Shown here: positions 1 through 64,000 of the stretch, piece by piece | Position numbering within the stretch: position 1 is the stretch's first letter | Layout of the letters: every line of letters begins with the position of its first letter | NCBI GenBank assembly: GCA_044892505.1 | Contig: CM097883.1 | Span: 413,354,001-413,418,000 of the forward strand | From: Schmidtea nova | Lineage: Eukaryota | Length of the DNA stretch: 64,000 nucleotides | Reading direction: 5' to 3' | Program-made: the position numbers and the translations under genes | The notes under the pieces: generated by a model | The model's input: only the letters and a program-made list of their open reading frames with translations | What the model was told of the DNA's origin: nothing | Databases searched by the model: none

Positions 1-25300: not shown

Positions 25301-25905
25301 ATATAGGACATTGACAATTTTGTGGAGTTCCGAGTTTGTAATCTAAAACTTTACAAGAAAACCAATAAAATCGATAAAACGAACATTGGCCACAAATATC
25401 GATAACAGTTACATTCTACTATGGCTCCCATCAACAACTCAACACATAAAACATTATTTAACCATCTTGTTGCCCGCTACAGTGAGCGTCGAAAAATTGA
25501 AACTATGATTGACCGTACATCTCAGTGGGTTCAAGTGCTACCGATAGAAGGTTTAGTGCCCATTTGAGTCTCTTATTCAACAGTTAATCCATAAACATTC
25601 AATAAGATTTTTAATTGGTAATTCAAAATAAATATTCACATCAATAAGAATTTATTTCTACATCAAAATGGATTTTTCAGAAAATTGAAACTTTAACTAA
25701 GCCAAATTCATGCAAGGGTCCATTTCAAATAAACGTAGCATATCAATAAGCACAACAAAATTATAAAAATCATGTCACCACAGTATCAAAGTGTTCGGTT
25801 TTGTAAAAATTTGTCCGTGGTTTTACTCCATAGGCCCTTCAGTTACAATGAATGTTAAATTGATCGATCAGTTGCGTCTAAAACGAATATTTTCTCAATT
25901 GTGTC

Positions 25906-27105
25906 CTATAAATCATTGAATTTTAGGGAAAACAAAATTTTATCTATTGTCAAGATTTCCGTACTTATCAGCTCTTCATCTTCACATATCTCAGTCTCCT
26001 CAAAGTTCTTCTTGAAAAACCTATTAACTTTTTCTACTACTCGTTTGTCCTCCTCTTCCTGCTTCTTCTCCTTATCCTCTCTATTCTTCCACAAGTCTAC
26101 TTCCTCTCTTCTTTTGTCCTTGTGGGAGTCTCCGACAGCTTTTAAAAAACCGCGCCGACAACGTCCTCTCCTGACGGGGCCATCTCGTTTGGGGCAAATG
26201 AGATCGTCTCTTCATCGTCTTCATAACTTTAATTTTTTATGTATGTAACTTGTCCATTGTACGTACCATTCTTGTTCCTTTGTGATTTCTTGTTCCTTTC
26301 GTTGTTTCCATTTTGTAATTTCCTCTTTGTTGTCAGTTATCTCTATGCATAATCCATATGTATAGCATGTAACAACTCTTTTTGTCTATTCGGGCAATCT
26401 CTCTGGATATGTCCTTGTTTTCCACTTGCATAACATGAAATAATTCTTCGTTGCCTATTTGGACATTCTCTCTGGGTATGTCCCTGTTGCCAACATCCAT
26501 AACACTCGATACTTCTCCGTTGTCGATTTGGACATTCCCTTTCTACATGGTCTTGATCTCCGCAACAAAAGCATTTTATAATATTATTATCTAGAGTTAC
26601 GTTCTCTCTATATCGTCTGGTTCTATTTTCCGGTTCGACATATCTATTATTTTTAATGGTGACATCTTTATAGCTTCTTTTTATCTCTTCTTCAGGTATT
26701 CTTTCCTTTACCGTGTAAATCTCTTCGCTCATCTGCTTAACTTCGTGTAATTTCTTGATCTTCTTTTCCGCGGAACAATGTACCAATAGCTGTTCTTCTA
26801 ATTTTTCTGCCGTCAATTAATGACTCATAACTTTGTCCACCAGACTCTTTATTTTTCCAAAATAAACCTTTGGTTCTTCATTAGTTTTCCTATATTCAAA
26901 CGCGGCTTTAATATCCTGAGCTATCGTGGTCTTCTTTCTATAAGCTATCCGAAGTTTTTCTCTATAATCTTTAATAGACGGATCAACTTGGAAATATTTT
27001 TCTTTGATCTCCTTGGGGATCTAGAGTCCTGCGATCATATCTTGTCGAAACCCAGTTGCAGAATAATGTCCTTAAAAGATTCATTGAAGAAATTTATTTC
27101 AAAAA
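25906..27105 (-). mobile_element. Degenerate LTR-retrotransposon gag (three CCHC zinc knuckles)
   Basis: ORF 26343-26816 has CFCCGDQDHVEREC, CYGCWQQGHTQREC and a degenerate third knuckle. Frameshifted gag-like coding sequence continues on both sides. Confidence 0.8.
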
Positions 27106-27106
27106 G

Positions 27107-27251
27107 CTGATTTAGTGGGCCCAGTACTACATAAAACAGAAAAGCATACAAATTGTTCGGCACCATTCATAAAGGAAACATACATTGATTGCATTCATCA
27201 AATATTTTCCATCACACATCCCAGTCGAAACATTTCGGACGTTTAAGTGGC
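27107..27251 (+). repeat. Diverged duplicate of the 20700-20847 exon-like segment
   Basis: About 145 bp with roughly ten substitutions, same open frame and same stop. The upstream polypyrimidine tract is replaced by the gag remnant. Confidence 0.85.
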
Positions 27252-27424
27252 TTTGCAAGTTACCACACAAGTTTATTTTTGAATGGTGATTAAAAAATAA
27301 AATTTTTCTAGATATTTTTGAACTAGCTTCCGGAACGCCGTTTTAGAAAATAGTTTAAATTAAAAATAATTATTATTACAATTATACTACTTATTAATTA
27401 CGTAAGATTAGATATGAGTTAAAC

Positions 27425-27847
27425 CAGCCATGCACAACCCGCGGCCCGATTTAACATAATTTTTTTTATATATTTTTTATAATAAATTATTTACTATACT
27501 AAGAAAAAAATAAATATGTATTTCAAATAACATAAATTTTATGTATTTTATGTATTTATGTACATTAATTTATTATGTCCCTTATAGTGATTAAAGGTAA
27601 AGGTAGCTACTACAAATATTACTCCATATGTAAAAAAGTTAGCATCTAATATGCAACCACAAAAATCACATTAAAATTAAGTTGTTTTTGATTAAGTTAC
27701 TAATATATTTTGAATTATTTTGAATGTGAATTTCCTTGTTTTTGTAATAAAGTATATATGTAATAATAATTGTTTCTAGTTTTTGTGATTGTCTAATCAA
27801 TAATTTTCTAATGCGGCCCACAACGTTGAAAAGGTTGTGCATGACTG
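27425..27847. mobile_element. Non-autonomous hAT MITE
   Basis: TIRs CAGCCATGCACAACC / GGTTGTGCATGACTG with a degenerate 8-bp TSD AGTTAAAC / AATTAGAC (6/8). Confidence 0.7.
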
Positions 27848-27961
27848 AATTAGACAGACAGGCAGAGGCATTTTATGCATATGATTACAATGTGTTTAAA
27901 TAATATAATTACAGAATTTTTAAATAACTCACAACTTTTTGGCGTCAAACAATTTAAAGTT

Positions 27962-27967
27962 TTTATT
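27962..27967 (-). promoter_or_regulatory. Candidate polyadenylation signal of the TRAF gene
   Basis: AATAAA on the minus strand about 50 nt after the TRAF stop codon. Confidence 0.35.
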
Positions 27968-28016
27968 TCACGTCAAATCACCAAAAATTCTTAGTTAAAG
28001 TTTTTTGGAAAACCCT

Positions 28017-31000
28017 TTAGTTGCGTTTCACGCTAAATTTTATAAATATTTGATCGCAAATACAAAGTGCAGCATTATTAACTATTTCTTTTAGTTCAAT
28101 AAATTGTGAAAATCCGTAACTTTCGTTTTTTTCATTTTCCGGTTTACAGAGTTCTTCAGTTAACGGTTGACTGCACAAGCTTCTAGTTTCAGTCACGTAA
28201 TCCAATTTTGTTGTCTGGTTTATTATTGCAAACGTGACTTCACATTTCATGGGCCATGATAAAATATCATCATACGGACCTTTCATAATACAGAAACATA
28301 TGGACAAATACCTAGCGTTCCTGTCTTCGCAATCCAAATCAGCATTGAGACACATTTTGTAGCCGTGCTTGAAAGCATAGAAAGGATCGCTATAAAGGCT
28401 AAAGTCCGTGTCAGTTTCCATTTGCTTGATTTTTTCAGAAAATTTATCAATTTTCCATATGAATTCATCACAATATTGCCGTTCTATATCATCTCTCATT
28501 TTAGATATTGTCATCTCTGTGTTGGGCTGGTGGAATAAAAAAAATTTGTAAAATATGGGACAAAGCAGAAAAAAACAAATAAATTGTTTAACAAATCAGA
28601 ATAAATTAGTAATAAATGTTTAAAAATAAATTCCAATATTAAGAAAAGTAAATAATTAAAATAAATTATAAAAAACAATTTTTATAAATAAATAAATTGA
28701 ATTAAATGAAGTAAATAACATTTGCATTGGCCACTGGCATTAATGTAATACCGATAATTGTTCACCAAGTGTGAGAGTAGTATGTCAGTCGATGGGTTGC
28801 CGCAGTTCGCAACGCATCGGTGGTTTGCATGGTTTCATTGGTGATGACTTGGTATTGTTGGCTAACGTGCTTTGATGTTGGTTGATAGCTGAATGATTTA
28901 GTGAGCGTTTGAAGTTGAAATGCGTGTTGGAACTAGTAACCAAAAATTTTTTTAGAATTTGCGTATATGCAGTCTCGACAGTGTCAACATGCGAGTGTAC
29001 ATGTAATGTCCGAGCGACTGGTTTTTAGGGTCGGTGATACGATAGAAAACTGCCACATAAACCTGCATGTTTTTGCTGACATTTCCAACCCCGTATCGGT
29101 GATGGAAGCACAGCCACTCAAAAATCGTATATATTTGCGTTGAAAATTCATTTTAAAAACAATTTTTTGAAACCAAAAATTTGTAACAGTGATTTCACCA
29201 GCCAGTTTTAATCACTGTGAGTTACTGAAGTATGTTTTGTTGTTATTTTTTATTATTGGAAGTGTTATATAAATTGTAATGACATTTAATATATATATTT
29301 CGAATGGCAATTTTACTTTCATTTGTTTTGGTTTTTTTATTTATGGGTTAACCCTCATAATATCCGGGGTAAAATATATAAGGACGACGACGGGTTGACT
29401 GGCCTCTCGACACTGACTCTTGGATCGATGTGGGAACGTTGAACCAAATTTGGGCGGGAGAAAAGAGCATTACAACTGAGTATTCATTGTTTTGGTGAAT
29501 TATTTTTGGATGAATAAAAGTAGATAGAAACATTTTAATAATTGATATATAATTTTTTGAGGATCAATAAAGGTAAATGTGTAATAGCAGGGAGTATTAA
29601 ATAATCAAGATGCAATTATGTGAGAGGATCGAAAAGTAAGCAGATGTGTAAGTCCTATCTTCAGCAAGAACCCGAAAGAGACAACAATGTTGCGTTTGTT
29701 AAAATAAAAAGAAAATAAAGTTAAATGTACAAATACGAAAATTGGAAAAATCATAATTAAAGTAAAAACATTAATTAAAAATTTATAAAAATTAAAATTA
29801 AAGATTGAAAGGGGGAAACTGGTATGGGAGGATGCCAAATGATGAGACAAATTCAAATATGGGTATATAAAATTAAAATGGTGCTCCAGAAAGAAATATT
29901 AAGAAAATACAAATTTATTAAAATAAATAATTACCTTATAGGAAACCTGAGCTAATGGGAAACCCGAACGATGTGAGAAATCCGGAGCATCAACAAATCT
30001 AGTATTTAGGGAAATAAATTGATAAGTTGAAGGGTGCCCGGTTGAAAGCCGCAAACTCACTTAGCGGCAACTCCCAATTTAAATAATAATTTGACAGATC
30101 CATTAAGGTGCGACAGAACAGAGCGACAAGGCACTATTTAAACTGAGAGCAATTTTTCGAGATTGCCAGTTGGTCAAAGAAAAACTTAAAGAGTTGAGCA
30201 AGAAATCGGAATGTAGGAAAAGCAACTGAAACGGTAATAAAAAGTAATAAATTATCGATCTATCAATTCCTGCGTACCAGAAAGGGAGATATCCCATTGG
30301 TTGCTCTACCCTACTGCAGAATGCAGAAAAATTCTAAATTTCTGTGATTTATAGTGTTGTTATTGAATCAAAAATAAAACTTATTGTGTTAGGTCTAATT
30401 TCTTGTCGTGATAAAAAGATAACACATGAGTCAGATACCACCGACTACTCGTTAATAACCCAACAATATAGTGAGGAGTAGTTTTGGCAATGGAACTCAC
30501 CTACTCATTAGATTATTGACACAGTGTACAGTACTAACATAGTTATTTGGGGAATAACTATGGGTACACGAGTGTGGTAGATTGATATTTATGTTGCGGT
30601 ATGGGTTGTATTAACCTTTAGAAATCGTTAATAATTTTCATAACAACACCCATACCACCCAGCATCTGTTTTTTTCTCAACTTTGCTTAGTTTTTGAATA
30701 TTTTCTCAAAACCCTTCGAGAATCTTTGCCTGCTCCTGAAAATTGTCATTAAATATTTTCTAAAATTAATTTCAAAAAATATTTATATTTTTAAAATATA
30801 TATTTTTACATTCAATGCATCAAATTGTTCAGTTAATATTTTGATGCCGACAACTCGGTATTATTCAACTAAATTGAAATAGTTTTTAGCGGATATTGTA
30901 AATTCATTATTTTGCTAACAATATATTCGTTGATAAACACACTGTACCGGAAGGGCCATCTAAACTTTAAAAAAACGACCCCTAAATGGATTGCGTTTTT

Positions 31001-34000
31001 TAATAGTACTATAGGCACAGATCTTGAAACAGTATATCTACAAAATCCTGATTGAGCTATTTAGGAGTAAAGCATAGAACGTTATAGTTTTAAGTTAATA
31101 TAAGTTATACAATGACAGTTCTATATATATTTATGTATATATTACAGAGTAATGAAAATAATTTTCTATAGTTTTAGACGGCGACACATTATGTAATATG
31201 TTTCAATAATAATATTTTTGGGTATTAAGTAGTAAACTATTCGTTTGTTTTAAAGTTCAAGTTTGCGCGGTGGTGTGATCTACAAGTCATTATTACAAAA
31301 GTACGGTGGTAAGATTGAGTGTCATATTTTATTTCATTTTTAAAGTAGGTATTTTGTTAAAATTACTTTATTAGTGCAATGTTTTTTTCAAATATAATAT
31401 CCATGTTTAGTATTCTAAAAATGAAACGCTAACGTTTAAAATTTTCTTTTCAGATGCCACTTCATGAAACCCGTGCATTGAATCATGAAGAAAACAGGAA
31501 GAAAGTAAACCTTATTTGCTTCAACAAATCAAACTGTAATATCACAGATGTCGTGTTAGCAAAAATTCGTCGTTACTTTATGCCAACTTACGAGATGACA
31601 AACCAAAATTTACCATGTGGAATGTGCAGCAGGTGTTGCTCTAATTTGATAGACATTAGTGACGGAAAGAAGTCTACCAGAGTACTACCGACACCTTTTG
31701 ATTTCCGTGTGATAGCGCTCTATACTACAGCAACTAGATCAGACCCGATTCCAGTTTGCGAGTATCAAATTTGCGAAAAAGCAAGGCAATCTGGGAAATC
31801 AATGTCAAAGGCAAAGAAGTGTCGCCCACGAAAAGACAAAAGTACAGCCTGTGGCCCACCGGAAAAAATCATGACTGTATGCAGTGCATGTCAGACTCGT
31901 TATGGGAGGAACATTCGTCACAAGTGTACGGTACAGGCTTTACGAAAGAACATTGTAGAATTGTGTGTATTTACAGATAGAAGAACGCAAGAATTGGCTG
32001 CTACTTCAATGATAAAACAATCGACTGAAGGATACAAAGTGTCAACCAAGGAGTTTTATTCTGGTGGTTCATACCCTCTGCAAGTTCAAGTTGGCTCTAA
32101 AGAAAGTCCGTCCATTGTGCAAGTTAGGGTAGATGGTGTTACGAAACTTCAAAATGTATTGTCAGCGTCTAACAACGATATGAAACGTAAAATTATACCC
32201 TTTGTTAGAAGCATGTTTGGCCGAACTTCAGTAGAATCATTCATTGGAGAACAACTTCAACGACGTGACAAAACATGTGCTGAATATTTTGATTGCCTTA
32301 GCCACGATTTTGAATGCACCTCTACCAACAAAGGAGTTGATGCGACTGCATCCTGTACAGTTGTTTACTGTAATGATGTTGTCGGACTGATAGACCTAGT
32401 CTGTGAGAAGAGAAATTTGGATAAAGAAAATTTTTCCATCAAGATTGAAATCGATACAGGTGGAGATTTTTTAAAATCCTGTCTAAACATTAGCAATGCT
32501 GAAACCACCAAAAAACCCATCACTAATCCGTCAAAGAGACTTATTGAAAAAGTCATGCTCGATACAAGCGTGAAGAAGCTCATTATCATCGCAATAGCCT
32601 ATAAGGTTAAAGAAACATATGAGAATGTTCGTTACATTCTAGAACTCTTAAAAATTGATGCTGGTTTTGAAGAGTCTATAAAAAAATTTGAGTCAGCTTA
32701 TATGAATACGGACATGGCAATAACAACAGCAGTACACATTGTTTGTGTTCACTTGATTCATTTTTGTAAACTTAAGAACTCCATCCTCGGCCGTTTCAAT
32801 GAACAAGCATCGGAGGTAGTATATACAGATTTTAAAGCCATGTGGATATCAGCTGGCAAAGTTAGTGAAAATCATGCCCATTTCAATAATCACCTTTTGG
32901 ACTGTATTATTCGCTAAAATTCTCGACACTTGTAACTGCTATGCTGCCATTACATTATAATTACCTTCCAGTCCATCTCCCTCTTTAGCCCGTTGTGTTT
33001 AACGAACTGTCCATCTGACAAGTCAACAATAAAGTGTACATATTATATGGATGGCTCATGTCATTGTTCTCATGTTTTCATGTGACAAAAATGTGCGTAC
33101 GGTTTAAATAGTTTTGCTTCAATATCATTTTACAGATTTTCGTCAATTGCTCGTTAATAGCTCAATCAGGATTTTGTAGATATACTGTTTCAAGATCTGT
33201 GCCTATAGTACTATTAAAAAACGCAATCCATTTAGGGGTCGTTTTTTTAAAGTTTAGATGGCCCTTCCGGTACAGTGTGTAAAGCAATAAAACGAATTTT
33301 ATTTCCCGTAATGTATACCGGACTGAATTTCAATTTTTTTTACTTTAATTTGTCAACAAATTGAAATTTTTCGAATTTCTTTATATTTTTATAAAAGCTT
33401 AATTAGATCTTTATCCTATATTAAATATCAACAAGCCATTGGTAAAGTAATGTATTATTGTTTTAATATGTATATGAATACAAGTTTGGTATCAAGAAAA
33501 GTAGTTTAATGTGTGCAGAGTGCTATGTAGAATTGCTTGAACCAAATTGTTTTTAGTTACAAGAAAAGTAGTCAACCTATTTGAAATTACTGATGTCTAC
33601 AGAATAGGAGGAAAAAATATAGAATAAATGTACATGTAGACGCAATCAAGATTAAATAATGGATCGAAAGACAATTAATTTATGACAATATAATTATGAC
33701 AATTTATCAATTTACAATTTGTGATCTTGCGAAAATTTATTGACATTTTTTTATTTTATGATGATGGACATAATTAATTATTTAATTTTATGTAATTTAG
33801 AAAAAGAATCTTTTGTTTTGAAAATATTTTCTGTAAATTAATGTTTTTAACTATTTGTAAAACGGTTTATATTTTGATTTATATTTTAATTCAATAAAAT
33901 AAAGATTGATGTTCAATTTTTTGGGGTGTAATTTTTATTTAAATTAAAATTTAACTAAACACTACCAATTTTAGAAAAAAATAATGGGATTATCGAAGTT

Positions 34001-36029
34001 GACTAATCTCATGTATTTACCAGAAAATATCTTATTGGGAGAGTACTTGTTAAACAATCCGTTTGGGTAGTTGGTGCACGACAAAGAAGGACCAACTTTT
34101 GTAGGTTTTTGACATATTTGTCATACAAATACAATTGAAAGATGTTGGAGATCCTTAAAAACTTATATTCCAAATTCGACCAATGTTGATAACATAGACT
34201 TATATATTAATAAATTCGTCTTTGATAATCTATACGATGGAATCAATTCGAGTAACATTTTTTAAAAAATAATGTGAACTTATTTCAGATCATTTTAGTT
34301 AAATAAATTATTTCATTAATTTTTTTGCTTTTTATTATTATTAAAATTTTAATATAAAAAATTTATATAAAAATTACTACCCCCCAAAATTGAACATCAA
34401 CTATATTTATGATCTACAAAGGTCAGCAAAATGAAATAATATACTAAAGATAAAAAAAATTCTGTTTTGAAAACAATTTCAATCAACTCAAGTAGAAAAA
34501 TAACAAACATTATTGGCAGATTAAGTGCCTTCAAAATTAGTATATAAACTCACTAATTTTTCAGTCAAATCACCCAAAAAATCTTCGCTTAAGAAGAATT
34601 AAGAAGAAGATAATTGTATAATATGTAAAATTTAACAATCACTGACCACTGAATTGGATTTAACAATTAACAAATTGATTTCGGTTTTCTCATGCTCTGA
34701 CTTTGTAATTGATTCAATAGGTTTCGACTCTTCTTATTCGACTAACCTTTGTTTAGCTATGTTCAATTTAATCTTCTCAAATTCACATATTCCAATAATA
34801 TGATTTTAATTGACTTAATATGTTTCTTTTACAATCTGCTCTACTACACTGTCGATTTCTCCAATCTAATTTTCTCTTTTCTAAGTATTATTTTTTCAAT
34901 TTTAACTTCTAACTACTGATTCATCTGTTGTGGTTTCTCCCTTTTATAGCTCGTTATTTTCTGGTACTTGAGATTATTTTTGTCTTTCCAATTTCATTGC
35001 CTCTAGAATACTCCACACTTTCCTCACTGCTTCCGAATTATCTCTGATAACTGTTGAGATATGTAATATTCCTTTTGTTTTTCAACTTTGGAATTAGTTT
35101 CTCCCTTTTTGTACTTACTAATTATCAATAACCTTTTCTTGCTTTATTGATTGATTTCTTTTATTTTGCTAATACTTTCTCATTTCATAATTTTTGCTCT
35201 TCTTTCTTCTCCGAGTTCCAGAACATGTCTCGTTTACCCTGTCAATTCCCCCCCTATTATTTTCTTTCTTTATTATATTATTTAATTTTATTATTTAGAT
35301 ATCTCAACAAGTTTAGTGTATTGTAATAAAAATATCTTTTGATCTATAGTCATACCATTATGGAAATTATTGATATAAATAAAGAGATTAAATGTGAAAC
35401 AAAAAGATAATCATGAAAGTAAAAAACTACATTAATTTTGCACTAACCTAATAATATTTTATATGATTATTAGGTGGGCTGTTAAAAGCTACTTTAATAT
35501 ATTATTCAATTTTTTAAAAATTAAATAAAAATTTTACTTTCAAAGTTTTAAACTCCAAATCCATCTTTTCTATTTTAGATTCTAAAGATTTGATTTGATC
35601 TTTTAACGCATTTATTTCATTTTGATTCGCTGATGATTTGTATTGTCGTTTGTTGCATATCTCCAAATGTTGATCCATATTAATTAGTTCACAACTGTAA
35701 TTGCAAAGGTTTCGTGGGCAAAGAACTTTTAATTTTGATATTTTGATATTTATTAATTGATCGACTTTCAAATTTTCATCGAAACTTAATGTTTCCTTTT
35801 GGCATTCTTCTTCTTTTGTTGGGCATGGCTTCTCTTGTCCTTCTAAATATTTGCTGATACACTGATAGCAATATCGGCATCTGCACGGACCAATGAATGC
35901 ATTAATTAACAAATGCTTACAAATTGAACAATTGAATTCATCAATTGACGTTTTTGTATCTTCCAGTTGAAAGTCATTCTCAAGCATTAATTTCCAAATT
36001 TTTCTATATTTAACTTTTAACTCCGACAT
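28017..36029 (-). CDS. TRAF: TNF receptor-associated factor (RING - zinc finger - coiled coil - MATH); two coding exons, exon 2 disrupted by an LTR
   Basis: Exon 1 is 36029-35538 (RING CSICKHLLINAFIGPCRCRYCYQC...CP, zinc finger CPRNLCNYSCELINMDQHLEIC, phase-0 donor AAA|GTAAAA). MATH region is 28514-28017 (FIWKIDKFSEK, SDPFY...GYKMCL, LSICFCIMKGPYDDILSWP, YGFSQFI, DQIFIKFSV). Phase-0 acceptors exist at 30735 (ancestral) and 28526 (LTR-derived). Predicted about 333 aa via the 28526 acceptor. Confidence 0.85.
28520..30664 (+). mobile_element. Solo LTR (about 1.0 kb net) inserted in TRAF exon 2, containing a nested LTR
   Basis: Termini TGTTGGG...CCCAGCA with a perfect 4-bp TSD TCTG (28516-28519 and 30665-30668). 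The 3' part matches the family block at 16560-16875. Removing it restores a continuous TRAF reading frame. Confidence 0.8.
29341..30465 (-). mobile_element. Nested LTR-like element, opposite orientation
   Basis: Right end TAACCCAACA is the reverse complement of the TGTTGGGTTA start at 21238 and 62750. The block at 29810-29930 is the reverse complement of 63400-63520. The left end is degenerate; flanks TTAT / ATAT (3/4). Confidence 0.5.
30938..33279 (+). mobile_element. Chapaev-type (CMC group) DNA transposon, internally deleted
   Basis: Perfect 124-bp TIRs (30938-31061 and 33156-33279) starting CACACTG, with a 4-bp TSD TAAA. CAC termini plus a 4-bp TSD are characteristic of Chapaev. Confidence 0.85.
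31454..32917 (+). CDS. Chapaev-like transposase, 487 aa, lacking the central catalytic segment
   Basis: N-terminal Cys/His motifs (HEENRKKVNLIC, LPCGMCSRC, CEYQIC, CSAC...HKC), first catalytic block KIEIDTGGDFLKSC, and C-terminal block VHIVCVHL...LGRFNEQASE. No D-x-K / H-x-x-x-PC segment between them. A splice acceptor sits directly before the ATG. Confidence 0.75.
   Translation: MPLHETRALNHEENRKKVNLICFNKSNCNITDVVLAKIRRYFMPTYEMTNQNLPCGMCSRCCSNLIDISDGKKSTRVLPTPFDFRVIALYTTATRSDPIPVCEYQICEKARQSGKSMSKAKKCRPRKDKSTACGPPEKIMTVCSACQTRYGRNIRHKCTVQALRKNIVELCVFTDRRTQELAATSMIKQSTEGYKVSTKEFYSGGSYPLQVQVGSKESPSIVQVRVDGVTKLQNVLSASNNDMKRKIIPFVRSMFGRTSVESFIGEQLQRRDKTCAEYFDCLSHDFECTSTNKGVDATASCTVVYCNDVVGLIDLVCEKRNLDKENFSIKIEIDTGGDFLKSCLNISNAETTKKPITNPSKRLIEKVMLDTSVKKLIIIAIAYKVKETYENVRYILELLKIDAGFEESIKKFESAYMNTDMAITTAVHIVCVHLIHFCKLKNSILGRFNEQASEVVYTDFKAMWISAGKVSENHAHFNNHLLDCIIR
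33906..34400 (+). mobile_element. Degenerate Merlin/ISXO2-like element
   Basis: Imperfect TIRs of about 40 bp (TTGATGTTCAATTTT..GGGG.GTAATTTTTAT). Remnant HTNTIERCWRSLK resembles the H-T-x-x-I-E-x-x-W motif of Merlin/IS1595 transposases. Confidence 0.55.
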
Positions 36030-36406
36030 ATTTTCAAATGACTAATTGTGAGAAAGAAATCAATACAACAACATTTGGAACTGCAATTTAATTGGTTAAT
36101 CATAATTGGCAGAGTTAGTTACTCAGGCACATTTCGAGCGGTTTCCCTTCAAAAGTCGTTCATTAGAATATTGGGTATAATTTTGTGTAATAAACGTATA
36201 TACCGTCAATTGAAATCTATTCCAAATGTATGCGTCGGGTTTCAGGTTGAGCTTTCACCAGTTTTTAAATTTACCGATAAAATGGAGAAAAATAAACAAT
36301 TTACCGATAATATCGGTAGAAATGGTAAATTTCTAAAACAAATTAATCGCTGGGCGCAAAATCACGAAAACAACAATATCCCGTATTTCCAAACACGTCA
36401 AAACTC

Positions 36407-36949
36407 CTAAATATCAATAAACCTGAGAATGGAAATTTTAAAATATGAAAAATTGTAAGCTAACCTAATTATTAATGCACATATCTTCAAAATATTTTCT
36501 ATATGGTGCAATACTATTAAAATATTAAAGCTTTGGAATATACATGTAGTGCCTCCGTCATATATATCTTTATATTGTAATATATTGAATCGAGCCAAGA
36601 CCATTTTCAATGCATTTTTATTTTCATCAATAAGCAATTCGTCTGTCATAATGTCAAAGATATCACTGTTTAACTTGAAATAATCAAAAGAAGCATTGCA
36701 TTAGTGACGTACATCAGATGTTTGAATTCTCGATACTAAAATTGACCTTGAATCACAATTAACTTTCTTAAATTGAAAGGAAGGATTGATAAAAATATTA
36801 TTTCCACAATCTATAGAAATACCCTCTTTCGTTTCTAAAACATCGTCTTCAGTTTGAATATCAACCATCGAATTAGAATTTTCTTGTATGAAAACGTTGT
36901 CGATATGATTAAAATGTAACGAGATCAAGCTTGAAGTTATTTGAGTCAT
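36407..36949 (-). pseudogene. Unassigned 180-codon frame broken by one stop
   Basis: The listed ORFs 36701-37012 and 36407-36649 are in the same frame, separated only by TAA at 36701-36703. An in-frame ATG is at 36949. Confidence 0.35.
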
Positions 36950-37347
36950 AGAAAACAATATCCTTCTTTTAAATCCACAGAAATCCAAAAAAATCTCCAA
37001 ATTAAACCTCAAAACCTATCCAAAATTCGATTGCCAAAGATATCGCTCCTTCCCACTAAGCCAAATTCAAAAAAAACACAAAATTACAATTCCGAATTGG
37101 ATCGATAAAACAACTTTTCTAGAAATCCATTCAATCAAAATATCAAATAAAATCGCAACCAAAACGCGCACACAGACGCGGTCAAGAAATATATTAGAGA
37201 CGCACACACAGTGCGTAAGCAAAATATAAAAAAAATGAAACCACGCACGCACAGACGCGATGGTAAAAAACTAAAAAAATCAAAGTGCACACAGACACGA
37301 CCCACACACCCAGAAATCACCAGTAATTTATTAAATATATACATATA

Positions 37348-38665
37348 CGTGGTGCGCCCAATAAGTCGTGAGACTAAAATAGAAAGACTTATAATAGAAA
37401 AATAGAAAGATATTAATAGAAAGATATCAACTCAAAACTTTGTATTTAGAACAAGCATGGTAAATAGGCATCATTTTTCAAAATAAATTCCTTCTGCACT
37501 GACAATTTTCCCAGCGAATAACGAGGTTTTCGAAGGCGTTTTTGAAGAATTCTGGAAGCTTTTCTCCCAGAAAACTCTCAACGGCTGCTCTCAAGTCATG
37601 TTTGTTGGCAAACACCTGACCCCACAGATGCTTCTTAAGATGATTAAACAAGAAAAAATTGGATGGAGCCAAATCAGGGCTGTATGGAGGATTGGGAAGC
37701 AAATTGAGCCCGCAACGCTCAATTTTGGCCATGGAAACGCTGCTGGTGTGGATGGTAGCATTATCGTGTAAAAAATAGAGATCACACACTCTGCTCTTGC
37801 GTCGTGCCTTCCTTGCTTGCTGCACGATGTTGGAGTAGTAAGAACTATTGATCTTCACGCCGGATTCAGCAAAGTCAGTCAGAATAATGCCATTGGCGTC
37901 CCAAAACACCGTCAGCATGAGAGCCTTTCGGTGGCAAGTTGAGGACCGCATTTTCCGTGAGCTGCTTTCTCCTGGCAGTTTCCATTCTTGAGACTCTCTT
38001 TTAGATTCGGGGACATAAATGGACAACAGTGTCTCGTCCACAGCGATGATATTATCAATGAAATGGTCTCCAACATTGGTCTTGATCTGCAGATTCTTCA
38101 AGCAGCATTCCAAGCGTCGTTGTCGCATTTCCACAGTTAAGAAGCGTGGCACAAAACGGGAACATAGTTTTCGAATACCACTTTCAGTGAGGAAATTATG
38201 CACAGTGCCTTTGCTCACATTTAGACGGGTTGTGAGCTCTCTTGTCGTTATTTTTCTCTCGTTTTGCACGATTGTCTGCAGCTTTTGCGTTATTTTTCAT
38301 CAATTTCTGAGGGTCTTCCAGATCTTTCTTTGTCCACCACGGAGGTTCTACCACTCTGAAAGTAATTGAACCAACGATAAATTGTTGCTGTCGATGGGAA
38401 CTCTTGTTGGTAAACAGCTTTCAGTTCAGAAAGAACCTCTTCTCTATTTTTTCCTTTCAGAAAGAGAAAGCGAATAACGCTACGGTATTAAAAAGTTTCC
38501 AGAGACATTTTTCGAATGTTCGCAAAACTATACTTAAACAATAATGGATTATTAAAACAAAATACATTTTCTTTACCTATATATGTTGAAGTTTAAATAT
38601 GTCTGTATCAATTTTTTACTATTATTATTTCTATATTAGTATCACGACTTATTGGGTGCACCACG
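37348..38665 (-). mobile_element. Full-length mariner element with a pseudogenised transposase
   Basis: 1318 bp, TIRs CGTGGTGC(G/A)CCCAATAAGTCGTGA and TA TSDs. Transposase starts at ATG 38508 with an early stop and a frameshift. Motifs: IYRWF...GRTS...RSGRP, FVPRFL, IIAVDET, FLHDNA, YSPDLAPSNF (third catalytic Asp appears as Asn). Confidence 0.95.
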
Positions 38666-39429
38666 TATATTAAATTAAAAATATGCTTATATATAACAAA
38701 CAACCAGAGTCTTTTAAATAAGCATAAAAACCAGCAGAATTTAAAATTAGAGAAAAAAAAGTACTTGCAGCATTTCAAAGTAGAAGAAAATAAAGCACTT
38801 TAATAAAATGTATTCAGATATAGATTTGCAACTTGCTACTGTTCTAGCACTACAAAAACTCAGACGTTTTATCATGGATACTAAAAAGAACAAGCAATGT
38901 TACTTAAAAATAAATATTCTTTTAGTGTTTATTTTGTATTTTATCTTTTACCCGATTAAGACAAATACAGAACGGGGTACAAAAAATCGGAGCCCCACAA
39001 TACCTAACGAAACCAAAACCATATTTTTGCAACAGTTTTTTATTGAATCCTTCCATTTCGTAAAACTAAAAGATGTGATGAGTGTGATTGAGTGGCTGAA
39101 AATTATTTTACAATGGATTGTTAAACTTAATTATGGTTAATTAATATAACACTTTTATACTCATATTAATTTAATTTAACACTAAAAATTCAAATTTAAG
39201 ACTTTATTTTCTATTTAATGTTGTCAAAACAAAATTTTGCATTTTTTCAGGAAAGAAATTTGCCATTTAGTCACAACTGTCATCCAGATTCAGGATTTTG
39301 CCACCACACGCAAATTAATATACTAGTGAGGAATAGTAATCCTAATAATATACCAATTGTATTCAGTAAATAATTTAAACAGACAAATATAAAATAAAGA
39401 ATCTTATGTAGAAATGTATAAAAATTTAT

Positions 39430-39640
39430 TTTTCAATGAAAAATATGCTTTTAGAAAACACAAGGAGCTTCATCATTTATTCTTGACATATTTTTTGTCA
39501 CAAATAGTCCAGCAGCTGAAAATGCAAGCTCTAACTCTACGCTGGTTAAAGGAATTGCTTCCGAAGCTTGAAAAAAAAGTTCAAGATTTGAGGTTCTCTC
39601 TCATGTTGCTTTATAATTCAGCATTTCTTTCTCTGCAAGT
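39430..39640 (-). mobile_element. hAT transposase C-terminal remnant
   Basis: Minus strand AIPLTSVELELAFSAAGLFVTK resembles the hAT dimerisation motif (IP-x-TSV-x-x-ERAFS-x-AG). Confidence 0.6.
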
Positions 39641-39937
39641 AGCATGATTAATTCTATAAGATTTAGTTGGGTGAGTTGTACAAATTTTTAAGTGGTATGA
39701 TTGATTGATGGGTGTTCACGGATGGATGACTATATCTTTAGGTGCATGGGATGTTAATGATTGAAATGTTTTTTTGCAAGTATGTTGACTGATTTTCAAG
39801 TTCTTATTGACTTAAATGTGCAATGTATAAGTAGCATACTTGGATATTGGTGAATAAATGGATGTATAGGTGGTGTTGATTGAAATTTTGGATTTTCCTT
39901 ATAAAATAGCGAATTACATACTTTTATAGATTAAATG

Positions 39938-40517
39938 CAAGGCCAGTGCATGGTTACCTGGCGCCCCTAGGAAAAGAAAAGTTCATGCGCCCCTAATCAA
40001 TACGTATACTTACATATGCATATGCATAGCCAAACATAGCATAGACTAATTTAAACAATTATAATTTAAAGAAAAAATTGAGTTAACAAAAAGGTATTTA
40101 AATTGCACGATAAAGGAAAGATTTACAATAATTTTCATTAACTCCTTGTTTAAGAATCAATAATTCATTAATATACTTAATAATACATTCAAATTAAAGT
40201 TAAATACATATTGCAATGCAATATTTATTATGAGAAATTAATATTTCTTGCTTTTGCTCTTGCGAATGTTTGAATTATTGAATAGACAGCGGATATACAA
40301 TATCGTCGCTGCGGACGACATACACATTCAATGCAGTCCTCTTTGAAAGTAAAGAAAACGTGAAATTCGACCGATAAATAAGCAAATTAGGAATTCTTAG
40401 TTTCTTTAACGCCTGAACGACTCAGGGGCGGAAGTCCGATGAACGAATGGCATTGATTGTCAAGCGTCCCCATTGTTCTGGTGACCCTAGGTACGCCTAT
40501 TGGTAAAACCGGCCCTG
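39938..40517 (-). mobile_element. Non-autonomous hAT element
   Basis: Ends CAAGGCCAGT / ACCGGCCCTG with TSD ATTAAATG / GTTAAATG (7/8). Minus-strand remnant IIQTFARAKAR. Confidence 0.75.
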
Positions 40518-40622
40518 GTTAAATGGCTCTTTTCTGGAGTGTGGTGATTTGATTCAAGTGATGTTATTCAATGAAATGTTTATTTCCTCTACAAGTAATA
40601 TAACTAAGTTTATAGGATGTTT

Positions 40623-40790
40623 AAAATGGTGATTCCTTGGTAGCAGTATTAAATATTAAATAAATTAATAAATAAGTAACAAAATAAGCATTTGCTGCAA
40701 TAATAATTTTATTATGTGAGAAAATTTTCAATTATAAAATTGTTATTGCAGCAAAGGTTTTTTTTGTTACTTATTTATTAGTTTATTTAT
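40623..40790. repeat. Second copy of foldback family A
   Basis: Matches 1281-1399 and folds back on itself (AAATAAGCATTTGCTGCAA...TTGCAGCAAAGGTTTTTT). Confidence 0.7.
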
Positions 40791-41000
40791 AGGATGTTGT
40801 TGGATGAAATGGAAAGAAACTTTAAGTAATATGTTTGATTTTGGGTTTTCATGAATGTGTGAATTTAGTTTTGGAATAGGAGATTTTAATGATTGAAATA
40901 TGTTATTTACATTTAAAATTTTATTAGTGAGTTTTTTCATGGAAAGGTAAGTAATAATAAAGCCAAATTTGTATTATATATCAATTAAAATCTATAATTT

Positions 41001-42254
41001 TTACTGATCCAACTTCTCAGCCACGCTCGATACATCTGCAATACCTGGAAAAGATACACCAGTCTTGTCAATTTTAAGACCTCCCAGCATCCCTATTACG
41101 TCTATTCCTAAAATCATTTCAACATTTAGCGGTAGATTCATCAACGAGACACAATAAACACTCAATAATCTACCACCAACAATCTGTTGAATGTTCACAT
41201 CACGCATACACTTGACTAGTGATCCATCTGCAGTCATGATACTCCCATTCCGTTTAAATTGTTTCTTCGCAATTCTGGCTGACACGACTGATTTAGAACA
41301 TCCCGACTCCCCATTGATCATGACCAAAATGAACTGCAGCGCCATTATGTTCGTGCTGGAGTAGACGCTGACGCGCGCGTTACTCCTTTGTCGTTTCCCG
41401 ACTCTGAATAATTGGAGCACTTCTTTACAATGTGGCACTCTTCTTCACACCCAAACACTTCTTTCCTTGTTTCTTGAAGCAACGTTCTTTTAAATGGCCA
41501 TTCTTTCTGCAATATAAACATTTCTTTTGCTTGTCTTGTTTTCCCACAACAGCCGAACATATTTCTATAGTGTCGCAGTTTCCTAATGTGATATAATTAA
41601 TGAATTGATTATATGCATTAGTTATATTTTAATTATTAAATTGTTTAAATATTAAGAGTTGGCAGAATTATTTAATTTAAAAAAGTTTTGAAGAATCTTA
41701 TTTTATTAATATTTTATTTAATCAGTGTTATCACATAAAGGTAGTATTATTATATTTTAATCAGTTATAGATTTCAGATATAACCACAAAAGTATAACAA
41801 CTAAAACACGGGACTGTTTCAAAACATCAATAAGAGACATCTGCTGAATCTTGGCATAGGATCGTAACTGTTGTGACGGCGCTGTTGGCAAACCCAAAAT
41901 AAATGCGCTTTTAATTAAAATTTCATTATCTATTTTGACCAATGATTTTAAGTTTTTGAAATCATTCAAGTATACACCGACTGGCTCATTGACCCTTTTT
42001 CATTCACGGAATCGGTCATATGCTTGGAACATATCTATGGAATAGACATCGATTAGGACATGTTTGTTCTTCAATGAGTTGCCCTTGACTTCCGCACTCA
42101 AATGTTGATATACTGCGAAAGCTGGTCCATCTAGGTATAACGGAATTATCGATTCTAAATTCACAATTTTCTGAATTTTTGCAACTAGCTTCACTTTCTG
42201 AATCCACTGTTGAACGTCACCTTCTCCTCTGAAAATCAGTATCATCTTGTCCAT
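41001..42254 (-). mobile_element. Degenerate Ty3/gypsy gag-protease
   Basis: Gag N-terminus FRGEGDVQQWIQKVKLVAK...PLYLDGPAFAVY, then AFILGLP...QLR, a CCHC knuckle CLYCRKNGHLKERC, and a protease-like INGESGCSKS...MILGIDVI. Frameshifted and interrupted by an AT-rich insert at about 41580-41760. Confidence 0.8.
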
Positions 42255-43228
42255 ATCAAATTATTGACACGATAGCTTGTAGATTCTACGAAGATAAAAA
42301 TCACGTTTTAATTTTGTAATTATATTATGCTCAAATTTCGGCGTATTCAAACAAATCTTTACAGTTAAATTTGCTAAATTTTGATTTAAATCTATTTTCT
42401 CTTATAATTTACGAGTTTTTAAGATAAAATTGAAATATTCTTTCCGAAAATATGTGAATTTTTCCTAATTTGTAATTTTATTCTGCAATTGATGTCTTTA
42501 TGTTATATATGTGTTTTCAACGTGTATACTTGATTCGCTTCTGTTCAGTTTAATTTTTAAATGTCTTATATTTAATTTTTTCTGTTTTCTGTTATTACTT
42601 TGTTTAATTGGTGTTTCTCACGATATCATTTAAGTTTAATTCTTGTGCGGTCTCTTCATGCTGTGTTACCGCTTTAGTAAAACAAGTCCCAGTTTTTGCC
42701 CAACATATAGAACGAAATACAATTAAGAAATATGTGGTAGTAATTATGGATAAGTTCAGTAAACTTCGAAACAAGGCTAAAACAATTTTTAAGACAACAT
42801 TTTATTGCTGGATATACATATTTGTTAAGTCAAAGAGTATACGTCTTAAAATGTATCCTTAAAATAAATCTATATTAGATAATTTTTTTAAAACGGAATT
42901 TTATTTTAAAAATTAGTGAGATATTAAATTTTATTATTTAAATAAATTATAATTATGTAATTAAAAGATTCTTGTTTAATGAAAATTTTATTATCTTAAT
43001 ATTTGGCATTGATAAGAATTATTATAAAAAACTAGTCACAAAATTAAGCTAATAATTTCTTTAAATTATTCATTTTAATGAACAATTAAAATGGCAACTA
43101 TGTTATTAATTTATTTTTAATAAAGATTTTAAGTTAGATTTAATTTTAATCGTATGAATAGGTGAATTTATAAGATAAAATTATTTTACACTATATAAAT
43201 TTATAATTATAGACTTAAAAGTATCAAA

Positions 43229-61403
<18,175 letters not shown>

Positions 61404-62749
61404 CTCTATTATTTATTTATTTGAGAACACAAATTGTAACTCTCTCGTTTCAATGTGTAATATTAACTGTTTTATTGTGTTCATTATGTGTGTTTAGATT
61501 TTGTGTCCAAAAATTGGAATTTTTTATTGGATTTTAGTGAAAACAATTTTAATAGTTTTAATCTAGAATTTTTTCTCTAAAATATAGATTAATTAATTGT
61601 TAATTTTTACAAATTTTTCCATTGTTGAGAAAGTGAATTTCGTATCTAATCGAATTGTTAATATTTATTATAGTATAAACACAAAGTGAACTTATATAAA
61701 TATCATAATTAAAAGGAGCATGCGTTGGTGAGATCTCGTGAATAGGGATGGTATTCGAAAAGGGAATACAGGTACAAGTGCTTAAGCTAATTTACAATTT
61801 CATTAAAATACAAAAAAAATTTCAGTCTTATTTTACCGAGAAAAAAAATTTTTATCACCTATCCAATGCCTCTGTTATTTGAATATAATTTTCTTAGTTA
61901 TCTTCTTGTGTCAATTGTCTACAATAATGTACTAATTTAAAGTCAGATATTTTATTCTAAATAACATGGGTTATCTCCTTAAATTCGGACAATTTTCCCT
62001 AAATTTACTTGAACAATATTATTTTCTTATAAATTCATTATTTTATTAGATGTCTGCCTTTGCGATACGAATTCTGCTTGGCGTAATTCTTACCCACAAA
62101 ATGCACCATACTTACAAGACTTGGGAGAACTGAATAATGATTATTACAAAGAAAAATTTTGGAAATGATTTTATTATATTCACAAAAAAGACATTTGTTC
62201 TGTATTAAAATTTTTCTAAAGTTTGGGCTGACCGAAGTAAAATTTCTGATTTATTTAAGCATGTCGAAAATTCGCACTCGCAACCAGAAGTTTATTTTAA
62301 ATCTACAATAACACCAAATATTTCAAACTAAGGACGCATAACATTTGAAAATTGATAAACACGAGTAATTAAAATATTTATTCGTGCAAAGCTGCAAGCA
62401 CCAAAGTAGTAGTTAAAATCATCTCAAAAGATAACACAAAGTTAGATTGCTTGTCGAATTCACATATCAATAGCAAATTCGTATTAACATACGAAAGACA
62501 AGAATCAAAGTACTTAAATAATAAGAAAATAACGAAAATAATTTATTAAAAATTTTGACATAAATCAATATCGAGAAATCGTCAAAATCAATGAAGCAGA
62601 ATAAGAAATTGTAATAAATTAAATCTTATTGTTTTAATCAGTCATTTAAACATGAAAACACCTATTACAAAAGTATATTGGATACAGAAATCATTTTTTC
62701 ATGATAGTATACAAAATATTTCTAAATAAATAAAAATCAGTTAACATAC

Positions 62750-64000
62750 TGTTGGGTTATTATGAAATAGTCGGTTACTGACTGACTCCTCGTGTCCTTT
62801 CTTTATAAAGGTATTAACATAACTCAACACAATAATCTTTATTTTCAAATTTTAATACACAATTACAGTTATACAATTTGTCTGCACTCTTCAATCGCTA
62901 GGGTTAGGTCTTCGAATGTGAGATCCCCTTTCTGGTACGCAAACAATTGGTTTGGCATAAATTTAAACCTATAAACTTTAAAACTTCTTTTTGAAAACTA
63001 TCTAATTTTAAAATTAAATTTTCATGTTTCGACCGACTGGCCATTTAAGCTATTTGTCTGAGGTTTTATAGTGACTCCTGTCACTTTGGCTAATTCTGCA
63101 CTGATTAAATTTCTGTCGGTATACTTAATTTTTTTTATTTAATGTTTTGGAGATAATCAGATTGCTTCTGGGGTTTTCCTTAAAAATAATTAAATTGTTG
63201 ATTAATCGGATTCTCCTTACTACTAGGTTTTCCCTTTTACCGCGGGATTTCCAATTAATTTAGGGTAATTGCATTTGTGGTTGTTCGCCAGCGATTCCTC
63301 TAACCTTACCATTTTCTTCATAATTAGATAATTTTGTTGACGACTCGGGTTATCCACATTGCTTGTGTTCTCTACTAACTCGTTTTTTCCAATAGGTAAT
63401 AATTTTCTTTATTTAATTAGTTTCTTCTTGATATTTCGTTCTGGGGCAATTTTTTAATTTGGTATTACCATATTTTAATTGGTCTCATCATTTGGCATCC
63501 TCCCGACCAGTTTCCCTGTTGTTAAGGAAGGACTTTATGTCCTGATTATAATTGAATTTTAGAATAAAAATAGAAATAAAATACACTAAAATTGTTAGAA
63601 TAAAAATAGAAATAAAAAATTACTAAAAATAGGAAAAATATTTAAATAATAAAAATATAAAATAAATAGTATTTTATCGTAACTAAAATTAAAAATAACT
63701 ATTAATTTAGTAATTTAAAATTATCAATTAAAATATAAGTAATAATATAAATAAGGTCAGCAAGACCAGTTAGAGGTAGAAAAATAAGGTTGACATTTAA
63801 ATAAAACCAAGTGTAATTGTTTGTGTTATAATACCAGATTAGAATCGGAGAGAGAAACTCATTTGACATATAAAAGATCTAGTATAGTTGTTTGATCGAT
63901 AGAAATCGAGTATAAAAAGAAAACAAGATTCGATCAGAAATATTATTAAGACAGTGATTATTATTTGCAATCCAACCAAGTGTAAATTACTTGTGGTGGG
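62750..64000 (+). mobile_element. LTR-like repeat running off the window
   Basis: Starts TGTTGGGTTATT; shares blocks with 21238-21860 and the reverse complement of 29810-30465. Confidence 0.45.

What the first reader, a model, noticed from the sequence alone, without database searches (positions are those of the whole stretch)
28017..30745. TRAF coding exon split by a solo LTR whose end supplies a replacement in-frame splice acceptor
Seen in sequence: the 2145-bp insert 28520-30664 is flanked by the TSD TCTG. Deleting it rebuilds a single minus-strand exon starting at acceptor caattttcag|GAG (30735) and reading EQAKILEGF*ENIQKLSKVEKKTE-MTISKMRDD..., in phase with the exon-1 donor and continuing the TRAF coiled coil. 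The orphaned 5' piece (30735-30665) carries a TGA (30706-30708), while exon 1 (164 codons) and the MATH frame remain stop-free. The LTR terminus reads TTTTTTTTATTCCACCAG|CCC AAC ACA GAG ATG on the minus strand: a polypyrimidine tract plus CAG in phase 0. Inference: the gene may survive by splicing to this LTR-derived acceptor (28526), losing a net 20 coiled-coil residues. Established knowledge: the TRAF coiled coil supports trimerisation and partner binding, so the rescued protein could behave differently. The alternative is a young pseudogene. Because other family members share this terminus (16162), the family may carry a built-in acceptor.
Basis: partly seen in the sequence, partly recalled or inferred. 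Interest (0 to 1): 0.8.

Follow-up and report, generated by a model that had tools for sequence, protein, structure and literature searches.

The report
TRAF gene exon split by LTR-like insert
A mobile-element insertion of about 2 kb has cut the second coding exon of a TRAF-type signalling gene in an AT-rich animal genome; the end of the insert does look like a usable in-frame splice site, but nothing available here shows that it is used, and a recently broken gene copy is the more likely reading.

Summary
The sequence observation holds. On the minus strand lies a two-block TRAF-family gene. Exon 1 is 36029-35538 (RING, zinc finger, start of the coiled coil). The MATH/TRAF-C block is 28514-28020. 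Between them sits a 2145-bp non-coding insert (28520-30664) with TG...CA ends and a perfect 4-bp target-site duplication.

A 79%-identical relative (P0001) reads straight through the insertion point. Its residues 1-20 match the orphaned 5' piece and its residues 21 onward match the 3' piece.

Two refinements:
- "Solo LTR" is inferred from structure only. No full-length copy is in the window.

The acceptor-like motif at the insert's end is real (14 of 18 pyrimidines plus CAG, phase 0). It is uncommon (33 of 2882 AG sites) and shared by the only other copy with an intact end (16162).

Rescue remains untested:
- Both native acceptors are intact.
- The insert carries strong donor-like sites that could define a stop-bearing cassette exon.
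- No product of this locus is in the protein collections.
- The family is very large (3240 relatives), so loss of one copy is cheap.

Verdict: a real, ordinary exon disruption by a transposable element, with an unproven splice-rescue hypothesis.

The parts
35538..36029 (-). TRAF-family exon 1: 164 codons covering RING, one TRAF6-like zinc finger and the start of the coiled coil. Phase-0 donor AAA|GTAAAA, with GT at 35537-35536.
   Evidence: 34-41% identical to the N-termini of full-length relatives P0060, P0033, P0047 and P0035. Best PDB matches are TRAF6 RING-ZF1.
30760..35537 (-). Native intron, 4778 nt. It hosts a 2.36-kb element with inverted terminal repeats at 30930-33287.
   Evidence: No further exon detectable by similarity to 12 relatives.
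30665..30759 (-). Orphaned 5' part of exon 2 (coiled coil). Two phase-0 acceptor candidates: tttAG|AAA at 30759 and ttcAG|GAG at 30735. One in-frame stop. Ends with one TSD copy (30668-30665).
   Evidence: 10 of 20 residues identical, ungapped, to P0001 residues 1-20.
28520..30664 (.). 2145-bp non-coding insert, LTR-like: TG...CA ends, short imperfect terminal inverted repeat, 4-bp TSD. Mosaic of modules shared with other copies in the window. Its own sense orientation is unknown.
28527..28546 (-). Acceptor-like motif at the insert's terminus: 14 of 18 pyrimidines, then CAG. The first base after the AG is 28526, in phase 0 with the MATH frame.
   Evidence: 33 of 2882 AG sites on this strand are as good. 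(the same score at the terminus of copy 2).
28017..28519 (-). 3' part of exon 2: second TSD copy (28519-28516), tail of the coiled coil, complete MATH/TRAF-C domain (ORF 28514-28020) and stop codon.
   Evidence: PF21355, 7e-28. (78% identical to P0001). (all 9 invariant and 8 near-invariant family columns kept). (TRAF5/3/2/1/6/4 TRAF-C structures).
27962..27967 (-). AATAAA about 50 nt downstream of the stop codon; a candidate polyadenylation signal of the gene.
30492..30503 (-). Strongest donor-like site inside the insert on the gene's strand (TAG|GTGAGT, 8 of 9 consensus positions, GT at 30500). With a native acceptor it could define a stop-bearing cassette exon. Other such sites lie at 30615, 30060 and 29934.
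   Evidence: only 16 of 2790 GT sites on this strand score 8 or more.
16162..16752 (-). Second, shorter (591 bp) copy of the same element family. It shares the first 200 nt or so, a 50-nt internal block and the last 24 nt. It is itself inserted into a third, fragmentary copy with a 3-of-4 matching 4-bp duplication (ATGG / ATGA).
62746..63516 (+). Fourth, diverged partial copy (64-76% identity to insert positions 196-852). It begins with TGTTGGG at the module boundary seen in the other copies.

Best explanation
A two-exon TRAF-family gene (RING, zinc finger, coiled coil, MATH) was hit in its second coding exon by integration of a 2.1-kb LTR-type retroelement terminal repeat. The integration left a 4-bp target-site duplication. 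The upstream remnant of the exon now also carries a stop.

The locus is most likely a recently disabled member (young pseudogene or null allele) of a very large, fast-turning-over TRAF-like family.

The polypyrimidine-CAG motif at the insert's end is a genuine, conserved feature of the element's terminus, and it happens to lie in frame. Its use as a rescuing acceptor is an untested possibility.

Shown: the anatomy, the homology of both flanks, and the family membership of the domains. Inferred: the LTR class of the insert, and the loss of function.
For: - Anatomy and frames.
- Domains: MATH 7e-28, RING; TRAF structures.
- Both flanks are homologous to adjacent parts of one relative.
- Discrete mobile unit: both termini recur exactly at 16162-16752. 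That copy is nested in a third copy with its own 4-bp duplication.
- No pol or gag ORF inside or next to the insert.
- Loss of function is favoured for five reasons. There is a stop in the remnant. Native acceptors at 30759 and 30735 are intact and would still be recognised. Strong donor-like sites in the insert (30500, 8 of 9) could make a stop-bearing cassette exon. The bypass intron would be 7011 nt with 5 equally pyrimidine-rich decoy YAG sites. No product of the locus is in 5.8 billion protein clusters at any of the three length ranges searched.
- The family is very large, with 3240 relatives at E<=1e-3 and many tandem multi-MATH predictions, so one copy is dispensable.
Against: - Exon 1 (164 codons) and the MATH ORF (165 codons) are both free of stops. 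The MATH domain keeps every invariant and near-invariant family residue.
- The only stop lies in the 5-9% of the coding capacity that a bypass would discard.
- The terminal acceptor motif scores better on pyrimidine content than either native acceptor (14 against 12 and 11 of 18) and is in phase 0.
- A very young insertion would give the same picture under either model.
- Absence from the protein collections is weak evidence, because the organism's own gene calls seem not to be in them at all.
Confidence: 0.6

Rival explanations
1. Splice rescue. Exon 1 is spliced straight to the acceptor at the insert's end (28526), or to the weaker AG giving 28514. This skips the orphan piece and the whole insert, and yields a RING-zinc finger-short coiled coil-MATH protein that lacks 20 to 28 coiled-coil residues.
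For: - Phase-0 donor and phase-0 acceptor with four sense codons before the MATH frame.
- The acceptor motif has 14 of 18 pyrimidines plus CAG, in the top 1% or so of AG sites on the strand.
- Both flanking ORFs are intact and the MATH residues are conserved.
- The stop is confined to the skipped piece.
Against: - No transcript or protein evidence.
- Native acceptors are intact and lie upstream, so they are met first.
- Donor-like sites in the insert favour exon definition of the stop-bearing piece.
- The intron would be 7 kb with equally good decoys.
- Coiled-coil register after the deletion is unknown. The joined model was deliberately not built.
Confidence: 0.17
2. MATH-only product. Transcription starts in the insert, or reads through it, and translation starts at the ATG six bases past the insert's end (28514). 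This gives a 165-residue TRAF-C-only protein. By established knowledge of RING-less TRAFs, such a protein could act as a competitor of full-length family members.
For: - The ORF starts with ATG right after the second duplication copy and runs through a complete MATH domain to a stop followed by AATAAA.
- Many short MATH-only entries exist among the relatives, though many may be fragments.
Against: - The orientation and promoter activity of the insert are unknown.
- The frame is open for 27 codons upstream, and several out-of-frame ATGs lie in the last 250 nt of the insert.
- The exact 165-residue product is not on record.
- The relative has a different residue at the position of that Met.
Confidence: 0.07
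3. The insert is not a solo LTR but another kind of non-autonomous mobile element, for example a cut-and-paste element with short terminal inverted repeats and a 4-bp duplication. The disruption of the exon stands unchanged.
For: - The termini form a short imperfect inverted repeat (TGCTGGG... and ...CCCAACA).
- Copies differ greatly in length (591 against 2145 bp) and are modular.
- No copy in the window is paired around an internal gag-pol region.
Against: - TG...CA ends with a non-specific 4-bp duplication and only about 7-12 nt of terminal inversion are the classic LTR signature (own knowledge).
- Length and module variation in the middle fits a variable U3 region.
- Nested solo copies are usual for LTR families.
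Confidence: 0.15

Closest known systems
Vertebrate TRAF proteins (TRAF2/3/5/6; PDB 4gjh, 1kzz, 1ca4, 3hct)
   Same: The C-terminal MATH/TRAF-C domain matches TRAF5/3/2/1/6/4 structures at 1e-12 to 3e-19. The N-terminal RING plus first zinc finger matches TRAF6 RING-ZF1 over residues 30-126. A coiled coil lies between them.
   Different: Only one zinc finger. Pfam zf-TRAF (PF02176) is not detected in exon 1 at E<=0.01. The coiled coil is short. The gene belongs to a lineage-specific expansion whose nearest full-length kin are only 35-45% identical. The gene is interrupted.
Splice sites and exons derived from transposable elements (B1 in rodent Nkg2d, PMC2685100; intronic IAP elements altering RNA processing, PMC4383553; reviews PMC13709765 and PMC4859970)
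   Same: A mobile-element sequence offers a polypyrimidine-AG motif inside a gene, which could change the exon structure and the protein isoform.
   Different: Those cases rest on transcript evidence and mostly concern intronic insertions. Here the insertion is in a coding exon and no transcript evidence is available. Only the abstracts listed were seen; the papers were not read in full.
Retrotransposon insertions in exons that are removed by splicing, as in the maize waxy alleles (own knowledge, not checked here)
   Same: An LTR-type element inside coding sequence is bypassed through splice sites in or near the element, leaving partial function.
   Different: A plant system with demonstrated transcripts. 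Here bypass would delete 20-28 residues and is hypothetical.

Membership tests
TRAF family (TNF receptor-associated factor-like adaptor / E3 ligase) | C-terminal TRAF-C / MATH domain | tested here: met
   PF21355 at 7e-28 and PF22486 at 5e-25. TRAF1-6 structures at up to 3e-19. All invariant family columns kept.
TRAF family (TNF receptor-associated factor-like adaptor / E3 ligase) | N-terminal RING finger | tested here: met
   PF00097 at 7e-6, above its cut-off. TRAF6 RING-ZF1 structures at 4e-6.
TRAF family (TNF receptor-associated factor-like adaptor / E3 ligase) | TRAF-type zinc finger(s) after the RING | tested here: inconclusive
   PF02176 not reported for exon 1 at E<=0.01. However, the PDB match to TRAF6 runs through ZF1 (residues 30-126), and several relatives carry PF02176. 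Only one finger is present; relatives P0033, P0035 and P0047 have two.
TRAF family (TNF receptor-associated factor-like adaptor / E3 ligase) | Coiled coil (TRAF-N) linking the fingers to MATH | tested here: inconclusive
   Heptad-like K/E/L-rich sequence at the end of exon 1, in the orphan piece and before MATH. Weak Pfam coiled-coil-type hits. No dedicated coiled-coil predictor was run, and the region is interrupted.
Solo LTR of an LTR retrotransposon | TG...CA termini with a short terminal inverted repeat | tested here: met
Solo LTR of an LTR retrotransposon | Target-site duplication of 4-6 bp without sequence specificity | tested here: met
   CAGA/CAGA at the insert. ATGG/ATGA at the nested copy 2.
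Solo LTR of an LTR retrotransposon | The same repeat found as a direct pair around gag-pol, with a primer-binding site and polypurine tract, in full-length family members | not tested
No such copy in the window.
Solo LTR of an LTR retrotransposon | No internal coding capacity; multiple dispersed or nested copies | tested here: met
   No ORF of 90 aa or more in the insert. Copies or fragments at 16162-16752, 16772-16803 with 16099-16165, 17490-17586, 15550-15627 and 62746-63516.
Functional splice acceptor derived from a transposable element (exonisation or bypass) | Polypyrimidine tract plus YAG, in frame with the downstream exon | tested here: met
   14 of 18 pyrimidines, CAG, phase 0.
Functional splice acceptor derived from a transposable element (exonisation or bypass) | Transcripts that use the junction | not testable with these tools
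   No expression data. No product of the locus in the protein collections.

The most novel reading that the evidence does not exclude
The element family carries, as a conserved part of its terminus, a strong splice acceptor. When a copy lands in a coding exon in this orientation, the acceptor lets the host skip the insert. This TRAF paralogue would then be expressed as a variant with a coiled coil shortened by 20-28 residues and possibly altered oligomerisation or partner choice. A mobile element would thereby soften its own exonic insertions and generate isoform diversity in an expanding immune-adaptor family.
Probability: 0.1. Interest if true: 0.55.

Novelty: new member of a known kind. Interest (0 to 1): 0.3.

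Why it matters
If the bypass were real, it would be a clean natural example of a coding-exon insertion converted into an intron by a splice site built into the element's end, in a lineage-expanded TRAF family where coiled-coil length could tune trimer formation. As it stands, it documents birth-and-death turnover of a TRAF paralogue by a mobile-element hit, and it gives a well-defined locus where simple expression data would decide the question. Splice sites derived from transposable elements are already well documented, so the conceptual gain is modest.

Tried and rejected
1. Paralogues in the window: none (tblastn).
2. Word searches with the MATH ORF and with exon 1 separately. Only P0001 (79%) and one distant hit for MATH; nothing for exon 1 in its length range.
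3. To see proteins of 220-700 aa without joining exons, I searched with alignment A1, made of relative P0060 plus the two window blocks as separate rows. No hit is closer than 45% to either block.
4. Exact look-ups of P0001, the MATH ORF and the 487-aa intronic ORF: none on record.
5. Genomic context of a distant relative (P0156, locus L001) showed an intronless ORF call, which is useless for intron positions.
6. A missing middle exon was sought with 12 relatives against 28000-36100: none found.
7. Pfam on ten ORFs between 18 and 27 kb, looking for pol or gag next to family fragments: nothing. The 149-nt repeat at 20699/27105 does not extend into an LTR pair.
8. tRNA scan: none.
9. A reading in which the element is removed like an intron, using a donor at its own 5' end, was rejected. 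The GT sites in the first 20 nt are weak and none restores the frame (reasoned).
10. A 45-nt mini-intron covering the stop in the orphan piece was considered and dropped as unsupported.

- I did not cut the insert out and close the flanks. The flanks were compared apart.
- I did not build, search or fold the joined exon-1-plus-MATH model.
- I built no consensus of the element copies.

This goes against the rule on sequence from memory.

Full report
**What the window is.** The window is an AT-rich (about 30% G+C) eukaryotic sequence with seven N runs, which I left untouched. It holds mariner-type and other mobile elements. Nothing in it or in the one fetched locus (L001) looks human.

**The gene.** Two long open blocks lie on the minus strand.
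- Block 1 is 36029-35538, exactly 164 codons from an ATG. It carries a C3HC4 RING (PF00097, 7e-6) and a Cys/His finger, and it ends in K/E/L-rich coiled-coil sequence at a phase-0 donor AAA|GTAAAA.
- Its best solved-structure matches are TRAF6 RING-ZF1 chains over residues 30-126.
- Block 2 is the ORF 28514-28020, 165 codons. It is a complete TRAF/meprin MATH domain (PF21355, 7e-28).
- Its best structure matches are the TRAF-C domains of TRAF5, 3, 2, 1, 6 and 4 (3e-19 to 3e-12).
- An AATAAA lies about 50 nt past the stop.

A search of 1.84 billion representatives found 3240 relatives of the MATH block at E<=1e-3 (951 at E<=1e-10). Many are multi-MATH predictions typical of tandem arrays. Full-length relatives P0033, P0035, P0047 and P0060 (401-463 aa) have the order RING, zinc finger(s), coiled coil, MATH. 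Exon 1 is 34-41% identical to their N-termini, and the MATH block 35-40% to their C-termini. The two blocks therefore belong to one TRAF-family gene. No other exon is detectable between them by similarity, and no paralogue lies in the window.

**The insert.**
- Between the blocks, 28520-30664 (2145 bp) starts TG and ends CA on the minus strand. It has a short imperfect terminal inverted repeat, has no ORF of 90 aa or more, and is flanked by a perfect CAGA duplication.
- Its two ends recur as exact 17-mer and 16-mer matches at 16729-16745 and 16162-16177, where 0.2 or fewer are expected by chance.
- Those matches delimit a 591-bp copy that shares the first 200 nt or so (79% identity), a 50-nt internal block and the last 24 nt.
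- That copy sits inside a third, fragmentary copy. Its flanks continue each other in the family sequence and carry a 3-of-4 matching 4-bp duplication.
- A fourth, partial copy (62746-63516, plus strand) matches insert positions 196-852. It begins with TGTTGGG exactly where copy 2 stops matching, so the family is modular.

Two independent integrations with 4-bp duplications and TG...CA ends fit a solo LTR best. However, no copy in the window is paired around gag-pol. The class is therefore inferred (about 0.85), and the insert's own sense orientation is unknown.

**The insert really splits a coding exon.** I did not cut it out; I compared the flanks apart.
- The only close relative, P0001 (183 aa, a fragment, UniParc-derived, no DNA on record), is 78% identical to the 3' flank from the duplication onward.
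- Its first 20 residues align ungapped to the 5' flank, 10 of 20 identical.
- Frame arithmetic agrees: 71 nt of 5' flank plus one base equals 72.
- The window has 10 residues more than P0001 just 5' of the insertion point.
- The orphan piece holds one in-frame stop where the relative has a sense residue.

**Refinement of the acceptor.** They are in frame and stop-free, and they begin right after a TAG whose AG forms tttAG|AAA at 30759. An alternative alignment of those P0001 residues to the end of exon 1 needs a gap and is poorer. The native acceptor is therefore probably 30759.

**The candidate rescue site.**
- The insert ends with a T-run, TTCCACCAG, then four sense codons into the ATG of the MATH ORF, in phase 0.
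- By a simple measure (pyrimidines at positions -20 to -3, plus YAG) it scores 14 of 18. Only 33 of 2882 AG sites on this strand do as well. The native acceptors score 12 and 11.
- Copy 2 has the same score at its terminus, so the motif is a family feature. That covers two of the two intact 3' ends in the window.

Several points count against its use.
- Both native acceptors are intact and lie upstream.
- The bypass intron would be 7011 nt and would contain five equally pyrimidine-rich YAG decoys.
- The insert carries strong donor-like sites on the gene's strand: 30500 TAG|GTGAGT and 29934, each 8 of 9, and 30615 and 30060, each 7 of 9. Only 16 of 2790 GT sites score 8 or more.
- Together with a native acceptor, such a donor could define a stop-bearing cassette exon.

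**Evidence on function.**
- None of the protein searches returned a product of this locus in any plausible form: exon 1 alone or with the orphan piece, MATH alone, or a product of about 333 aa.
- This is weak evidence, because the organism's own gene calls seem to be absent from the collection.
- The MATH domain keeps all 9 invariant and 8 near-invariant columns of a 20-sequence family alignment.
- The single stop lies in a piece that makes up 5-9% of the coding capacity, by codons or by one-step-to-stop paths. That hints at differential constraint, but the comparison was made after the fact and a very young insertion would give the same pattern.
- dN/dS could not be computed.

**Verdict.** The most probable reading (about 0.6) is a recently disabled paralogue of a very large TRAF-like family. 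Splice rescue through the element's terminal acceptor is possible (about 0.17) but unsupported. A MATH-only product from the ATG just past the insert is a minor rival (about 0.07). Splice sites supplied by transposable elements are a known phenomenon; I saw only the abstracts of PMC13709765, PMC4859970, PMC2685100 and PMC4383553 listed. Even if rescue were true, this would be a new member of a known kind.

I did not close the flanks over the insert. I did not build, search or fold the joined exon model, and I made no consensus of the element. I declare one slip: in my reasoning I recalled from memory a few terminal bases of a known insect LTR element. I used them nowhere.

Noticed in passing
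window 30930-33287: A 2.36-kb element with 141-nt terminal inverted repeats (96% complementary) sits in the TRAF intron, only about 170 nt upstream of the native acceptor. It carries an intact 487-aa ORF (31454-32917, plus strand) with no Pfam family, no PDB relative and no exact record in the collections. This may be an unclassified young DNA transposon. The target-site duplication was not resolved.
   Followed up: partly
window 30932-31000 and 33217-33279: The inverted-repeat arms of that element translate, on one strand, to a short stretch (WPFRYSV..IN) resembling the conserved WPF(R/K)xxV..(L/I)IN motif of the MATH family. Several relatives hit it weakly (best E=0.04 in 8 kb). Probably chance, but odd next to a MATH gene.
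   Followed up: partly
window 37343-38670: Mariner/Tc1-type element with 59-nt inverted repeats and a 263-aa transposase ORF (PF01359, PF13358, HTH_Tnp_Tc3_2), about 1.3 kb upstream of the TRAF start codon.
   Followed up: partly
window 26343-26816 (minus): A 157-aa ORF with CCHC zinc knuckles (PF00098) containing a 69-nt tandem duplication (26382-26519), just downstream of the TRAF gene. It looks like a gag remnant of some retroelement. No pol domain was found in neighbouring ORFs.
   Followed up: partly
window 14264-14725 (plus): ORF with a SAM domain (PF00536, 7e-10) next to an N run; possibly an exon of a host gene.
   Followed up: no
window 15011-15350 and 45434-45701: A 170-nt tandem duplication (96% identical), and an AT-rich array that is both tandem and palindromic with a period of about 25-28 nt.
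   Followed up: no
window 15400-17700: A cluster of fragments of the same LTR-like family in both orientations (15550-15627, 16099-16165, 16162-16752, 16772-16803, 17490-17586): a nest of repeated insertions.
   Followed up: partly
window 1322-2170, 11211-12004, 12838-14057: The long 'ORFs' listed here run across N runs and are artefacts of the masked stretches.
   Followed up: no
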